Shown here piece after piece: positions 1-64,000 of a stretch of DNA of 64,000 nt. The stretch lies in NCBI RefSeq assembly GCF_021246445.1, contig NZ_JAJQXW010000001.1, positions 1,444,168 through 1,508,167 on the forward strand, in the 5' to 3' direction. Source of the DNA: Rhabdothermincola salaria (GTDB lineage Bacteria > Actinomycetota > Acidimicrobiia > Acidimicrobiales > Acidimicrobilacustridaceae). The translations under genes and the position numbers were made by a program. Position 1 is the stretch's first letter. Each line of letters opens with the position of its first letter. Below the pieces are notes generated by a model. The model was not told where the DNA came from. It did not search any database and saw nothing but the letters and a program-made list of their open reading frames with translations.

Positions 1-143
1 GCGTGGGCGGCATCCTCGCTGTCATCCACCGGCCCGCGCGACCAATCGGCCTCGGTACCGGTCTTGCGCGTGGCGTTGGCTTCCAGGAAGGCGCGGATCT
101 CGGCCCGCAGGGCGGCTTCCTCGGGGGATTCGTCGAAGTTCAC
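1..143 (-). CDS. Acyl-CoA dehydrogenase, N-terminal fragment (runs off the window edge)
   Basis: Manual translation from GTG at 143: MNFDESPEEAALRAEIRAFLEANATRK, a typical ACAD N-terminus; TAGAGT -10 lies 6 nt upstream. Confidence 0.7.
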   Translation of the reverse strand, partial: MNFDESPEEAALRAEIRAFLEANATRKTGTEADWSRGPVDDSEDAAH

Positions 144-227
144 GCCTCGACTCTAGAACGGGGTTCCTGTTCGGTTCGAAACGGCCGGGGGGACCACGAG
201 GCGTCGGGCTCGTAGGGTGAGCGCACG

Positions 228-956
228 ATGTCGCGTCCCTGCCCCGCCCCTTCCCGACACCGCCGATCACCCTGGCCGACGGCGGTCGTCCTGGCCGCCA
301 CGCTGGCCCTCGGGGCTGGTGCCTGCACCCACGAGGACGCCTCCGGGCCACCCACCACGAACGCCGACGAGGTGGCCACGGCCGTCGACGACCCGCTCGG
401 CTACGCCGCCTACGCGGACCCGGCCGCGCCCGTCGAGGCGCAGATCGGGGAACGCTTCGCCCTGATCCTCGACGCCGAACCCACCGAGGGCTACCGGTGG
501 GAGGTGGTGAGCGAGGTCGACCGGGCAGTCGTGCTGCCCCTGGGCTCGCAGTTCGTGCTGCGCGACACGGTGACGAACCTGCCCACCACCACCGTGGCGC
601 CACCTGCGCCCCCGCCTCCCCCGCCGGAGGAGGGCACCACGGACCCCGCCGAGCAGGAGGCCGACGGGGCCCCCGAGGGCGTCGTCCCCGAGGACCCCGA
701 GACGACGGCGCCGCCCACCACCGAGGCGGCACCGACGACGACCACCGTGCCCACCCGGTCGCTCCAGGTGCTCTCCTACGTCGCCCGGGCACCAGGGACC
801 ACGACCGTCGAGCTGCGCTACGTGCGGGTCGGCCAGCCCGACGCCGAGGCCCCCACCGTCGTGTTCACCATCCAGGTGCCCGTGCCTCCGCCGCTCTTCC
901 CGGTTCCGGACGCCGAGGCAGGCGAGGAGGAGGAGCAGCCCGTCGAGGCCGGCTGA
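228..956 (+). CDS. Lipoprotein with chagasin/I42 protease-inhibitor-like domain split by a Pro/Thr/Glu-rich insert
   Basis: Signal peptide ending LGAGAC; GERFALILDAEPTEGYRW resembles the I42 NPTTGYxW motif; C-terminal beta strands ARAPGTTTVELRY. Confidence 0.6.
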   Translation: MSRPCPAPSRHRRSPWPTAVVLAATLALGAGACTHEDASGPPTTNADEVATAVDDPLGYAAYADPAAPVEAQIGERFALILDAEPTEGYRWEVVSEVDRAVVLPLGSQFVLRDTVTNLPTTTVAPPAPPPPPPEEGTTDPAEQEADGAPEGVVPEDPETTAPPTTEAAPTTTTVPTRSLQVLSYVARAPGTTTVELRYVRVGQPDAEAPTVVFTIQVPVPPPLFPVPDAEAGEEEEQPVEAG

Positions 957-972
957 CCACGCCGTGCACCTG

Positions 973-1407
973 TCAGGCGGCGTCCCGCTCGTCTCGGAGC
1001 CGGGCGATGTCCTCCTCGAGGAGGTAGCCCGGGGCCACGTCGTCGTAGAAGTCGGCCGGTCGCATCACCAGGTCGATCGCCGTCCAGATGGTGCGGGAGA
1101 ACGGGAAGAACGCCAACGGAACCACCACTGCGGCCGAGGCGTCGATCACCCCCAGCACGAGCATGGGCGGGTCCGGATAGGTGATGGCCACCCCGATGAT
1201 GAGGATGCCCAGCACGACCACCTGGGCCAGGCACACGTTGAGGAACCACGAACCCAACCAGTGGCCGGGGATGCGGGCGAAGCGCAGACCGCACTGAGGG
1301 CACGTCGGGGCCATCCGGACCCAGTGGCGGAAGAGGTGGCCCTGGCCGCACACCGCACACCGACGCGTGAACCCCCGCCGCAGCACGGTGGACGGCGGGG
1401 TGGCCAT
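973..1407 (-). CDS. DUF983-family membrane protein
   Basis: CAVCGQGHLF...CPQCGLRF zinc ribbon, two TM segments, PFSRTIW motif; CACAAT -10 lies 6 nt before ATG 1407. Confidence 0.75.
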   Translation of the reverse strand: MATPPSTVLRRGFTRRCAVCGQGHLFRHWVRMAPTCPQCGLRFARIPGHWLGSWFLNVCLAQVVVLGILIIGVAITYPDPPMLVLGVIDASAAVVVPLAFFPFSRTIWTAIDLVMRPADFYDDVAPGYLLEEDIARLRDERDAA

Positions 1408-1566
1408 GAACCCATTGTGCCCCCGTGGGTGCCTCGCGCGGCGGGCCGGGAGCCGAGCATCTCGGGCGGTCCCCGGGGCGGTCCCCGAAAAGGCCCCACG
1501 GCGGCGGCTCATCGACCGGTGCGGCACCCCGGACGATCCCGCCGTGCACCGCTAGCCTCGCCGCCG

Positions 1567-2754
1567 ATGGCCTCGAGCGCGCACGCCCCGACCACCACCC
1601 CCGGGCCGGCCGACGGCCCCGTCGGCGACGTCGACGCCCTGGCCGGCCGCTTCCGCCTGCTCGCCGACCAGGACTTCACCGGCTACTGCCCCGTCTACGA
1701 CCGCGTCGCCCGGGCGATCGCCGACGACCCGGCCTCGCTGCGACGGTTGCTCGGACCGGCCCCCGTGAACCGCACCCCCGTCCTCGCGCTGGCGGCCATC
1801 CACCACCTGGTCCTCGCCGAACCCATGTCGCCCCTCGCCGCCATCTACCGGGGCGCCGACGACGCCGACCCCTGGCCGCTCGTGCGGGACCTGCTGCACG
1901 AGCGGTCCGACGAGGTCCGCCACCTCATGGCCACCCGTTCGATCCAGACCAACGAGGTCGGTCGGTCGGCGGCGCTCGTGCCGGCCCTGGGCGAGGTCGT
2001 ACGCCGTCTCCGTGACCACGGCGACAACCGTCCCCTGGCACTCGTGGAAATCGGTCCGTCCGCCGGGCTGAACCTGCTGCTCGACCGTTTCTGCATCACC
2101 TACGACGACCCCGACGGCGCGGCCTCGACCACCATCGGCCCGCCCGACTCACCCGTGCGCCTGCGCTGCGAGCTGCGCGGCGGCCTCCGCCCCCCGCTCT
2201 CCGCCCTCGAGCTCCCCATCTCGACGCGCCGGGGCCTCGACCTGGCCCCGATCGCCGTGGCCGACGACGACCAACGACGATGGCTCACCGCCTGCGTGTG
2301 GCCGGGCATCCCGGACCGCCCCGAACGGCTGGCCGCCGCCATCGAGATCGCGCTCGAGGATCCGCCGACGTTGCTCACCGGCGACGCCACCCGGGACCTC
2401 GGCCCGCTGCTCGACGCGCTCGGCGACGACGTCGTGCCCATCGTGGTCGCCACCTGGGCGCTGGCCTATCTGGCCGGCGACGACCGGGCCGGCGTGCTCC
2501 GGACCATCGACGCCGTGGGCGAGCGACGCACCATCGCCCTGCTCACCGCCGAGGTCGCCCACGTCACGCCCTGGGTCCCCCCCACCGACCCCGCGGCGGT
2601 CGCATCCACGACCGGCCCCGACGACGACGCCGACGGCACCCTCACCGTCGTGGGCCTGCACCTCGTCCTCGACGGCGCCCCCGACGACCAGGCCCTGGCC
2701 ATCATGCACCCCCATGGGCGATGGCTGGGCTGGCTGACCAGGAGCGAACGATGA
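1567..2754 (+). CDS. DUF2332-family protein
   Basis: QTNEVGRSAAL, EIGPSAGLNLLLDR, GLDLAP and HPHGRW motifs; TAGCCT -10 upstream. Confidence 0.8.
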   Translation: MASSAHAPTTTPGPADGPVGDVDALAGRFRLLADQDFTGYCPVYDRVARAIADDPASLRRLLGPAPVNRTPVLALAAIHHLVLAEPMSPLAAIYRGADDADPWPLVRDLLHERSDEVRHLMATRSIQTNEVGRSAALVPALGEVVRRLRDHGDNRPLALVEIGPSAGLNLLLDRFCITYDDPDGAASTTIGPPDSPVRLRCELRGGLRPPLSALELPISTRRGLDLAPIAVADDDQRRWLTACVWPGIPDRPERLAAAIEIALEDPPTLLTGDATRDLGPLLDALGDDVVPIVVATWALAYLAGDDRAGVLRTIDAVGERRTIALLTAEVAHVTPWVPPTDPAAVASTTGPDDDADGTLTVVGLHLVLDGAPDDQALAIMHPHGRWLGWLTRSER

Positions 2755-3269
2755 GCGAATGGGTCCTGCGGCGCACCGCCGCCCGCGTGGTGCTGCTCGA
2801 CGCCGACGCCCACGTGCTGTTGCTCGAGGCCCGCGATCCGGCCGATGCGGCCAAGGGCCACTGGTGGGAGATCCCCGGTGGGGGCATCGACCCCGGCGAG
2901 GACACCGCGACCGCGGCTCGGCGCGAGCTGCTCGAGGAGACCGGCATCACCGATGCCGAGATCGGTCCGTGCGTGTGGACCCAGCACGCCCGCTTCACCT
3001 TCGCCGAATGGAAGTTCGACCAGCACGAGCACGTGCACGTCGCCTGGTGCGACCGCATCGACCTGGCCTCGGTGCAACCGGCAGGCCTCGAAGCCTTCGA
3101 GGCCATGGCCTTCGGAGGCCGCCGCTGGTGGTCCATCGACGCCTTGATGGGCAGCACCGACAACGTCTTGCCGGTGCGCCTGCGCGAGTTCCTGCCCGAC
3201 CTGGTGGCCGGGCGGGTTCCCGACGCCCCCATCGACATCACCCACACCGGTCCGGGTCCCTTCGCCTGA
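2751..3269 (+). CDS. NUDIX hydrolase
   Basis: Nudix box GGGIDPGEDTATAARRELLEETGI; ATGA overlap with the upstream gene. Confidence 0.9.
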   Translation: MSEWVLRRTAARVVLLDADAHVLLLEARDPADAAKGHWWEIPGGGIDPGEDTATAARRELLEETGITDAEIGPCVWTQHARFTFAEWKFDQHEHVHVAWCDRIDLASVQPAGLEAFEAMAFGGRRWWSIDALMGSTDNVLPVRLREFLPDLVAGRVPDAPIDITHTGPGPFA

Positions 3270-3340
3270 CCCGTCCCGCCGATCCGCACCTGCCAGGAGG
3301 GGACCTTCGTCGGTTGTCGTCGGCGGTGGCCGCCGACACC

Positions 3341-3832
3341 ATGGACGAGGTGACGAGCCCCACCGTTCCCTACCGACCGACGGCCAAGGGCGCCATCGTG
3401 CCCACCGAGCGCCGCGGCCGCACGTTCCTGCGAGGGTGGCTGAAGCACTGCGGCGTCTGTGGCCAGGGCCGCCTCTTCCGCCGCTGGTTCTGGATGACCC
3501 CGCGGTGCCCCCGGTGCGGGCTGCGCTTCGAGCGGGTGGAGGGCCAGATCACCGGCGATATCGGCGTCAACACGATCGTCAGCTTCGGGGTCCTGCTCAT
3601 CGTGCTGCTGGGGGGCTTCCTGGTGACCTGGCCCGACCCCCCGATCGGTGTGCTCATCGGGGCGTCGGCGGCCACCGCGGTGCTCATGCCGCTGCTCTTC
3701 CTGCCGTTCTCCAAGACGGTCTGGTTGGCCGCCGACCTCATGATGCGACCCCTCGAGCCGGGCGAGGTCGACGAGGGCTACGGACCCCAGCGCGGAGATT
3801 CCACTCCACCCGAGGCGTCGACCGGCCGATAA
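3341..3832 (+). CDS. DUF983-family membrane protein (second paralog)
   Basis: CGVCGQGRLF...CPRCGLRF, two TM segments, PFSKTVW; clearly similar to 973..1407. Confidence 0.75.
   Translation: MDEVTSPTVPYRPTAKGAIVPTERRGRTFLRGWLKHCGVCGQGRLFRRWFWMTPRCPRCGLRFERVEGQITGDIGVNTIVSFGVLLIVLLGGFLVTWPDPPIGVLIGASAATAVLMPLLFLPFSKTVWLAADLMMRPLEPGEVDEGYGPQRGDSTPPEASTGR
3805..3832 (+). promoter_or_regulatory. Candidate sigma28 (FliA/WhiG-type) promoter
   Basis: TCCA-N16-GCCGATAA; perfect sigma28 -10 box 13 nt before GTG 3846, weak -35. Confidence 0.35.
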
Positions 3833-3845
3833 AGCACAAGGACCG

Positions 3846-4961
3846 GTGACGGTCGAGGGCTCAGGAGGTCGTGGCACCGTGGCGAGGATCGTGAAGTTCG
3901 CAGGGGGGATCGTCCTCGTGGCCGCAGTGGCGGCGGGGGCCGTGTACGTGGCTCGCGAGGTCGACGCGCTGGCCGGCGCCCTGGTCGTGCTGGGGGCGCT
4001 CATCGCCGTGAGCCTGGTCCTGCGCCTGCGGGCCGCCCGCGACGAGAAGTCGGGGATGGCGGACTGGGAGGACGTCCTCGAGTCCAACGCCCCCGACGAC
4101 GCCTTCTTCAGCGAGTGGACGATGTCCGACGACGAGCGCTCCACCCACGCGGCGGACGGAGAGTTGGTCATCGAAGCGCACACCGCCGCGGGCCTCGAGT
4201 CCCTCGGGTCGCTCGAAGAGCTCCTCGCCGGCTCCGACGCCACCGCCCCTGCGCCCGTCACCGACGACGAGACCGACGGACCCACCCCCGAGACGTCGCC
4301 CTCCCCCGCCCCGGCCACCAGCGGTACCGACGACGAGACGTCGGCATCCGCGTCGGACGACGAGGTCTTCCCCTTCGACGACCCCTCCGACACGTGGGGC
4401 GACCTGCCGCCGCTGCCGGGCCTCGACACGCCCGCACCGCCCGCAGCCGGCGAGCCGGCACCTGTCAGCGCCGACCACGAGGACACCATCGGCGACGGCT
4501 CCGAGAGCCCCGAGCCCGCCGGGAGCGACGAGACCCCCCTGGCGCCGGCCGCCGAGGACGCCGACCCCGTCACCGCGTGGGACCCCACCGCCGAGCCTGG
4601 TCGCGGCTTCGATCCCTTGCCGACGCCGACCGCACCCGCCGAGGCCGCCGAGCCGGTCGGTCCCTCCGGAACCGGTGCCCCGCCCGATCCGGGGGTCCCC
4701 GTGACGGCCGAGGCCGACGCCTACAGTCTGGCCGGGGTGGGGCAGCCGTCCGGGAACGGCACCTCCTCCCGACGTTCGATCATCGACTGGAGTGGTCCGG
4801 TGCACGCCATCGACGAACAGGTCCGCACGAGCGACGACATCCTCGCCGCCAGCGCGGCCACGGCGCTGCCCACCAGCGAGGACCGCCCGGCCCCCTCCGG
4901 CGGCTCCGAGCTGACTCGCCTGCTCTCCAAGGTCGAGGCTCGCCTCCGCGACTACGAGTAG
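3846..4961 (+). CDS. Hypothetical membrane-anchored protein with long acidic, Pro-rich region
   Basis: Two N-terminal hydrophobic helices, D/E/P-rich middle, C-terminal helix LTRLLSKVEARLRDYE; genome-typical codon usage. Confidence 0.7.
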   Translation: MTVEGSGGRGTVARIVKFAGGIVLVAAVAAGAVYVAREVDALAGALVVLGALIAVSLVLRLRAARDEKSGMADWEDVLESNAPDDAFFSEWTMSDDERSTHAADGELVIEAHTAAGLESLGSLEELLAGSDATAPAPVTDDETDGPTPETSPSPAPATSGTDDETSASASDDEVFPFDDPSDTWGDLPPLPGLDTPAPPAAGEPAPVSADHEDTIGDGSESPEPAGSDETPLAPAAEDADPVTAWDPTAEPGRGFDPLPTPTAPAEAAEPVGPSGTGAPPDPGVPVTAEADAYSLAGVGQPSGNGTSSRRSIIDWSGPVHAIDEQVRTSDDILAASAATALPTSEDRPAPSGGSELTRLLSKVEARLRDYE

Positions 4962-4992
4962 CCACCGGGGCGAGGGCTACCCTCGGCCGCCG

Positions 4993-6288
4993 ATGCCCCC
5001 CGAGCCTCCCTCCGGACCTCACGCGTCCCACACCCCCGAGACGGACGTCGACGTGCTCGTCGTGGGCGCCGGTCCGGCCGGTGCCGCCACCGCCATCTGC
5101 CTGGCGCAGGCCGGACGCCGGGTGCTGGTCGTGGATCGGGCCCGCTTCCCCCGCGACAAGATCTGCGGTGACGGGCTCACCACCTCGGCCCTGCGAGAGC
5201 TCGAATCGTTGGGGCTCGACCCGGCGGCGGTGGCGTCGTGGACCGACGTCGGTTCCGTGGCCATGCGCTCGCCGCGCGGGCACCACGTCACGTTCCCGCT
5301 GCCTCGCGGGTCCGGCCGCTACGGCGCCGTGGCCCGCCGGCGTGACCTCGACGCCGCCCTCGTGGACCTCGCCCGGGCGAGTGGCGCGACTGTCGCCGAG
5401 GGCCACCCGCTGCGCGGGGCGCGCCTCGACGACGCCACCGGCGACCTCGTCGCCGACGTCGACGGGATCGGCGCGGTCCGCGCCCGCCACGGCGTCGGGG
5501 CCGACGGGATGTGGTCGCCCCTGCGCAAGGCCCTGGGGGTGAACCCGCCCGCCTACCGGGGCGAGTGGCACGCGCTGCGCCAGTACCTGACCGGGGTGAG
5601 CGACGAGGCCGCCTCCACCCTCACGGTGTGGTTCGAGCCCGACCTCCTGCCCGGCTACGCCTGGTCCTTCCCGCTCGGGGAGGGGCGGGCCAACGTCGGT
5701 TTCGGCATCCAGAGGGGCGGCTCCTACGACGTGGGCGACATGGGCGCGCTCTGGCGCGAGCTTCTCGCCCGCCCTCACATCCGCTCCTTCCTGGGTCCGG
5801 CGGCCGAGCCCGAAGGGGCCCACCGGGCCTGGCCCATCCCCGCCCGGGTGCAGCACATGACCCTCGCCCACGGTCCGGTGCTCTTCGTCGGCGACGCCGC
5901 CGCCGCCACCGACCCCATGACCGGCGAAGGGATCGGCCAGGCGCTGCTCACCGGGCGGTGGGCCGCCGAGGCCATCCTGTCCGTCCCCGCCTCGCCGGCC
6001 ACCGAGGGGCGCCGGCAGGCCGGCGAGAGCTACCGGCGACGCGTCCACCACGAGCTGGCCGTCGACCACCGCCTCGCCGATCGGCTCATCGCGGTGCTCC
6101 GCCACCGCAGTGGCGTCCGGGCCACGCTGCGGGCGGCGGGGTCCACGAGCTGGACCCGCCGCAACTTCGCCCGATGGCTCTACGAGGACTACCCCCGGGC
6201 CCTGCTGCTCACCCCGTCGCGCTGGCACCGTGGGATGTTCACCGGTCCCGGCGCCTACCGGTCGGGCTCCGTCGACGGAACCGCTTGA
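4993..6288 (+). CDS. Geranylgeranyl-reductase-family FAD oxidoreductase (MenJ-like)
   Basis: GAGPAG, FPRDKICGDGL, GYAWSFP, ANVGFG, GDAAAATDPMTGEGI. Confidence 0.85.
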   Translation: MPPEPPSGPHASHTPETDVDVLVVGAGPAGAATAICLAQAGRRVLVVDRARFPRDKICGDGLTTSALRELESLGLDPAAVASWTDVGSVAMRSPRGHHVTFPLPRGSGRYGAVARRRDLDAALVDLARASGATVAEGHPLRGARLDDATGDLVADVDGIGAVRARHGVGADGMWSPLRKALGVNPPAYRGEWHALRQYLTGVSDEAASTLTVWFEPDLLPGYAWSFPLGEGRANVGFGIQRGGSYDVGDMGALWRELLARPHIRSFLGPAAEPEGAHRAWPIPARVQHMTLAHGPVLFVGDAAAATDPMTGEGIGQALLTGRWAAEAILSVPASPATEGRRQAGESYRRRVHHELAVDHRLADRLIAVLRHRSGVRATLRAAGSTSWTRRNFARWLYEDYPRALLLTPSRWHRGMFTGPGAYRSGSVDGTA

Positions 6289-6319
6289 CCAGACGGTCAA
6301 GAGCGTGTGGGCTCGCACC

Positions 6320-7282
6320 ATGCGCACCCCACTGACCGACATCCTCGAGATCGAGCACCCCGTGATGCTCGCCGGCATGGGCGGCGTGAGCTACCACGAG
6401 CTGGTGGCGGCGGTCAGCGAGGCCGGCGGCTTCGGCTGTCTGGGCGCCTCCACCATGAGCACGGAGCGCATGGTCACCGAGATGGAGCAGGTGCGGGCCC
6501 TGACCTCCAGGCCCTACGGCGTCGACCTGCTCACCGCCGCCCCCGGCGACATGGCGGCCCAGGTGCAGGCGATCATCGACCACGGCGGGCGGGTGTTCGT
6601 CGCCGGTCTCGGCGTGCCGCGCGACGTGGTGGACCTCTGCCACGACAACAACGTGCTCATCGCCTCCATGTGCGGCAAGGTGCGCCACGCGGTGGCCGCG
6701 GTGGAGGCGGGCTGCGACCTCGTCATCGCCCAGGGAACCGAGGCCGGTGGCCACACGGGCGCGGTCGCCACCCTGGCCCTGGTGCCCCAGGTCGTCGACG
6801 CAGTCGACGGTCGCGTGCCCGTGGTCGCCGCCGGCGGGATCGTCGACGGCCGGGGCCTGGCGGCCGCGCTCACCCTCGGCGCCGACGGGATCTGGGTGGG
6901 CACCCGCTTCATCGCCACGCCCGAGGCCTGGGGCACCGCCGGCTACAAGGAACGGCTCCTCGCCATGCACGAGGACGACACGGTGATCACCAGGGCCTTC
7001 ACCGGCAAGACCTGCCGGGTGAACGCCAACGCCTACACCCGGGCGTTCGACCAGGGCGACCGCGCCGTCAAGCCCTTCCCCGCCCAGTTCGTGCAGTCCA
7101 TGGAGGACGGCGCCAACCACCTCGGGAGCGGCCCCGACGTCGTGGTGGACCCCGACAAGGAGTTCTGGCCCGCCGGCCAGGGCGTGGGCGCCATCGACGA
7201 GCTCGTCCCCGCCGGCGACCTGGTGCGCTCGTTCGTCGTCGAGGCCGAGGCCATCATCGAGCGGGTCAGCGCCCTGCGCTGA
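6320..7282 (+). CDS. Nitronate monooxygenase / FabK-like flavoprotein
   Basis: AQGTEAGGH, VAAGGIVDGRG, GTRFIAT. Confidence 0.9.
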   Translation: MRTPLTDILEIEHPVMLAGMGGVSYHELVAAVSEAGGFGCLGASTMSTERMVTEMEQVRALTSRPYGVDLLTAAPGDMAAQVQAIIDHGGRVFVAGLGVPRDVVDLCHDNNVLIASMCGKVRHAVAAVEAGCDLVIAQGTEAGGHTGAVATLALVPQVVDAVDGRVPVVAAGGIVDGRGLAAALTLGADGIWVGTRFIATPEAWGTAGYKERLLAMHEDDTVITRAFTGKTCRVNANAYTRAFDQGDRAVKPFPAQFVQSMEDGANHLGSGPDVVVDPDKEFWPAGQGVGAIDELVPAGDLVRSFVVEAEAIIERVSALR

Positions 7283-7297
7283 CCCGTCGACGGCGGA

Positions 7298-8329
7298 TCA
7301 GGCCGTCCACTCCTTGACCTTCTCGATGATCTCGAGGGGTCGGTCGCCCACCGGGATGATGTTGAGCACTGTGACCCCCGCGTCGCGGAAAGCCGCCAGG
7401 CGTTCCTTCACGAAGCTCTCCGGGCCGCACAGGTTGGTGAGACGCAGGAACTCGTCGGGCACCTTGGCCGCCGCCTCGTCCTTCTTGCCGTCGAGGTAGA
7501 GGTCCTGGATCTCGGCCGCTTCGGCCTCGTAGCCGTAGCGGCACATGAGGTCGTTGTAGAAGTTGCGACCCTTGGCGCCCATGCCACCCACGTACAGGGC
7601 GACCATGGGGCGGGTCATCTCGGCCACCGGGCCGGCGTCCTCGCCGATGGCGACCACCCCACCAGCGGCGATCTCGAGCGGGGCCAGGCCCTCCTCGCGG
7701 ACGGCCTTCCCGGCCGCCAGGTCGTCGCCCCACACGTCGTTCACCCGCTCGGGCACGAAGAAGATGGGCAGCCAACCGTCGGCCTTCTCGGCGGTCATCT
7801 GCACGTTCTTGGGACCGAGCGAGGCGATCCAGATCGGGATGCGCTCACGCACCGGCTTGGCGATGATCTTGAGCGGCTTGCCGAGACCGGTGCCCTGGTC
7901 GGCGGGCAGGGGCAGCGTGTAGTGCTTGCCCTCGTAGGTGACCCGCTCGCGCCGCCACACCGCCCGGCAGATGTCGATCATCTCGCGGGTGCGCCCGAGG
8001 GGGGCGTCGTAGCGCACACCGTGGAACCCCTCGATGACCTGCGGACCGGACGCGCCGAGGCCGAGCAGGAACCGGCCATCGGAGAGGGCGTCGAGCCCGG
8101 CGGCGGTCATGGCCATGAGCGTGGGGGTGCGCGTGTAGATGGGCAGGATCCCCGCGGCGATGGTGACCGACTCGGTGGTCGCCGCCAGGTAGCCCATGAA
8201 CGAAGGCCCGTCGAAGCCGTAGGCCTCGGCCACCCAGGCCACGTCGAGCCCCGCTCGCTCGTAGTCGGCGACCCGCTGGGCCGAGGCCTTGAAGCCTCCG
8301 GCGTAGTCGATCTGCATTCCCAGCTTCAT
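7298..8329 (-). CDS. LLM-class F420-dependent oxidoreductase
   Basis: WVAEAYGFD, SDGRFLLGLGASGPQVIEGFHG. Confidence 0.9.
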   Translation of the reverse strand: MKLGMQIDYAGGFKASAQRVADYERAGLDVAWVAEAYGFDGPSFMGYLAATTESVTIAAGILPIYTRTPTLMAMTAAGLDALSDGRFLLGLGASGPQVIEGFHGVRYDAPLGRTREMIDICRAVWRRERVTYEGKHYTLPLPADQGTGLGKPLKIIAKPVRERIPIWIASLGPKNVQMTAEKADGWLPIFFVPERVNDVWGDDLAAGKAVREEGLAPLEIAAGGVVAIGEDAGPVAEMTRPMVALYVGGMGAKGRNFYNDLMCRYGYEAEAAEIQDLYLDGKKDEAAAKVPDEFLRLTNLCGPESFVKERLAAFRDAGVTVLNIIPVGDRPLEIIEKVKEWTA

Positions 8330-8388
8330 GACGTGTCCCCCCTGAGGAACGGCGACACCGGCCGTGCCGGGCGTCGGTGGGGCCTCGG

Positions 8389-8712
8389 CTAGTGACCGCC
8401 GGGGCCGTCGGCGAGGTTGGCCAGGTTCTCCTGGCGACGACGCTCCCGCTCGGCCGACCGCTCCGCCTCGAGGTTCTCGCGCGCGATGCGGTCCTGTTCC
8501 TTCGTCCAGGCCTTGCGGTCGGCCAGCTGGGCGGCATCGAGGGTGGAGATCTCCACCCCGTTCTCGAACAGGACGTGGTAGCGGATCCAGGTGACCCCGG
8601 CCACGTAGTACACCTTGCCGGGCGTGCCCGCCGGCACCCCCGGGAGATCGACGGCGGCCACGACCTTCTGGCGCTTGCGGAAGACCTTCTCGGTGCTGAT
8701 CGTCGGGGCCAT
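8389..8712 (-). CDS. Small hypothetical protein, SH3-like beta domain plus charged helix
   Basis: KVVAAVDLPGVPAGTPGKV...RYHVLFENG pattern; genome-typical codon usage; GGAG upstream. Confidence 0.65.
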   Translation of the reverse strand: MAPTISTEKVFRKRQKVVAAVDLPGVPAGTPGKVYYVAGVTWIRYHVLFENGVEISTLDAAQLADRKAWTKEQDRIARENLEAERSAERERRRQENLANLADGPGGH

Positions 8713-8900
8713 GGGTCTGGGGATCTCCGGTGCGGTGCGGTGCGTCGAGGACGTCGAGGTGACGCCCGGGAGGTTACCGGCCCGTGGCCGCGGCGACGAA
8801 GACCGCCCCGCAGCGCATTCGGGTCTCGGGGGGCGGCCTCGGTACTGTCTGGCCCGTTCGCCCCCAACGACATCGCGCCCCCCGGGCGCAGGAGGAACCC

Positions 8901-9803
8901 ATGGCTGACATCGGCTTCGACGGCAAGGTCGCCATCATCACCGGCGCCGGAGGCGGCCTCGGCCGCCAGCACGCGCTGGAGCTCGCCCGCCGCGGGGCCC
9001 GCATCGTGGTGAACGACCTCGGCGGCTCGGTCACCGGCGAGGGCGGCGACGTGGGCCCCGCCCAGAAGGTGGTGGAAGAGGTCGTCGGCCTCGGCGGCGA
9101 AGCCGTCGCCGACACCAACTCCGTCGCCACCGCCGAGGGCGGCAAGGCCGTGGTGCAGACCGCCGTCGACGCCTTCGGCACCGTCGACATCGTCGTCAAC
9201 AACGCCGGGATCCTGCGCGACAAGTCGTTCCACAACCTCACCCCCGAGCTGCTCGAGCCCGTGATCCAGGTGCACCTGCTCGGCGCGTTCTACGTCACCC
9301 AGCCGGCCTGGCTGATCATGCGCGAGAAGGGCTACGGGCGCGTCATCTCCACCTCCTCGAACTCCGGCATCCTCGGCAACTTCGGCCAGGCCAACTACGG
9401 CGCCGCCAAGATGGGCCTCGTCGGTCTCACCCGGGTGCTGGCCATCGAGGGTCGCAAGTACAACATCAAGGCCAACGCCATCGCCCCGGTCGCGGCCACC
9501 CGCATGACCGAGGACATGTTCGGCAAGGCCGGCGACCAGCTCGATCCCGCCCTCGTGAGCCCCCTGGTGGCCTACCTGGCCTCGGAGGCCTGCGACGTCA
9601 GCGGCGAGGTCTACTCGGCCGCCGGCGGGATCATCAGCCGCTTCTTCATCGGCCTGACCGACGGCTACTACAACCCGGAGCTGACCGCCGAGGACCTCGC
9701 CGAGCACCTGGGCCAGATCCGCGACGAGTCGAGCTACATCGTGCCCGAGGACTCCAGCGGCGAGATCAACAAGATCGTCAAGACCGTCCTCGGCGAGGGC
9801 TGA
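8901..9803 (+). CDS. SDR oxidoreductase (MFE-2-like 3-hydroxyacyl-CoA dehydrogenase type)
   Basis: TGAGGGLG, VVNDLGG, NNAGILRD, YGAAK; SD AGGAGG. Confidence 0.9.
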   Translation: MADIGFDGKVAIITGAGGGLGRQHALELARRGARIVVNDLGGSVTGEGGDVGPAQKVVEEVVGLGGEAVADTNSVATAEGGKAVVQTAVDAFGTVDIVVNNAGILRDKSFHNLTPELLEPVIQVHLLGAFYVTQPAWLIMREKGYGRVISTSSNSGILGNFGQANYGAAKMGLVGLTRVLAIEGRKYNIKANAIAPVAATRMTEDMFGKAGDQLDPALVSPLVAYLASEACDVSGEVYSAAGGIISRFFIGLTDGYYNPELTAEDLAEHLGQIRDESSYIVPEDSSGEINKIVKTVLGEG

Positions 9804-9861
9804 CCCCGAGGGCGAGCAGGCGTCGGGCCCGGAGCCGGCCCCGACCGAGACCGCGCGTACA

Positions 9862-9885
9862 GGGCCCCGGCGGGTGCCGGGGCCC
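9862..9885. terminator. GC-rich hairpin between convergent genes
   Basis: GGGCCCCGGC-GGGT-GCCGGGGCCC, 10-bp perfect stem. Confidence 0.55.
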
Positions 9886-9906
9886 GCTCGCGTGCGGTCC
9901 GAGGCG

Positions 9907-12453
9907 TCAGTCCGTGGAGATGGCCGAGAGGATGTCGAGCCGGGCCGCCCGGCGAGCCGGCGGTATGGCGGCCACGACCCCGGCCAGCGCGGCGATCACC
10001 ACCACCACGACGAGGGTCCCCACCGGCAGGGTGAAGCTGGTGAAGCCCTGGCTGGCGAGGGCCTGCACCAACGCCCACCCGAAGACAGCACCGATCACGA
10101 GCCCCATCAGGGTGCCCAGCACGGCGATGATCACCGACTCCCATCGCACGGACGACCGCATCTGGCGACGGGTCATCCCGACGGCGCGCAGCAACCCGAG
10201 CTCGCGGGTGCGCTCGAAGACCGACAGCGCCAGCGTGTTGGCGATACCGATGAGGGCGATGACCACGGCCAGCAGCAACAGCACGTAGACGAGGTTCAGG
10301 AGCTGGTTGAGCTGGCCCACGATGGCGTCGGCGAACTCGGTCTTGTCCTGCAGGTCGGCGTTGGGGAAGGCGTCGGTGACGGTGGAGATGGCGGCCCGCC
10401 CGTCATCGAGCGACACTCCGTCGGCGAGAGCGACGAAGACGATGGCGTCGAGCAGGACCTCGTTGTTGGCGTCGTAGGTCGACAGGCCGGTGGCGTACTC
10501 GCCGAGCACCTCCTCCTGGCTGAAGAGAGCCACGATCCGCAACTGCTGCTCGCCGGTGGTCGGGTACACGACCGAGACGGTGTCGCCGAGCGCCCAGCCC
10601 TTGTCGTCGGCGGTCTGGTCGTACACGGCGATGGTGCCCTCATCGGCGAGGGCGGCGATGTCGCCCTCCTCCACGCCGATGTCGGCCACCCGGGCGAACT
10701 CCTCCGCGCCGAGGCCGGTGAGGAAGGTGCCGTTGCCGTCGACCTGGGCCACCCCGGTGCGCAGCTCGGCCACCGCCTCCACCTCCGGCAGCGCCCGGAT
10801 GTCGTCGGCCACGGTGGGGCTGAGCCCACCCTGGAACCCGGCGTTGGACTGCACGACGAAGTCGCTCACGAAGCCGTCGTCGACCGTCGCCCGGATGGAC
10901 GTCGACGCCGAGGCGGCCACGATCGTGATGAAGCCCACCAGGCCGACGCCGATCATCAGCGCCGCGGCCGTGGACGACGTGCGCTTCGGGTTGCGCATGG
11001 CGTTCTCGCGGGCCAGGTGGCCGGCGATGCCGCGCAGGTGGGGCAGCGGCCACCCGATGACGCGGGTCAGCGGGCCGGCGATCACCGGCCCGAGCACGGC
11101 CACGCCCATGAACGTGAGGGCGGCGCCGAGCCCGACGATGGCTGCTGCGTTGTCGACGTCGGCCCCGAGGCCGAGGGCCACCGCCCCACCGCCCAGGGCC
11201 AGCACGGCGACGCCGGCCACGGCCCGCAGGACCGAGCGGCCGGACTCGTCGTGGGCCACGTCGCGCAGGGCGGCGATGGGTGGCACCCGCGAGGCCCGAC
11301 GGGCCGGGAGCACCGCGGAGACGAGGGTGATGACCACCCCCACGACGATGGGCACGACGATGGCGTTGGGCTCCACGGTGAGGCCGTCGGCCGGGATGTC
11401 GATGCCCAACGAGGCGAACAGGTTGCGCAGACCGATCGCCACGCCCAGGCCGGCGAGCACACCCACGGCCGAGGCGACGAGGGCGGTCACGACGGCCTCG
11501 ATGAGCACCGAGGAGAGGACCTGTCGGCGGGCCGCCCCGATGGCCCGCAACAACGCCATCTCGCGGGTGCGTTGGGCCACGATGATCGAGAACGTGTTGT
11601 AGATGATGAACGCCCCGACGAAGAGGGCGATCAGGGCGAACGTCAACAAGAAGGTGTTGAAGAAGCCCAGCTGGTCGCGGGTGGTGGACTGCTGCTCCTC
11701 GGTGAGGTCGTCGCCGGTGATGGCCTCGAGGCCGGCGGGGAGCGCGGCGGCGACCCGCTCGGCCAGCTCAGCTTGGGCGATTCCCTCCTCGGCCGCCGCC
11801 AACACGCTGACCAACCGGCCCTCGAGGCCGAACAGCTCCTGGGCGGTGGGGAGAGCGAAGGCGGCGATCGAGGCACCGAGCGGGCTGTCGACGTTGCCGA
11901 ACCGGGCGATGCCGGCGACCGTGAACTCCTGGGACCCCGTTGCGGTGAGGACGGTGACCGGGTCGCCCACCCGGAAGTCCCCGGTGTCGGCGGACGCCTT
12001 GTCCATCACCACCTCGTCGGGCCCCGCCGGGGGACCGCCTTCGGCCAACCGCAGCGGGTTCAGCTCGGGGTCGTCACCCCAGGCGAAGCCCAGCGTCGGG
12101 GCGCCCTGGTTGGGGTTGCCGATGGCCTCCCCTTCCTTGTCGACGAACTGCGCGTAGCCACTCACGTCGCCCTCGGCCACCCGCACGCCGGGGACCGCCG
12201 CCACCTCGCCGAGCACCGACTCGTCGATGGTGCCGCGCTGCTCGCCGAAATCGGTCTCGACCACCTCGGCCGAGCGCACCACGACGTCGGTGCCGGCGTT
12301 GATGTCGGCGAAGAGCCCGTCGAACGTGGACCCGATGGTGGCGGTGAGCACCAGGGTGCCCGACATGAACGCCACCCCGAGCAGGATGGCGAGAGCCGTC
12401 GTGGCCAGGCGGACCTTGTGGGCGAGCAAGCCGCGGAGGGTGACGCGCAGCAT
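9907..12453 (-). CDS. FtsX/MacB-like ABC transporter permease (duplicated type)
   Basis: NTFSIIVAQRTREMALLRAIGA and NTLALSVFERTRELGLLRAVGM; about 848 aa, multi-TM. Confidence 0.9.
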   Translation of the reverse strand: MLRVTLRGLLAHKVRLATTALAILLGVAFMSGTLVLTATIGSTFDGLFADINAGTDVVVRSAEVVETDFGEQRGTIDESVLGEVAAVPGVRVAEGDVSGYAQFVDKEGEAIGNPNQGAPTLGFAWGDDPELNPLRLAEGGPPAGPDEVVMDKASADTGDFRVGDPVTVLTATGSQEFTVAGIARFGNVDSPLGASIAAFALPTAQELFGLEGRLVSVLAAAEEGIAQAELAERVAAALPAGLEAITGDDLTEEQQSTTRDQLGFFNTFLLTFALIALFVGAFIIYNTFSIIVAQRTREMALLRAIGAARRQVLSSVLIEAVVTALVASAVGVLAGLGVAIGLRNLFASLGIDIPADGLTVEPNAIVVPIVVGVVITLVSAVLPARRASRVPPIAALRDVAHDESGRSVLRAVAGVAVLALGGGAVALGLGADVDNAAAIVGLGAALTFMGVAVLGPVIAGPLTRVIGWPLPHLRGIAGHLARENAMRNPKRTSSTAAALMIGVGLVGFITIVAASASTSIRATVDDGFVSDFVVQSNAGFQGGLSPTVADDIRALPEVEAVAELRTGVAQVDGNGTFLTGLGAEEFARVADIGVEEGDIAALADEGTIAVYDQTADDKGWALGDTVSVVYPTTGEQQLRIVALFSQEEVLGEYATGLSTYDANNEVLLDAIVFVALADGVSLDDGRAAISTVTDAFPNADLQDKTEFADAIVGQLNQLLNLVYVLLLLAVVIALIGIANTLALSVFERTRELGLLRAVGMTRRQMRSSVRWESVIIAVLGTLMGLVIGAVFGWALVQALASQGFTSFTLPVGTLVVVVVIAALAGVVAAIPPARRAARLDILSAISTD

Positions 12454-12608
12454 GGGATCTCCGGTTCCAGGGGGCAGGGGGGCAGGCGAGGATCGGTCTC
12501 AGCCTTGCACCGATGGCCGCGCCCGGCATCCGGTTTCGCCGGCACCGAACCGCATCCCGGCCCTGCGACCGTGGTACGAGTATCCGACCCCGACGTAGGA
12601 CCGGACCC

Positions 12609-14519
12609 ATGGACGACAACAGCATCCTCATCGGACTGGGCACGATCGTCGTGCTCGGGATCGGCATGCAGTGGCTGTCGCGACGCATCCGCCTGCCCGC
12701 CATCTTGTTGCTCCTGGGCGCCGGGCTGGTGGCCGGGCCCGGGCTCGATCTGGTGAAGCCCGACGAGATCTTCGGCGACGCCCTGTTCCCCGTGGTCTCG
12801 CTGGCGGTGGGCCTGTTGCTGTTCGAAGGTGGCCTCGGGCTCGACATCGCCGAGCTCCGGGCCCACGGGCCCAAGCCGGTGGTGCGCCTGGTCACCGTGG
12901 GCGTGGCCATCACGGCCGTGGCGCTCGCCCTGGTGTCGATGCCCCTGTTCTCGCTGCCGGCGGGCGAGGCGGCCCTGCTCGGCGCCCTGCTCGTGGTGAG
13001 CGGGCCCACCGTCGTGGGGCCGTTGCTGAAGCTGGCCCGTCCCCGACCGCCGTCGTCGACGATCCTGCGCTGGGAGGGCATCGTCATCGACCCCATCGGC
13101 GCCACGCTGGCCCTCATCGTGCTCCAGGTGGTGCTCGGCGGCGACGAGCCCCTCGTGCGCCTGGTCGTGACCATCGCCGCCGGCATGGGCGCCGGACTCG
13201 CCGGCGCAATGGTGTTGATCGCCGCTCTCCGCCGCTTCGCCGTGCCCGACGAGTTGGAGCTGGCGGTCACCTTCATGGTGGTCATCGCCTCGTACACGGT
13301 GGCCGAGGCGATCGCCTCGGAATCCGGGCTGTTCGCCACCACGGCATTCGGCGTGCTGCTCGCCAACCAGCGCTACGTGCAGGTCAGGCGCATCACCGCG
13401 TTCAACGAGAACATCGGCATCATCCTGCTCGGGGGGCTCTTCATCGTCCTGGCCGCCCGCACCCAGGTCGACCAGCTCCTCCACCTGCTGTTGCCGTCGC
13501 TGGGGCTGGTCGCCTTCGCCGTGGTGGTCGTGCGCCCGTTCGTCACCTGGCTCTGCACCGCGGGAACCGCCATGCGGATGCCCGATCGCATCTTCATCGG
13601 TGCGATGGCCCCCCGGGGCATCGTGGCCGCCGCCACCTCCGCCCTGTTCAGCCTGAAGCTCGCCGATGCCGGCGTCACCGACGAGGGCAGCCAGGACCTG
13701 GCGTCGATCGTGTTCCTCGTCATCGTGGGCACCTGCCTCGTCTACGGGGTCACCGCGGCCCCCCTCGCCCGACGCATCGGGGTGGCGCTGCCCGACCCCA
13801 ACGGCGTGCTGCTCGTGGGCAGCCCCCCGTGGTTGCTCTCCTTGGCCGACCGGCTGAGCGAGCACGACGTCGACGTCTCGGTCGTGGCGACCAACCGCTA
13901 CGAGCTGGCCGGGCGCAGCCACCCCTGGAAGCTCTTCACCGCCCCGATGATGTCGGCGCGGGTCGATCCGGCGTTCGCCGGCGTGCACTCGGCGGTGATC
14001 GCCGCACTCGACGACGAGCACAACGCCGTGGCCCTGGCCCGCGCGCTCGAGGACCTGTCCCGGTCCGACGTCTTCGTGCTGCCGGCCTCGCAGCGCCCGG
14101 CCACCCTCCAGCAGCCGAGGACCCGATGGGGTCGCATCGCCGGCCGCATCGCCGGCCCCCTCCCCCAGGCGGCCACCGGCCCCACGTCCGCCGTCGGCCT
14201 CGGCGGCGACGGCGGCCCGGGGATGGGCCCGGTCGAGGGGGACGAGGAGCTGGTCGAGGTGGCCCCGGCCGCCACGTGGACCCGGCGGCCGTTCGCCCAC
14301 GGGGTCACCCAGCGCCAGCTGGCGCAGGCCTTCGAGGAGCACGGTGCCGTGCGGGCCATCGAGATCGACGCCGACGCCACCGACGCCAGGGCCGTCGAGG
14401 CCGTGCCCGAGGGCGTCATCCTGCTCTGCGTGCTACACAGCAGCGGTCGCCTCGACCTGGCCCCCAGGCGAGCCACGGTGGGCCCCGGCGACACCGTGTT
14501 CGTCCTCGGCGAGGGGTAG
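12609..14519 (+). CDS. CPA1 cation:proton antiporter with degenerate C-terminal regulatory domain
   Basis: LLLFEGGL, VSGPTVVGP, LRWEGIVIDPIG, APRGIVAAA. Confidence 0.85.
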   Translation: MDDNSILIGLGTIVVLGIGMQWLSRRIRLPAILLLLGAGLVAGPGLDLVKPDEIFGDALFPVVSLAVGLLLFEGGLGLDIAELRAHGPKPVVRLVTVGVAITAVALALVSMPLFSLPAGEAALLGALLVVSGPTVVGPLLKLARPRPPSSTILRWEGIVIDPIGATLALIVLQVVLGGDEPLVRLVVTIAAGMGAGLAGAMVLIAALRRFAVPDELELAVTFMVVIASYTVAEAIASESGLFATTAFGVLLANQRYVQVRRITAFNENIGIILLGGLFIVLAARTQVDQLLHLLLPSLGLVAFAVVVVRPFVTWLCTAGTAMRMPDRIFIGAMAPRGIVAAATSALFSLKLADAGVTDEGSQDLASIVFLVIVGTCLVYGVTAAPLARRIGVALPDPNGVLLVGSPPWLLSLADRLSEHDVDVSVVATNRYELAGRSHPWKLFTAPMMSARVDPAFAGVHSAVIAALDDEHNAVALARALEDLSRSDVFVLPASQRPATLQQPRTRWGRIAGRIAGPLPQAATGPTSAVGLGGDGGPGMGPVEGDEELVEVAPAATWTRRPFAHGVTQRQLAQAFEEHGAVRAIEIDADATDARAVEAVPEGVILLCVLHSSGRLDLAPRRATVGPGDTVFVLGEG

Positions 14520-14570
14520 CGGCCGGGCCACGGCGGGCCGGGGACCTCGGCCTTCGTCGTCGACCCTGGG

Positions 14571-15020
14571 TCAGCGGTCGTCGGCGTCGGCGTCCTCGGC
14601 GGCGATCGAGCGGCCCATCACCGGCGACCCGTGGTGGGCCAGCATCCGCCATCGCCCCTCGGGGTCGCGGGCGAAGAGGTTGAGCACCGCCACGGTGGCC
14701 CCACCGTCGTCGCCGAGGAGGTTCTCGTCGCAGGTCACCCAGGCGACGTCGCCGGCCACCACCACCTCTTCGTCGGTGACGATGAACTGCAGCCGTTGCG
14801 GACCGTCGAACAGCGCCGCCCAGCTGGCGGCCACCTGACCCCAGCCGCGCAGGGTGACCCACCCGGGGTGGACGCAGGTGACCTCGGCGTCGTGCGCCCA
14901 CAGGTCCGACATGGCATCGAGGTCGCGGGCCTCGAAGGCGGCGTAGAAGGTGCGGTTGGCCTCACGCACCGCCGCGGTGTCGGCGGCCCGGTCGGGCGAG
15001 GGTCCGTCGGGCTGGGCCAC
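14571..15020 (-). CDS. SnoaL/NTF2-like protein
   Basis: ANRTFYAAFEARDLDAM, CVHPGW, WRMLAHHGS; start set at GTG 15020, 7 nt after TACCGT. Confidence 0.8.
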   Translation of the reverse strand: MAQPDGPSPDRAADTAAVREANRTFYAAFEARDLDAMSDLWAHDAEVTCVHPGWVTLRGWGQVAASWAALFDGPQRLQFIVTDEEVVVAGDVAWVTCDENLLGDDGGATVAVLNLFARDPEGRWRMLAHHGSPVMGRSIAAEDADADDR

Positions 15021-15077
15021 GACGTGCACGGTACAAGCGCTCCGGGCAGGCCCGGGCCGTCCGGGGTCACGGACCGG

Positions 15078-15099
15078 TGTCGCGAGGGGTGCCTACCCT
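15078..15099 (+). promoter_or_regulatory. PafBC-type (RecA-NDp) DNA-damage promoter candidate
   Basis: TGTCGC-N10-TACCCT, then 6 nt to ATG; known consensus TGTCGG-N10-TA-N3-T. Confidence 0.65.
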
Positions 15100-15105
15100 G
15101 GGACC

Positions 15106-15984
15106 ATGCCGTTGGAGCTGCCCACCTCGCTGTCGCCGTCGAAGGTCTCGTCCTTCACCGAGTGCGCGCTCGCCTTCCGCTTCTCGGCGATCGATCGCCT
15201 CCCCGACCCGCCCACCGTGGCCACCGTGCGAGGCACCCTCGTCCACGCCGCCCTCGAGCGCCTCATGCTCCTCCCACCCGAGCAGCGGGTCCCGTCGGCC
15301 GGTCAAGCGTGCCTGGCCGAGGCGTGGGCGGCGGCCGACGACGACCCGGAGCTGGTCGCCCTCGACCTCGACGACGCAGGACGGGCCGGCCTCGTCGCCG
15401 ACGCCGAGGCCCTGATCGAGCGGTACTTCTCCCTCGAGGACCCCACCACGGTCACCCCCATCGGTCTCGAGCTCAAGATGGAGACCGACATCGACGGCCT
15501 GCGCCTGCGCGGCATCATCGACCGCCTCGAGCTCGACGCCGACGGTGAGCTGGTCGTCACCGACTACAAGACCGGGCGGGCCCCCAACCAGAACTTCGAG
15601 CAGTCGCGGCTCGGAGGCGTCCACTTCTACGCCTTCCTGTGCGAGCAGGTCCTCGGGCGCCGGCCGGCTCGCGTCCAGCTGCTCTACCTCGCCGACCCGG
15701 TGGCCATCGTCACCGTGCCCACCGAGCAGTCCATCCGAGGCCTGCAGCGCAAGGTACGCGCCATCTGGACCGCCATCGAGCGGGCGTGCGAGAAGGAGAA
15801 CTTCGCCCCCCGCACCTCCCGTCTGTGCGACTACTGCGCCTACAAGGCCTACTGCCCGTCGTTCGGGGGCAGCATCGCCGAGGCCGAGCGCGTGGCCGGC
15901 GAGCTCGCCGCCCAGGCCGAGCTCGGCACGGCCCACGCCACCGACGGGGCCGCCGTCGCGGTGCCCGTAGCATCGGCCGGGTGA
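15106..15984 (+). CDS. RecB-family PD-(D/E)XK nuclease with Fe-S cysteines (Rv2119-like)
   Basis: LSPSK..F..C, RGTLVHAALE, RGIIDRL, DYKTG, CDYCAYKAYCP. Confidence 0.88.
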   Translation: MPLELPTSLSPSKVSSFTECALAFRFSAIDRLPDPPTVATVRGTLVHAALERLMLLPPEQRVPSAGQACLAEAWAAADDDPELVALDLDDAGRAGLVADAEALIERYFSLEDPTTVTPIGLELKMETDIDGLRLRGIIDRLELDADGELVVTDYKTGRAPNQNFEQSRLGGVHFYAFLCEQVLGRRPARVQLLYLADPVAIVTVPTEQSIRGLQRKVRAIWTAIERACEKENFAPRTSRLCDYCAYKAYCPSFGGSIAEAERVAGELAAQAELGTAHATDGAAVAVPVASAG

Positions 15985-16673
15985 CCGACACCGAGGCGTC
16001 GCCGACCGACGCAGACCCCACCGACGACCCGGCCGAGGAGACCTTGCCCCCCGAGGGGCTGATCGACGCCACCATCGAGGCCATCGAGACGACGCACCCC
16101 TCGATCCCGCTGCCCTCGCACTCCGTCGATCCCCCCCACCGGCTCTCACCCGTCCAGCGCTTCGACGACGCCGTCGACCAGGCCTTCGATCGCGTCCGGG
16201 GCACCGAGCCGGCGGACCGCATCATGTACGCCCTCACCGAGCTCGGCGACTTCGGCCTGATCTGGGTCCTGCTCGGTTTCACCCGGGGTCTGCGCTCCGA
16301 TGCCGATGCCACCGCGGCGTGGCGCCTCGCGGCCGCCCTGGGGGTCGAGTCCGTGCTCCTGAACGGCCTCATCAAGAGCCAGTTCAAGCGGGAGCGTCCG
16401 GTGGCCCAGGAACCGCGGCCCTACAAGATGCGGATCCCGCTCACCACCTCGTTCCCCAGCGGCCACTCGAGCACCGCCATGTTGGCGTCGCTGCTGCTCA
16501 CCCAACACTCCCCACGCTCGGTGAAGCCCTTCTACTTCGGACTGGCCGCGCTGGTGGCCGCCAGCCGGGTGCACGTGCGCATCCACCACGCCTCCGACGT
16601 CGTCGGCGGGGTGGCCGTGGGCACGGTGTTCGGCCTCGTGGCCCGCAGGGTCTGGCCGCTCAAGAAGACCTGA
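15981..16673 (+). CDS. PAP2-family phosphatase
   Basis: KSQFKRERP, SFPSGH, SRVHVRIHHASDV; GTGA overlap. Confidence 0.9.
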   Translation: MTDTEASPTDADPTDDPAEETLPPEGLIDATIEAIETTHPSIPLPSHSVDPPHRLSPVQRFDDAVDQAFDRVRGTEPADRIMYALTELGDFGLIWVLLGFTRGLRSDADATAAWRLAAALGVESVLLNGLIKSQFKRERPVAQEPRPYKMRIPLTTSFPSGHSSTAMLASLLLTQHSPRSVKPFYFGLAALVAASRVHVRIHHASDVVGGVAVGTVFGLVARRVWPLKKT

Positions 16674-16779
16674 CACCCGCCGTGCCCCTTCTGCTCCCGG
16701 GCGCCGCACCCCCACGAGCCCGACGGGCGTTGCCCACCCCACCGGAATATCCGCCCCCCGACCAAGGGTTCGCCCCACC

Positions 16780-17379
16780 GTGCCTCTGACCTTCTCGCTC
16801 ACCTGGGACTACCGCTGCCCCTTCGCCCGCATCGTGCACCGCCACGTCGTCGACGCCCTCCTCGACGGCGCCGACTGGGACGTCACCTTCGTGCCCTTCT
16901 GCCTCGGCCAGGTCCACGTCGAGCCCGGCGAGGTGCCCATCTGGGATCGACCCGACGACGACACCGGCCTGCTCGCCCTGCAGGCCGCGGTCGTCGTGCG
17001 CGACCAGGATCCCGATCGCTTCTGGCCGCTGCATCGCCGCCTGTTCGAGGCCCGCCACGCCGAAGGTGCCCAGCTGCGCGACGAGGCCGTGCTGCGCCAA
17101 CTGCTCGCGGCCGAAGGGGTCGATGCCGACGCCGTCTTCACCGAGGTCGCCACCGGACGTCCCCTGACCACCGTGCGCGCCGAACACGAGGCGGCCGCCC
17201 GCGACCTCGACGTGTGGGGGGTCCCCACGTTCATGGCCGGCGGTCGCGCCGCGTTCGTCCGGCTGATGGACCTGCCCCACGACGCCGCCGATGCTCGACG
17301 TAGCGTCGAGCAGTGCGTCACCATGCTCACGGACTGGCCGGCGCTCAACGAGTTCAAGCACACCAGCCTCGACCGCTGA
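16780..17379 (+). CDS. DsbA/thioredoxin-fold protein
   Basis: WDYRCPFAR active-site loop and cis-Pro loop VWGVPTF. Confidence 0.75.
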   Translation: MPLTFSLTWDYRCPFARIVHRHVVDALLDGADWDVTFVPFCLGQVHVEPGEVPIWDRPDDDTGLLALQAAVVVRDQDPDRFWPLHRRLFEARHAEGAQLRDEAVLRQLLAAEGVDADAVFTEVATGRPLTTVRAEHEAAARDLDVWGVPTFMAGGRAAFVRLMDLPHDAADARRSVEQCVTMLTDWPALNEFKHTSLDR

Positions 17380-17389
17380 CCGGGACGAG

Positions 17390-17415
17390 CACCGAACACC
17401 GAACACCGAACACCG
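17390..17415 (+). repeat. Heptamer tandem repeat (CACCGAA)x3.7, intergenic
   Basis: CACCGAA CACCGAA CACCGAA CACCG. Confidence 0.85.
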
Positions 17416-17459
17416 CCCAGCAGCATCGGGCACCCCTGCGCAGCACTGACGGAGCGGAC

Positions 17460-18842
17460 ATGGCGACCGGTTGGATGAGCGACGTCGAAGCGCTGATGTG
17501 GAACGTCGAGCGCGACCCGTACCTGGACCCCACGTTCGGCAGCCTCACCCTCCTCGAGTCGATGCCCGACGTCGACCACCTGCGCGGCCGCCTCCTGCGC
17601 ATGGTCGACAACCACCCCCGCTTCGGCCAACGAGTCGTGGCGCCGGCCGGTCGCCTCACCCCGCCGGCCTGGTGCGACGACCCCGAGTTCGACATCGACC
17701 ACCACCTGCGTGTGCTCCGCCTCCCTGCGCCGGGCACCCACCGCCAGCTGCTCGACCTGGCCACCAGGCTGGTGCAGGACCCTCTCGATCGGCGGCGACC
17801 GCTGTGGGAGTTCGTGGTGATCGACGGGCTGGCCGACGGCGGCGGCGCGCTGGTGCAGAAGATCCACCACACGATCACCGACGGCGAAGGGGTGCTGCGC
17901 ATCGCCGCCGAGTTCCTCGACACCGGCCCCGAGCTGCCCGACCTCGGTGAGCCGACCTCGCTCGGTCCTCGCCCCGGACCTCCGACGAGCCCGGTCGCCC
18001 TCGTAGCCGACGCGGCGGCGTTCGCCGCTCGTCGGGCGGTGACGGTGGGCCGCCACATCGCCGGCGAGGCGGTCGGGTTGGCCGCCCATCCCACCCGGGT
18101 GCCGGCAACGCTGACGACCACCGTCGCCACCACCAGGTCGGTGCTCGACCAGCTCACGATCACCGATCGCTCCCTGTCGCCGCTGTGGACCGGCCGCACC
18201 CTGCGGCGACGCCTCGACGGGGTCGACCTCCCGCTCTCGTCCCTGCAGGCCAGCGCCCGAGCCCTGGGCGGGAGCGTCAACGACGCCTTCGTCACCGGCC
18301 TGGCCGGCGCCATCGCCGAGGTGCATCGCGAGGCGGGGCACCCCGTGGAGGCCCTGCGCATGGCCATGCCGGTCAGCGTGCGCAGTCGCGGGGCGTCCGG
18401 AGGCAACGCCTTCGTGCCGGCCCGCGTGGTCCTCCCGGTCGGCGACGAGGACCCGCGCACGCGGTTCCGGGCCGTGCACGCCGTGCTCGAGCGGGTCAAG
18501 CGGGAGCCCGTGCTGGGCGTGGTCGACGAGCTGGCCATGGTGGCCAACCTGGTGCCCGTGACCGTGATGACCCGCGTCACCCGCGAGCAGGCCCGAGCCG
18601 TCGATTTCGCCGCGTCCAACGTGCGGGGGGCGCCGGTGCCGGTGTGGCTGGCCGGCGCTCGGGTGCTGGCCGACTACCCCATCGGGCCTCTCACCGCCGC
18701 CGCCCTCAACGTGACGCTGCTCTCCTATGCCGGCACCTGCCACCTCGGCATCCACAGCGACGCCGGGGCCATCACCGACCCGGACCGCTTCGTGGCCCTC
18801 ATCGAGGCCAGTTTCGCCGACCTCTTCGCGGCCAGCGCGTAG
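17460..18842 (+). CDS. Wax ester synthase / diacylglycerol acyltransferase (WS/DGAT)
   Basis: LDRRRPLWE, HHTITDG catalytic motif, SVNDAF, SNVRG. Confidence 0.9.
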   Translation: MATGWMSDVEALMWNVERDPYLDPTFGSLTLLESMPDVDHLRGRLLRMVDNHPRFGQRVVAPAGRLTPPAWCDDPEFDIDHHLRVLRLPAPGTHRQLLDLATRLVQDPLDRRRPLWEFVVIDGLADGGGALVQKIHHTITDGEGVLRIAAEFLDTGPELPDLGEPTSLGPRPGPPTSPVALVADAAAFAARRAVTVGRHIAGEAVGLAAHPTRVPATLTTTVATTRSVLDQLTITDRSLSPLWTGRTLRRRLDGVDLPLSSLQASARALGGSVNDAFVTGLAGAIAEVHREAGHPVEALRMAMPVSVRSRGASGGNAFVPARVVLPVGDEDPRTRFRAVHAVLERVKREPVLGVVDELAMVANLVPVTVMTRVTREQARAVDFAASNVRGAPVPVWLAGARVLADYPIGPLTAAALNVTLLSYAGTCHLGIHSDAGAITDPDRFVALIEASFADLFAASA

Positions 18843-18889
18843 CCGCGGCCGGGGTCACACCCACCGGTCGCGAAGATGGTGCGCCCCAA

Positions 18890-18927
18890 CGACGAGGGGC
18901 ACGGCCGCGCGGCCGTGCCCCTCGTCG
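18890..18927. terminator. Perfect 38-bp palindrome between convergent genes
   Basis: CGACGAGGGGCACGGCCGC|GCGGCCGTGCCCCTCGTCG, exact reverse complements. Confidence 0.7.
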
Positions 18928-18962
18928 CAGTCATCCGTGCCGGCCGTGGCGACCGGCCCTGG

Positions 18963-19133
18963 TCAGTTCTGGGCCAGGACCGAACCCTCGGTGGTGAGCA
19001 GGGTGCGGACGTCGAGCAGGAGGTCGGAGACCTCGTCGGTGCTCACGAGCTCACGATGCAGCATCTCGCCGAGAGCCCGGTCGATGATCGACAGGGCCTC
19101 GTTGATGGTGTCCTGCTCGTGGGTTTCGGTCAT
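18963..19133 (-). CDS. Small acidic helical hypothetical protein (56 aa)
   Basis: SD AGGAG 5 nt before ATG; MTETHEQDTINEALSIIDRAL... Confidence 0.7.
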   Translation of the reverse strand: MTETHEQDTINEALSIIDRALGEMLHRELVSTDEVSDLLLDVRTLLTTEGSVLAQN

Positions 19134-19434
19134 GGTTTCTCCTGTCGTGGCCGGCGAGCCGGCTGGCGCTGGTCGGAGAGCCCGGGGGCCCGGGGACTGC
19201 TGGTCGTGCATGGTGTCGGGGACGATGTCGACCCCGAAGGATCTACCCGGGAGCCGAGGCACCGCTACCAAGGTTGTCGGCACCGTGACCTCCGGACTTC
19301 ACCCATGGTAGGCGGGTGGGTGTGACAGGCGGGTTTCAGGACGCGCATTTTCCGAGAGACGATCACGGGTCCCCCGCCGGCCGACCGCCGGGCGACGCCG
19401 CAGCCCTCCGCCCGGGCCGTAGGATCGACCCCTC

Positions 19435-20916
<1,482 letters not shown>

Positions 20917-20933
20917 CTCGGTACCCTTCGGCC

Positions 20934-21923
20934 ATGCCGCACCCCGACCGCCTCGGTCTCACCTTCGCCAGCTTCATGAACCTCGGCCTCGACCGGGCCG
21001 TCACGGCTGCCGGATGGGCGGGCGAGCTCGGGTACTCGTCGTTCTGGACGGCCGAGACCACCGGACCCGAGGCCTTCGTCACCCTCACCGCCGCCGGCGC
21101 CGCGAACCCCGAGCTCGACCTCGGCACCGGGGTCATCGCCCTGCAGCTGCGCACCCCCGGGGTGGTGGCCATGGCCGGCGCCTCGCTGCAGGCCCTGCAC
21201 CCCGATCGCGACATCCTGCTCGGCATCGGCGTCTCCTCGCCGGTCGTCACCGGGCAGTGGCACGGCGCCACCTACGGCGATCGCCCCCTGGCCCAGACCC
21301 GCGAGTACCTCACCTTGCTCCGAGAGTGCCTCACGGGCGAGCCCGTCACCTTCGAGGGCGACTTCTACCAGGTGCGCAAGTTCCGACTGGGGGTCCGCCT
21401 CGGCGAGCGGCGGCCCAAGATCGTGCTGGCCGCCCTGAACCCGGCGATGTTGCGACTCGCCGGGGAGCTGGCCGACGGCGTGCTGCTCAACTACCTCCCG
21501 GCGTCGCACGTGCCGTGGTCGGTCGAGCAGGTCCGGGCCGGCGGCGAGGCCACCGTCTACGCCTACGTCCACGTCGGCGTGTGCGACCGTGCCGACGGCG
21601 TCGAGCTCGCCCGACGAGACCTGTTCTCCTACGCCGTGGTCGACGCCTACGCCCGCAGCTTCGCCCGGGCCGGCTTCGCCGACGAGGTCGACGAGATCCG
21701 CGAGCGCCACGCCGCTCGCGATCGCGAGGGCGCGCTCGCCGCGGTCTCGGATCGCATGGTCGACGCCATCGACGTGATGGGCGACGCCGCCCACGTCCAC
21801 GCCACGGTGCGGGCCTATGCCGACGCCGGCGTCGACGTGCCCGTCGTCATGCCCCTGCCCTGGGGTCGTGACCGCATGACCACGGTGCGAGCGACGATGG
21901 AAGCCGCCGCCGGGCGCGGCTGA
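20934..21923 (+). CDS. LLM-class F420-dependent oxidoreductase
   Basis: WTAETTG, LGTGV, LGIGVSSP, LAGELADG. Confidence 0.85.
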   Translation: MPHPDRLGLTFASFMNLGLDRAVTAAGWAGELGYSSFWTAETTGPEAFVTLTAAGAANPELDLGTGVIALQLRTPGVVAMAGASLQALHPDRDILLGIGVSSPVVTGQWHGATYGDRPLAQTREYLTLLRECLTGEPVTFEGDFYQVRKFRLGVRLGERRPKIVLAALNPAMLRLAGELADGVLLNYLPASHVPWSVEQVRAGGEATVYAYVHVGVCDRADGVELARRDLFSYAVVDAYARSFARAGFADEVDEIRERHAARDREGALAAVSDRMVDAIDVMGDAAHVHATVRAYADAGVDVPVVMPLPWGRDRMTTVRATMEAAAGRG

Positions 21924-21929
21924 CCAGCC

Positions 21930-24005
21930 GTGGCCGACGGGAACCTGCGCTCTCTGGGCCGCGACGCCCGCCACGTCGAGGTGGGACGCGTGGCCCTCAC
22001 CGCCCCCCTTCGCTGCACGGTCGTGGTCGCCGTGCTCACGGCGACGGCGCTGGGGGCGGGCGAACCCCGGGCCGGGGCCGCACTGTGCCTGGGTGCCCTG
22101 TTCGCCGGCCTGGCCGACATGGGAGAGAGCTACCCCCAACGGGCCCGCACCATGGTGTGGACGACCTTCTGGTGCGCGGCCCTCACCACGCTCGGCGCCT
22201 CCGTGTCGGGCGTGCCGTGGCTCCACGTCGTCACCGCGATCGCGGTCGCCGCCATCTGCGGCTACATGGGCGTGCTCGGACCGCGAGCCGCGTTCATCGC
22301 CCTGCTGGCCCTCGTGCTCTTCATCGTCTACGCCGGCGAGGCCACCGATGAGGTCCACGCCCTCCTCGCCGGCGCCCTCGTGGCTGCCGGCGGTCTCGTG
22401 CAGACCGCCGTGGCCATCGTCGCCTGGCCCACCCGGCGAGCCGGAGGGTCGCGCGCCGCGGTCGCCACCGGGTTCCGGATGCTGGCCGGTTCCACCACCG
22501 ACGACCGGGGCGCCGGTGTCTCGCCCCTCGTCGCGGCCGCCTTCGTGTCGGCCGACGAGACGGTGCGCGCCGATGCGATCACCGAGTCGACTCGGGCCCG
22601 CCTCCTCGATCTCGTGGAGCACGGCGAGCGAGCGCGCCTGGCCATGCTCGGCCTCGGCTTCGTCGCCGCCGAAGACCGCGACCCCGGTGACCAGGCGCTG
22701 CTCCAGGCGGCCGCCCGGGTCTCTCGCCAGGTGGCCCGCACGTTGGTCTGGCCGGCGCGGCGGCGCGGCCTGCCCGACCGAGTGGGCGAACTGCTCCGGG
22801 CGGCGGACGCGGTCGGGCACGACCCTTCGCGACGGCAGGCCGCGCACGCTCTCGCGACGGCGCTCACCGAATCGGCGACCGCTGCGGGGGCACCCTGGCC
22901 GCTCGCGACCCGGGCCCCTGTCGACACGACCGTCACCGATCCACCTGCCGGGGGGACCGTGACCACCGCCGGGGCATCGGTGGGGGCCACGCTGCGCCAC
23001 GAGCTGCGGACGGGGCAGCTCTTCGTGGGCCACGCGGTGCGCCTGGCCGTTGCGGTCGGGCTGGCCACCCTCATCACCGTCTCGCTCGACGTCGCCCATG
23101 CCTACTGGCTGCCGATGACCGTGGCCTGGATGGCCAAACCCGATCTCGCCGGCACGGTGAGCCGGGTGTCGCTACGCGTCGTGGGGACCCTGGTGGGGGT
23201 GGCGATCGCGGCGGGGGTCTTCGCCCTGACGGACCCCGGGACCCTCGGCATCACCGTTCTGGTGTCGGTCGGGTCGCTGGTGGCCTTCAGCTTCATCTGG
23301 GCCAACTACGCCATCGCGGTGAGCGGCATCACCGTCATCGTGCTCTCCCTCTTCGCCAGCGCGGGTGAGGCGGTCGAACGAGACGTGGTCCTCCGTCTCG
23401 GGCTCACGGTCGGCGCCGGCGCACTGACCCTCGCAGTGGCGTTCGTCCGCCCCCGACGGGCTGGTCGCCCGCTCGTCGAGGCGCTCGCCACCACCGCGGC
23501 CACACTCGGCCACTACGCGGCTGCCGTCCTGGGCCGGCGCTCGGACCAGGTCACGGGTCCCGAGAGCGACGTCGAGCCCGAGGTCCTCCGGGCCCGAACG
23601 GAGGTGTTGCAGGCTCGCACCGCCGCCGATGCCGCCATCGTCGCCGCCGAGCACGAGCCCGGCCGACGCTCGCTGAGCCCCGGTCAGGCTCGCCGCCTGC
23701 TCGACGCGCTGGTCGACGCGACGGCGGCGGTCGTGGCCGCCGACCTGGCCTCGTCCGACCCGGTCGATGCAACCGACGGCCGTGCTGGTGGCGGCATCGG
23801 GCCCCAGGCCGTGACGTCGTGCACCGACCTCTGCGAGCGTCTCCGTCGCCTCGATGCCGGTGAGGACTTCCGACCGCGGATCACCACGAGCGGTGCCACC
23901 GCGGTCGAGGCCCACCTCCTGAGCGCCCACCTGGTCCTCGACGAGCTCGGCGGGGTCGACCCTGTCGTCGGCCGGCCCCCGAGCGCTGTCCGACCCCCGT
24001 CGTAG
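21930..24005 (+). CDS. FUSC-family membrane protein
   Basis: HAVRLAV...HAYWLPMT...KPD...RVVGTLVG. Confidence 0.85.
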   Translation: MADGNLRSLGRDARHVEVGRVALTAPLRCTVVVAVLTATALGAGEPRAGAALCLGALFAGLADMGESYPQRARTMVWTTFWCAALTTLGASVSGVPWLHVVTAIAVAAICGYMGVLGPRAAFIALLALVLFIVYAGEATDEVHALLAGALVAAGGLVQTAVAIVAWPTRRAGGSRAAVATGFRMLAGSTTDDRGAGVSPLVAAAFVSADETVRADAITESTRARLLDLVEHGERARLAMLGLGFVAAEDRDPGDQALLQAAARVSRQVARTLVWPARRRGLPDRVGELLRAADAVGHDPSRRQAAHALATALTESATAAGAPWPLATRAPVDTTVTDPPAGGTVTTAGASVGATLRHELRTGQLFVGHAVRLAVAVGLATLITVSLDVAHAYWLPMTVAWMAKPDLAGTVSRVSLRVVGTLVGVAIAAGVFALTDPGTLGITVLVSVGSLVAFSFIWANYAIAVSGITVIVLSLFASAGEAVERDVVLRLGLTVGAGALTLAVAFVRPRRAGRPLVEALATTAATLGHYAAAVLGRRSDQVTGPESDVEPEVLRARTEVLQARTAADAAIVAAEHEPGRRSLSPGQARRLLDALVDATAAVVAADLASSDPVDATDGRAGGGIGPQAVTSCTDLCERLRRLDAGEDFRPRITTSGATAVEAHLLSAHLVLDELGGVDPVVGRPPSAVRPPS

Positions 24006-24085
24006 GCTCGCACCCATGGACCACCGCGACCCGCTCGATCGCCTCGTCGTCGACCGCCCGGCCTGATCCGGTCCTGGCTGCGCCC

Positions 24086-24418
24086 GTGACCCCTCGAGCC
24101 CCCCGACGCCGCTGCTCCGACCCGGGAGAGCCTCTCGCCGAGGCGCTCGGCCGTGACCCCCATCTGGCCATGATCGGGGTGGCCCGTGGCGACCGGGTTC
24201 GCTTCCGTCGCCGCGACAGCGAACGCTGGAAGGACGGCGTCGTCGTGCGACGGGAGACCGACGGCAGCCTCGGCGTGCGCGACCAGAAGGGAGCGCTGCG
24301 GGCCCTCCCCCTCCACCTCGTCGAGGTGCGCGACAGGGGACCCCGCGGCGGTGTCGTCTGGGAGCCCCTGCCCGAGCGCGCCGCCCGCACCGAGCAACTC
24401 GACCTCTTCGAGCCATGA
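24086..24418 (+). CDS. Small hypothetical protein, SH3-like
   Basis: GDRVRFR...W..G.V pattern; fills the gap between genes; start uncertain. Confidence 0.55.
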   Translation: MTPRAPRRRCSDPGEPLAEALGRDPHLAMIGVARGDRVRFRRRDSERWKDGVVVRRETDGSLGVRDQKGALRALPLHLVEVRDRGPRGGVVWEPLPERAARTEQLDLFEP

Positions 24419-24495
24419 CGGACCGTCGACCAGAGTTCACGTGCTCGTCGCGTAGCCGCCATCATTCGGCGATCCCTGGGTAGTACTTGTCGAAC

Positions 24496-26370
24496 ATGGA
24501 CGATGCATGGACGAAGCTGGGTCTCCCTCCAGAGGCCGTCGAGGTGCTCGAGGCCGCCCCCCGGGTGACGGTGGCCCGCACCGCCGACGAGCTCCGGGCC
24601 GCCGCCGTGGGCGACGGCACCCTCGAGGTGGCCTACGAGGTGCCGGGACACGGACGGGTGGTGGAGGCCGTGGCCGTCGGCGTCCGCAACGGCGTGAGCG
24701 CCAACTACACCGAGCCCTACATGCGCCGCCGTGACCCGGATGCCCTGGTGGTCGCCGACGAGCTCCCCACCGACAAGACCCGCTACCGCGACCGGTTCGA
24801 CCACGAGTTCGAACCGGTCCGCCAGGAGAGCTTCGCCTGGCTGGCCTCCCAGGAGCTGGTGGTCTTCCCGTTCGTGGCGGGCGACCGCGAGACGGGCGTG
24901 GGCGCAGCGGTCGTCGCCCCGGCCAACGCCGGCTTCTTCGCACTCGGCTTGGCACTGCTGCAGGGGATCATCGACGTCGACGCCCTTCCCGAGGGCTTCG
25001 AGACCCGGGCCGTGATCTACGTCGTCCCGCCGTTTCGCCACACCCACTTCGACGGCCGCCAGGTCGTCGTCCACAACCGCCGGACCGAGGCCCGGTTGCA
25101 CGAGCTGTTCGCCTACAACCTCTACCCCGGGCCCTCGGCCAAGAAGGGCGTGTACGGCGTGCTCATCAACGTGGGCGAGCAGGAGGGGTGGGTGGTGGCG
25201 CACTGCTCGACGGTGCAGGTCGTCACGCCGTACGACAACACCGTCACCTTCATGCACGAAGGCGCCAGCGGATCGGGCAAGAGCGAGATGCTCGAGTACC
25301 CCCACCGCCGCACCGACGGCACCCTCGTGCTGGGCGCCAACGTGCTGCGCGACGACGTCCGCACGATCGTGCTGCCCACCCAGACCTGCGAGCTGCGCCC
25401 CGTCACCGACGACATGGCCATGTGCCATCCCTCGCTGCAGACCGACGACGCCAAGTTGCACCTGCGTGACGCCGAGGACGCCTGGTTCGTGCGGGTCAAC
25501 CACATCACCCACTACGGCACCGATCCCAGCCTCGAGCGCCTCACCGCCGATCCGCCCGAGCCCCTGTTGTTCCTCAACATCGATGCCGTCGTCGGCAGCC
25601 GGGCTCTCATCTGGGACCACACCGAGGACGCGCCGGGGGTCCCCACGCCGAACCCGCGAGTCGTGCTGCCCCGCCACATCGTGCCGGGGGTGGTGGACGG
25701 CACGGTGAAGGTCGACATCCGCAGCTTCGGGATCCGCACCCCTCCCTGCACCCCCGAGAAGCCCACCTACGGCATCATCGGGCTGTTCCACTCCCTGCCG
25801 CCGGCGCTGGCGTGGGTGTGGCGGCTCATCGCTCCTCGCGGCCACGACAACCCGAGCATCATCGGCGGCGAGGGCATGTCGAGCGAGGGGGTCGGCTCGT
25901 ACTGGCCCTTCGCCACCGGACGGCGCGTCGACCAGGCCAACCTCCTCCTGCGCCAGATCCAGGCGACCACCGCCGTCGACTACGTGCTGTTCCCGAACCA
26001 GCACATCGGGTGCTGGCGGGTCGGCTTCATGCCCCAGTGGCTGGGACGCGAGTACTTCGCCCGCCGGGGGTCGGCCCGCTTCGAGCCGGGCAAGTTGGTG
26101 CCCGCCCGGCTGCCGCTGCTCGGACGCGCCCCGATGGGCATCACCGTGGAGGGCCAGCAGATCCCGCGGTGGATGTTCCACGTCGAGCTGCAGCGGGAGC
26201 TGCACGCCGAGCTCTACGACGTCGGTGCCGCCCAGCTCGAGGACTTCGCGAAGCGCGAGCTGGCGAAGTTCCGGGTCGACGAGCTGGATCCGCTCGGCCG
26301 CCAGATCATCGAGGGCGTGCTCGATGGCGGCTCGGTGGAGGACTTCGACGCCCTGATCCCCACCATCTGA
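24496..26370 (+). CDS. DUF4914-type P-loop protein, PEP-carboxykinase-like
   Basis: 624 aa; NLYPGPSAKKGVYG, AHCS, HEGASGSGKSE, TDDMA, PNPRV. Confidence 0.75.
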   Translation: MDDAWTKLGLPPEAVEVLEAAPRVTVARTADELRAAAVGDGTLEVAYEVPGHGRVVEAVAVGVRNGVSANYTEPYMRRRDPDALVVADELPTDKTRYRDRFDHEFEPVRQESFAWLASQELVVFPFVAGDRETGVGAAVVAPANAGFFALGLALLQGIIDVDALPEGFETRAVIYVVPPFRHTHFDGRQVVVHNRRTEARLHELFAYNLYPGPSAKKGVYGVLINVGEQEGWVVAHCSTVQVVTPYDNTVTFMHEGASGSGKSEMLEYPHRRTDGTLVLGANVLRDDVRTIVLPTQTCELRPVTDDMAMCHPSLQTDDAKLHLRDAEDAWFVRVNHITHYGTDPSLERLTADPPEPLLFLNIDAVVGSRALIWDHTEDAPGVPTPNPRVVLPRHIVPGVVDGTVKVDIRSFGIRTPPCTPEKPTYGIIGLFHSLPPALAWVWRLIAPRGHDNPSIIGGEGMSSEGVGSYWPFATGRRVDQANLLLRQIQATTAVDYVLFPNQHIGCWRVGFMPQWLGREYFARRGSARFEPGKLVPARLPLLGRAPMGITVEGQQIPRWMFHVELQRELHAELYDVGAAQLEDFAKRELAKFRVDELDPLGRQIIEGVLDGGSVEDFDALIPTI

Positions 26371-26416
26371 CGCGACCCCTCACCGTCCGCCACTCGGCGG
26401 ACCGCCCCTGGCGCCC

Positions 26417-27385
26417 CTACCGGGGCGCCAGATCGGCGACGGCCCGACCCAGGTCGATGTCCGCGGCGAGGGGCAGCACGGCCAGTGCCGGGGTGGTGAC
26501 GCCGTTGTCGACGTAGCGCTGGATGTGGGCCCGACAGGCCTCGGGCGAGCCGTGCACCACGAGCTCGTCGACGACCGAGTCCGGGATGGCGGCCAACGCC
26601 GCCTCCCGATCGCCGGCCTCCCACGCCGCCCAGCACGCTCCGAGGCGGTCGCCCCGACCCAGCCACTGGTGGAAGGCCTTGTAGACGGGCACGTTGACGT
26701 AGGCGGCGATGGCGAAGCGGGCCGCGCCACGCACCGCATCGGTGTCCTCGGAGGGGGCCACGAAGATGCGGGCGACGATCTCCTTGTCGGCCCCGTGGGC
26801 CCGCACGATGGGCGCCACCCGGGCGACGTCGTCGGCCGAGAGCCAGTTGACGATGGCCCCGTCGGCCTCGCGGCCGGCGAGGTTCAACATGCCCTCGCGG
26901 AGCGCGGCCACCAGGATCGGCACCTCGCCCTCGGGCAGGCTGCGCAACCGGAAGCCCCGCACCGAGAAGGTGTCGTAGACCTCGGTGACCTTCTCGCCGG
27001 CCAGCGCGGCCCGCAGGAAGCGCAGCGTGTCGCGCATCCGCTTGTACGGCTCCTCGAAAGCGATGCCGTTCCACCCCTCGACGATGACGTTGGACGACGT
27101 GCCGAGGCCGAGCACGAACCGTCCCGGTGCCGCCTGCGAGAGCCCGGCCACGCTCTGGGCGAGGGTGGCCGGGCCTCGGGTGAAGGCGGGGATGATGGCG
27201 GTGCCGAGGCGCAGGCTGGGGGCCCAGACCGAGGCCAGGGCCAGAGGGGTGAAGCCGTCGACGCCGTCGGCCTCGGCCGACCACACGTCGGTGTAGCCGA
27301 GGTCGACGAGCTCCTCGATCTGACGGCGCTGGGCGTGCAACGGCGCCGACCCGAGGGGGACGGTCATGCCGTAGCGGGTGGTCAC
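26417..27385 (-). CDS. LLM-class F420-dependent oxidoreductase
   Basis: WSAEADG, LGTAI, PGRFVLGLGTSS, AGREADG. Confidence 0.85.
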   Translation of the reverse strand: MTTRYGMTVPLGSAPLHAQRRQIEELVDLGYTDVWSAEADGVDGFTPLALASVWAPSLRLGTAIIPAFTRGPATLAQSVAGLSQAAPGRFVLGLGTSSNVIVEGWNGIAFEEPYKRMRDTLRFLRAALAGEKVTEVYDTFSVRGFRLRSLPEGEVPILVAALREGMLNLAGREADGAIVNWLSADDVARVAPIVRAHGADKEIVARIFVAPSEDTDAVRGAARFAIAAYVNVPVYKAFHQWLGRGDRLGACWAAWEAGDREAALAAIPDSVVDELVVHGSPEACRAHIQRYVDNGVTTPALAVLPLAADIDLGRAVADLAPR

Positions 27386-28164
27386 CGCCGGCGCTCCTGC
27401 CAGATGCGGATCATGGCCGACTGGCTGGCGGTGCCCATGAGGGTGCCGTCCTCGGCCCACAGGTAGATGTGGCCGTGGCCGAACCCACGGGCGACGGCCT
27501 CGATGCGCACGTCGACGAGCACCCAGTCGGTGACGGCGCTGTGCAGCACGCGCAGCGTGTTGTCGAGGCTGTTGGAACCGATCTCGCTGGTGAGGGTCTG
27601 CCCGAGGCCCATGGGCACGAAGTCGCCGAGCACGGCGAGCGCGGCCGCCGAATTCATCGACATGCCGGTGATGCGGCTCCAGAAGGCGGTGCGACCGGTG
27701 CCCGGGGTGTCGACGGCCATCCGCGACTCGAGGCGGCTGGCGATGGTGTTGCCGGGATCGAAGCGGTACTCGCGGGGCGGGCAGTCGTCGGGGGCCGGGG
27801 CGTCCGGCATGGTGACCCACTGGCCCTCCTCGGCGAACTCGCGGGCACCGAGGGAGGCGTTGACGGTGAAGATCTCCGTGTCGCCCACCTGGCCCAGCAC
27901 CCGGGCCTGGGTGGTGGAGCGGCCGTGGGCGCCGATGTGCACGTCGAGGTCGACGACCGAGGGAGGACGGGTGTAGTTGAGGTACTGCGCCGAGGCCCAC
28001 ACGACCGGACGTCCGGTGGTGCGCTCGAGGGCCTCGATGGCCGCGCCGAGACCGCAGCCGCCGAACAGCGTGCCGAGGCCGCTGCAGATGCCCGGGGTGA
28101 CGGGCAGGTACCAGCGCATGGGGTTGTGCGTGGGCTCGAGCCCCAGCCATTCGCGTGCGTTCAC
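27382..28164 (-). CDS. Acyl-CoA thioesterase II-like (double hot-dog) protein
   Basis: TLFGGCGLG, SNSLDNTLR, GFGHG, ASQS; GTGA overlap with the LLM gene. Confidence 0.8.
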   Translation of the reverse strand: MNAREWLGLEPTHNPMRWYLPVTPGICSGLGTLFGGCGLGAAIEALERTTGRPVVWASAQYLNYTRPPSVVDLDVHIGAHGRSTTQARVLGQVGDTEIFTVNASLGAREFAEEGQWVTMPDAPAPDDCPPREYRFDPGNTIASRLESRMAVDTPGTGRTAFWSRITGMSMNSAAALAVLGDFVPMGLGQTLTSEIGSNSLDNTLRVLHSAVTDWVLVDVRIEAVARGFGHGHIYLWAEDGTLMGTASQSAMIRIWQERRR

Positions 28165-28320
28165 GTCGATGGACTCTACGTGGCCGGGCCCGTCGTCGGA
28201 GCGCCCCTGCGACGACCGGCGAGCTGGTGTGACCGTGCCGCGCCGGCCCCCGGTGCACCCGGTGGCGTTCCCGACGCCGGGACGTCGGCACTGTCCCACC
28301 CCCTGGGGAGACTGTGTTGC

Positions 28321-28551
28321 ATGGATGCACAGCTGCGACTGCTGGCCGAGGCCCGCTCGGCCGACTCCCCCGAGGCACCCGCCGCGTGGCGCATCGACGC
28401 CACCACCAAGGCCGTGGGCCGTTCGGGCATCGCCCGGGCCCGAGAGGCGCTCCGCCAGGCCCGTCACCGCCCGCTGGGCGACCCGGCCCCGGCCGGTCCC
28501 TCCGTGGCCGACCAGGCCGACGCCGACCACACCCACACCGTGGCGGCCTGA
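28321..28551 (+). CDS. Small hypothetical protein (76 aa)
   Basis: MDAQLRLL...WRIDATTKAVGRSGIARAREAL; fills the intergenic gap; promoter-like motif directly upstream. Confidence 0.6.
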   Translation: MDAQLRLLAEARSADSPEAPAAWRIDATTKAVGRSGIARAREALRQARHRPLGDPAPAGPSVADQADADHTHTVAA

Positions 28552-28609
28552 GGTGGCCTGCCGGGCCCATCCGAGCGGCCCCCGCCCCCGCCACCGGTAG
28601 GCTCGCCCC

Positions 28610-29791
28610 ATGCGCGAGGTCGTCATCGTCGATGCCGTGCGGACGCCGGTCGGGCGTCGCAACGGCGGTCTGTCCACCATGCACTCGGCGGAGCTGCTCG
28701 GCGTGCCGCTCACCGCGCTCTTCGAGCGCACCGGGGTCGATCCGGCCGAGGTCGGCCAGGTCGTCGGCGGCTGCGTCAGCCAGGTAGGCATGCAGTCGTT
28801 CAACGTCACCCGCACGGCCTGGCTGGCCGCCGGTCTGCCGCTGGAGACGGCCGCCACCACCGTCGACACCCAGTGCGGTTCCAGCCAGCAGGCCACCGAC
28901 ATGGCGGCCGCCCTCATCGGGGCCGGCGTGGTCGACGTGGCCGTGGCCTGCGGTGTCGAGTCCATGAGCCAGGTGCCCATCGGGTCCAACTCGTCGAAGA
29001 AGCTCGGGTTCGGCGTCCCGGTGCCCAAGAGCTACTTCGAGCACTACGAGTACACCTCGCAGTTCGAGGGAGCCGAGCGCATCGCCGAGAAGTGGGGCAT
29101 CACCCGCGACGACACCGACGCCTTCGCCCTGCGCTCGCAGGAGCTCGGCGCCCAGGCCTGGGCCGAGGACCGCTTCGCCACCCAGATCGTGCCCGTCCAC
29201 GCCCCGGACCTCGACGACGAGGGCAAGCCCACCGGCACGACCCACCTCGTGGCGCGCGACGAGGGCCTGCGCGACACCACCCTCGAGGGCCTGGGCAACC
29301 TCAAGCCCGTCGCCCGCGAAGACGGCGTGCACACCGCCGGCTCGTCCTCGCAGATCTCCGACGGCGCCGCCGCGCTGTTGATGATGACCGCCGAGAAGGC
29401 CCAGGCCCTCGGGCTCACGCCCCTGGCCCGGATCGTCGACACCTGCCTCGTCGGGGTCGACCCCGTCCTCATGCTCACCGGGCCCATCGACGCCACCCGC
29501 CACCTGCTCGAGCGCACGGGGCTCTCCATCGGCGACATCGACGTCGTCGAGGTCAACGAGGCGTTCGCCTCGGTCGTGCTGGCCTGGGCCAAGGAGATCG
29601 GCGCCGACCTCGAGGGCGTGAACCCCAACGGCGGCGCCATCGCGCTGGGCCATCCGCTCGGCGGCACCGGAGCCGTCCTCACCACCAAGGCGGTCCACGA
29701 GCTGGCCCGCACCGGTGGTCGCTATGGGCTCGTCACCATGTGCTGCGGCGGCGGGTTGGGCACCGGCACCCTGCTCGAACGCGTCCAGTAG
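28610..29791 (+). CDS. Thiolase (acetyl-CoA C-acyltransferase; FadA5-like)
   Basis: AVRTPVG, QCGSSQQ, NEAFA, GGAIALGHPLG, MCCGGG. Confidence 0.92.
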   Translation: MREVVIVDAVRTPVGRRNGGLSTMHSAELLGVPLTALFERTGVDPAEVGQVVGGCVSQVGMQSFNVTRTAWLAAGLPLETAATTVDTQCGSSQQATDMAAALIGAGVVDVAVACGVESMSQVPIGSNSSKKLGFGVPVPKSYFEHYEYTSQFEGAERIAEKWGITRDDTDAFALRSQELGAQAWAEDRFATQIVPVHAPDLDDEGKPTGTTHLVARDEGLRDTTLEGLGNLKPVAREDGVHTAGSSSQISDGAAALLMMTAEKAQALGLTPLARIVDTCLVGVDPVLMLTGPIDATRHLLERTGLSIGDIDVVEVNEAFASVVLAWAKEIGADLEGVNPNGGAIALGHPLGGTGAVLTTKAVHELARTGGRYGLVTMCCGGGLGTGTLLERVQ

Positions 29792-29936
29792 CGCCCTCGT
29801 CGAACGGGCCCCACCGGGCCCGTCGGACCCCATCGCCGCTGCAGGCGGCCACCGCCGTGCTCCCACCGAGGACCCGCCCGTGGCCCCCTCTCGTCGAACC
29901 CGCCGCCGGACCTCCGGTCCGCGTGAGCCCGTCCGC

Positions 29937-30479
29937 ATGGTCAGAGGTCGCGCCTGGGGACTCCTGCTCGCGGCCGGGGTGGTGCTCGGGGGCGGTCTCG
30001 TCTTCGTCGCCATCACCGGTCTCGGGTCGTGGCGCCAGGTCGACCCGGCTCGAGGCACGTTCGTGGTCGGGGTCGTCGACGGCGACACCATCCGAGTGAG
30101 CATCGACGGGCGCACCGACGACGTGCGCCTCCTCGGCATCGACACTCCCGAGACCGTGCACCCCACCAGGCCCGTCGAGTGCTTCGGCCCCGAGGCGTCG
30201 GCGCGCACCCACGACCTGCTGGCCCCGGGCACGGCGGTGGTGCTCGAGCGCGACACCGAGGAGCGCGACCACTACGGACGGCTGCTGGCCTACGTGGTGC
30301 GCGCCGACGACGGACTGTTCGTCAACCTCGCCCTCGTGCGCGAAGGCCTGGCCGAGGTGCTCACCATCGCGCCCAACGTCGCCCACACCGACGCCTTCTT
30401 GTCCGCCGCGGCCGAAGCCCGGCGGGAGGGACGAGGCCTGTGGTCGGCGTGCCCCGGGGCGGTACCGTCAGGGCCGTGA
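29937..30479 (+). CDS. Thermonuclease (SNase) family protein with N-terminal TM segment
   Basis: VVDGDTI, RLLGIDTPE, DHYGRLLAY, NLALVREGLA. Confidence 0.9.
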   Translation: MVRGRAWGLLLAAGVVLGGGLVFVAITGLGSWRQVDPARGTFVVGVVDGDTIRVSIDGRTDDVRLLGIDTPETVHPTRPVECFGPEASARTHDLLAPGTAVVLERDTEERDHYGRLLAYVVRADDGLFVNLALVREGLAEVLTIAPNVAHTDAFLSAAAEARREGRGLWSACPGAVPSGP

Positions 30480-31312
30480 CGACCCTCGCCGAGCGCCTCG
30501 GGCACCCCGCCGACGCCAAGTTGCTCATCCTCAACTGCGACGACCTCGGTCTGGCCCAGGCCGCCAACGCCGGCGTCTACGAGTCCCTGCGGGCCGGACT
30601 GGCCACCAGCGCCTCGTTGATGGTGCCGTGCCCGTGGGCCCGCCACGCCGCCGAGCAGTACATGGGCGAAGACGTCGGGGTGCACCTCACCCTCAACGCC
30701 GAGTGGGACGTGTACCGCTGGGGCCCGGCCACCCGGGCTCCGTCGCTGCTCGACGGCGACGGCGGGTTCCCCCGCACCCTCGTCGACCTCTGGGACCACG
30801 CCGACCTCCAAGAGGTGCGTCGGGAGTGCCGGGCCCAGATCGAGCGGGCCATCCTGTGGGGGTTCGACGTGAGCCACCTCGACTCCCATCTGGGCGCCTT
30901 GCAGCTGCGCCCCGAGTTCTTCGACGTGTACCTCGAGATGGCGGTCGACTTCGGCCTGCCGCTCCGGCTCTCGGGGGCCACCACCGAACGGGCCATCGGG
31001 TTCCCCTTCCGCCGCCTCGCCGCCGAGGAGGGGGTCGTGTTCCCCGACCACTTCGTGTACGTCAACGGCGTCGGGAGCCGCCGATCCATCGAGAAGGCGC
31101 TGTTCGACCTGCCGAACGGCGTCACCGAGATGTACGTGCACCCGGCGGCCGACACGCCCGAGCTGCGGGCCATGTCGTCGGATTGGGCCGCCCGGGTCGA
31201 CGATCACCACCTCATGTGCCACGACTCGGGGCTGCGGGCCATGATCGCCCGCTCCGGGGCCGTCCTCATCGGCTACCGCGAGCTGCGCGAGCTCCAACGC
31301 ACCGCCGTCTGA
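30476..31312 (+). CDS. YdjC/ChbG-family deacetylase
   Basis: NCDDLG, VGVHLTL, SHLDSH, YVHP; GTGA overlap. Confidence 0.88.
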   Translation: MTTLAERLGHPADAKLLILNCDDLGLAQAANAGVYESLRAGLATSASLMVPCPWARHAAEQYMGEDVGVHLTLNAEWDVYRWGPATRAPSLLDGDGGFPRTLVDLWDHADLQEVRRECRAQIERAILWGFDVSHLDSHLGALQLRPEFFDVYLEMAVDFGLPLRLSGATTERAIGFPFRRLAAEEGVVFPDHFVYVNGVGSRRSIEKALFDLPNGVTEMYVHPAADTPELRAMSSDWAARVDDHHLMCHDSGLRAMIARSGAVLIGYRELRELQRTAV

Positions 31313-31332
31313 CGGCGAGGCGGGTCGGCCCG

Positions 31333-33570
31333 TCAGATCTCGGCCTTCGTCCCTGGCGCCGACGCGGTCGCCGTCGCCGCCGGCGCTGGCGTCACCGAGA
31401 CGGGCACGCCGTTCACCGCGGCGTTGCCCGACGGCTCGTCGAGCGCGGTCGGGGGGATCAGCACGTTGGTGTTCGGCCCCGGTCGTTCGGCGGCCACCCC
31501 GAGTCGGGCTCCGGGGCTGTGGTGGCCGAAGCCGTGGGGCAGGCTCACCACCCCTCGGACCAGCTCGTCGGAGATCTCGGCCACCGCGATCACCGCCGCT
31601 CGGGCGGTGCGCACCTCCACCAGGGCGCCGTCGTCCACGCCGTGCTCGGCGGCGTCGTCGGGGTGGATCACCAGGGTGGAGCGATCGCGACCGCGCATGA
31701 GGGCGGGCAGGTTGTGCATCCAGGAGTTGTTGGAGCGCACGTGGCGCCGGCCGATGAGCACCAGCGGGGGACGGGGCTCGGCCATCCGGGCCCGCAGGCG
31801 GTCGAGGTCGCCGAGGATGTCGGCGTGGGCCAGCTCGACGTCGCCCGACGTGGTGCGCAAGACGTCGCCGACGGGGGCGTTCGACGGTCCCAGGTCGATC
31901 CCGTGGGGGTGCGCGGCCACCCGGTCGAGGGTGAGCCCGTCCGGGTTGGCGCCGTACTGATCGCCGAACGGGCTCGAGCGCAGGGTCAGGTCGACGATGC
32001 GGTCGGGCCCCCGGCGCTCGACGCTCTCGACCTCGGCGCCGTCGACGCCGTGGCGGGCGGCGCGGGCCAGGTACCACTCGCGATCGAACGCCTCGACGTC
32101 GACGTCGGCCGCCGGCACGCCGGCCAGGATGGCTCCGAGACGCAACATGATCTCCCACTCGTGGGGCCGGTCGCCGGGGTCGAACACCGGCGGCGACCAG
32201 CGGGCCACGGCTCGCAACGCGAACCCCCAGATGGCCTCGTCGCAGTGGGGCTGCTCGAGGAACGAGAGACCGGGGAGGATCACGTGGGCGTGGCGGGTGG
32301 TCTCGTTGAGGTAGGTGTCGACGCTGATCATGGCGTCGAGGAGGGGCAAGGCGGCATCCAGACGTCCGGCGTCGGGAGCCGAGAGCACCGGGTTGCCGGC
32401 GATGGTGATCAGGGCCTTGACCTGGCCCTCGCCCGGCGTGTCGATCTCCTCGGCCAGGCACGACAGCGGGGCCTGACCGAGCACCTCCGGGGCGCCCCGC
32501 ACCCGCGTGCGCCAGCGTCCGGTGCGCACCGGCCCTCGCCGGCGGGCGGTGGACGACATCGTGGCGATGGCGGGCCGGGAGAAGCGCGACCCGCCCTCCT
32601 GGTCGAGGTGGCCGGTGAGGATGTTCACCACCTCGACCAGCCACGACGCCAGCGTGCCGAACTCCTGGTTGCACAACCCGATGCGGCCGTACACGACTGC
32701 GCGCGGCGTGGTCGCCAGCTCGCGGGCGAGCCCCCGGATGCGGTCGGCGTCGATGCCGCACCAGTCCGCCACCGCCTCGGGGGTGAACCCACGGGCCGCA
32801 TCGAGGACCTCGTCGATCCCCTGCACCCGACCCTCGACCGCACCCAGCCGGATGAGGTCCTCGGCGTCGAGCACCTGCACGACGGCGAGCAGCAGCGCGG
32901 CGTCGGTGCCGGGCCGGATGGGCAGCCACTCGTCGGCCCGCTCGGCCGTGCCGGTGCGCCGCGGATCGACGACGATCGTGCGCCCACCCCGGTCGCGGAT
33001 GCGGTCGAGCTCACCGACGAGGTCGGGGTAGGCCAGGATCGAGCCGTTCGACGCCTGGGGGTTGGCGCCCATCACCACGAACAGGTCGGTGTTGGCCACG
33101 TCGGGGATGGGGATGCTCCACGCCCCGCCGTAGAGCTGGGCGCACGCCAGGTTCTTGGGCCACTGGTCGACCGTTCCCGCCGACCAGATGACCTTCAGGC
33201 CGCCGATACCGGGCACCGCACCCGAGTAGCGGCTGAGCGAGTAGCTGTGCACGTTGGGGTTGCCCAGGTAGGCGGTGACGGCATCGCGTCCGTGCTCGGC
33301 CACCACCGGCTGCAACAGCTCCTCGCAGCGGGCGAACGCCTCCTCCCAGGTCACCTCGCGCCAGGTGTCACCCTCTCGGACCATGGGCTCACGGATCCGG
33401 TCGGGATCGTGGTGGAGCTGGCCCAGCGAGGCTCCCTTGGGACAGAGGAAGCCCTTGCTCCACACATCGTCGCGGTCGCCGCGTATGCGCACCACCTGGT
33501 CGCCCTCGGTCTCGATCTCAAGGCCGCACATGGCCTCGCACAGCGGACAGGTGCGGTGGTGGGTCGCCAT
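31333..33570 (-). CDS. Molybdopterin-dependent oxidoreductase with 4Fe-4S N-terminus
   Basis: CPLCEAMCG...CPKG, VDPRRT, RSNNSWMHN, SLPHGFGH. Confidence 0.9.
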   Translation of the reverse strand: MATHHRTCPLCEAMCGLEIETEGDQVVRIRGDRDDVWSKGFLCPKGASLGQLHHDPDRIREPMVREGDTWREVTWEEAFARCEELLQPVVAEHGRDAVTAYLGNPNVHSYSLSRYSGAVPGIGGLKVIWSAGTVDQWPKNLACAQLYGGAWSIPIPDVANTDLFVVMGANPQASNGSILAYPDLVGELDRIRDRGGRTIVVDPRRTGTAERADEWLPIRPGTDAALLLAVVQVLDAEDLIRLGAVEGRVQGIDEVLDAARGFTPEAVADWCGIDADRIRGLARELATTPRAVVYGRIGLCNQEFGTLASWLVEVVNILTGHLDQEGGSRFSRPAIATMSSTARRRGPVRTGRWRTRVRGAPEVLGQAPLSCLAEEIDTPGEGQVKALITIAGNPVLSAPDAGRLDAALPLLDAMISVDTYLNETTRHAHVILPGLSFLEQPHCDEAIWGFALRAVARWSPPVFDPGDRPHEWEIMLRLGAILAGVPAADVDVEAFDREWYLARAARHGVDGAEVESVERRGPDRIVDLTLRSSPFGDQYGANPDGLTLDRVAAHPHGIDLGPSNAPVGDVLRTTSGDVELAHADILGDLDRLRARMAEPRPPLVLIGRRHVRSNNSWMHNLPALMRGRDRSTLVIHPDDAAEHGVDDGALVEVRTARAAVIAVAEISDELVRGVVSLPHGFGHHSPGARLGVAAERPGPNTNVLIPPTALDEPSGNAAVNGVPVSVTPAPAATATASAPGTKAEI

Positions 33571-33647
33571 GGCGACCGACGGTAACCGCCGTCCGAGGGC
33601 GGGCGCGGTCCCGAGGGCCGCCGCCGGCACGCGCGAGACTCGCCGCC

Positions 33648-34160
33648 GTGCGTTCGAGCGCCCCTCCCCCGCCCGTCGGTCGACGCCGCCGCTCGTGGCG
33701 GAGGGCCGGCACGTCGGCCGCCCTGGCGCTGGCCGTGGTCGTGCTGGCCGGCTGCCGGGAGGACCAGACCGGCCAGCCGGGCATCCCCGATGTCGACTTC
33801 ACCCCCCACCTGATCGTCACCGTCGACGGCGATGCACTGACCGCCTCGGTGGGTCCGCGCCGCGCCGACGATCCCGCCGTGTCCGCCGATCCGGCCCGTC
33901 TGCCGACCGGATCGGTGATGGAGCTGCGCTTCGCAGGGCCCGGTGAGCAGCGGGTAGTGGGGTACCTGACCCCGCCGGGCGAGGAACCACCGGATCTCGA
34001 CGACCCGGAGGTCGCCACCCCCTCGCCGCTCGTCGACAGCGGCATCCAACGGGCAGGCGACGAGGTCACCGTCGTGCTCACCGACCCGGGCACGCTCGAG
34101 CTCTCCCCCCTCGACGACCTCGACCGCTCGCTGGCGATCGAGCTGACGCCCGCCAGCTGA
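33648..34160 (+). CDS. Hypothetical lipoprotein
   Basis: Basic N-terminus, hydrophobic stretch, LAGC lipobox. Confidence 0.6.
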   Translation: MRSSAPPPPVGRRRRSWRRAGTSAALALAVVVLAGCREDQTGQPGIPDVDFTPHLIVTVDGDALTASVGPRRADDPAVSADPARLPTGSVMELRFAGPGEQRVVGYLTPPGEEPPDLDDPEVATPSPLVDSGIQRAGDEVTVVLTDPGTLELSPLDDLDRSLAIELTPAS

Positions 34161-34169
34161 CGTCGGCGG

Positions 34170-35144
34170 TCACCCGACCGGCGCGCTCCCGGGCACCGAA
34201 CGGCGGCGGGCCATCGCCGCGAGGAGCAGCGCCACGCCGACGCCCACTGCGGCCGCTCCCGCCACGCCAGTGGCGAGGAGCACCCCACCGGCCGACCCGC
34301 CGACGAGCTCCACGGTCCGCTCGGCGGCCTCGTCGCCGAGGATGCCCCCCGAGAGGATCTCGGTCGCCGCGATCCGAGCGGCTCGCACCGCCACGACCCC
34401 GGCCAGGGCACCCAGCACCACCCCGGCCCCGACCGAGACCAGGCCCAGCCCGAGGCGACGCAGCACCACGGCACCGACGACAGCCGCGGCCAGCGCGATC
34501 GCCGGGAGAGCCACGGCGGCGACGTCGAGGACCCGGATCATGGCCTCCAGCCGCTCGAGCTCGGGTGCCGGCACCAGCACGACGCGGGCGTCGATGCCGC
34601 CGAGGTCGAGCCCGTCGATGCCCGGGACCCCCTGGTCGACCAGCGCCCTGCGCAGCAGGTCGAGCGACGGTCCCAGCTCGAGCGTGAGGGAGCCGTCGAC
34701 CACCGCAGTGGCCCGACCGTCGCCTCGTAGGGCTCGCAGCACCTCCGTCCACGCGGTGCGGTTGGCCTGCTCCCAGAGGTCGGCGAAGGCGTCGGTGGCC
34801 ACCAGGGCCTCGGCACCCTCCGCCACCAGGTCGGTGGCGCCGTCGCCCAGGGAGTCGGCCAGACCACCGAGGGGGAAGGGCAGCAGCGCACCGACCCGGT
34901 CCTCCAGGCCCACGGCCTCGACCAGCTGCTCGGCCAGGGTGCGGGCCACGTCGGCCCGCACCACGGGGTCGGCCAACACGGCGGCGGTGGTGTCGGTCCA
35001 GGCGTCGGGGTCGAGGACCTCGGCCCGCAACCACAAGGTCGCCACCGCCAGGGCGGCGGACATCCCGGCCACGATCAGCAGCACCACCCCGAGTGCGGTG
35101 CGAGGAGGAGAGCGACGGGCGGTCATCGGCGCCCTGGAGCGCAC
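34170..35144 (-). CDS. Hypothetical integral membrane protein
   Basis: One N-terminal and three C-terminal TM segments; FADLWEQANR motif; start could be 35127. Confidence 0.65.
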   Translation of the reverse strand: MRSRAPMTARRSPPRTALGVVLLIVAGMSAALAVATLWLRAEVLDPDAWTDTTAAVLADPVVRADVARTLAEQLVEAVGLEDRVGALLPFPLGGLADSLGDGATDLVAEGAEALVATDAFADLWEQANRTAWTEVLRALRGDGRATAVVDGSLTLELGPSLDLLRRALVDQGVPGIDGLDLGGIDARVVLVPAPELERLEAMIRVLDVAAVALPAIALAAAVVGAVVLRRLGLGLVSVGAGVVLGALAGVVAVRAARIAATEILSGGILGDEAAERTVELVGGSAGGVLLATGVAGAAAVGVGVALLLAAMARRRSVPGSAPVG

Positions 35145-35191
35145 GACACCGGCGGGCCCCCTGACCGCCGAGCGAACATCGGCGGCCGGCC

Positions 35192-36043
35192 TCAGTCGAT
35201 CCCGGCGAAGAGGTCGCTCTCGGGCAGCTCGGTCGGCACCCGGCTGGCGGCGAGGATGTACTCCTCGTACGGGTGGATCGTGCGGGCCTCTTCGCGGGGC
35301 AGCCCGAACCAGAACGGCGACGTGGGGTCGACCTGGGTGGCGTGGGCCAGCAGGGCCTCGAGCCGAACGTCCTGGTAGTCGTCGATCGGGACCGAGGTGG
35401 TGATGCGGTCGTCCTGGTTGGGGCGCTTGAACCAGTCCTCGGAGTACGGCGACTCCAACCCCAGCTCGAGGAACTTCTCGTGCATGGCCACGAAGCGCTG
35501 GTGGCTCCAGACCGAGTAGTAGAGCTTCACCGGGGTGAACGGCTCACCCAGGTCCGGGCGGTAGTCGGGATCGCCGGCGAGATCGAAGGCTGGCAGCGAG
35601 ATGTCGTGGACGCGCAGGTGGTCCGGGTGCGGGTAGCCGGACTGGTCGTCGCTGTAGGTGAGGATGACCTGCGCCCGGGTGCGCCGGATGACCTCCACCA
35701 GGCGGGCCACCGCCTCGTCGAAGTCGGCGGCCGCGAACGCGTCGGGATGGGTGTTGGCCTCGGTGTCGGGCATCCCCGAGTCGCGATAGCCCAGCAGCAC
35801 GACCTCGTCGTAGCCGATGATGCGAGCGGCCAGGTCGAGCTCGTCACGACGCACCTCGTGGAGGCGCTCACGGACCTCGGGCGTGTCCATGGCCGGGTTG
35901 AGGATGGAGCCCTCCTCGCCGCCGGTGCAGGTGACCAGGACGGTATGGACCCCATCGGCCTTGTACTTGGCGACGGTGCTGGCACCCTTGGAGGCCTCGT
36001 CGTCGGGGTGGGCGTGGATCGAGAGGAGACAGCGCGGAGCCAT
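35192..36043 (-). CDS. mca: Mycothiol S-conjugate amidase
   Basis: HAHPDDEASKG, TCTGGEEG.ILNP, GYRDSG, GYPHPDH, AHATQVDP. Confidence 0.88.
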   Translation of the reverse strand: MAPRCLLSIHAHPDDEASKGASTVAKYKADGVHTVLVTCTGGEEGSILNPAMDTPEVRERLHEVRRDELDLAARIIGYDEVVLLGYRDSGMPDTEANTHPDAFAAADFDEAVARLVEVIRRTRAQVILTYSDDQSGYPHPDHLRVHDISLPAFDLAGDPDYRPDLGEPFTPVKLYYSVWSHQRFVAMHEKFLELGLESPYSEDWFKRPNQDDRITTSVPIDDYQDVRLEALLAHATQVDPTSPFWFGLPREEARTIHPYEEYILAASRVPTELPESDLFAGID

Positions 36044-36105
36044 GGCCGATGACGCTATCCGGGGCGGCTCGGCTCGCGGGCCGGCCCGTCGTAGTGTCGG
36101 TGCCC

Positions 36106-36750
36106 GTGAGCGTTCCTCCCCTCCCCGCCCCCACCGCCCGGCCGAGGTGGCGTCGCGCCGTGGCCGCCATGCTCGTCACCGGGTCGCTGGTCGTGGTGCT
36201 GAGTGCATGCGGAACGAGCGGCCGCACCCTGCGCGATCCCGCTCCGGGCGCCACCGCCCCGCCCCGCCCCACGTCCACCACCGCCGCAGTCCCCACCACG
36301 GCGGCCCCCATCGGCTTGTCGATCACGTCGCCGGCCTGGGAGCCGGGTGGCGCCATCCCCGCCACCTTCACCTGCGACGGCGACGGCGTCTCACCGCCGC
36401 TCACCGTGGCCGGCGCCGACGACAGCGTGGTCGAGCTCGTCGTCGTGGTCAGCGCCCCCGACGATGCCGGCTCGTTCCACTGGGTCGTCGCCGGCCTCGA
36501 TCCCCGCGAGGGGTCCATCGGCGAGGGGGCAGTACCCCCCGGCGCCGTGGTCGCCCGCAACGGGCTCGGGGTCGCCGCGTACGAGCCGCTCTGCCCGCCC
36601 GTCGGCCAGAGCAACCTCTACGACTTCACCGTCTACGCCTTCGCCGAGCCGTCCGGCATCACGGCCGACACACCGTCGGCACAGACCGAGGAGATCGTCA
36701 GCGCTGGGTCGGTGGCCTTGTCGGTGATGACCGGCACCTACCAACGCTGA
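36106..36750 (+). CDS. YbhB/YbcL (PEBP/Raf-kinase-inhibitor-like) lipoprotein
   Basis: LSAC lipobox; SPAW..GGAIP..FTCDGDGVSPPL, FHWVV, CPP; start chosen after TAGTGT -10. Confidence 0.8.
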   Translation: MSVPPLPAPTARPRWRRAVAAMLVTGSLVVVLSACGTSGRTLRDPAPGATAPPRPTSTTAAVPTTAAPIGLSITSPAWEPGGAIPATFTCDGDGVSPPLTVAGADDSVVELVVVVSAPDDAGSFHWVVAGLDPREGSIGEGAVPPGAVVARNGLGVAAYEPLCPPVGQSNLYDFTVYAFAEPSGITADTPSAQTEEIVSAGSVALSVMTGTYQR

Positions 36751-36792
36751 CGACCGCATCACCATCGTCACAACGGGTAGGGACGCGAGGGT

Positions 36793-38193
36793 ATGACACC
36801 CCCGCTCCCCTTCTCCCCTACGACACGGCTGGGCGGCCGCTACCGGCCCACTGCCCACCTGGCCACCGGGGGGATGGGGCAGGTCATCGAAGCGCACGAC
36901 GAGCGCCTGGGGCGGGCGGTGGCGGTGAAGGTCGTGGCCACCACCGATCCCGACCACACCCCCCGCCTGCGCGCCGAGGCGCTGGCCCTGGCCCGGTTGC
37001 GCCACCCGAACATCGTGGACGTCTACGACGTCGGCGAGCACGACGGCCGGGCCTACATCGTCACCGAGCTGATCCGAGGCGAGTCGCTCCAGGCCCGCGC
37101 CAGCCGCGATGGCCCTCTCCCGGTCCGCGAGGTGGCCCAGCTCGGGGCGGACGTCGCTCGCGCGCTCGAGTGCGCCCACGCCCACGGCGTCGTGCACCGC
37201 GATCTCAAGCCCGCCAACGTGCTCATCGAAGCCGAGACAGGCCGGGCCCAGCTCATCGACTTCGGCATCGCGGCATCCAGCCTGGCGGCCGGACTGACCC
37301 GAACGGGCACCGTGGTCGGCACGCCGGCCTATCTGAGCCCCGAACAGGTCGAGGGCCACAGCACCACCGCCGCCTCGGACGTGTACTCACTCGGTCTGGT
37401 GCTGCTCGAGGCCACGACGGGAGAACCCGCCTTCGAGGGCACCACGACCGAGACGATGGCCGCCCGGCTGGTCCGCTCCCCCCGCATCCCCGACGAGCTC
37501 GGCTCGCGGTGGCGTTGGCTGCTGTCGGCCATGACCCGACGCGATCCCGCGTCGCGACCCGACGCCTCGGCCCTGGCCGGGCTGCTCACCGCCATGGCCG
37601 ACGAGGCCGCCGGGGCCGACGATCGCTCCGACGAGTCGACGGCGATGGCACCGGCCACCGAGTGGGTCGCGCCGATCGGCCTCGCCGCGGCCGTCGAACA
37701 CCGGTCGCGACGATCGCGGGTCGCGGCAGTGGTGGCCGCCCTGGCCTTGGCCCTGACGACGCTGGGGATCGTGAGCCTGCAGGGCGGCGAGGAGACGGAA
37801 CCGGCCAGCGGGGAGGGCGTCGGGGGGTCCCTCCCCACCGCCGAGCCCGTCGTCGCGGTGACACCGGGCGAGATCGCTCCATCGAGCACCACCATCGCGC
37901 CGGATCCCACCGCGCTCGCGCCCATCGTGACCCCCGAGCCCACCACCACCACGACGAGCGAACCCGAGCCCACCACCACCACGACCACCGAACCCGAGCC
38001 CACCACCACGACCACCGAACCCGAGCCCACCACCACCACGACGAGCGAACCCGAGCCCACCACCACCACCGAACCCGAGCCCACCACCACCACGACCGAG
38101 TCCACGACAACCACCAGCGAGCCCACGACCACCACCACCGAGCCGGAACCCACCACCACCACCGAGCCGACCGAGCTCGACGACGGCGCCTGA
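36793..38193 (+). CDS. Ser/Thr protein kinase with TM segment and mucin-like tail
   Basis: GGMG, AVK, HRDLKPAN, DFG, GTPAYLSPEQ. Confidence 0.92.
   Translation: MTPPLPFSPTTRLGGRYRPTAHLATGGMGQVIEAHDERLGRAVAVKVVATTDPDHTPRLRAEALALARLRHPNIVDVYDVGEHDGRAYIVTELIRGESLQARASRDGPLPVREVAQLGADVARALECAHAHGVVHRDLKPANVLIEAETGRAQLIDFGIAASSLAAGLTRTGTVVGTPAYLSPEQVEGHSTTAASDVYSLGLVLLEATTGEPAFEGTTTETMAARLVRSPRIPDELGSRWRWLLSAMTRRDPASRPDASALAGLLTAMADEAAGADDRSDESTAMAPATEWVAPIGLAAAVEHRSRRSRVAAVVAALALALTTLGIVSLQGGEETEPASGEGVGGSLPTAEPVVAVTPGEIAPSSTTIAPDPTALAPIVTPEPTTTTTSEPEPTTTTTTEPEPTTTTTEPEPTTTTTSEPEPTTTTEPEPTTTTTESTTTTSEPTTTTTEPEPTTTTEPTELDDGA
37933..38170 (+). repeat. In-frame EPEP(T)n coding repeats
   Basis: About nine units of GAACCCGAGCCC(ACC/ACG)n with variable Thr count. 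Confidence 0.9.
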
Positions 38194-38276
38194 CCGCGCG
38201 AGGGTCCCACCTGCGCCCAGGGTCCGAGCCCTTCGTTCCTCCGGCGTGGTCCGAGGCGGGATGACAGGCTGGTCGC

Positions 38277-38567
38277 ATGCACCCTGCCGAGCGCGTCCGG
38301 TTCGTCACCGAGACCGCCCGCGCCGTGCTCGCCGACCGTCTCGATCCCGGTGAGGGCGCCGCCGCTGTGGCCCTGCAGGCCGAACAGATCGGACCCGGGC
38401 TGCGCTCCGACCGCCACGACGTCACCCGCTCCGAGGCCGAGGCGGTCGCCACCCAGCTGCGCCTCCTCGCCGAGCAGGTGAACGATCGCGCCTCCGGCCT
38501 CCCCGACAACGAGGCCTACGTCGCCATCGCCGAGTCCATCGGCCTGCTCGCCCAGGCGCTGCGCTGA
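38277..38567 (+). CDS. Small helical hypothetical protein
   Basis: 96-aa ORF with genome-typical codons; CAGGCT -10 lies 6 nt upstream. Confidence 0.65.
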   Translation: MHPAERVRFVTETARAVLADRLDPGEGAAAVALQAEQIGPGLRSDRHDVTRSEAEAVATQLRLLAEQVNDRASGLPDNEAYVAIAESIGLLAQALR

Positions 38568-38628
38568 TCTGCGCTAGAAACCGATCACGGCCGAGGCACC
38601 GGGCCTCGCCCATCAGGGGGTTTCGAAG

Positions 38629-39672
38629 ATGAAGGCGTTCCAGCTCGTCGGCGGTTCCGCCGACGTCGACCAGACCACGGCGCTCAACGACGTGGCCCAG
38701 CCCGATCCCGGCCCGGGTGAGGTCCTCGTGCGCATCGGCGGGGCCGGGGCCTGCCACAGCGACGTCAGCCTCATGGAGTTCTCCGCCGCCGGCCCGCGTG
38801 AGGTGCCCATGACGCTCGGCCACGAGAACGCCGGCTGGATCGAGGCCTTCGGACCCGGCCACGTCGCAGTGCCCGGCCTCGAGGTCGGCGCCCCGGTCGC
38901 CGTCTACGGGGCGTGGGGCTGCGGGCAGTGCCTCAACTGCCGCAAGGGCATGGAGAACTACTGCCTCAACATCAGCGCCAGCGGTCCCGGGCTCAGCGTC
39001 GACGGCGGCATGGCCGAGTACCTCCTCGTCCCGTCTGCTCGCTACCTCGTGCCCCTCGAGGACACGGCCCCGGCCGACGCCGCTCCGCTCACCGATGCCG
39101 GGCTCACCCCGTACCACGCCATCAAGGCGTCGCTCCCGGTCCTCGTCCCCGGCTCGACCGCCGTGGTCATCGGGGCCGGCGGCCTCGGCCACCTCGCGGT
39201 GCAGTTCCTCAAGGCGCTCTCGCCCGCCCGGGTGATCGTGGTCGACCAGCGCGAGTCGGCGTTGGCCCTGGTCGCCGACCTGGGTGCCGACCACACCGTG
39301 GTGGCCGGACCCGAGGCCGCGGCCGAGGTGCGAGGGCACATGGGCGGCCGCGGCGCCGAGCTCGTGCTCGACATCGCCGGCTACGACGACAGCCTCGCCC
39401 TGGCCGCCGCCGTGGTGGCCCCGCTCGGTCGCCTCACGGTCGTGGGCGTCGGGGGCGGCACCCTGCCGTTCAACTTCTTCGGCTTCCCCTACGAGGCCTC
39501 GGTGCAGAGCACCTACTGGGGCAGCATCACCGAGCTCCAGGAGCTGCTCACGCTCGCGCGCCACGGCGGCTTCGAGGTGCACGCGGCCCAGTACCCCCTC
39601 GACCAGGCGGCCGACGTCTACCGCCAGATGGTCGGTGGCACCCTCCAGGGCCGCGCCGTCATCGTGCCCTAG
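38629..39672 (+). CDS. Zn-dependent NAD(P) alcohol dehydrogenase
   Basis: GACHSD, GHE, CGQCLNC...C, LTDAGLTPYHA, GAGGLG. Confidence 0.93.
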   Translation: MKAFQLVGGSADVDQTTALNDVAQPDPGPGEVLVRIGGAGACHSDVSLMEFSAAGPREVPMTLGHENAGWIEAFGPGHVAVPGLEVGAPVAVYGAWGCGQCLNCRKGMENYCLNISASGPGLSVDGGMAEYLLVPSARYLVPLEDTAPADAAPLTDAGLTPYHAIKASLPVLVPGSTAVVIGAGGLGHLAVQFLKALSPARVIVVDQRESALALVADLGADHTVVAGPEAAAEVRGHMGGRGAELVLDIAGYDDSLALAAAVVAPLGRLTVVGVGGGTLPFNFFGFPYEASVQSTYWGSITELQELLTLARHGGFEVHAAQYPLDQAADVYRQMVGGTLQGRAVIVP

Positions 39673-39676
39673 CTAC

Positions 39677-40060
39677 GGCGCCCTCCTCGCAAGCTCGTCG
39701 GGACGCGGTGTGGGCGGGTCGCTGGCGCTCCCATCGCCCACTCGAACGTCCACGGGTGCGGGTGACAGCCGAAGGAGCGCCAGCGACGAAGGCTCAGTCA
39801 GCCCACGCGTTTCGCCGAAGGCGGCGAAGGGAGGCTTGCCGTGACCATGGCGCCCTCCTCGCGAGCTCGTCGGGACGCGGTGCGGCGGGGTCGCTGGCGC
39901 TCCCATCCGCCGCCTGACCGATCGTCGCAGCCGACTCCCGAACAAGACACAGCAGCGGTCCTGCAGACCACCACCCTGGGGTGACAGCCGAAGGAGCGCC
40001 AGCGACCGAGGCTCAGTCAGCCCACGCGTCTCGCCGAAGGCGGCGAGGTGAGGCTTGCCG
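39677..40060. repeat. BIME/REP-like composite element A-B-A-B
   Basis: A (59 bp) at 39677-39735 and 39849-39907; B (82 bp) at 39760-39841 and 39979-40060; A carries GTCGCTGGCGCTCC, B its reverse complement. Confidence 0.85.
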
Positions 40061-40081
40061 AGCCGAGCTGAGTGTTGCCGC

Positions 40082-40618
40082 TCAGTCTTTCTTCTGGGGG
40101 CGCCAGAAGACGGCGAGCAGCGCGGCGGCGCCACCCAGGCCGACGACGGCGGTGATCACGAAGCCGGTGATGCCGGTGGTCCAGTCCCAGTCGAGGGCGT
40201 TGTCGACGGACCACTCGCCGGCTCCCATGGCGCCGAGCGCCAGGCCGGTGCAGACCAGCAGGCCGACGTACTCCCAGCCCTCACCGGGCCGGAAGATGAA
40301 GAAGCCGTTCTTGAGGTGGTTGGTGATGAGGGCAACCGCCATGGTGCCCACCACCCCAGCCGCGGCCAGCGGGTTGAAGAACCCGAGGATGAGCAGGGCA
40401 CCCGCGCCGAGCTCGGTGGCGCTGGCCAACCAGGCGTGCAGGATGCCGGGGCGCATGCCGAGGGAGGCGAACCAGCCGGCGGTGCCCTCGATCTTTCCGC
40501 CCCGGAAGATGTGGTTGTACCCGTGGGCGATCATGATCACGCCCACGGCGATCCGCAGGATGAACAGGCCCAGGTTCAGGCCGTCCACGTCGTGGATGGT
40601 GGCGACGATGTGGTGCAC
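40082..40618 (-). CDS. DoxX-family membrane protein
   Basis: LRIAVG...AHG, ELGAG, NGFFI...GWEY, GAGEWSVD. Confidence 0.88.
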   Translation of the reverse strand: MHHIVATIHDVDGLNLGLFILRIAVGVIMIAHGYNHIFRGGKIEGTAGWFASLGMRPGILHAWLASATELGAGALLILGFFNPLAAAGVVGTMAVALITNHLKNGFFIFRPGEGWEYVGLLVCTGLALGAMGAGEWSVDNALDWDWTTGITGFVITAVVGLGGAAALLAVFWRPQKKD

Positions 40619-40713
40619 GGGTTGGAACTCCCCCTCGGGTCACGAACAGCGTCCAACACTAGGGCCATCGCACGGCCCGTCGATGCGACCGGCGTCGCAG
40701 GGCGGCAACGACA

Positions 40714-43700
40714 TCAACGGAAGTCCCGGGAGGACGGCACCGCGGCGGTGAGCGGAAGGGGTTCGAGCTTGTCGGCCACCACGTTGGTGACCCCTTCGGC
40801 CCGTTCGAGGCGGCCCCGCACCAACATGGCGGGGGCGGTGCGGGCCACCCGGCGGTAGCGGGCCCAGCAACCCTGGGAGACCACGACGTTGATCAGCCCG
40901 GTCTCGTCCTCCAGGTTGAGGAACGTGGTACCCCCGGCGGTGGCAGGCCGCTGGCGGTGGGTGACCACCCCGCCCACCAGCACCCGGCTGCCGGGCTCGA
41001 CGCCGGCCAGACCGGTGGCGGTGACCACCCCCCGCTCGGCGAGCTGGTGGCGCACGAACCGGGTGGGGTGGCCGTCGGGAGCCACCCCGGTGGCCCACAG
41101 GTCGGCGGTGGCGACCTCACGGTCGCTCATGCCGGGCAGCGGTGGGGCCTCCACTCCGGTGACCACCCCGGCCAGGCGATCGGCCCCGCCCTGGGCCACC
41201 GCGCCGGCCGCCCACAGGGCCCGGCGGCGGTCGAGGGGCCGACCCGTGCCGTCGTCGAGGCGGGCGAACACCCCGGCGGTGGCCAGCGCCTCGAGGGTGT
41301 CGCGAGACAGCGCCACCCGGCGGGCCAGGTCCTCCATGGAGGTGTACGGGCCGTGGGCGTCGCGCTCGGCCACGATGGTGTCGGCCAGGTCGCCGCCCAC
41401 CGTGCGCACCGACGACAACCCGAGGCGCACCGCCGGTTGGGGCACGTCGCGACCGCCCCGGGGCAACAGGGCGGGGTCGTCGTCGGCCGGGGGGTGAGGA
41501 TCGGGGCGGTCGTCGTCGGGCGGGCCCTGCGGGCGGCACGGGGCGGCCTCGCCGTCCACCCACTCGAGCGAGGCGCCGGCCCGCGACGCGTTGAGGTCGG
41601 GGGTGCGCACCTCCACCCCGTGGCGGCGGGCGTCGGCCACCAGGGTGTGGGGGGCGTAGAAGCCCATGGGTTGGGCGTCGAGGAGCCCGGCGCAGAACGC
41701 CGCCGGGAAGTACCGCTTGAGGTACGAGCTGGCGTAGACCAGGTAGGCGAACGACACCGAGTGGCTCTCGGGGAACCCGAAGTTGGCGAAGGCGGCGAGC
41801 TTGTCGTAGATGCGATCGGCCACCTCGCCGGTGATGCCCCGTTCGGCCATGCCGTCGTAGAGGCGGGCCCGCAGGCGCTCCATGCGCTCGCGGCTGCGCT
41901 TGGAGCCCATGGCCTGGCGGAGCTGGTCGGCCTCGCCCGCGCTGAACCCGGCCACGTCAATGGCCATCTGCATGAGCTGCTCCTGGAACAGCGGGACGCC
42001 GAGGGTCTTGGCGAGGGACCCCTCGAGCAGCGGGTGCAGGTAGGTGACCGGCTCGGTGCCATTGCGCCGCCGGATGTAGGGGTGCACCGACCCGCCCTGG
42101 ATGGGGCCGGGGCGGATGAGGGCCACCTCCACCACCAGGTCGTAGAAGGTGCGGGGCTTGAGCCGGGGCAGGGTGGCCATCTGGGCCCGGCTCTCCACCT
42201 GGAACACCCCGATGGAGTCGGCCGCGCACAACATGTCGTAGACGGCGTCGTCCTGGGGGATGGTGGCCAGGTCGACCTCGAGGCCGTGGGCGCCGGCCAC
42301 GAAGTCGGCGCCGCGGTGCAGGGCGGTGAGCATGCCCAGGCCGAGCAGGTCGAACTTCACCAGGCCGGCCGCCGCGCAGTCGTCCTTGTCCCACTGCAGC
42401 ACCGTGCGACCTTCGTGGCGGGCCCACTCGACCGGGCACACCTCGATGACGGGTCGGTCGCACAGCACCATGCCCCCGGAGTGGATGCCGAGGTGGCGGG
42501 GGGCGTGCTCGACCTGGGCGGCCAGCTCGAGCACGGCCTCGGGGATGCCGTGGTCGGGCACCTCGGCGCTCTTGGCGACACCGCTCCAGCGGTCGACCTG
42601 CTTGGCCCAGGCGTCCTGCTGGCCGGGGGCGTAGCCCAGGGCCTTGGCCATGTCGCGCACCGCCGAGCGGCCCCGGTAGGTGATGACGTTGGCGACCTGG
42701 GCGGCGTAGCGGCGCCCGTAGCGCTCGTAGACGTACTGGATGACCTCTTCGCGCCGACCCGACTCGATGTCGACGTCGATGTCGGGCGGTCCGTCGCGCT
42801 CGGGCGACAGGAAGCGCTCGAAGAGCAGCCCGAGGGCCACCGCGTCGGCCTTGGTGATGCCGAGGGCGAAGCACACCGCCGAGTTGGCCGCCGAGCCCCG
42901 CCCCTGGCAGTAGATGCGTTGCCGGCGGCAGAACTCGACGATGTCCCACACGATGAGGAAGTAGCCGGGGAACCCCAGCTGGGCGATGACGTCGAGCTCG
43001 TGGTCGATCTGGGTCCACGCCCGGTGGCTGCCGGCACCGCCACGGGGCCCGTAGCGGTGCTCGGCCCCGGCCTCGGTGAGACGACGCAGCAGACCCATCT
43101 CGTCGAGGCCGTCGGGGCAGGGGTAGGGCGGCAGCGCCGGGGCGACCAGGTGCAGGTCGAACGCACAGTCGCGGCCGAGCTCCGCCGCCCGTTCGACCAC
43201 CCCGGGGAAGCGGGCGAAGCGACGGGCCATCTCGACCCCCGAGCGCAGGTGGGCGCCGGCCGCGGCCGGCAGCCACCCGTCGAGTTCGTCGAGGCTGCGG
43301 CCAGCCCGCACCGCGGCGATGGCGGTGGCCAGCGGCCGTTGGGCGGGGGCGGCGTAGTGGGCGTTGGTGGTGGCCACCGGGTCGAGGCCGGCGCGCACGG
43401 CGAGAGCGGCGAGAGCGTCGTTGCGCGCCGAGTCGAGGGGGTGGCCGTGGTCCCACAGCTCGACGGCCACGTGGTCGCGCCCGAAGGTGTCGACCAACTC
43501 ACCGAGGCGGCGGGCGGCACCGGCCGGGCCCTCGGTCTCGAGGGCGGCGGGCACCGCTCCCTTGCGACACCCGGTGAGCACCAGCCAGTGGCCCTGGTCG
43601 GCGAACGGCGCCCCGGTGCCGCCGATGCCGCAGAGGTCGGCCGGGGTGAGACGGGGACCCCCCTTCTCGCCCCGGAGTTGGGCTTCGCTGATGGCCCGGG

Positions 43701-44193
43701 CCAGCAGGGCGTAGCCCCGGGGGTCGCGGGCCAGCACCACCAGGTGGCGTTCGTCGGTGCCGGCCCCGGGGTCGGGCTCGCCCACCGGCACCCCCCGGCG
43801 CCCGAGGGTGAGCTCGCTGCCGAAGATGGTGGGCAGCCCCAAGGCCCGGGCCGCCTCGGCCGCTCGTACCACCCCGTAGAAGCCGTCGTGGTCGGTGACG
43901 GCCAGGGCCTCGAGGCCGAGGCGAGCCGCTTCCTCGGCCATGGCCTCGGGCGAGCAGGCCCCGTCGAGGAAGCTGAAGTGGGTGTGGGCGTGCAGCTCGG
44001 CATAGGGCACCGATCCCCGCGATCGACCCGGGGCGGCGGGTGGTTCGTAGGTGGGGCGCTTCCGAGACCAGGCCGGGCTGTCGCCCCCGTCACCGGGGAA
44101 GAAGGGCCGTCCCCGACCTCCCGCGGGCGCAGGCGCGTCGCCGAGGCGCCGCTCCAGCTCGCTCCAAGGCACCGGCGGGTTCCTCCACCCCAT
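40714..44193 (-). CDS. dnaE2: Error-prone DNA polymerase DnaE2 (ImuC)
   Basis: YAELHAHTHFSFLDG PHP domain, GRGSAANS, PPDIDVD, C-terminal SRDFR. Confidence 0.96.
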   Translation of the reverse strand: MGWRNPPVPWSELERRLGDAPAPAGGRGRPFFPGDGGDSPAWSRKRPTYEPPAAPGRSRGSVPYAELHAHTHFSFLDGACSPEAMAEEAARLGLEALAVTDHDGFYGVVRAAEAARALGLPTIFGSELTLGRRGVPVGEPDPGAGTDERHLVVLARDPRGYALLARAISEAQLRGEKGGPRLTPADLCGIGGTGAPFADQGHWLVLTGCRKGAVPAALETEGPAGAARRLGELVDTFGRDHVAVELWDHGHPLDSARNDALAALAVRAGLDPVATTNAHYAAPAQRPLATAIAAVRAGRSLDELDGWLPAAAGAHLRSGVEMARRFARFPGVVERAAELGRDCAFDLHLVAPALPPYPCPDGLDEMGLLRRLTEAGAEHRYGPRGGAGSHRAWTQIDHELDVIAQLGFPGYFLIVWDIVEFCRRQRIYCQGRGSAANSAVCFALGITKADAVALGLLFERFLSPERDGPPDIDVDIESGRREEVIQYVYERYGRRYAAQVANVITYRGRSAVRDMAKALGYAPGQQDAWAKQVDRWSGVAKSAEVPDHGIPEAVLELAAQVEHAPRHLGIHSGGMVLCDRPVIEVCPVEWARHEGRTVLQWDKDDCAAAGLVKFDLLGLGMLTALHRGADFVAGAHGLEVDLATIPQDDAVYDMLCAADSIGVFQVESRAQMATLPRLKPRTFYDLVVEVALIRPGPIQGGSVHPYIRRRNGTEPVTYLHPLLEGSLAKTLGVPLFQEQLMQMAIDVAGFSAGEADQLRQAMGSKRSRERMERLRARLYDGMAERGITGEVADRIYDKLAAFANFGFPESHSVSFAYLVYASSYLKRYFPAAFCAGLLDAQPMGFYAPHTLVADARRHGVEVRTPDLNASRAGASLEWVDGEAAPCRPQGPPDDDRPDPHPPADDDPALLPRGGRDVPQPAVRLGLSSVRTVGGDLADTIVAERDAHGPYTSMEDLARRVALSRDTLEALATAGVFARLDDGTGRPLDRRRALWAAGAVAQGGADRLAGVVTGVEAPPLPGMSDREVATADLWATGVAPDGHPTRFVRHQLAERGVVTATGLAGVEPGSRVLVGGVVTHRQRPATAGGTTFLNLEDETGLINVVVSQGCWARYRRVARTAPAMLVRGRLERAEGVTNVVADKLEPLPLTAAVPSSRDFR

Positions 44194-44205
44194 GCGACCA
44201 TGCTA

Positions 44206-44221
44206 GCGAACAGACGTTCGC
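44206..44221. promoter_or_regulatory. LexA SOS box upstream of dnaE2
   Basis: GCGAAC-AGAC-GTTCGC next to the minus-strand -10 TAGCAT, which lies 6 nt before ATG. Confidence 0.88.
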
Positions 44222-44236
44222 CTTCCGAAGGCGAAG

Positions 44237-45209
44237 CGTCCTCGGGTGGTGGTGCCGGGTGACCCGAACGACGTCACCGCGCTCAGCGGCAGCCGATCAA
44301 GGAGTTGGCGCCACGACCGGTGTTGATCGCATACACGCACACCGGCAGACCACGCCCATCGATCGCCAACGTCCGCGAGAACCCGTGCGCCGACCCATAC
44401 CCCGGGAACGCCGCACCCACATCAGGCCGCGACCGATCCGCCGTCAACGCGAACCCGCTGCCCCCCACGTACACGTGCACATCGATCGGCGCCGCCGTAT
44501 CCGGATCCAACGCCCAACCAGCCACCCTCACCTCGGACCCCGAACGCGTCACCACATCGAGCGAACCGAACGGCGACCCCGACGGCACCACCACCGTGCG
44601 ACACCCCAACAAGGTGGTCGAACCACGACCCACGTTGATCGCGTACGCACACACCCGCTGAGCCCCCGGCGACGCCGACAACGTCCGCGAGAACCCGTGC
44701 GCCGACCCATACCCCGGATACGCCGCCCCCACATCGCTACGCGTGCGATCCGCGGTCAACGCCGTCCCCCGACCCCCCACGTACACATGCACCGGAATCG
44801 ACGCCGCCGTATCCGGATCCAACGCCCAACCAGCCACCCTCACCGACCCCGGACCCGCCGACACCACATCGAGCGAACCGAACGGCGACCCCGACGGCAC
44901 CACCACCGTGCGACACCCCAACAACGAGTTCCCACCCGACCCCACGTTGATCGCGTACGCACACACCTGGTGAGAACCACCCGACGCCGGCACCGACACC
45001 GAGAACCCGTGCGCCGACCCATACCCCGGGAACGCCGCACCCACATCCGACCGCGACCGATCCGCTCGCAGGGGGTACCCCCTTCCGTCCACGTACACGT
45101 GCACGTCGATCGACGCCGCCGTATCCGGATCCACCGCCCAACCAGCCACCCTCACCGACCCCGGACCCCCCGACACCACATCCAACGACCCCACCGGCGA
45201 CCCCGACGG
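44237..45209. repeat. Copy 1 of ~0.97-kb direct duplication (copy 2 at 47003-47975)
   Basis: Offset 2766 bp; first mismatch found at 45134; alternative-frame ORFs are identical in both copies. Confidence 0.93.
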
Positions 45210-46919
45210 CACCACCACCGTGCGACACCCCAACAACGAGTTGCCACCCGACCCCACGTTGATCGCGTACGCACACACCTGGTGAGAACCACCCGACGCC
45301 GGCACCGATGCCGAGAACCCGTGCGCCGACCCGTATCCCGGGAAGTCGTTGCCCACCTCGCTGCGCGGGCGATCCGCCGTCAGCACATGACCCACTCCAT
45401 CCACGTAGACGTGGATGTCGAGCGGGTTCGCGGTCGCAGGATCCAACGCCCAGCCCGACAGCGAAACCGACCGCGGACCGGTCTCCACCCGATCGAGCAA
45501 TCCGATCGGGGAGACGGTGAGGGTGTTGTTCCACGCCAGCACCTTGTCGACGTGCAGGAACCGTTGCCCCTGGCTGGTGCACTCCCCGTTGCCGTCGCAG
45601 TTCGAGTTGCTGGGGTAAGCCGAGTAGGGCGGGTTCCATGCGTGGTACGCCATGCGCAGCTGACCGTCGGCATCGACGAAGAGGCTCCCCCCGCCTGCAC
45701 CGTTGCGCTCGTCGTCGTTGGGCACCAACGGGGTGTCACGAGTGCGGACACACGGCCCGGACGGGCCGTCGCAGCGAGCGACACCCATGGCGTAGTTCGA
45801 CGACGCCCAGTCGTTGCCCGAGTAGAGGAGCCAGTAGGTGCCGCCATGGTGCACCATCGAGGGGTTCTCGATGATGGGTCCCTCCCACGGCAGCGCGGTC
45901 TCGAGGAGCAGGGCGGGCCGGGAGGTGGCGAACCCCGTGCCGGTGCTGTTCAGGCGCTGGGACCAGATGCGGGTCTGGCGCCAACCCGTGGGGCTGTTGC
46001 CCCCTTCGGACTTCCAGACGAGGTGGGCACGACCACTCTCGTCCCGGAAGACCTCGGGATCGATGCTGCCCGCGTGGTCGTCGTCGCACACCAGCGGCCG
46101 CGACGCCGTGTCACGGAAGGGACCCTCGGGCGAGGGCCCCGGCGCCGCCGAGATGCACCGACGACCCGGCGTCGAGGTCTCCCACGAGGTGTACGCCACC
46201 CAGGAGTCGCCGAACCGGGCGACACCTGGACCCCACTGGGCCTTGCCCGAGAAGTGCTGTGCTCCACCGAGCGACCACGACGGGGGCACCACGACGGCAT
46301 CGTTGAAATACGGGTCGCCGTTCCACTCGTTCGGATCGTGGGCGTCGCGCGCGTACCAGTTCTCCAGGTCGTCGGACCACATGGCCGGAAGGGTCGGTCC
46401 GCCGGTCGAGGTCGAGTACGCCCAGTACCGGTCGCCGTGGCGGACCACGGTGGGATCGGGGAAGTTCTGGTCGTAGAGCTGCCCCGGCTCGAACCAGGGC
46501 GCGCCGACGTACTGGGGATCGAACGCGCTCGAGGCCATGGGGTCCATGGCCGCCGGCGCCGATCCGGTGCCGGCCGTGGGCTCATCGTCGGTCGGACCCG
46601 GCTGGGGCGAGCTCGACGGGCTCGTGGCGGGCTCGGAGGGGTCCGGTCCTCCCGGGGCCGTCGGCTCGGGATCAGGGGCCTGCTCTGGGCCCGGGGTCGG
46701 CTCCGACGCGTCGGGATCCGGGGTCGGCTCAGGACCCGGTGCCGGTTCGGAGCCGGGTGCCGGCTCCGACGGTGCCTCAGGGGAGGTCGTCGTCGAGGAG
46801 GCCGACGGATCGACCGATCCCTCGGCCGCCGCGTTGCGCACGAGCGGGCTCAGGGTGACCAGGAGCGCCATGACGAGCGCAAGCGCGCCTACCCCACGAG
46901 CCGACCGAACCATCGCCAC
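44283..46919 (-). CDS. Secreted GH43-family glycoside hydrolase with four ~104-aa C-terminal repeats
   Basis: Signal peptide, PE-rich linker, FPDP, WGP, IDP and IENP motifs; repeats PFGSLDVV..VAGWALDPDT..CAYAIN..GCR. Confidence 0.85.
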   Translation of the reverse strand: MAMVRSARGVGALALVMALLVTLSPLVRNAAAEGSVDPSASSTTTSPEAPSEPAPGSEPAPGPEPTPDPDASEPTPGPEQAPDPEPTAPGGPDPSEPATSPSSSPQPGPTDDEPTAGTGSAPAAMDPMASSAFDPQYVGAPWFEPGQLYDQNFPDPTVVRHGDRYWAYSTSTGGPTLPAMWSDDLENWYARDAHDPNEWNGDPYFNDAVVVPPSWSLGGAQHFSGKAQWGPGVARFGDSWVAYTSWETSTPGRRCISAAPGPSPEGPFRDTASRPLVCDDDHAGSIDPEVFRDESGRAHLVWKSEGGNSPTGWRQTRIWSQRLNSTGTGFATSRPALLLETALPWEGPIIENPSMVHHGGTYWLLYSGNDWASSNYAMGVARCDGPSGPCVRTRDTPLVPNDDERNGAGGGSLFVDADGQLRMAYHAWNPPYSAYPSNSNCDGNGECTSQGQRFLHVDKVLAWNNTLTVSPIGLLDRVETGPRSVSLSGWALDPATANPLDIHVYVDGVGHVLTADRPRSEVGNDFPGYGSAHGFSASVPASGGSHQVCAYAINVGSGGNSLLGCRTVVVPSGSPVGSLDVVSGGPGSVRVAGWAVDPDTAASIDVHVYVDGRGYPLRADRSRSDVGAAFPGYGSAHGFSVSVPASGGSHQVCAYAINVGSGGNSLLGCRTVVVPSGSPFGSLDVVSAGPGSVRVAGWALDPDTAASIPVHVYVGGRGTALTADRTRSDVGAAYPGYGSAHGFSRTLSASPGAQRVCAYAINVGRGSTTLLGCRTVVVPSGSPFGSLDVVTRSGSEVRVAGWALDPDTAAPIDVHVYVGGSGFALTADRSRPDVGAAFPGYGSAHGFSRTLAIDGRGLPVCVYAINTGRGANSLIGCR

Positions 46920-47002
46920 CCACCTCCGACCCGTCCACGCATGGGCCCACGCCGCCGAAGTGGCGAATTCTAGCGGGACGGGACCGTCCGGTGTCGTCGC
47001 CC

Positions 47003-47975
47003 CGTCCTCGGGTGGTGGTGCCGGGTGACCCGAACGACGTCACCGCGCTCAGCGGCAGCCGATCAAGGAGTTGGCGCCACGACCGGTGTTGATCGCATAC
47101 ACGCACACCGGCAGACCACGCCCATCGATCGCCAACGTCCGCGAGAACCCGTGCGCCGACCCATACCCCGGGAACGCCGCACCCACATCAGGCCGCGACC
47201 GATCCGCCGTCAACGCGAACCCGCTGCCCCCCACGTACACGTGCACATCGATCGGCGCCGCCGTATCCGGATCCAACGCCCAACCAGCCACCCTCACCTC
47301 GGACCCCGAACGCGTCACCACATCGAGCGAACCGAACGGCGACCCCGACGGCACCACCACCGTGCGACACCCCAACAAGGTGGTCGAACCACGACCCACG
47401 TTGATCGCGTACGCACACACCCGCTGAGCCCCCGGCGACGCCGACAACGTCCGCGAGAACCCGTGCGCCGACCCATACCCCGGATACGCCGCCCCCACAT
47501 CGCTACGCGTGCGATCCGCGGTCAACGCCGTCCCCCGACCCCCCACGTACACATGCACCGGAATCGACGCCGCCGTATCCGGATCCAACGCCCAACCAGC
47601 CACCCTCACCGACCCCGGACCCGCCGACACCACATCGAGCGAACCGAACGGCGACCCCGACGGCACCACCACCGTGCGACACCCCAACAACGAGTTCCCA
47701 CCCGACCCCACGTTGATCGCGTACGCACACACCTGGTGAGAACCACCCGACGCCGGCACCGACACCGAGAACCCGTGCGCCGACCCATACCCCGGGAACG
47801 CCGCACCCACATCCGACCGCGACCGATCCGCTCGCAGGGGGTACCCCCTTCCGTCCACGTACACGTGCACGTCGATCGACGCCGCCGTATCCGGATCCAA
47901 CGCCCAACCAGCCACCCTCACCGACCCCGGACCCCCCGACACCACATCGAGCGAACCGAACGGCGACCCCGACGG
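47003..47975. repeat. Copy 2 of ~0.97-kb direct duplication
   Basis: Matches 44237-45209, including 46 bp beyond the stop codon. Confidence 0.93.
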
Positions 47976-49619
47976 GAGCCCGGACGGGATGACGACGGAC
48001 GACCGCGTCGACGGGGCGCTCGTACCGTTGGAGCTGTTGGCGACGGCGGTGAAGGTGTACGCGACGCCGTTGCTGAGGCCGGTGACGGTGCAGCTCGTCC
48101 CGGAGGACGTGCACGTCGCACCGCCGGGACTGGCCGTGACGACCACATCGGTCACCGGTTCGCTGCCCGCGAACGACGGCGGGAGCCAGGAGACGGACGC
48201 GACGCCGAAGCCCCCGGTGGCGGTCACCGCCCGAGGAGGCGAGGGGACTCCGAGGAGCGCGGCGTCGAGCTGGATCCGGGGGAGCCCGGTCGACGAGAAC
48301 GACGTCGCCACGAGGCTCCCTGTAGTGCGCAGGCGGTCGACGACGTCATCGAGGGCGACGAGAGGATCGGCCTGGCGGAGCAGGGCGACGGCCCCGCTCA
48401 CCATCGGGGTCGCCATCGACGTCCCACTCATCAACGTGAAGCCCGCCACGGGCCAGGACGAGTCGATGGACTGCCCCGGCGCCAGGAGCGTGGTGAGGGT
48501 CGACGCGTTGGAGAAGGAGGCCAGCGCGCCCGAGGTCGACGTCGCCCCGACGCTGACGACCCCGGAGATGCAGGCAGGCTCGGCCATCATGCCGGTGGCC
48601 CCCTGGTTCCCGCTGGCGACGACCGTCGCCACCCCCACGCTGCGGAGCCGATCCACCTGCGTCTTGGTGGCCGACTTGGCCGCATCGCAGTACCCGCTGT
48701 GGAGCTTGTCGGTCCCCAGGCTCAGGTTCACCGCGTCGAGCTCGGCGAACCCGTCGATGCCGGCGTCCTTCTGCTCGTACAACCACTGCATCGCCTCGTT
48801 CAGGTCGGAGTCGTAGGCGAACAGGCACGGCGGGGTGCTGAGACACACTGCGGACGTCAGGCCCTGGGTGAAGACCTGCACCGCGATCACCGAGGCTCCC
48901 GACGCCACCCCGACCCGCTCGGCCGACGGCGACGACGGCCCGCCGACCGCGATGCCGGTCACGTGGGTCCCGTGGCCGCACGCATGCGCGGGGGCCGTGC
49001 AGGGGGAGGCGCTGCCGGGGCCCGTGGAATGGGTGGGGTCCTCTCCCGAGCACAAGCCGGCCATCCCCGACCTCGGCGAGCCGGCGAGGGACCAGCAGGC
49101 CTCGGCGACGACCTTGCCGGCCAGATAAGGGTGGTCCGCCTGCACCCCGGTGTCGAGCACGGCGATCGTGCGACCGGCCCCCGTGCCGCCGGCGGCGAGG
49201 GTGGCCGGCACGCCGATGGACTCCGCCCACGCGCCGGCCGTGACGTAGTTGCGTGCGTTGGGGATGATCTCCTCGACGAAGGGCGACTCCCGCAGCTCGG
49301 CGAGCTCGGCGGCGTCGACCGTCATCGCCACCTGGGGGGCTCGGCCGGCGCTGCGCACCTCGGCCGGTGACGCCGACGGCACGTCGGCCAGCACCTCGTC
49401 GACGACCTCTTCGCCCGGTCGATCGGTCACCACGATGACCTCTGCTTCGCCCGTGGTCGCCACCTCCTCGAGCGCGGCAGGAGCGACCGGCGCAGGAGGC
49501 GAGATCGGCTCCGGCTGGTCTTGGGCCTCGGCCGCACCGATGAGAGGTCCTCCCACGGCCATGACGACCGCCACCACGACGACGCAGAAGCGACGAGCCG
49601 CAGGGGACGTGAGGTTCAC
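47049..49619 (-). CDS. Secreted S8 subtilase with FN3 domain and three C-terminal repeats
   Basis: AVLDTG, HGTHVTG, SGTSMATP triad; FN3 VSWLPP...VTGLSNGVAYTF. Confidence 0.9.
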   Translation of the reverse strand: MNLTSPAARRFCVVVVAVVMAVGGPLIGAAEAQDQPEPISPPAPVAPAALEEVATTGEAEVIVVTDRPGEEVVDEVLADVPSASPAEVRSAGRAPQVAMTVDAAELAELRESPFVEEIIPNARNYVTAGAWAESIGVPATLAAGGTGAGRTIAVLDTGVQADHPYLAGKVVAEACWSLAGSPRSGMAGLCSGEDPTHSTGPGSASPCTAPAHACGHGTHVTGIAVGGPSSPSAERVGVASGASVIAVQVFTQGLTSAVCLSTPPCLFAYDSDLNEAMQWLYEQKDAGIDGFAELDAVNLSLGTDKLHSGYCDAAKSATKTQVDRLRSVGVATVVASGNQGATGMMAEPACISGVVSVGATSTSGALASFSNASTLTTLLAPGQSIDSSWPVAGFTLMSGTSMATPMVSGAVALLRQADPLVALDDVVDRLRTTGSLVATSFSSTGLPRIQLDAALLGVPSPPRAVTATGGFGVASVSWLPPSFAGSEPVTDVVVTASPGGATCTSSGTSCTVTGLSNGVAYTFTAVANSSNGTSAPSTRSSVVIPSGLPSGSPFGSLDVVSGGPGSVRVAGWALDPDTAASIDVHVYVDGRGYPLRADRSRSDVGAAFPGYGSAHGFSVSVPASGGSHQVCAYAINVGSGGNSLLGCRTVVVPSGSPFGSLDVVSAGPGSVRVAGWALDPDTAASIPVHVYVGGRGTALTADRTRSDVGAAYPGYGSAHGFSRTLSASPGAQRVCAYAINVGRGSTTLLGCRTVVVPSGSPFGSLDVVTRSGSEVRVAGWALDPDTAAPIDVHVYVGGSGFALTADRSRPDVGAAFPGYGSAHGFSRTLAIDGRGLPVCVYAINTGRGANSLIGCR

Positions 49620-49702
49620 CGCCGGACCTTATCCCGCTCGACCTCGACACTGACGTAGGCCTGGTTCGACTCCGTGCTGCCCCCGGCCGCAAGATGGAGG
49701 TC

Positions 49703-50236
49703 GTGATCGTCCGGACCTCTGAGCCCGTCCGGGTCGCCGTGTTGGCCGACACCCACCTGCGAGGCTCCGTGGAACGTCTGCCCGTGGTGGTGCGTCGCGA
49801 GCTCGAGGCCGCCGACGTGGTGCTCCACGCCGGCGACGTGCTCGACCGCGGGGCCCTCGTCGACCTGACCCGCCTGGTGGGTGACCGCCCGCTGCACGTC
49901 GTGTTGGGCAACAACGACCACGAGCTGGTCGGGATGCTCCCGGATCGCCTCGAGGTCTCCATCGCCGGTGTGCAGGTGGCCATGGTGCACGACACCGGGG
50001 CCCGAGCCGGTCGGGAGAGCCGGATGCGCCGCTGGTTCCCGACCGCCGATGTGGTGGTGTTCGGCCACAGCCACGAACCGTGGAACGCCGAGGGCCGTGA
50101 CAGCCAACTGCTGTTCAACCCGGGGTCGGCGGTCCAGCGCCGCCGCCAACCTCACCGGACCATGGGCGTGCTGGTCCTGGGAGACGGCGAGATCGTCGAG
50201 CACCGCACGGTCGTCGTCGACGACGAGGACGAGTAG
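49703..50236 (+). CDS. YfcE-like metallophosphoesterase
   Basis: ADTH, HAGD, GNND, FGHSH, NPGS. Confidence 0.9.
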   Translation: MIVRTSEPVRVAVLADTHLRGSVERLPVVVRRELEAADVVLHAGDVLDRGALVDLTRLVGDRPLHVVLGNNDHELVGMLPDRLEVSIAGVQVAMVHDTGARAGRESRMRRWFPTADVVVFGHSHEPWNAEGRDSQLLFNPGSAVQRRRQPHRTMGVLVLGDGEIVEHRTVVVDDEDE

Positions 50237-50260
50237 GCCGGCACCCTCCGACGATGCCAC

Positions 50261-50797
50261 TCAGGCCCCGGCGGGCTCGGTGTCGGGATGCAGGGCGTCG
50301 AGGAGGAACTTCAGATGGCCGGCGATGCGAGGTGACTCGAACTCCCAGCGCACTCCCGTGTCCTGGTCCTCCAGCTCGAAGGTGCGCACCCCCACCCTCG
50401 AGTGCACGGTGACGGCGATGCGATCACGGTCGTAGGCGAAGAGCTGCTCACCGGGCTCGCGACGACCGACGTGGGGCTTGATCCGCCAACCGTAGAGACG
50501 GGTCTTCGACGCCGCCACCAGGCTCTCCCAGGGCACGATGCGCACCTCGCCGCCGGTCTCGCTGACTACGTGTCCGTCGTGGTGCTTCTCGGCGGCGTAG
50601 CCGGCGGCCCCACCGGCCAGACCGAGTGCGGCGCCGAACAAGCCGTCGCCGGCGATGTTGCCCAGCGAGGTGCCGACCGCCGAGCCGCCCGTGACCCCAC
50701 CCGAGGTGCCTCGGGGCTGGAACCAGGCGGCGGCCACGATGGTGTCGCCGTCTCCGACGACGGCCTGGGCCCGGTCGATCAAGTCCTGCTCGCTCAT
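50261..50797 (-). CDS. Hypothetical protein with glycine-zipper-like segment
   Basis: SD GGAG before ATG 50797; MSEQDLIDRAQ...; Gly/Ala-rich helix followed by a beta-rich domain. Confidence 0.7.
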   Translation of the reverse strand: MSEQDLIDRAQAVVGDGDTIVAAAWFQPRGTSGGVTGGSAVGTSLGNIAGDGLFGAALGLAGGAAGYAAEKHHDGHVVSETGGEVRIVPWESLVAASKTRLYGWRIKPHVGRREPGEQLFAYDRDRIAVTVHSRVGVRTFELEDQDTGVRWEFESPRIAGHLKFLLDALHPDTEPAGA

Positions 50798-50817
50798 GTC
50801 GGTCTCCGAGGTAGGTG

Positions 50818-50839
50818 GGTGGTGGTGGTGGTGGTGGTG
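50818..50839. repeat. (GGT)7 microsatellite in the 5' leader of the 50797 gene
   Basis: GGTGGTGGTGGTGGTGGTGGTG. Confidence 0.85.
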
Positions 50840-50851
50840 AGAGCCCCCTTG

Positions 50852-50879
50852 TCTTCGGCTCCGACCGGCACCTCCTGAA
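50852..50879 (-). promoter_or_regulatory. Candidate sigma28 (FliA/WhiG-type) promoter
   Basis: Minus strand TTCA-N16-GCCGAAGA, about 55 nt upstream of ATG 50797. Confidence 0.5.
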
Positions 50880-50906
50880 CCCCTTTCCCGGGCCGACCGG
50901 GCGACC

Positions 50907-52475
50907 TCAGTCGTAGACCGCCTCCAGCCACCAGCGGCCGCCCTCCACGTACACGAGCACGGCCCGACCGTCGACCAGGGCCAGCTGGAGACGGGCCCGC
51001 CGTCGTCGCTCCGGGCCGTCCCACCACCGTTCGTCGGCCGGCCACGGGCCCGCCCACGCCAGAACCCGGTGGGCGGGCCCGCCGTCGAGCACCACCTCGA
51101 CCGGCGCCCCGCTGATGCCCCCCCGACCGTCGACGACGACGACGACGCCGTCGCCGTCGCGCACCTCGACCGGCGCCGGATCGGGCGGTACCAGCGCCGG
51201 GGAGGGAGCCGGCACCTGCCCCGGCCAGGGCGCCTCGGCGGCCGGTGTCGGACCTCGAGGCCCGGTGAGCTCGACGGCGGCGGCGGGGACCCGCACCACC
51301 CGTTCGCCCGGTCCCCGTCCGCCGCGGGGTTCGGGCACGGTGACGGCATCGGGCCCCAGCAGGCCCTGCACCCGGGCCAGGCCGCGCCGGGCCCGTTCGG
51401 AGGCACCCGACTCCCCACCCCAGAAGCCCAGCTGGCGACCGGTGGCGGCCACCACCTCCTCGGGGGTGAGGACCAGGCGGACCACTCCCCCGGTGGGCCG
51501 GTGGGCCCGAGGACCGTTCAACCACCCGTCGAGCTGCCACCGCACCCGATCGGCCACCGCCCCGGGCCCCAGCGCGCCTTCGTGGCGCCACACCCGTTCG
51601 TGGACCTCGCCCTGGTCGGTCTCGGCGCTCACCAGCACCCGGGTGCAGGCCAGCCCGTCGGTGTCGAGACGGGCGTGGAGCTCGTCGGCCAGCCCCTTGG
51701 CCACGAAGGCCACCACGTCGACGCGCTCGGCCGGAGGATCGAGGTCGGCGGCCACCTCGAGGTGGCGCGGCGGCGGACCGGTGGCGGGCGGGTGCTCGTC
51801 GAGACCACGGGCCAGACGGTGAGCGCCCCGACCGTCGGCGCCGAAGCGGGCGACCACGTCGCCGGCGTCGAGGGCCGCGAACGCACCGAGGGTGCGCAGG
51901 CCGAGCCGCACCAACACGTCGACCAGATCGGGCTGGTCGAGCGTGGTCACCGGGCGGGGGGCCAGGAACGCCGGGGTGCCCCCGGGTGCCACCACCTGGG
52001 AGCCCGGGACTGCGGCGCGTGCCGCCAGGCCGGCTGCGAAGGCGCCATCGGCCACACCCACGCCGGCGTGCCCCTCCCATCCCCGTTCGGAGAGCACCTC
52101 GTCGACGGTGGTGAACACGGCTGTCGCCAGCGCGGTGTCCCCACCGAAGTAGCGCGCCGGACCACGGGTGGGGAAGGTGACCACGCCCGGCCCGGACAGC
52201 TCGAGGCGAGGCGTGTAGCGCTCGAGGGCGGCGGCCACCCCGGCGAAGGCCCGGGCGTCACGGGCCTCGTCGTGCTCGTGCACGACCAGGTCGGGGCAGC
52301 GCCCCTGGGCCTCACGACGACGTTGGCCGGCCGCCACCCCCTCGGCCCGCGCCGCCGGCGTGGCGGCTCGGACCCGGTTGGCCCGCACCACCACCGCCGG
52401 TTCGTCCGGGCCGGCTCCCGCGGCCGCCACCGGCCAGTCCGGGCACCAGACCACCAGCGCCCGCACCGCACTCAC
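50907..52475 (-). CDS. imuB: ImuB, inactive Y-family polymerase homolog
   Basis: VVWCPDWP, RRREAQGRCP, LGLRTLG, DRVRWQLDGWL, WAGPW..DERWW, EAVYD; GTG start at 52475. Confidence 0.92.
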   Translation of the reverse strand: MSAVRALVVWCPDWPVAAAGAGPDEPAVVVRANRVRAATPAARAEGVAAGQRRREAQGRCPDLVVHEHDEARDARAFAGVAAALERYTPRLELSGPGVVTFPTRGPARYFGGDTALATAVFTTVDEVLSERGWEGHAGVGVADGAFAAGLAARAAVPGSQVVAPGGTPAFLAPRPVTTLDQPDLVDVLVRLGLRTLGAFAALDAGDVVARFGADGRGAHRLARGLDEHPPATGPPPRHLEVAADLDPPAERVDVVAFVAKGLADELHARLDTDGLACTRVLVSAETDQGEVHERVWRHEGALGPGAVADRVRWQLDGWLNGPRAHRPTGGVVRLVLTPEEVVAATGRQLGFWGGESGASERARRGLARVQGLLGPDAVTVPEPRGGRGPGERVVRVPAAAVELTGPRGPTPAAEAPWPGQVPAPSPALVPPDPAPVEVRDGDGVVVVVDGRGGISGAPVEVVLDGGPAHRVLAWAGPWPADERWWDGPERRRRARLQLALVDGRAVLVYVEGGRWWLEAVYD

Positions 52476-52549
52476 GACACCACCCGAAGCCGGGCCCGAA
52501 CCGTCCCCCCACGACCACAGTGGGCCACCAGCGCCCGCACCGCGCTCAC
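52472..52549 (-). CDS. Repeat-encoded 25-aa mini-ORF 2 (putative translational coupler)
   Basis: GTG...TGA, (M)SAVRALVAHCGRGGTVRARLRVVS; GTGA overlaps at both ends. Confidence 0.5.
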   Translation of the reverse strand: MSAVRALVAHCGRGGTVRARLRVVS

Positions 52550-52623
52550 GACACCACCCGAAGCCGGGCCCGAACCGTCCCCCCACGACCACAGTGGGCC
52601 ACCAGCGCCCGCACCGCGCTCAC
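52546..52623 (-). CDS. Repeat-encoded 25-aa mini-ORF 1 (putative translational coupler)
   Basis: Start overlaps the imuA' stop (GTGA); stop overlaps the mini-ORF 2 start. Confidence 0.5.
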   Translation of the reverse strand: MSAVRALVAHCGRGGTVRARLRVVS

Positions 52624-53366
52624 GACACCACCCGAAGCCGTGACGGGGCCGAGGGTTGGAGCCGTTCGGTCGTGCCATCAGCGGGCAACCACACCTCGCC
52701 CCGACGGGGTCGGGCCGCCCGGCCCCGGCCGTCGGCGGTCACCACCACCTGGCGGCGGCGCAGGTGCCCGTGACCCTGCCCCAGGCCCTCCCACCGGACC
52801 TCGGTGACGCCGAGGATCACGTCGCAGGCCCACTCACCCAACATCCTCCGTGACGGTGGCCTCGCCCCCCCGGTTCCGCCGGCACCACCCGACACGAGGG
52901 CACCGGGAGCGACGGGGACCAGCACCGAGCCTCGCTCCCGGGCGCGGGCGGCGAGGCGCCTGGTGTCTCGGGCGGCGAGACGAAGTCGGGCGTCGACCAG
53001 CACCAGGTCGACGGCGCCGATCAACGCCGCCACCGTGGGGGCCCACGTGGCGGGGTCGTGACGGGGCAGCGCCACCAACGCCAGGCGGTCGAGGGCCACC
53101 CCGAGCTCGGCGGCCGCGGCCAGGCCCAGCTCGGGCAGGCCCACCACCGCCGCCCACGACCCGTCTCGTGACGGGCCGGCCACGAGGGTCAGGGCCAGCG
53201 ACGTGGCTCCCGCGCCTCCGGCCACCCCCACCACCGAACCACGGGCGACGGCCCCCTCGGGCAGCAGCGGGGCCAGCGCCTCCACCACGGGCAGGGTCTG
53301 GTGGCGGGCCAGGGTGACCGGGGCGGCCCGGTCGGCGATCTCACGGAGCTCGGCGGGGACAGCCAC
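52620..53366 (-). CDS. imuA: ImuA'-like RecA-fold mutasome accessory protein
   Basis: LPV..ALAPLLP.G...RGS, GATSL, WAAVVG.P.LGLAAAAELG, RRLAARARERG, GLGQGHG; directly upstream of imuB. Confidence 0.9.
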   Translation of the reverse strand: MAVPAELREIADRAAPVTLARHQTLPVVEALAPLLPEGAVARGSVVGVAGGAGATSLALTLVAGPSRDGSWAAVVGLPELGLAAAAELGVALDRLALVALPRHDPATWAPTVAALIGAVDLVLVDARLRLAARDTRRLAARARERGSVLVPVAPGALVSGGAGGTGGARPPSRRMLGEWACDVILGVTEVRWEGLGQGHGHLRRRQVVVTADGRGRAARPRRGEVWLPADGTTERLQPSAPSRLRVVS

Positions 53367-53376
53367 CCCGCCAGTA

Positions 53377-53392
53377 TCGAACAGCTGTTCGA
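53377..53392. promoter_or_regulatory. LexA SOS box upstream of imuA'
   Basis: TCGAAC-AGCT-GTTCGA, perfect actinobacterial consensus, 10 nt before GTG. Confidence 0.93.
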
Positions 53393-53430
53393 GTCAGGCA
53401 AGCGGGGTCAGCTCATCGCGGGGCGCCGGT

Positions 53431-54192
53431 TCACCGCCGCGCCAGGAGGCGCTCCAGGTCGTCGAGCACGAAGGGGCCCTCGGTGCCGCACATCAAGATC
53501 ACGTGGGTGGCGCCCGCCTCGACGAAGGCGTCCACCTGCTCGATCTCGCCGCCGCTGATCGCCACCGTGCGCTCGATCTCGCCGGGGTCGCGGCCCACCT
53601 CGGCGCACCAGCGGTCGAGCACGCTGCTCTTGTGGGCGAAGACCTCCGGAGGCCCGAAGGTGTTCCAGGCGTCGGCGTAGCGGGCGGTGATACGCAGGGT
53701 GACCTTCTCGCCTCCGCCACCGATGAGGATCGGCAGGTCTCCCACCGGTGGGGGCACCAACCGGTCGATCCGGGCCTTGATCCGTTCGAGAGAGGCCTCG
53801 AGGGCGGCGAGACGGGATCCGGCGGTCCCGAACTCATAGCCGTACTCGTCGTGGTCGCGCTCGAACCACCCGGCGCCGAGCCCCAGGTAGGCACGCCCGT
53901 CGCTGATGTGGTCGACGGTGCGGGCCATGTCCGCCAGCAGCTCGGGGTTGCGGTAGGTGTTGCCCGTGACGAGCATCCCGAGGCGGGCGTGGGAGGTGTC
54001 GGCCGCCATGGCCGTCAGCGTCGTCCACCCCTCGAAGTGGTTGCCCGCCGGATCGCCGTAGAGCGGGAAGAAGTGGTCCCACGTCCAGATGGAGTCGACC
54101 CCCATCTCGTCGGCCGCCCGGGCCGCCGCCCGCAGATCGGCCATGGTCGTGTGCTGGGGTTGCAACTGCACCCCGACCTCGAAACGGGTCAT
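53431..54192 (-). CDS. LLM-class F420-dependent oxidoreductase
   Basis: WTWDHFFPL, YRNPELLADMARTVDHIS.GR, IGGGGEKVTL. Confidence 0.9.
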   Translation of the reverse strand: MTRFEVGVQLQPQHTTMADLRAAARAADEMGVDSIWTWDHFFPLYGDPAGNHFEGWTTLTAMAADTSHARLGMLVTGNTYRNPELLADMARTVDHISDGRAYLGLGAGWFERDHDEYGYEFGTAGSRLAALEASLERIKARIDRLVPPPVGDLPILIGGGGEKVTLRITARYADAWNTFGPPEVFAHKSSVLDRWCAEVGRDPGEIERTVAISGGEIEQVDAFVEAGATHVILMCGTEGPFVLDDLERLLARR

Positions 54193-54273
54193 GTCTCGGC
54201 CTCCCGGTCGTCCTCGGGTGGCACGCTACCGTCACCCTCCGAGCCCGACCGCCCGGCGGAGACGAGGCCGGCG

Positions 54274-54603
54274 CTAGTCGCCGACGCCCTCGGGCATCAC
54301 GACCTCGACACCCTCGCGGTAGTAGGTGAACAGCTCCTCGACGAGCTCCTTGAGCCCGGCGGCGGAGTCGGTGCGATCGAGGTGGACGGTGATGACGTTG
54401 CCGTTCACGTGCACGCCGGTCACCCCTCCCCGGGCGAACAGCGCACCGGCGACCCGGCTGGCCGGCTTGTCGGCCGCGGCCTCGACGTCGGCCGGGGACC
54501 GGAAGGTCTCGTGGCCCATGCCGGTGAGCGGGCGGTTGGTCTCGAAGCGAACCACACCGGGGTGCGGGGAGGACTTCTCGATGACGGTGACTGGCTGTCC
54601 CAT
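54274..54603 (-). CDS. Nfu/NifU N-terminal-domain-like protein
   Basis: PGVVRFETNR.L, LF..GGV.GV....NVITV. Confidence 0.65.
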   Translation of the reverse strand: MGQPVTVIEKSSPHPGVVRFETNRPLTGMGHETFRSPADVEAAADKPASRVAGALFARGGVTGVHVNGNVITVHLDRTDSAAGLKELVEELFTYYREGVEVVMPEGVGD

Positions 54604-54616
54604 GGCGGCGGTGATG

Positions 54617-55120
54617 TTAGTGCCGGGCCTGCGGCGCGCCCGCATCCCCGGTCGCGCCGCCACCAGGTCCGGCCGCGGCGGAGGCCAGCGGCGGGGCGCC
54701 GTCGGCCTCGGCCCGGCCGGGCCCACCCCGACCGGATGCCGCGGGAGCCACGGCCCGCCACGTCCACACCGCCAGGGCGATGGCCACGACACCGAGCAGG
54801 GCGTGCACGACCTGGAACGCGAGCTCGTGGTCGGCGAGGAAGATCTGCGGCACCCGCACCGCCCACACCGCGACGGTGAGCCCGGCGAAGACCTGTACGA
54901 CCCGGGCCCACCCGGCGGTGAGCGGCGACCGCCACGTGCGCACCAGCACCACGACCCCGACGACGGCGAAGCCCAACAGCACGGCCGCGAGGAGGCTGGA
55001 GGTGACCTTGTCGGCGGTGCTCTCGGTGTCGGACCCCCAGGCGTTGACCAGTCGGTTGGACCAGACGAACACCGTCCAGGCGACGAGGGCGGCGAGTCCG
55101 GACCATCCGCGGCGGGTCAT
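54617..55120 (-). CDS. Four-TM hypothetical membrane protein
   Basis: WT.FVW.NR..N, F.VVH motifs; TACCCT -10 lies 6 nt upstream. Confidence 0.7.
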   Translation of the reverse strand: MTRRGWSGLAALVAWTVFVWSNRLVNAWGSDTESTADKVTSSLLAAVLLGFAVVGVVVLVRTWRSPLTAGWARVVQVFAGLTVAVWAVRVPQIFLADHELAFQVVHALLGVVAIALAVWTWRAVAPAASGRGGPGRAEADGAPPLASAAAGPGGGATGDAGAPQARH

Positions 55121-55170
55121 GGCCCGAGGGTACCCGCCCGGGCCCGGGGCCCGGTCGGCGCCGACCGGGC

Positions 55171-55872
55171 TCAGAACAGGGTGGGCGCCTCGTCGAAGGA
55201 GGGTCGGCGGGCGATCCCCGACCACGGCAGGGCGTCCATGAAGGCCCAGGTCCGGCGGTGGATGGTGGTGGGCCCCATGCCGGCCAACGCCACCTTGTGG
55301 CGGGGGCAGGGGTAGCCCTTGTTGGCGTGGAACTCATAGCCGGGGAAGTGCTCGGCTTCCCGGCGCATCAGCCGGTCGCGGCTGACCTTGGCCAGGATCG
55401 ACGCCGTGGCGATGGACAGGCAGCGGGCATCGCCCTTGACCACCGTGCGGCTGATGCCGCCGCCGACGAAGTCCCAGTTGCCGTCGATCAGGACCCGGTC
55501 GGGGGCCACCCCCAGCCCTTCGACGGCGCGCCGCGCCGCCAGCTTCTGGGCCGCCGACATGCCCAGCTCGTCGCACTCCTCGGGCGACGCCGACCCGACG
55601 GCCCACGCCTCGCACCAGCCCGCCACCCGGTCGAAGAGCGCTTCACGCTCGGCCTCGGTGAGCATCTTGGAGTCGCGGACCTTGTTGAGCCGCCGGTCCT
55701 TGGGCACCACGGCGGCCCCGACCACCAGCGGACCGGCCCAGGATCCGCGTCCCACCTCGTCGACCCCGACGACGACGGTGTCGCCCCCGGCCCACAGCTC
55801 GCGCTCGACGGACAACGACGGCGCCTTGGCCCGGAGGGCCTTGCGCAGAGGCGGCACAACGGTGGCGGTCAC
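55171..55872 (-). CDS. rnhB: Ribonuclease HII
   Basis: GVDEVGRG, DSK, LIDG, KGD..CLSIA.ASILAKVSRD, NKGY. Confidence 0.93.
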   Translation of the reverse strand: MTATVVPPLRKALRAKAPSLSVERELWAGGDTVVVGVDEVGRGSWAGPLVVGAAVVPKDRRLNKVRDSKMLTEAEREALFDRVAGWCEAWAVGSASPEECDELGMSAAQKLAARRAVEGLGVAPDRVLIDGNWDFVGGGISRTVVKGDARCLSIATASILAKVSRDRLMRREAEHFPGYEFHANKGYPCPRHKVALAGMGPTTIHRRTWAFMDALPWSGIARRPSFDEAPTLF

Positions 55873-55919
55873 GACACCGCCGACGGTAGCTCGCCGCTCT
55901 CGACCGGCGAGGACGCGAA

Positions 55920-55946
55920 GAGGCCCGGGCTCGCGGCCCGGGCCTC
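55920..55946. terminator. GC hairpin downstream of the solute-binding protein gene
   Basis: GAGGCCCGGGC-TCGCG-GCCCGGGCCTC, 11-bp stem. Confidence 0.55.
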
Positions 55947-55993
55947 CACGAGGCGGTCGTCGACGACGTCGGCGACGACGCCGCCGACCCGGG

Positions 55994-57700
55994 TCAGCCC
56001 TGTTCGAGCCAGGTCTCGGTGAGACGGTGGCGACCGATCTCGAACGGCGACGACGGCTGACCGTCGGGGAGGGTCCCGTTGCCGATGCCGCGCACGTCGT
56101 CGGCGGCGCCCACCGCCCACTGGGTGTGGCCCAGCCACACGTAGGGGATGAGCTCGCTCTGGCGCTTCTGGAGGGCGGAGTACGCCTCCTTGCGGACCTC
56201 CGGATCGTCGGAGGCCCGGGCCGTGTCCAGGGCCTCGTCGACCTGCTCGTCGCGCAGGCGGGCCATGTTGAGCGACAGCTGGCCGATCGGGTTGGCGTTC
56301 TTCGACGTCCACCAGAGGTAGTCGCCGTCGGGGTCCGCCGCGCCGAACTGGCGCCACAGGTTGGCGTCGTAGTTGCCGGTGACCGCATCGGCGATGAACG
56401 TGCCCTGCTCGGTCGTCTTCAGCTCGACCTCCATGCCACACGCCTCCCACAGCGACGCCAGCGTGCCGGTGACGGCCTCGTTGTCCGGCGACGGCGTGGT
56501 GCCGAGCGAGAAGCTCACCGGCCCGGTCTCGGCCTCCACCTCGGCGATGAGCGCCGAGCCGGCCGCCACGTCGGTCGCCGGGAAGCCGTTGTCGGGCTCG
56601 AACCACGGCGAGCCCTCCCGGAACTGGGTCTCGGCGGCGTAGTCGGCCGGGGTGCCCGACACCTCGAAGACCACGTCGCGGTCGGTGCACAGCGCCAGCG
56701 CCCGACGCACCCGCACGTCGTCGAGCGGGGCCTTCTCGGTGTTGAGCAGCACGAACGACTCCTCGTTCTCGCCCTGGTCGGCGACGAACTGGATGGTGCC
56801 GGCCTCGGCCTCGCTGCGCATGCGGTCGATGACCAGCCAGTTGGTCATGTGCATCATCTGCAGGTCGCCGGTGAGCAGCCCGTTGTAGCGGTTCTGGTTG
56901 TCGGGGACGGGCACGAACTCGACGGCGTCGAGGTACGGCAGCTGGTTGCCGGCCTCGTCGGTGCGCCAGTAGCTCTCGTTGCGGGTGCCCTTCCAGCTGC
57001 GGTCCGGCACCCACTCCTCGAACACGAACGGCCCGGTGCCGATGGGGCGGGCCGACGACTCGGCGGCCTCGGCGTCGAGCTGGGCGGGGGCCACCACATA
57101 GCCCACCTGGTTGACCAGGGCCGCGGGGAAGGACGCCCAGGGGTCGGTCATGGTCACCGTGACGGCCATGGGTTCGGCCGGATCGACGGCGACGCTCGCG
57201 ATGTTGGCCAACGAGGCCCCGGTGAGTGGGTCGGTCCGCACCGCCTCGAGGCTCTTGGCCACCGCGGCGCCGTCGAGGGGGGTGCCGTCGTGGAACTCGA
57301 TGTCGGGCCGCACGCCGATGGTCCAGGTGAGGAAGTCCTCGCTGGCGGTGAACGACTCGGCCAGGTACGGCTGGGGTACGCCGTCGGCGTCGTAGGCGGC
57401 CAGGGGGTCGAAGACCGCCGACCCCACCATGTAGCCCGAGATCGCCCATCGGTTGGACGTGGGGTTCCAGCCGTCGGTCTCGGCCTCGATGCCATAGGTG
57501 ATGGTGCCGCCGGACTGCGGGTCGCCGCTCGGGGCGATGGTGATGTCGGTGGTGTCGGGCTCCACCGCACCGCCCCCTCCCCCGCCCGCGGAATCCCCGC
57601 TCTCGCCGCCGCAGGCGGCCAGCGCGAGCGCCGCCACCGCCAGCGCACCCGTGGCCCCGGCCAGCCTCCAGCCACGCGTCCCCGTCCTCGTTGCGGTCAT
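55994..57700 (-). CDS. ABC family-5 solute-binding lipoprotein
   Basis: LAAC lipobox, PYLAES, FHDGTPLD, PIGTGPF, DVRVRRAL. Confidence 0.9.
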   Translation of the reverse strand: MTATRTGTRGWRLAGATGALAVAALALAACGGESGDSAGGGGGGAVEPDTTDITIAPSGDPQSGGTITYGIEAETDGWNPTSNRWAISGYMVGSAVFDPLAAYDADGVPQPYLAESFTASEDFLTWTIGVRPDIEFHDGTPLDGAAVAKSLEAVRTDPLTGASLANIASVAVDPAEPMAVTVTMTDPWASFPAALVNQVGYVVAPAQLDAEAAESSARPIGTGPFVFEEWVPDRSWKGTRNESYWRTDEAGNQLPYLDAVEFVPVPDNQNRYNGLLTGDLQMMHMTNWLVIDRMRSEAEAGTIQFVADQGENEESFVLLNTEKAPLDDVRVRRALALCTDRDVVFEVSGTPADYAAETQFREGSPWFEPDNGFPATDVAAGSALIAEVEAETGPVSFSLGTTPSPDNEAVTGTLASLWEACGMEVELKTTEQGTFIADAVTGNYDANLWRQFGAADPDGDYLWWTSKNANPIGQLSLNMARLRDEQVDEALDTARASDDPEVRKEAYSALQKRQSELIPYVWLGHTQWAVGAADDVRGIGNGTLPDGQPSSPFEIGRHRLTETWLEQG

Positions 57701-57731
57701 CGTTCCCCCAGTCCGAGCCCCTCGGGCCCAA

Positions 57732-57773
57732 TCCACCGACACGTCCACCGACTGCTCCACCCGTCCGTCCACC
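57732..57773. repeat. Four TCCACC hexamers at exact 12-bp spacing
   Basis: TCCACC at 57732, 57744, 57756 and 57768. Confidence 0.75.
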
Positions 57774-57903
57774 AGCGCGGGCGCCGACGGGCGTGCCCAC
57801 CGGCGAGCACCGGCGTGGCCACCCACCCTACGTGCCCGATGACACAGGCGTCACCCACTGTGCCCGGCCCGGCTCCCTCCGGGCGCTCTCCTAGCCTGCG
57901 GGC

Positions 57904-60591
57904 ATGGCCCGCACCGTCGCCGTCGTGCCCCACACCCACTGGGACCGCGAGTGGTACGCCCCCTTCCAGATCTTCCGGCTGAAGCTGGTCGACCTGCTCG
58001 ACGAGCTCCTCCCCCGCCTGGAGGCGGACCCGGGCTACGCCCACTTCCTCCTCGACGGGCAGATGGCCGTCGTCGACGACTACCTCGCCGTGCGACCCGA
58101 GGCCGAACCCCGGCTGCGGCGGCTCGGGGCGTCGGGCCGCCTGGGCGTGGGCCCTTGGTACGTGTTGATGGACGAGTTCCTGGTGTCCGGCGAGACCATC
58201 GTGCGGGACCTGCAGATGGGGTTCGACCGGGCCGCCGCCTTCGGTGGGGCCATGGAGGTCGGCTACCTGCCCGACATGTTCGGCCACGTGGCCCAGATGC
58301 CCCAGCTGCTGGCCCAGTTCGGCCTCCAGCACGCGGTGGTGTGGCGGGGCGTGCCCGCGGCCGTCGATCGCACCGGCTTCTGGTGGCAGGCGCCGGACGG
58401 CTCTCGGGTGCGGGCCGAGTACCTGCCCGAGGGCTACGGCAACGGCGCCACGCTGCCCGACGACGCCAAGGACCTGGTCGCCATGGTGCGGCGCTACGAG
58501 CGGCTCCACGCCGACATGCTCGTCGGCGACATCCTCTGGATGAACGGCACCGACCACCAGATGCCCCAGCCCTGGCTGGGGCGGGTGATCGCCGAGGCCA
58601 ACGCCGTCCAGGACGACTACCACTTCGTGGTCACGGGCCTGGCCGACCACGTCACCCGGGCCCCCACCACGGCCCTCCCCGAGTGGCACGGGGAGCTGCG
58701 CTCCGGGGCCCGGGCCAACCTGTTGATGGGCGTCGTCTCCAACCGTGTCGACGTGCGCCGCGCCGCCTCGCGAGCCGAGACGGGCCTCGAGCGGCGGGCC
58801 GAACCCCTCTCGGCGTTGTACGTGCCGCCCGAGGCGTGGCCGGAGGCCTTCCTCGCCGAGGCGTGGCGCGACGTCGTCCTCGACGCCGCCCACGATTCCA
58901 GCTGCGCGTGCTCCGACGACGCCGTGGTCGACGCCGTCCTGGTCCGCTACGCCGAGGCGGCCCAGATCGCCGATGGCCTCACCGAGCGGGCTGTGGCCCA
59001 CCTGGCCGACAGCCTGACCGAGGCCGGACCGCTCGTCGTCAACCCGACGCACCGGCGCCGCGACGGACTGTTCGAGCTGCGCTTCCCCGGCCACGAACCG
59101 TGCCCCCACACGCAGGTCCTCACTCTCGACGACGGCGAGCAACGATCCGACGGCATCACCCGACGCGACTGCGTGACGTTGGTGCAGGCCGCGCTCGACG
59201 ACCACCCCCACCTGCTCGAGGCCGAGGCCACCGTCGAGGTCGACGGGGTGCTCGACGTGCGCCTGCACCACGATCCCAGCCGCCGCCAGGTCCGCTACGC
59301 CGGATCCATCCGGGCCGAGGTGGGCGAGCTGGCGGCCGCCGCACCCGACGCCCCCGCACGACTCACCATCACGGTGCCCCCTGCGCACGCCGCCGTCGTG
59401 CGGGCCCGCGACGTGCCCGGCTTCGGGTGGACCACCTGGGAGCCCCGGCCGCACGACGTCGACGCGGTGGCCCCCACCGAGGACGGGCTCGGTCTGGGCA
59501 ACGGGCTGATCGAGGTCGTCGTCGATCCCGGTTCAGGCACGTTCTCGCTGCAGGAGCTCACCGCCGCCGGGCGCCGCACTGCCGGCCTCGGCCGCCTGGT
59601 CGACGGCGGCGACACCGGTGACACCTACAACCACAACCCACCCACCCACGACACGGTGATCGACGCGCCCCACGAGGTGCAGGTCGCGCTCCTCGAAGAG
59701 GGCCCGCTGCGAGGCCGCCTCGAGATCGTGGGCACCCACGCCTGGCCGGCCGGAGCCGACGGCGACCGCCGCGTCGGATCGGTGCCCACCGAGGTCCGCA
59801 CCGTGCTGGAGGTCCAGGCCGGCTCGCCTCTGGTGCGCGTCACCACCGGGTTCGTGAACGCCAGCCGCGACCACCGGCTGCGCACCTGGCTCCCGCTCCC
59901 GGAGCGGACCGACCGGTCGTTCGCCGAGTGCGCCTTCGCCGTCGTGGAACGGGGTCTGGTGGCCGAGGGCGGCCCGACCGAGCGACCGTTGGCCACCTAT
60001 CCGTCGCGCCGTTTCGTCGCCGCCGGCGGGCTGGTGGTGGTCCACGAAGGGCTCCACGAGTACGAGCTGGTGGACCTCGACGACGACACGCACCCCGCTT
60101 CAGCCGGCGCGCTGGCGGTGACCTTGCTGCGGGCCACCGGCCTGCTCTCGAACGGGCCCATGGCCGCCCGCCCGCTCCCGGCCGGACCGGTGCGGCCCAC
60201 CCCGGGCGCCCAGGTGCTCGGCCCTCACACGGTGCGCTACGGCGTGGCGTTCGACGACCCTCCGGCCGACCGGCCGACCGAGCGATGGGCCCAGGCCCAT
60301 GCGCTGGCCGACGACCTGCTGGTACCCCTGTTGGTCACCCGCGCCGAGGGTGGCGGCGACCGCCCCTCGTCCGGCCAGGCCCTCTCGGTGACGGGCGCCG
60401 AGGTCACCGCCGTGCAACGCCGCGGCCCGTCGCTCGAAGTACGGGTGGTCAACGCCTCCGACGCGGACACGATGGTCGAGGTGGAGGGCCGCCGCGGTTG
60501 GGTCCTCGACCTGCGCGGGCGTCCCGTGGAGCCGTTCGAGGGGACGGTCGAGCTGGCACCCTGGCGCATCGCCACCCTGCTGCTGGACTGA
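57904..60591 (+). CDS. GH38 alpha-mannosidase (MngB-like)
   Basis: PHTHWDREWY, LDGQ, GPWY, YLPDMFGH, NGTDH, AHDS. Confidence 0.92.
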   Translation: MARTVAVVPHTHWDREWYAPFQIFRLKLVDLLDELLPRLEADPGYAHFLLDGQMAVVDDYLAVRPEAEPRLRRLGASGRLGVGPWYVLMDEFLVSGETIVRDLQMGFDRAAAFGGAMEVGYLPDMFGHVAQMPQLLAQFGLQHAVVWRGVPAAVDRTGFWWQAPDGSRVRAEYLPEGYGNGATLPDDAKDLVAMVRRYERLHADMLVGDILWMNGTDHQMPQPWLGRVIAEANAVQDDYHFVVTGLADHVTRAPTTALPEWHGELRSGARANLLMGVVSNRVDVRRAASRAETGLERRAEPLSALYVPPEAWPEAFLAEAWRDVVLDAAHDSSCACSDDAVVDAVLVRYAEAAQIADGLTERAVAHLADSLTEAGPLVVNPTHRRRDGLFELRFPGHEPCPHTQVLTLDDGEQRSDGITRRDCVTLVQAALDDHPHLLEAEATVEVDGVLDVRLHHDPSRRQVRYAGSIRAEVGELAAAAPDAPARLTITVPPAHAAVVRARDVPGFGWTTWEPRPHDVDAVAPTEDGLGLGNGLIEVVVDPGSGTFSLQELTAAGRRTAGLGRLVDGGDTGDTYNHNPPTHDTVIDAPHEVQVALLEEGPLRGRLEIVGTHAWPAGADGDRRVGSVPTEVRTVLEVQAGSPLVRVTTGFVNASRDHRLRTWLPLPERTDRSFAECAFAVVERGLVAEGGPTERPLATYPSRRFVAAGGLVVVHEGLHEYELVDLDDDTHPASAGALAVTLLRATGLLSNGPMAARPLPAGPVRPTPGAQVLGPHTVRYGVAFDDPPADRPTERWAQAHALADDLLVPLLVTRAEGGGDRPSSGQALSVTGAEVTAVQRRGPSLEVRVVNASDADTMVEVEGRRGWVLDLRGRPVEPFEGTVELAPWRIATLLLD

Positions 60592-60624
60592 GCACCGGCC
60601 TGGCCACCCACACCGACGCTTCTC

Positions 60625-60662
60625 GCATGGTTTCGGCGTGCCAGAGCGCGCCGAAACCATGC
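60625..60662. terminator. 14-bp-stem hairpin between convergent genes
   Basis: GCATGGTTTCGGCG-N10-CGCCGAAACCATGC. Confidence 0.65.
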
Positions 60663-60686
60663 AACTGGCTCTCAGGTCGGTCCCTC

Positions 60687-62507
60687 TCAGGTCGATCCCT
60701 CGCCGGTGGTCGCCACCGGGTGCCCGCGGTCGCCGTCGGTGCCACTCGTGTAGGACCGCCAACCGCCGTGGCCGGTGATGTCCACCGCCCCGGCCAGGCC
60801 CCCGGACTCGCACACGAACCCGAGGCGCTCCTCGCCGTCGGCCAGGCGCACCGACCCGATGGCCAGGGGCGGCGCGACCAGCGTCATCAGCTCGCCCAGC
60901 CGGGCCAGGGGGATCGACCACACCTCGACCTCGATGGCGCGGCCACCGGACTCCACGCGCTCGAGGGCCGGACGGTCGGGCGGTCGGGCCGCGAGGTGGT
61001 GGAAGCGGTAGTGGACGTCGGTGCTGGTACGGCGCACCAGCACCGCGTCTCGCTCCAGCAGCTGGCGTTCGAGGGGGAACCCGGTCATGTGGGCCCCGGC
61101 CACCACCAGCTCGACCCGGGCCCGCACGTCACCCGGGGTCGGCGCCGGCTGGTCGAGAGCCCCGTCGGGCTCGCCGGTGAGCAGCTCCGCCAGGGCCACG
61201 AGCATGCCCTCGCGCCCGGCGGGGGCCAGCAACGTCACGCCGAGGGGCACGGCCGGGTGCGAGCGGGGCGCCGACGGGACCGGCACAGCGATGGCGGCCA
61301 GCCCGAGGAGGTTGGCGAAGTTGGTGAAGCGCCCCAGGTGGCGGTTCACGTCCACGGGATCGGCCGCCACCTCCTCGAGGGTGGCCAGCCACGGCACGGT
61401 GGGCACCACCAGCACGTCGACCCGGCGCCACAATTCCTCCAGCGGACCGCGCACCAGGCGTCGCCGGGTGCGTTCGGAGCGGTAGACGTCGACCGCGGAC
61501 CAGCGGTCCCCGGCCAGGATGATGTCGGCCACCACCGGGTTCACGTCGCGTCGGTGGGCGGCGATGAAGTCGCCGACGGCGGCGGTGCGTTCGGCCAACC
61601 AGGGCCCCTCGTAGAGCAGGTCCCCCACGGCGAACAGCGCCCCGCTGTCGACGGCGACCACCGCGACGGTGGGATCGAGGCGGTCGGCCACCCATCGCAT
61701 GCCGTCGACCACTCCAGGAGCGCAGCCACCCAGCCCCACCTGATCCAGCACACCGACCCGACCCGGGCTGACCGGCCGCCACGGACCGGCCGGGTCGAGG
61801 AGCCGTCCGGCCACGAGAGCCCCGGCCAGATCCGCGGCGAACACCGACACGCAGTCGAGGGTCCAGGAGGCAGGAACGACCCCGTCGTTCGAGACCCGCC
61901 CGGGTGGAGCCTTCCAACCGAACACCCCGTTCATGGCGGCCGGCACGCGCCCCGAGCCGGCCGTGTCGGTGCCGACGGCGAGGGTGACCAGACCCCGGGC
62001 CACGGCCACGGCGGACCCCGACGACGAGCCACCCGGCACCAGCGCCGGATCGAGGGCGTTGGGCGGGGGCGTCTCGCTGCGGACACCCACGAGGCCGGTG
62101 GCGAACTGGTCCATGTTGGCCTTGGCGACCACGATCGCGCCCGCCTCCTCGAGGCGTTGCACCGCCGGAGCGGATCGCTCGGGGCGGTAGGCGTAGGCCT
62201 CGCAGCCGGCGGTGGTGGGCAGCCCAGCGACGTCGACGTTGTCCTTCACCACGACCGGCACGCCGTAGAGGGGCAGGGCCGCGAACGGGTCAGACCCGGC
62301 GTCGCCTCGCCGGCGGAGCAGCGCGCCGACCTCGGCCTCGGCGGCGGCGCGGTCGATCACCGACAGCAGCGTCCCGTCGGCCAGCGCGCCGTCACATCGC
62401 GCCAGCACCTCACCGATCACGGTGCGCGGGTCGGCCGACCCCTCGCGGTACGAGGTCCGCAGCGAACCCAACCGCAGGTCTCGACGGTTCGGTCCCGAGG
62501 TGCTCAC
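60687..62507 (-). CDS. atzF: Allophanate hydrolase (amidase-signature family with C-terminal domain)
   Basis: [49 protein letters not shown] overlap with biuH. Confidence 0.9.
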
Positions 62508-63220
62508 GAGCCCGCCATGGCCGACAACAGGGCGGACGACGGCGCCACCGCTCCGAAGACGCCGCCTTGCATCTTCACCATCTCGAGGGCGGCCCCGTAG
62601 TTGCCGACGTCGGTGGCTCCGGTGCAGTCGCTCAGCAGCAGGCACTCGTAGCCGCGGTCGTTGGCCTCACGCATGGTCGTGTGCACGCACACGTCCGTGG
62701 TGATGCCGGTGAGCACCAGATGGGTGATGCCGGCGGTGCGTAGCACCAGGTCGAGATCGGTCGCGTAGAACGCGCCCTTGCCGGGCTTGTCGATGATCAC
62801 CTCGCCGTCGACGGGGGCCACCTCGGGGACGATCTCCCACCCGGGCTCGCCCCGCACGAGGATCCGCCCGCACGGACCGGCATCCCCGATGCCGGCGCCG
62901 ATGCGCTGGGACCGCCACAGCTTGTTCGGCGGGCAATCGGACAGATCGGGGCGATGCCCCTCGCGGGTGTGCACGACCAACCAGCCCGCCTCGCGGGCCG
63001 CGGCCAACACCCGCTGGGTGGGCTCGAGGCCGGCCCGGGTGAGGGCCAGGTCGTAGCCCATGGCGTCGACGTAGCCGCCGGGACCGCAGAAGTCGGCCTG
63101 CCAGTCGATGAGGACGAGAGCGATCGCGCCGGCCGCCACGGAGCCCTCGAAGGGCCAGGGGTAGGGCTCGGCGGCGACGGTGGCGACGGTGGGTCGCTCG
63201 GTGGTGGTGTCGGGGCTCAT
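62504..63220 (-). CDS. biuH: Biuret hydrolase (cysteine hydrolase)
   Basis: [45 protein letters not shown] match characterised BiuH motifs; adjacent to atzF. Confidence 0.85.
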
Positions 63221-63843
63221 GGTCGGGACTCCTGGGTGGAGGGGACGGGAGAGGGCGAAACCGCGGGGGCGAGCACCTTCAGCACCGCGTCGAGGCCGAC
63301 GACGGCACCGAAGATGCCGCCGGACATGCACACGCTCGACAGCGAACCGGCGACGAGGTCGGCGTCGGCGGCGGCGCAGGCGTCGGTCACGAGCACGCAT
63401 TCCAGACCGCGGTCGTTGGCGCTGCGCAGCGTGGAGTGCACCGGGCCCTCGAGCCCGAGGCCGGCCACGATGAGCTGGTCGATGCCGTTGGTGCGCAGGG
63501 TGAGGTCGAGCTCGCCGGCGAAGAAGCCGTCGATTCCCGAGCTCGACACGGCGATGGTGGTCGGTGGCAGCCGATCGACCGGGAGGGACGGGACGACGGC
63601 CGACGCGGGCGAGGCGCCTCGGCGCAGTCGCTGGTGGGAGACGGAGACGACCTGGCCGCCGACCGCGACCACGGCGGCGGCGAGGCCCACGCAGCGGGCG
63701 ACGACCTCGTCGGGGTCCTCCACGACGGAGGCCCAGTGCCGGTCCCACCCCACGAGGAGGAGGCCCAGCGAAGGCGGGCGCAAGCCGTCGTACGGCCACG
63801 GGTAAGGCTCCGAGGCCACCTGGCGCACGGGTTCAGCGACCAC
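63217..63843 (-). CDS. BiuH-like cysteine-hydrolase paralog lacking the catalytic triad
   Basis: Shares EPYPWP, ANDRG.EC and GG.FG with BiuH but has VGWD, SSSG and LEGPVH at the Asp, Lys and Cys positions. Confidence 0.75.
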
Positions 63844-64000
63844 GTCGGACCTCCTGACAGCACAGGGCGGGGGCGAGGGACACGAGCAGTTCGACCAGCC
63901 GGTCGGGGGCGTCGAGTTGGGGAAGGTGGCCGACGTCGGCCAGCGGGTGGACGGCGGCGCCGGCGGAGGCGGCGAGCACCTCCGCCACCTGGTGGCGGGC
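63833..64000 (-). CDS. Alpha/beta-hydrolase C-terminal fragment (runs off the window edge)
   Basis: Manual translation ...HPLADVGHLPQLDAPDRLVELL...RRGR*; GH-x-P catalytic His motif. Confidence 0.6.
   Translation of the reverse strand, partial: ARHQVAEVLAASAGAAVHPLADVGHLPQLDAPDRLVELLVSLAPALCCQEVRRGR

Follow-up and report, generated by a model that had tools for sequence, protein, structure and literature searches.

In our study, a tandem array was found between the imuA' and imuB genes of Rhabdothermincola salaria, in which the stop/start overlap of the two genes is repeated together with a short spacer. The array probably arose recently as a VNTR-like minisatellite, by local tandem duplication of the stop/start overlap between imuA' and imuB; it would have been kept since the chain of reading frames was left unbroken, and be carried as a tolerated passenger. 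The window, that is, the whole stretch of DNA that was analysed, is 64,000 nucleotides long, and positions without a contig prefix refer to it. The array extends from 52451 to 52640 with a period of 74 nucleotides, 2.57 copies (2.6 by TRF), 99% matches and a TRF score of 373. A repeat search of the window placed the in-register 74-nt copies at 52451-52524, 52525-52598, and 52599-52672, where the identity of the copy at 52599-52672 was limited to its first 42 nucleotides. The features of the locus were as follows.

53377-53392, no strand assigned: perfect LexA/SOS-box-like palindrome TCGAAC-N4-GTTCGA, placed 11 nt upstream of imuA' (motif scan)
52620-53366, minus strand: imuA', 248 aa, with its TGA stop at 52622-52620 (ORF and model NF058630)
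52451-52640, minus strand: whole array, 74-nt unit x 2.57, in the form block-spacer-block-spacer-block (TRF and repeat search)
52599-52640, minus strand: junction block copy 1, the last 21 nt of imuA' and the first 25 nt of an imuB-type start, with GTGA common to both
52567-52598, minus strand: spacer copy 1, 32 nt, with no significant match in the flanks, the genome or relatives
52546-52623, minus strand: mini-ORF 1, 25 codons plus stop, whose GTG overlaps the imuA' stop and whose TGA overlaps the next GTG (ORF list, 25 aa, GTG)
52525-52566, minus strand: junction block copy 2 (repeat search)
52493-52524, minus strand: spacer copy 2, 32 nt, the same as spacer copy 1
52472-52549, minus strand: mini-ORF 2, 25 codons plus stop, whose TGA (52474-52472) overlaps the imuB GTG (52475-52473) (sequence)
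52451-52492, minus strand: junction block copy 3, the functional imuB start (sequence and repeat search)
50907-52475, minus strand: imuB, 522 aa from the GTG at 52475 (ORF; start set by the N-termini of relatives)

The 42-nt junction block (21 + 25 - 4) was present at three positions, and the 32-nt spacer occurred exactly twice, against zero occurrences expected from 100 shuffles. The sole difference between the copies was an A/G at 52470, which gives AGT or AGC, and Ser either way, at codon 2 of imuB. On the minus strand the order was imuA', a 25-codon ORF, a second 25-codon ORF and imuB, with the GTGA stop/start overlap at all three joints of the array. With a length of 74, equal to 3 x 25 - 1, i.e., 3n - 1, every unit forms an ORF of 25 codons. 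Mini-ORF 2 was masked in the ORF list by a longer ORF of the same frame (52472-52678). The Shine-Dalgarno likeness before each GTG, read from the sequence by eye, was weak and too near the start. The folded structure of the 241-nt junction RNA was not outstanding (z = -0.41 versus shuffles), no Rfam match was obtained in 52200-53500 at E up to 1, and no promoter-like or terminator-like sites were found in 50500-53700. A search for RNA runs containing the stretch gave none.

The identity of ImuA' was given by model NF058630 (117.2 bits, cutoff 65) and that of ImuB by the Pfam IMS domain (33 bits, cutoff 23.2), followed by full-length identities of 45-79% between this ImuB and those of relatives. 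The two genes are adjacent and co-directional, and the pair occurs together in most related loci. The ORF list contained no DnaE2-sized ORF adjoining imuB. The imuB frame extends without a stop as far as the GTG at 52592, from which the ORF is 561 aa long. The palindrome upstream of imuA', TCGAAC-N4-GTTCGA, which we take to be the LexA/SOS-box consensus, was the only match without mismatches among 57 sites with three or fewer mismatches in the 64-kb window. The transcript of imuA' is probably leaderless, because a -10-like GATACT (53378-53373, minus strand) lies only 6 nt before its GTG. The imuA'-imuB pair is a predicted LexA-controlled two-gene operon, the binding of LexA being itself a prediction. 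The original prediction had described the three blocks with two identical spacers, the 74-bp period of 3n - 1 with its overlapping 25-codon ORFs and the coupling of the chain at any copy number; TRF and the repeat search recovered the first, the sequence and the ORF list agreed on the second, and the arithmetic of the third was correct. Its naming of imuA' and imuB was confirmed by the models, and the SOS context that it had assumed is in keeping with the predicted LexA box.

The 74-nt unit was found at one locus only in the 3.9-Mb Acidimicrobiales genome (G000). The next-best genomic match covered 37 nt with 84% identity and was at the level of chance, as 55 of 200 random genomic 74-mers had a second match as good or better. 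This match lies in a carboxyltransferase-like gene (C3:382990-383026, 31 of 37 nt), which was rejected as a donor of the spacer, its score being equalled by 6 of 200 dinucleotide shuffles and by the same 55 of 200 genomic 74-mers. The derivation of the spacer from a diverged imuA' tail, imuB head or junction block was rejected as well: local alignments were not significant, and the best of them, spacer versus block, was reached by 213 of 2000 shuffles. The spacer of locus L036, aligned with its own imuA' tail, was likewise reached by 213 of 2000 shuffles. Searches for the spacer in the loci of relatives gave nothing beyond 13-15 nt, and it was not found in JGI metagenome contigs. The repeat search showed no inverted repeat within the unit or beside it. 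A real dispersed intergenic repeat is present in this genome and has a different sequence. No second clear junction relay was found in the same genome by TRF or by a 14-mer direct-repeat scan, which gave 233 repeats, 59 of them with a period not divisible by 3. Two candidates were discarded, namely a 20-nt ATGA-bearing repeat at C1:613747, which had no long ORF downstream, and a second, unrelated 74-nt repeat at C3:30341-30503, in which the 3' end of a different gene is duplicated. A plain tandem duplication does not account for the block-spacer-block form or for the 32-nt spacer.

All four same-genus genomes contained a single plain GTGA junction, on which imuB starts with the same N-terminus. 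Two metagenome contigs also carried a single junction; these are k-mer contigs of other samples with depths of 2-5, none of them from the source genome. In the contig of run X1 (393 nt, 8 differences, about 98% identical, depth 4.6) position 52448 was joined to 52597, so that 148 nt, or 2 x 74, were skipped relative to the window, and in the X3 contig the block ran directly into the imuA' flank. No metagenome run spanned 52518-52591, and of the metagenome data the evidence drawn on here is the X1 joint and the loose end in X3. Genome and metagenome scans that used residues 1-200 of ImuB reached no more than 63% identity and revealed no sister strain carrying this unit, and the copy number of the R. 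salaria array rests on one assembly. A strain-level difference was clear in another lineage. Loci L153 and L154, with flanks at least 99.5% identical, differ by a 148-nt indel, one of the two having one relay unit and the other two, all joints being GTGA. Loci L045 and L124 (about 95-96% identical) both keep a 26-nt relay despite a change from ATG to GTG at the second start.

A survey of 104 genome loci in which the imuA' stop could be called, that of the window included, gave a 4-nt overlap in 48, a mini-ORF relay in 10 and, in 31, a different start that lies between -4 and +12 nt in frame with imuB, followed by 7 with no start nearby, 2 broken and 6 unresolved. Among 80 metagenome loci, 40 were direct and 13 had a relay, whereas 3 had no start, 1 was broken, 13 were unresolved and 10 had no imuA' match. 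Of the 26 non-direct junctions, 10 had no chain: 3 were broken and 7 lacked a nearby start. Under a strict test, which counted repeats of 12 nt or more only if the imuA' stop lay in the first copy, 6 of 155 junctions were positive. Four of these were relays, namely L011 (the window), L036 (76 nt), L045 (26 nt), and L153 (106 nt); the chain was kept in L129 (18 nt), and L103 (18 nt) had no start nearby. The relay units differed by lineage, with no common sequence and with lengths of 26, 74, 76, and 98-106 nt. Some loci are not independent, since L045/L124, L153/L154, and L126/L134/L135/L148 count as one lineage each. On these predicted overlaps the imuA'-imuB junction is normally coupled, and unrelated relay insertions occupy it in other lineages. 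The original prediction had called the arrangement unfamiliar in imu operons; unrelated relays were found at this junction in other lineages, and one versus two units in L153/L154.

The rule that the period keeps the frame is a weaker argument than it appears. When an NTGA junction is duplicated, one of the three phases yields a relay and another an in-frame extension of ImuB, so that a chain is kept by chance in about two of three cases. In a perturbation control, 48% of the variants changed by 1 or 2 nt still reached imuB.

The history that we favour starts from a single GTGA junction as the ancestral state; between the genes there are now two additional 74-nt units, both made of a junction block and the 32-nt spacer. 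Each unit would serve as a 25-codon ORF with its GTG on the previous TGA and its TGA on the next GTG. Termination-reinitiation occurs at overlapping stop/start pairs (PMC6728339), and short ORFs can deliver ribosomes, with MIRUs as a natural example (PMC12548453). Since a GTG and a TGA overlap at each unit, ribosomes ending imuA' could reinitiate stepwise and still arrive at imuB. We infer translation of the mini-ORFs, and a supply of ribosomes to imuB by reinitiation and not by independent initiation. The array most likely persists because the coupling is not broken, and it would be a tolerated passenger, perhaps with a slight weakening of imuB translation.

Other readings were weighed against this local duplication. 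The number of units may act as an adaptive rheostat, in which ribosomes are lost at each step and the unit number is a heritable, reversible setting of the ImuB:ImuA' ratio and of damage-induced mutagenesis. Copy number differs between L153 and L154 and appears to differ between the window and the X1 contig, relay insertions recur at this junction in several lineages, reinitiation efficiencies are reported to be variable and often below 100% (PMC6728339), and ImuB is described as the mutasome hub (PMC10421592). We consider this reading unlikely, as the units share neither sequence nor length across lineages, as accidents would, roughly two-thirds of the phases survive by chance, and the junction RNA lacks an outstanding fold. 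The broader proposal that the junction is a recurrent contingency locus, with the unit number as a reversible switch of ImuB dosage, is quite unlikely. It is also improbable that there is no relay, with imuB translated independently or as an extended ImuB of 561 aa from the GTG at 52592 and the mini-ORFs silent. The open frame up to 52592 is consistent with such an extension, and 13 other loci (9 genome, 4 metagenome) have an imuB-frame extension of at least 16 codons from an overlapping or nearby start. Against it, imuB starts on GTGA with the same N-terminus in all four same-genus relatives, the extension would pass through the two units in different frames, the X1 and X3 contigs, with their single junction, do not have it at all, and no promoter-like site was seen in 50500-53700.

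An assembly artefact, in which the true junction is single or has another copy number and the array was made or miscounted in assembly, would agree with the single junctions of the X1 and X3 contigs. It is very unlikely, as the 32-nt spacer exists nowhere else in the genome and cannot be invented by an assembler, the array measures merely 190 nt, and its copies differ at one synonymous site. Other perfect tandem repeats were resolved in the same assembly, and arrays of a comparable kind stand at this junction in independent assemblies. Membership of a mobile, MIRU-like or MITE-like family with start codons as insertion sites is suggested by the 74-nt size, the position in an operon and the overlapping ORF ends, which match the description of MIRUs (PMC3184786, PMC12548453). 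This reading is largely refuted and has very little probability: the unit has one genomic locus and no inverted repeats in or around it, its ends are local gene ends common to relatives that lack the spacer, the spacer is missing from the JGI metagenome contigs and the loci of relatives, and the true dispersed intergenic repeat of the genome is another sequence.

Should the relay function in the way proposed here, a mobile element would not be required for the MIRU solution, and any overlapping junction could grow a variable-number repeat, given a period that keeps the chain of small ORFs. In the imu operon the ImuA' tail and the junction are hypervariable, the coupling of imuB is usually kept, and strain-level copy-number variants exist, whereby the effect of coupling on mutasome stoichiometry becomes testable with simple reporters. 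If the junction were a contingency locus, lineages could gain or lose units and so move the damage-induced mutation rate up or down. Such arrays also mislead gene callers; in this case a call that begins at the GTG at 52592 makes imuB 39 codons too long.

The array shares the properties of a VNTR or minisatellite in that near-identical units lie head to tail and the block is the native junction of relatives; the spacer is not local sequence, so that local duplication explains the array in part. The imuA'-imuB/dnaE2 genes form a split mutagenic cassette of Actinomycetota with a DNA-damage-inducible imuA'-imuB operon (PMC10421592). The two-gene operon is likewise present here, with a perfect LexA box upstream; a junction repeat or mini-ORF is not mentioned in the part of that description at hand, whereas both are present in this genome. 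The NTGA overlap of co-directional genes is common to our locus and to the termination-reinitiation pairs of PMC6728339, coupling being predicted here; in the array three such overlaps follow one another, separated by two 25-codon ORFs, whereas serial relays are not described in the accessible part of that source.

The comparison with MIRUs was made by description. The original prediction had named the 77-bp unit in mycobacterial senX3-regX3 as an example. MIRUs are tandem units of 40-100 bp inside operons, with small ORF ends that overlap the flanking genes at a spacing of -4 and with a copy number that varies among strains (PMC3184786, PMC12548453). The imu unit is alike in its size of 74 nt, in its tandem arrangement (x 2.57) within an operon and in the ends of its 25-codon ORF, which overlap the neighbours by GTGA at all three joints. 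MIRUs are dispersed over about 40-50 loci per genome and carry signs of transposition, namely tetranucleotide direct repeats, imperfect terminal inverted repeats and filled versus empty sites (PMC3184786), whereas the imu unit occupies one locus, has no inverted ends and is flanked by the 42-nt native junction as its repeat. It is built from local gene ends and a unique spacer, and its host belongs to another class of Actinomycetota. The original prediction had suggested looking for the spacer at other gene junctions of the genome, and one locus only was returned for the unit; its term MIRU-like stands for the stop/start relay logic and fails for a dispersed or mobile family. The imu array is not a MIRU-type family but a locally made look-alike of MIRU logic.

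The tandem array between imuA' and imuB was found by TRF at 52451–52640 with a period of 74 nt, 2.6 copies, 99% matches and a score of 373, and a second repeat search gave the identical register. The 32-nt spacer had two exact occurrences (0 expected), and the array copies differed solely at 52470 (AGT/AGC, synonymous). The original prediction of junction blocks, spacer and mini-ORF chain was right in all details.

Features of the imuA'-imuB operon and its junction
53366..52620, minus strand: imuA', 248 aa; ImuA' model NF058630, 117.2 bits (cutoff 65)
52622–52620, minus strand: imuA' stop TGA, read from the sequence
GTG at 52623 to TGA 52548–52546, minus strand: mini-ORF 1, 25 codons, in the ORF listing
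GTG at 52549 to TGA 52474–52472, minus strand: mini-ORF 2, 25 codons, identical to mini-ORF 1
52475, minus strand: imuB start GTG, read from the sequence
52475..50907, minus strand: imuB, 522 aa, Y-family IMS domain
53377–53392: palindrome TCGAAC-N4-GTTCGA, perfect match, 11 nt upstream of the imuA' GTG

The source genome (71.8% GC, 3.9 Mb, 7 contigs) and the window are high in GC. The closest ImuB relatives were found in Acidimicrobiales and Iamiaceae MAGs, and full-length alignment with relatives' ImuB gave 45–79% identity. The palindrome upstream of imuA' was the sole 0-mismatch site in the 64-kb window, and we take it to be the actinobacterial LexA box consensus, a putative site. A −10-like GATACT overlapped this palindrome, and its end lay 6 nt from the imuA' GTG; imuA' is thus possibly leaderless. 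No promoter-like or terminator-like sites were found within 50500–53700 and no Rfam family matched in 52200–53500, while the junction RNA folded no better than shuffled sequences (z = −0.41). The Shine-Dalgarno likeness ahead of each GTG was, by reading of the sequence, weak and near the start; imuB is therefore probably fed by ribosomes coming from upstream.

Our preferred reading, which we hold to be fairly likely, is that a local duplication recently put extra junction units between imuA' and imuB, and that the array has been tolerated since a unit of this period leaves termination-reinitiation intact; ribosomes would terminate and reinitiate through the two bridging ORFs and then reach imuB. 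Termination-reinitiation at overlapping stop/start pairs is documented, with variable efficiency, in the portion of PMC6728339 consulted. The array was found to start and end with the native block, and its spacer resembled neither flank in alignment. The same form, block, new sequence and block, was shared by two related loci, L036 and L045; duplicating native sequence alone would not produce it. Tuning by copy number, as originally suggested, is possible but does not stand as a claim, its support being limited to copy-number variation. The original interpretation is supported in part, namely in its relay logic.

In the same-genus genomes, a single plain GTGA junction with the imuB start on GTGA was present in 4/4. 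One of these (L014) contained an imuA' tail that shifts frame upstream of the junction and an imuB aligning in two pieces in different frames (residues 1–136 and 135–522); either the genes are decaying or the MAG, which is 77% complete, is in error there. Among public metagenome runs, a contig of X1 (393 nt, depth 4.6) showed 8 differences to the window (~98% identity) and joined 52448 to 52597, omitting 148 nt, or 2x74, and in a contig of X3 (154 nt) the block ran straight into the imuA' flank; both are k-mer contigs of other samples, not reads of the source genome. The spacer was not covered in any of the public runs compared. Single-junction alleles thus exist in close relatives, and the window's own copy number rests on assembly. 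Position 52450 was G in X3 and in the run X4, and the X1 join gives the same base. With this G, imuB codon 9 is GCC, as in the internal copies, and the functional terminal copy contained GTC; the duplication is therefore older than this substitution.

We classified 184 related loci by script. Species-representative genomes supplied 104 of them, counting the locus of the window itself, and metagenome contigs the other 80. Starts were looked for between −4 and +12 nt relative to the imuA' stop. Several loci belong to one lineage, hence the counts are not independent.

Junction classes (genome set; metagenome set)
4-nt overlap: 48/104; 12/80
Other direct start in the imuB frame: 31/104; 28/80
Mini-ORF relay: 10/104; 13/80
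No start nearby: 7/104; 3/80
Broken: 2/104; 1/80
Unresolved: 6/104; 13/80
No imuA' hit: class not counted; 10/80

A strict test, requiring a repeat of 12 nt or more with the imuA' stop inside its first copy, picked 6 of the 155 resolved junctions.

Junctions picked by the strict test
L011 (window): relay
L036: 40-nt block, 36-nt spacer, period 76, TGAgATG joints, 24-codon ORF; relay
L045: 17-nt block, 9-nt spacer, period 26, ATGA joints; relay
L153: period 106; relay
L129: period 18; chain kept
L103: period 18; no start nearby

Relays were also found from shorter units, e.g., L116 (17-nt ATGA units) and L055. L045 was 95–96% identical to L124, and both contained the 26-nt relay, the second start changing from ATG to GTG. 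The metagenome contigs L153 and L154, with at least 99.5% identity in both flanks (imuA' and imuB), differed by a 148-nt junction indel (L153:729-1045 vs L154:877-1045), one unit against two, with GTGA at all joints. One contig of this pair contained a single 98-nt relay unit, and the other two units plus a 42-nt insert bearing a hairpin-like palindrome. The chain finder was permissive: after perturbation by 1 or 2 nt, 48% of variants still reached imuB. This follows because a duplicated NTGA block can lie in three phases, only one of which breaks the chain; the others give a relay and an in-frame ImuB extension. With a wider start window, 16 of 26 non-direct junctions were relays, 7 had no start and 3 were broken. 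A preserved chain is the rule, not universal.

The ImuA' C-terminal tail (52620–52700 in the window, and in related loci) was hypervariable in length. Relatives' tails were often short in-frame tandem repeats (L033, 18 nt x 8.9; L085, 30 nt x 9.5; L028 and L067, 36 nt x 2.6–2.9), and that of the window was far shorter than in same-genus genomes.

The 190-nt array was found at a single locus of its own genome. The next-best genomic match (37 nt, 84% identity, inside a carboxyltransferase-like gene) was at chance level, as 55/200 random genomic 74-mers scored no worse. Genome-wide TRF and a direct-repeat scan found no second junction relay. The 74-nt unit contained no inverted repeats, and neither the JGI metagenome contigs nor the related loci searched contained the 32-nt spacer. 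The imu unit is not a member of a repeat family, and MIRU-type membership falls on these points.

The genome's real REP/MITE-like family is a dispersed intergenic repeat of ~40–190 nt, sometimes tandem and unrelated in sequence to the imu unit, located outside the window at C1:457144, 1593564 and 1700191; C2:863704; C3:390051-390421; C4:154897; and C5:99683. An unrelated 74-nt tandem repeat (C3:30341-30503, also outside the window; 2.2 copies, 94%) copies the 3' end and stop codon of a gene that is, from its C-terminal peptide, presumably acyl-CoA-dehydrogenase-like. Within the window, two adjoining secreted-protein genes were found:

44283–46919, minus strand: GH43 glycosyl hydrolase gene (Pfam, 118 bits)
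47049–49619, minus strand: S8 subtilase gene with fn3 domain

Both contained a C-terminal module of three ~104-aa repeats, 306/309 aa being identical between them (312-nt TRF repeats at 44367–45382 and 47133–47975, respectively); the repeat domain had no Pfam match, and the shared module suggests that gene conversion or module transfer took place recently. An imperfect tandem array at 37929–38181 (27–57 nt, Pro/Thr-rich-looking units, CCACCACCACGACCACCGAACCCGAGC-like) is probably the linker region of a secreted protein.

No paper was found that deals with tandem repeats or relay ORFs at the imuA'-imuB junction, or with locally duplicated stop/start junctions, most subscription journals being outside the search. 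The consulted part of PMC10421592 describes imuA'-imuB as the two-gene operon of the split cassette, and a junction repeat is not mentioned in that part. MIRUs are, in the part of PMC3184786 consulted, a dispersed family of 40–50 loci with signs of transposition. The originally predicted relay logic, a chain of GTGA stop/start pairs, holds and works as in the MIRUs, but the imu array is not a MIRU.
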